Assembly: GCA_024626585.2 (NCBI GenBank) | Contig: JANKJI020000002.1 | Span: 243,292,053-243,310,712 of the forward strand | From: Ginkgo biloba | Taxonomy: Eukaryota; Plantae; Ginkgophyta | Direction: 5' to 3' | DNA: 18,660 bases | Shown here: one piece after another, positions 1 to 18,660 of the stretch | Layout of the letters: each line of letters starts with the position of its first letter | How positions within the stretch are numbered: position 1 is the first letter of the stretch | Translations under genes and position numbers: made by a program | Notes under the pieces: generated by a model | Database searches by the model: none | What the model was told of the DNA's origin: nothing | Seen by the model: only the letters and a program-made list of their open reading frames with translations

Positions 1-11399: not shown

Positions 11400-12772
11400 A
11401 AGAACCTTTCTACTTCTAATCCCTGAGGATATTTTGTACTGTCTATTTTTTTTGTAATGGTCAATTTGGTTACAAACATTATTTGTTTCATCTTCTTCAA
11501 AGATGGATGACATGCAGTTTTTTCATGTGGCAAATAAGATAAGGTGGTGGTTGAAATCAAATTCTAGAAGTTCAAATTCCTCTATCATATCATCATGATA
11601 CTTTAGTATTTATTCTTTGCCATTTTCATAAGAAGGTATGATCTTGTACCATATTACTTATTTCTACCCTATATAATTTCCCATACCTATATCATTTAAT
11701 AAACATGAGCAATATTTCACATTAACCCATACCATTGATATTTTTATAGCTATTTTTCATGTAATTGACTTTTTCCATTTTGTAATTGTAATGTCTCAAC
11801 CTTTTATCACTTTGACAAACATGTACAACTTGATGGTGGGAACCCATGATATAGATTTTCTCCAAGTTTAGATGAACTAACCCTCTTGTTAGAGTATTAT
11901 TTCTTCAATCTACTAGTGGAAACTAAATCTCCATTGTATGAAGACTATATATTAATCAATTTCTTAGAATTATCTTATATTATGGTGATGGGAGAATCAA
12001 CCCAAGTACAACTTCTTCTTATAAGTATTACAACCTATTATATATGTTGCAATTTCTTGTAAGCTTAAAATTATGTGTGACTTTAATAAATTCCTATGAA
12101 ATGCTTCTTCCTTAGTGAACATAATAGGAATTAATGATTTTAAGGAGAAAATTAACCCTATGGTGATTATGGATTATAAGGCCTAGATTCCTTCCAGAGG
12201 CCCAACCATTGAGATCTTAATAAGGGCACTCCTAAGATGCCATAGGTAGTTTTTATCCTAGACTGAGAAGTTAAATAAGGTTTATTTTTAGACCAATTCT
12301 ATGGATATTTCATAGCATTTGATGTAGTTATTGGTTAAAGGCCTGAAGGGATACATCAACATTGATAAAAAACTAAGGGATAATCTTACTTTTATCCTAA
12401 TGTAACTGTAGAACAATGATATCAACCTATGATTATAATTTTTTCCACTATAAAACCAACTTTATACTACAAAATTCATCATAATGTGGAGATAAGGAAG
12501 GGCACAACATTTCTTATAACTTCATGAGTTTTCTTGAGTGTGGTGTGATTTTCCTTACTGCACCACTATTTTTCCTCTTTTATCACTATAGTGTTTTGTC
12601 TATGTCGTTGAATATCATCCAAATATGAAAAAGTAGCTAGAAGGATTTTGCACATGTATGACTACATATGAAACTTAACAAAATGATCCATGAACACTTA
12701 TAGAGCTACCAAATCAATTGCATGGAATCCTAAGATAAGATTCTAAGCAATTATAAATTTTGGACACATAAA
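11400..12772 (-). mobile_element. Highly degenerate gag-like region (Tat/Ogre-like Ty3/gypsy)
   Basis: With frameshifts: DSMQLIW*LYK.FMDHFVK...ATFSYLDDIQ (gag WxxLxxxFxxHF-like) and SLIPIMFTKEEAF..LLKSHII...YKKKLY. Family call from memory. Confidence 0.45.
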
Positions 12773-12786
12773 NNNNNNNNNNNNNN

Positions 12787-13279
12787 ATAACTTAGGAATA
12801 TAGTTACATCATAAATAAATCCATAATTAAATTAGATAAAGGAAAAGAAGCTCTCTATTACAAAGTGTAATAAAGAGTACAATATCAAAAATCTCAACTA
12901 TTAAGAGTTATAAGAATACAATCCTATGGCTATTTTATAGAAAGGTCATGGCTAAACATAGTGATAAGATCTAAAAAGAAATATTTTCATGCACACTCCT
13001 ACTAGCACGTGCCAACCATACAATAGAAATAAGTAATATAAGTCAGGCATATATGAGAATAAAAGCATGATAATGCACACACACTGCCTATAATTAACAA
13101 TAGCTAACTAGAGTGAGAGAGGGAAAGAAAACTACTATTAATTGAAAAAACATATAAGGAAAATCTCTCTAAATATATTCCCCATGGTCATAGCTCCTCA
13201 AGAAAGATAGACCCCATAGAACCAAGTTCCATCTCTCCCCTGGTTGATGGTACATCACTTCCTCCTTCCTAAGGAAGCA
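12787..13279 (-). mobile_element. Ty3/gypsy 3' end: PPT and start of the 3' LTR
   Basis: Minus strand reads ...ttaggaaggaggaagtga|TGTACC: a polypurine tract followed by the LTR TG starting at 13254. The frame ends FLRKEEVM, typical of pol C-termini. Confidence 0.55.
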
Positions 13280-13379
13280 NNNNNNNNNNNNNNNNNNNNN
13301 NNNNNNNNNNNNNNNNNNNNNNNNNNNNNNNNNNNNNNNNNNNNNNNNNNNNNNNNNNNNNNNNNNNNNNNNNNNNNNN

Positions 13380-14817
13380 AAATGCTGTCTATTGCAGAAG
13401 ACCTTCGCTGGAAAGAGATAGAGCAATTCTATAGCCACTCAAAGTGAAAATGTACAACAAAAAAAAATGAAGAGCAACTAGGATTTTTGTTTACTTCCAT
13501 TGTTCACTGTATGTTGGATAAGAGGAAGAGAGTTGTAGAGGTAATTGTCGTTTGCCACAGTTTTAGGAGTGTACAATTTTATGCATGGGTTTGGTCATTT
13601 TAACATTTGGTGATAACCTTTAAGGAGAGCTTCATATATTTTTATCTATTCTAGTAGATCATATGGGGAATGAGATAACATGACTTATTGCAGTGAAGCA
13701 TTACCAAAGAGGAAAAGGAAGGAAATACATTTAGCACAGGGAGTATGGAAATACTAGAAGGAGTCAGTTGATGCATTTTAATCTATATTACCTCTTACTA
13801 TTGACCTTCATAATGTTACAATGTGGACTAGGCATTGGGAACAATTGAAGGACCAAGTGAGTTAGAAATTTGATCCATATTCTCAAGATTTCACACTTGC
13901 AAAAGGTTGCAAAGTTAGAGAAGATTTAGGAGTCATTAGATGATTCCCTTGAACAATAACATCAATAATTTCCTCATTTCTATTTCTTATCGAGTGATAA
14001 CCTACTTGATATTCTTGGCCAAGACAAGGATCCACAAAATGTGCAACCTTATTTGAAGAAGAACTTTGAAGACATCAAAATATTGGAGCTACATTCACTA
14101 GGTGAAGAAGTTTGTCTAAACTATGAGACGACAGGAATTCATTCACTGAATGGAGAATACTTACCATTTACAATGCATGTTATATTAGACACACCTCTAG
14201 AGGAATGGTTAAACAGGGTGGAGGAATCCATGCATTCTACAGTGAAATTTAATCTTGTGAAGGTGTGAAATAGATGGAAGGATTTCAAGAAAAAGGTGGA
14301 GGATGCCATGGAAAGTGCATTACGAAACACCGTTAGTAGATCTTTGCAAGAGTTTTTCAACTCTTTGAATGTAGATGGTAAATGACCTACACTAGTGTTT
14401 AATACTATTGTCGTGCTTCATAAAGGACATTGAACAAGTTTAATTAATACCATCGACCTAGGAATTATCGAAGGTTGTTCAAGTGGGTTTTAGGGAGCTT
14501 ATAACGGTCATATCTATTGTTCCTCATTTGAGAGAACAAACACAAGAAGTTGGGGTCGTGAGTATTTTAGAAAAAGTCCAATAGCTCCTCTAGTATTGGG
14601 AAAAGAAGTATAAAAGTGTTTGGGGTCAAGGTAAAGATGCTTATATTCGAAGATATGAGAAGTCCAAGGAACCACTATTAGCATTTGAGATTGATACCTC
14701 CAATTATGAAGACGTGCAAGATGATATACGTGCTGAGGATTCTATTTCAAATCTTTGCTTTCTAAGATTAGATTACGGGCTCTCAAGCATTCCATTATTG
14801 TAGATTGTGAATGCTAG
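13380..14817 (+). pseudogene. DNAH2: Rearranged pseudogene of an axonemal inner-arm dynein heavy chain (DNAH2/DHC10, I1-beta-like), tail and linker (DHC_N2) region only
   Basis: 13740-13903 reads GVWKY*KESVDAF*SILPLTIDLHNVTMWTRHWEQLKDQVS*KFDPYSQDFTL (PLIxDLxNxxxRxRHW motif). 13912-14265 reads KLEKI*ESLDDSLEQ*HQ*FPHFYFLSSDNLLDILGQDKDPQNVQPYLKKNFE...NGEYLPF...LEEWLNRVEESM (FPRFYFLS and ExWLxxVExxM motifs). 14263-14817 reads V*NRWKDFKKKVEDAMESALRNTVSRSLQEF...EKVQ*LL*YWEKKYKSVWGQGKDAYIRRYEK...FLRLDYG..LKHSIIVDCEC*, which matches the DNAH2/DHC10 tail as I recall it. 13380-13740 gives weaker tail matches (PLK, KRKRVVE, IWGM). Many stops and frameshifts. Confidence 0.88.
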
Positions 14818-15455
14818 TGACACTCCATCCTTTCTTGTGTCGAGAAAATTGGATCTTAGGTTTGTGTTGCATTCGGTGCAAAACTTGGAGTACGAGAAAA
14901 GAGTTTGATCAGTTTCGGAAGCGATCTCTCATGGATTATGATTATCCACATTGTGTTGGAGCAACATTGTGGGCTTTGCAGAGTCGAAGAAATAATGACT
15001 CTCCTCTCAAATGTAATACCATGTCTACTAGTAAGACCAACAACTTTTGAATCTTCAACACAATATAGTTAGACTCTGGTCTCAATTGAATTGTTTAACG
15101 TTGTGTCAACAAGATTTGCTCGAATAAACACACTCTCGTTACTTTTATGCGATAGGTTGATGAACCTGAGCCTTGCTCTTCACAACCTACTCACGATGAT
15201 TTGGATTGGAAGAAACAAGACATGGTGATTTGGAACAAATGACACACGCCGATTTAGAATAGTGAAATTTAGTCAAGGAGAAAAAATTGAATAATTTTTA
15301 AATTATAACTTAGATTTTGATAAAATTATTTCGTTAGCACTATCGAGTTATCCCTTGAATCAAGCTTAAGTGACCGTATTGTTGAATTGTTTTAGGGTTT
15401 TTTAGAGCTTAGGCTTAGTTATATTGTATAAAGTTTGTAAGGGCCCCTTTGTGTT

Positions 15456-15551
15456 CAAAATGCCACCAAGAAAATAAACTTGATGTTCCAAAATGGCACC
15501 AAGAAAATAAACTTGATGTCTCAAAATGCCACCAAGCAATATAATTGGTGT
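15456..15551. repeat. Tandem repeat, 33-bp unit, about 3 copies
   Basis: caaaatgccaccaagaaaataaacttgatgttc / caaaatggcaccaagaaaataaacttgatgtct / caaaatgccaccaagcaatataattggtgt. Confidence 0.9.
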
Positions 15552-15559
15552 CAAATGTT

Positions 15560-15720
15560 CAAATGTGGATGAAATGTATAACTTTATGTTAAAAGACCAA
15601 GGATGAATCTACTTTAGTATTGCTTCGATGACAAAGCAATTCAAGAAGGGAGGAAATGTTATGACCCTAATTACCATTACTTAGAAGATAATTAGTTCTA
15701 TCGGCTTGACTAGTATTAAT
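15560..15720 (+). mobile_element. Chromovirus 3' end fragment (PPT and LTR start)
   Basis: gatgacaaagcaattcaagaagggaggaaa|TGTTATGACCC: an LEDK...QEGG-like pol end, a PPT, then TG at about 15657. Confidence 0.5.
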
Positions 15721-15729
15721 TATTGATTA

Positions 15730-16660
15730 GTGATAATTTAGTAGTTAAGAATGATTAAACAAAAAGTCACATGATGAGAGGTGCCTTCTCATAAGCACCC
15801 TTTGACTTTTTATAACCTATCTATAGGCCATTCAACCTACATTGCAATATGATGGTGAACTAGTTTAATTTCTCTATATAGGCTTCAACACTTTGGCCAA
15901 ATTTTTGTCTAATGTATTATCACTGGATTTGTTGTTCCCTCCTATATTTAGTTGGGTAGAATTTCTTTTTAATCACTAGCTTAAACTCATCCCATATTGA
16001 AATGGGTAGTCTACCCTACTGGTTCTCTATCACATAAACTCTCCCATGAAAGTGAGGCTTGACCTCACATTTTGAGCTTAGCAAAGGCAATGTTTTAAGG
16101 GTCCGTATATTGTTGCATTGCATAATAAGTCTCTTGTGCTTAGTTAGTCATCAAGCTTTTCAACATCCATCTTCCCATTATATGTTGGGATTTCCATATT
16201 GATCAACCTTAGAAGTGGTGTTTAATGTCTACATTAGGAGATTAGATCTCAAAAAAGTTATAATAATTCTATTACTTGAAGAAGCATTACTTATAACACT
16301 ACTCCTAATTATTGTAGTCATTACTACATATGTGGAAGGGGAAGTGACTAGGCTTTACATGATTTAAAAAGGTTGCAATATTCTATAATCAAGGTCCATT
16401 TAGAGATGGTATAGGCTTCTCTTTAGATGATCAACTCTTTCACCTCCATCTTAATCTATAATTCTTTCAAGCCATTATCTTTGACAGAACTAACATATTA
16501 TTTGACTAAGCTTCATTCTTGATCTGATTGATGTTGTATAGTTCTTTAATAACTCTATAATAGGGAATGCACTAGTTGTTATCCTTCTTCTTATTTCTAA
16601 TTAGTCCAAACTAATAAATAAATAAATTCATGCCTAAGTATCTCTAAGCCCGAGGATCTA
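15730..16660 (-). mobile_element. Degenerate Ty3/gypsy gag
   Basis: MEIPTYNGKMDVEKLDD* at about 16145-16198 (IPxFxGxxDxExxxDW gag motif). Boundaries approximate. Confidence 0.7.
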
Positions 16661-16740
16661 CTTTCAAAATATACTTGATATTTTGATTTTCTTATTCTTA
16701 GTTTTATAAAATTATGCTACTATATTAAAATATTATCTAA

Positions 16741-16868
16741 AACCCTAGATGTATATAATGCAAGTAAAATTAAAATGAACACAAATCATATTCACAAATT
16801 ATAGTCATATAAAAAAGATGATTTTTTATTAAATATAGGAAATAAAATGCTCTATAGATCTTATAATG
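16741..16868 (+). repeat. Dispersed repeat of about 125 bp, copy 2 (probable LTR fragment)
   Basis: Diverged direct copy of 11045-11171. Confidence 0.75.
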
Positions 16869-18660
16869 TTTTGACCCAAGTCACCACTAAAAATATTTAA
16901 AAGGATTTCCTATCAAAAGGGGAGAGAATATTGTGAAGAAAGCACAACAAACCCATATGGATATAAAAAGGAGACCCTCTCCTTATAAAATAGTATTTAT
17001 GTATAAATTTTAAAATTTTTAGATATTTATTTTAGCATAATGATAAATTAAACATTGAGAACTTTCCGGTGATATCTTGTTTTTAAAAAATAGAGTTCGG
17101 ATGNNNNNNNNNNNNNNNNNNNNNNNNNNNNNNNNNNNNNNNNNNNNNNNNNNNNNNNNNNNNNNNNNNNNNNNNNNNNNNNNNNNNNNNNNNNNNNNNN
17201 NNNATTGATCTGTCTAAGCATTACAATAGGATCTAGAAGTAGGCCAACCTCCTACACATTCGAGTGTGTTAGACCTAGTGAATTTGGAAGATGAAGTGAA
17301 GGGAATAAATAAGATTTTTTGTTAGTTGGTGGTGCATGGAGGTCGACTTATAAGACCAAGACATGCCATGCTAAGTATCCTTCAAAGGTGCTCCTTTTAT
17401 CAAGGAGGAGAAACCTCTACATTTATTTTAGAATCGTGCTAGCCTCCAACTGATTCAATCCAAAATTAAATCTCTTATCTCCTTTCATTAGTGTCAATTA
17501 TTAGATTGGAATATGGTGTAATTAGGGGAAATGTATGCTTTAGATCAGGAATTTTATAAAGCTTNNNNNNNNNNNNNNNNNNNNNNNNNNNNNNNNNNNN
17601 NNNNNNNNNNNNNNNNNNNNNNNNNNNNNNNNNNNNNNNNNNNNNNNNNNNNNNNNNNNNNNNNNGTTATTGATAATTTGCTTTTGTAGATCTATTCAAT
17701 TATAGTTGCAGACAAGAATCGAGGCTCAAGCCTTGGACGTAGACTTTCTCAAAGGCATGGTGAATGCCATTTGCCATAATAACAGTTCTAGATAGAATGA
17801 AACAAGCACCCTAAGATTGGGGCTAATGATGGAATGAACTAGAACTTTTAGTAGTGTTGTCAAGTATGCTTGCAAGAGAAAAATCACCTTGTATATGAGA
17901 GCTCTCAACATTTTGGGAGCGAAATTACAATCTAAACTTCATCAACATGATTTAAAGGTGGAATCATTGGTGGTTGGCAATACCATCCCTCTAACACTAT
18001 CTCAATTGGCATGGATAAACTCCCACCAAGCGGTTTATATAATAGAGGAAGAGTAACTAAATTGATGATAAGTGGTGATAGAGAATGCAATCTTGCCAAA
18101 CTCTTCTACATGTTGATTATTGTGACAAACCATTATATGCAAGATGTAAGGTTGGCCTTCCATGCTATAATTTTGTAAGGCAACTGGTTTTATATTTTTT
18201 GAAGATCCTCCTTAAATTTTTCTAAACAAAACTTAATTTATTTTTAGCCAATACATAGACTCACTTTAAACAACTACCAAAAAAAACTAAAAGGGAAAAG
18301 AGAACAAAAAGAAAAAAGAAAAGAAAAAGGTTGTTCAAAATAAATGGAAACAATGTTCCTCCAAAGGTAGGTTAAAACCTTTAAATTCTCACGATTGTCA
18401 CTAAGAAAAGATACGGGAGGCGGAATAGGTTCTAATTCTTTTTTCATGTCTTGGGAGTGACTTTATTGGCCAACAAATGTTTTTTTTCACAATATTATGG
18501 ATCGACAAAGAAATTATTGTATTCTAATCGATGGATCACAAGAATTAATTAAAAAATTAACGTGAAAGTGAGGTCCAACTCACGCCAAGCATTTGACCCA
18601 AAAATAGAGTTTTAAACTAACGTAAAGTTTTCGGACAGAGCAAATAGTACTTAATTATCA

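What the first reader, a model, noticed from the sequence alone, without database searches (positions are those of the whole stretch)
13380..14817. Circularly permuted dynein pseudogene: candidate circRNA-derived (back-splice) retrocopy or reintegrated DNA circle
Seen: in one gap-free stretch, late-tail and linker dynein segments (13380-14262, ending EEWLNRVEESMHSTVKFNLVK) continue in frame at ...GTG AAG|GTG TGA AAT AGA TGG... (14262/14263) into V*NRWKDF...KDAYIRRY...CEC*. Recalled knowledge: in DNAH2/DHC10 this second block lies several hundred residues N-terminal to the linker, and its end (HCxxW) lies only a few tens of residues before the segment where the copy starts at the gap edge. The order is therefore middle, end, start: one almost complete turn of a circle. 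The junction matches the exon-junction consensus AAG|G and the long blocks have no obvious introns. Inference: a back-spliced circular RNA was reverse transcribed and inserted. Such pseudogenes are described in mammals (e.g. circRFWD2-derived copies in mouse); I know of no plant case. Alternatives are eccDNA reinsertion, or tandem duplication followed by deletion. A possible donor GAG|GTAATT at 13540/13541 with about 40 unassigned bases could be an intron relic, which would favour a DNA origin.
Basis: partly seen in the sequence, partly recalled or inferred. Interest (0 to 1): 0.85.

Follow-up and report, generated by a model that had tools for sequence, protein, structure and literature searches.

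The report
Scrambled dead copy of dynein gene
This is a dead, intron-free copy of part of a sperm-flagellum dynein motor gene whose pieces sit in scrambled order; the scrambling is real, but it looks like copying errors during reverse transcription, not the trace of a circular RNA.

Summary
The out-of-order join at 14262/14263 is real. On land-plant DHC10 (inner-arm I1-beta, DNAH2-type) numbering, linker residues about 1582-1706 are followed directly by tail residues about 850-1078. Contigs from two other sequencing studies span the join.

The "one turn of a circle" reading fails on four counts:
- 13380-13739 has no detectable dynein similarity.
- About 190 residues are missing inside the first part.
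The block ranks along the window are 3,4,2,1, which is not a rotation of 1,2,3,4.
- No join side falls on an intron position known from Marchantia or inferred from a fern. At two joins the residues fit both sides.

The copy is continuous across seven Marchantia intron sites and one fern-inferred site. It carries at least 10 stop codons and 4 frameshifts. It is therefore a processed pseudogene.

Best reading: the scrambling came from several template switches during reverse transcription, or from later rearrangement. A circular-RNA origin is not excluded but has no positive support. The organism is coded and is probably Ginkgo, which still has the parent gene. The scan noted this same stretch once before (s1-603377), not on other DNA. 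Interest is low to moderate.

The parts
13380..13739 (+). Stretch inside the finding with no detectable dynein similarity. It could be flanking DNA, a retained intron remnant, or sequence decayed beyond recognition. It ends in an acceptor-like CACAG just before block 1.
   Evidence: z below 2.2, PDB search blank, frameshift-aware scores equal to shuffled DNA.
13740..13911 (+). Block 1: start of the DHC_N2 linker region (RHW motif). It matches Diphasiastrum DHC10 from residue 1330, Marchantia 1372 to about 1430. It has 3 in-frame stops (13755, 13779, 13863).
   Evidence: tblastn E=5e-16, 57% identity (the full hit, Diphasiastrum 1330-1392, runs to 13928); Pfam DHC_N2 weak hit.
13904..13914 (+). 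Join J1: a skip of about 190 residues, from Marchantia 1427-1430 to 1598. The residues A-K/E-L fit both sides, and the reading frame shifts by +1.
   Evidence: Contigs X4 record 18 and X10 record 1 span it.
13909..14262 (+). Block C: end of DHC_N2. It matches Diphasiastrum 1582-1706 (that hit starts at 13891), Marchantia 1598-1715; 13969-14265 matches Chlamydomonas 1-beta 1577-1674. It has 3 stops (13927, 13957, 13966). It is continuous across Marchantia intron sites 1643 (14046|14047) and 1700.
   Evidence: Adiantum E=1e-41, 68% identity.
14260..14268 (+). There is no filler. The V codon at 14263-14265 fits both sides. The TGA at 14266-14268 aligns with an Arg codon of orthologs and reads TGG in some individuals (A>G at 14268).
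   Evidence: Spanning contigs X10 record 2 and X4 record 19, and the variant table.
14263..14817 (+). Block B: tail and coiled-coil region. It matches Diphasiastrum 850 to about 1078, Marchantia 858-1121, Chlamydomonas 860-1070+. It has an in-frame internal loss of about 25-45 residues at about 14545-14552, frameshifts near 14423-14435 and at 14780, and at least 5 stops. It is continuous across intron sites 923, 1065.67 and 1092 and the fern-inferred site 867/868.
   Evidence: E=1e-36 to 1e-41.
14815..14823 (+). Join J4: a second backward jump, from Marchantia about 1121 (the W of HCEAW, now TAG) to about 541. At most 3 nt of filler.
   Evidence: Contig X4 record 21 (14327-15526, 3 differences) spans it.
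14821..15159 (+). Block A: DHC_N1 tail segment with the P..GA.LWA motif. It matches Diphasiastrum 535-650, Marchantia about 541-656. It has 2 frameshifts (14893, 14991) and 2 stops. It is continuous across intron sites 553 and 635.
   Evidence: Core 14895-15008 E=1e-8 in Adiantum, Marsilea and Diphasiastrum. Shuffle test z=15, 0 of 2000. Frameshift-aware score 178.

Best explanation
Window 13740-15159 is a dead, processed (intron-free) partial copy of the mRNA of the axonemal inner-arm I1/f beta dynein heavy chain (DHC10, DNAH2-type).

It consists of four same-strand pieces in the order 1330-1392, 1582-1706, 850-1078, 535-650 (Diphasiastrum numbering).

Most likely the reverse transcriptase, or a repair polymerase, switched template several times at short matching stretches while copying this mRNA. 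It skipped forward twice, losing about 190 and about 25-45 residues, and jumped back twice. The product was inserted and then decayed by C-to-T type changes and small indels. It has no function.

Shown: homology, order, strand, absence of introns, stops and frameshifts, and presence in independent samples.
Inferred: that the scrambling happened during reverse transcription and not later, and which enzyme did it.
For: - Class: best PDB matches are Chlamydomonas 1-beta and human DNAH2. Land-plant DHC10 gives 42-68% identity over the long block alignments.
- Order and strand.
- Processed: the copy is continuous across Marchantia intron sites 553, 635, 923, 1065.67, 1092, 1643 and 1700 and a fern-inferred site at 867/868. 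The orthologous genes span 238-345 kb in Diphasiastrum and Adiantum, so they are intron-rich. Site 1700 is shared with an algal contig, L001.
- Joins: they are sharp, with 0-3 nt of filler. None lies on a known intron site. At J1 and J2 the residues fit both flanks.
- Dead: at least 10 stops and 4 frameshifts. One RNA run laid (about 2% of it read) put no read on the copy.
- Real: 10 studies hold the stretch, and contigs span every join at single-copy depth.
Against: - No poly(A) tract and no target-site duplication at either end, so no retroelement can be named.
- The microhomology is read at the amino-acid level from orthologs, not from the parent's own nucleotides.
- Three block ends lie within 2-5 codons of Marchantia intron sites: block 1 start, J1 left and J4 left. 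This is more than expected by chance and is unexplained.
- Later DNA rearrangement of a once-collinear retrocopy would look the same.
Confidence: 0.55

Rival explanations
1. A once-collinear DHC10 retrocopy, or a short tandem array of it, was scrambled later at the DNA level. Possible routes are duplications followed by deletions, replication template switching (MMBIR/FoSTeS), or excision and reinsertion as an extrachromosomal circle.
For: The features are the same as in the best explanation: sharp joins, residues that fit both flanks, all pieces on one strand, and no introns. Missing poly(A) and target-site duplication fit later loss of the ends.
Against: It needs at least two duplications or transpositions plus at least three deletions within 1.4 kb. 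No duplicated dynein segment remains in the window. Depth is single copy.
Confidence: 0.25
2. A back-spliced circular DHC10 RNA was reverse transcribed, going round the circle more than twice with skips that removed the back-splice junction each time.
For: The order is non-collinear on one strand, there are no introns, and there is no poly(A), as described for circRNA-derived pseudogenes (PMC4897178). On a circle all jumps become forward skips. Some chlorophyte DHC10 fragments (P0121, P0094) end an exon at the residues where block C ends.
Against: The rank order 3,4,2,1 is not a rotation. No join is an exon end fused to an exon start by Marchantia or fern positions, and the acceptor side of 14262/14263 is 10 and 104 codons from the nearest sites. 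The model needs three large skips that together lose at least 60% of the template. The supposed closing segment at 13380-13739 is not dynein.
Confidence: 0.07
3. This is the decayed native DHC10 locus, or genomic gene fragments captured by a DNA transposon (Pack-MULE or Helitron type), not an RNA-derived copy.
For: Block 1 begins within 2-3 codons of an intron site and is preceded by an acceptor-like CACAG. Repeats flank the region from about 15270 onward.
Against: Eight intron sites are cleanly absent. No terminal inverted repeats or long direct repeats bracket the region. No motor-domain remnants occur anywhere in the window.
Confidence: 0.05
4. The scrambled order is an assembly artefact of a gappy draft.
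For: The window has an N gap roughly every 2 kb.
Against: There is no N inside 13380-17103. Unitigs from runs of different studies span all the joins with 0-3 differences. Sixteen runs hold half or more of the sampled words, and ten studies hold at least part of the stretch.
Confidence: 0.02

Closest known systems
Processed pseudogenes and chimeric retrocopies made by reverse-transcriptase template switching (from my own knowledge: L1-mediated chimeric retrotranscripts in mammals; chimeric retrogenes in rice)
   Same: Intron-free copy of an mRNA, sharp joins without filler, possible microhomology, and neutral decay afterwards.
   Different: All pieces here come from one mRNA and two of the jumps go backwards on the same strand. 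There is no poly(A), no target-site duplication and no identifiable retroelement nearby.
circRNA-derived pseudogenes (Dong et al. 2016, PMC4897178; circRFWD2 copies in mouse)
   Same: Non-collinear order on one strand, no introns and no poly(A) tail.
   Different: The defining exon-end to exon-start back-splice junction is not seen. The block order is not cyclic. The copy is single, not a family.
Axonemal inner-arm I1/f beta dynein heavy chain (Chlamydomonas DHC10 / 1-beta, PDB 8glv chain Co; human DNAH2, 8j07)
   Same: The DHC_N1, coiled-coil and DHC_N2 segments align at E=1e-17 to 1e-26. Ferns and lycophytes give 42-68% identity over the long block alignments.
   Different: Only about 470 of about 4500 residues are represented. 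They are scrambled and carry stops and frameshifts. There is no AAA+ motor.

Membership tests
Dynein heavy chain, DHC10 / DNAH2 class (as source gene) | DHC_N2 linker domain signature | tested here: met
   Pfam PF08393 E=1e-26, 94 bits against a cut-off of 31.9.
Dynein heavy chain, DHC10 / DNAH2 class (as source gene) | Class-specific tail is most similar to I1-beta/DNAH2 and not to other DHC classes | tested here: met
   The tail piece 14594-14800 hits only 1-beta (E=2e-17) and DNAH2 among PDB dyneins. Land-plant DHC10 gives E=1e-36 to 1e-41.
Dynein heavy chain, DHC10 / DNAH2 class (as functional gene) | Open reading frame with six AAA+ modules | tested here: not met
   No motor-domain hit anywhere in the window. 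At least 10 stops and 4 frameshifts.
Processed pseudogene (retrocopy) | Introns of the source gene absent | tested here: met
   Continuous across 7 Marchantia intron sites and 1 fern-inferred site. The parent gene of this genome was not available.
Processed pseudogene (retrocopy) | 3' poly(A) tract and target-site duplication | tested here: not met
   No shared k-mer longer than 7 nt at the ends. The only A-run (13459-13467) lies outside the copy.
Processed pseudogene (retrocopy) | Intron-bearing parent gene elsewhere in the same genome | tested here: inconclusive
   Contigs about 91% alike at 14047-14110 and 14327-14423 exist in the same runs, but their sequence could not be read.
circRNA-derived pseudogene (PMC4897178) | Non-collinear junction that joins the last base of a downstream exon to the first base of an upstream exon | tested here: not met
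   Marchantia residue 1715 is joined to residue 858. The nearest intron sites are 1700 and 1738.67 on one side and 754 and the fern-inferred 867/868 on the other. This was tested on relatives, not on the parent gene.
circRNA-derived pseudogene (PMC4897178) | Segments keep the cyclic order of the circle's exons | tested here: not met
   The rank order along the window is 3,4,2,1.
Template-switch (chimeric) retrocopy | Sharp joins with microhomology between donor and acceptor sites | tested here: inconclusive
   There is no filler, and residues at J1 and J2 fit both flanks. A nucleotide-level test needs the parent sequence.

The most novel reading that the evidence does not exclude
The mosaic was copied from a circular DHC10 RNA by rolling-circle reverse transcription with several skips. 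That would make it the first circRNA-derived pseudogene reported in a plant.
Probability: 0.06. Interest if true: 0.6.

Novelty: new member of a known kind. Interest (0 to 1): 0.25.

Why it matters
The finding matters mostly as a correction. A striking "first plant circRNA-derived pseudogene" reduces to an old, scrambled processed pseudogene.

It has modest value in three ways:
- It shows that the sperm-flagellum dynein DHC10 mRNA was retrocopied in a large-genome plant, probably Ginkgo.
- It is a clean example of several same-strand template jumps within one mRNA.
- It is a reminder that a non-collinear pseudogene is not evidence for a circular RNA unless the join sits exactly on exon ends.

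It does not bear on the loss of dyneins in seed plants if the host still makes motile sperm.

Tried and rejected
- Distant full-length DHCs from the representative search mapped the blocks only weakly. Block A was borderline (HMM E=0.5; no PDB or Pfam hit) until land-plant orthologs were found.
- A 90%-cluster search with the 99-residue piece found no candidate. Length limits apply, so this says nothing about a parent gene.
- The NB-ARC ORF search for a taxon hint gave one hit, Ginkgo Gb_22424 at 48% identity. This is weak because full-length NLRs were outside the length limits.
- The fern and lycophyte DHC10 loci were too long to fetch (345 kb and 238 kb), and Selaginella was not on record. 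Intron positions therefore come from Marchantia (L004) plus a gap in the Adiantum gene model.
- A search for LTRs, TIRs and target-site duplications around the copy found only a 125-nt dispersed repeat (11047-11171 and 16743-16867, 82% identity) and nothing bracketing the copy.
- One Pfam call failed on wrong ORF coordinates and was corrected.

Full report
**1. What is there**

The stretch 13380-17103 contains no N. Translating its three forward frames gives stop-free pieces.

- Piece 13969-14265 (99 codons) is a DHC_N2 match (Pfam E=1e-26). It aligns end to end with residues 1577-1674 of the Chlamydomonas inner-arm I1 1-beta heavy chain (8glv_Co, E=6e-26). Human DNAH2 is the next best hit.
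- Directly after it, 14269-14382 matches 1-beta 860-896.
- 14594-14800 matches 1-beta 1006-1070 (E=2e-17), and among PDB dyneins it hits only DNAH2 otherwise.

So the source gene is DHC10/DNAH2-class, and the order really is non-collinear at 14262/14263.

**2. Better references**

A full-library search gave distant full-length dyneins. These confirmed the order but were only 24-48% identical to the copy.

A region search with one of them returned named land-plant DHC10 proteins: Adiantum P0190, Marsilea P0193, Diphasiastrum P0207, Selaginella P0220 and Marchantia P0224.

Against these the window shows four blocks, all on the + strand. Numbering is Diphasiastrum.

| Block | Window | Residues | Support |
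|---|---|---|---|
| 1 | 13740-13928 | 1330-1392 | E=5e-16 |
| C | 13891/13909-14265 | 1582-1706 | E=1e-39; Adiantum 68% identity, E=1e-41 |
| B | 14257-14817 | 850 to about 1078 | E=1e-40; internal loss of about 25-45 residues near 14545 |
| A | 14821-15159 | 535-650 | core E=1e-8; frameshift-aware score 178, 49 of 110 identical |

Block A had first appeared only weakly. A shuffle test at the homologous site of eight references gave z=15, with 0 of 2000 shuffles reaching the observed score.

**3. What is not there**

It has no dynein similarity in any of these tests:
- distant references;
- the PDB;
- land-plant references;
- a frameshift-aware alignment to residues 1100-1375, where scores equal those of shuffled DNA.

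The same holds for 15160-15700 and 12787-13279. No motor-domain remnant occurs anywhere in the window.

**4. Consequence for the circle**

Ranked along the protein, the blocks appear in the window in the order 3,4,2,1. The rotations of 1,2,3,4 are 1234, 2341, 3412 and 4123, so the observed order is not a circular permutation.

There are also two internal losses:
- about 190 residues at about 13905;
- about 25-45 residues at about 14545.

About 250 residues are absent between the end of block B and the start of block 1. The copy therefore holds about 470 residues out of a span of about 1170.

**5. Is it processed?**

I fetched the Marchantia DHC10 locus (L004) and placed its introns exactly, using GT-AG ends and a translation equal to the protein.

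The pseudogene reads straight through sites 553, 635, 923, 1065.67, 1092, 1643 and 1700.

A 114-residue hole in the Adiantum gene model starts exactly at site 754 and ends before KVE. This points to a further fern intron at 867/868, which the pseudogene also crosses.

Site 1700 is shared with an algal contig, L001, so it is old. The orthologs span 345 kb in Adiantum and 238 kb in Diphasiastrum, so these genes are intron-rich.

The copy is therefore derived from spliced RNA. This is inferred from relatives; the parent gene of this genome was not available.

**6. Are the joins splice junctions?**

In Marchantia numbering the joins are as follows:

| Join | Links | Distance to nearest intron sites |
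|---|---|---|
| J1 | 1427-1430 to 1598 | left side 1-4 codons after site 1426; right side 23 codons after 1575 and 45 before 1643 |
| J2 (14262/14263) | 1715 to 858 | left side 15 codons after 1700 and 23 before 1738.67; right side 104 after 754 and 10 before the fern-inferred 867/868 |
| J4 | about 1121 to about 541 | left side 4-5 codons before 1125.67; right side 12 codons before 553 |

None coincides with an intron site.

At J1 the residues A-K/E-L, and at J2 the residues L/M-V-K/E-V, fit both the departing and the arriving sequence. This looks like microhomology.

The defining feature of circRNA-derived pseudogenes is a reversed exon-end to exon-start junction (PMC4897178). That feature is not met here.

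Two points keep the idea alive at a low level:
- Some chlorophyte fragments end an exon where block C ends.
- Three block ends lie within 2-5 codons of Marchantia sites.

**7. Reality and copy number**

Ten studies of one coded organism hold at least part of the stretch, and 16 runs hold half or more of its sampled words.

Laid contigs span every join:

| Join | Spanning contigs |
|---|---|
| J1 | X4 record 18, X10 record 1 |
| J2 | X10 record 2 (0 differences), X4 record 19 |
| J3 and J4 | X4 record 21 |

- Depth is 6-22, which is single copy.
- Two short patches (14047-14110 and 14327-14423) also attract contigs about 91% alike. These probably come from the parent gene's exons or from a sister copy.
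- One RNA run (about 2% of it read) put no read on the copy.

**8. State of decay and ends**

There are at least 10 in-frame stops and 4 frameshifts. Several stops sit where orthologs have R, Q or W, which fits C-to-T type decay. No poly(A) tract and no target-site duplication is present. No LTR or TIR pair brackets the copy.

**9. Host**

The organism is coded. Three things point to Ginkgo biloba:
- Contig totals are about 8 Gb per run.
- Studies run from 2016 onward.
- The neighbouring NB-ARC ORF's only hit is Ginkgo Gb_22424.

This is an inference, not a result. Ginkgo keeps DHC10 and motile sperm (PMC9237703). The copy is therefore an ordinary by-product of an active gene, not a fossil of a lost organelle.

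**10. Verdict**

This is a scrambled, processed DHC10 pseudogene. The best mechanism is repeated template switching during reverse transcription (confidence 0.55). Later DNA rearrangement comes next (0.25). A circular-RNA template is a long shot (0.06-0.07).

Noticed in passing
window 8916-9902 (-): A 328-codon ORF with an NB-ARC domain (Pfam E=2e-20). Its only hit in the 90%-cluster search is Ginkgo Gb_22424 at 48% identity. I used it only as a hint to the taxon.
   Followed up: partly
window 14268: An A>G variant appears in contigs of two other studies. It turns the TGA stop just after the join into TGG, so the pseudogene is polymorphic.
   Followed up: no
window 14047-14110 and 14327-14423: Extra contigs about 91% alike (X10 record 3; X2 record 10 and X4 record 22, 1028 nt) map here only. 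They are probably exons of the live DHC10 gene or of a sister copy. The first patch starts exactly at the position of Marchantia intron site 1643.
   Followed up: partly
window 15585-15689, 15795-15899, 16110-16214: Very high-copy repeats, with summed contig depth of 10^3 to 10^4 against about 8-20 for the pseudogene. They have many variant joins and are presumably transposon fragments downstream of the copy.
   Followed up: no
window 15455-15540: Three tandem copies of a 33-nt unit.
   Followed up: no
window 11047-11171 and 16743-16867: A 125-nt direct repeat at 82% identity lies on either side of the pseudogene region. It is too short to call an LTR pair and is probably a dispersed repeat.
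   Followed up: partly
P0190 (Adiantum capillus-veneris DHC10 model): The annotated protein lacks 114 residues (Marsilea 789-902). The hole starts exactly at a conserved intron site, so one or more exons were probably missed in that public annotation.
   Followed up: partly
window 13729-13739: An acceptor-like TTTAGCACAG lies immediately before the first dynein codon of block 1. That codon is 2-3 codons from Marchantia intron site 1369.67. This could be a retained intron end or a coincidence.
   Followed up: no
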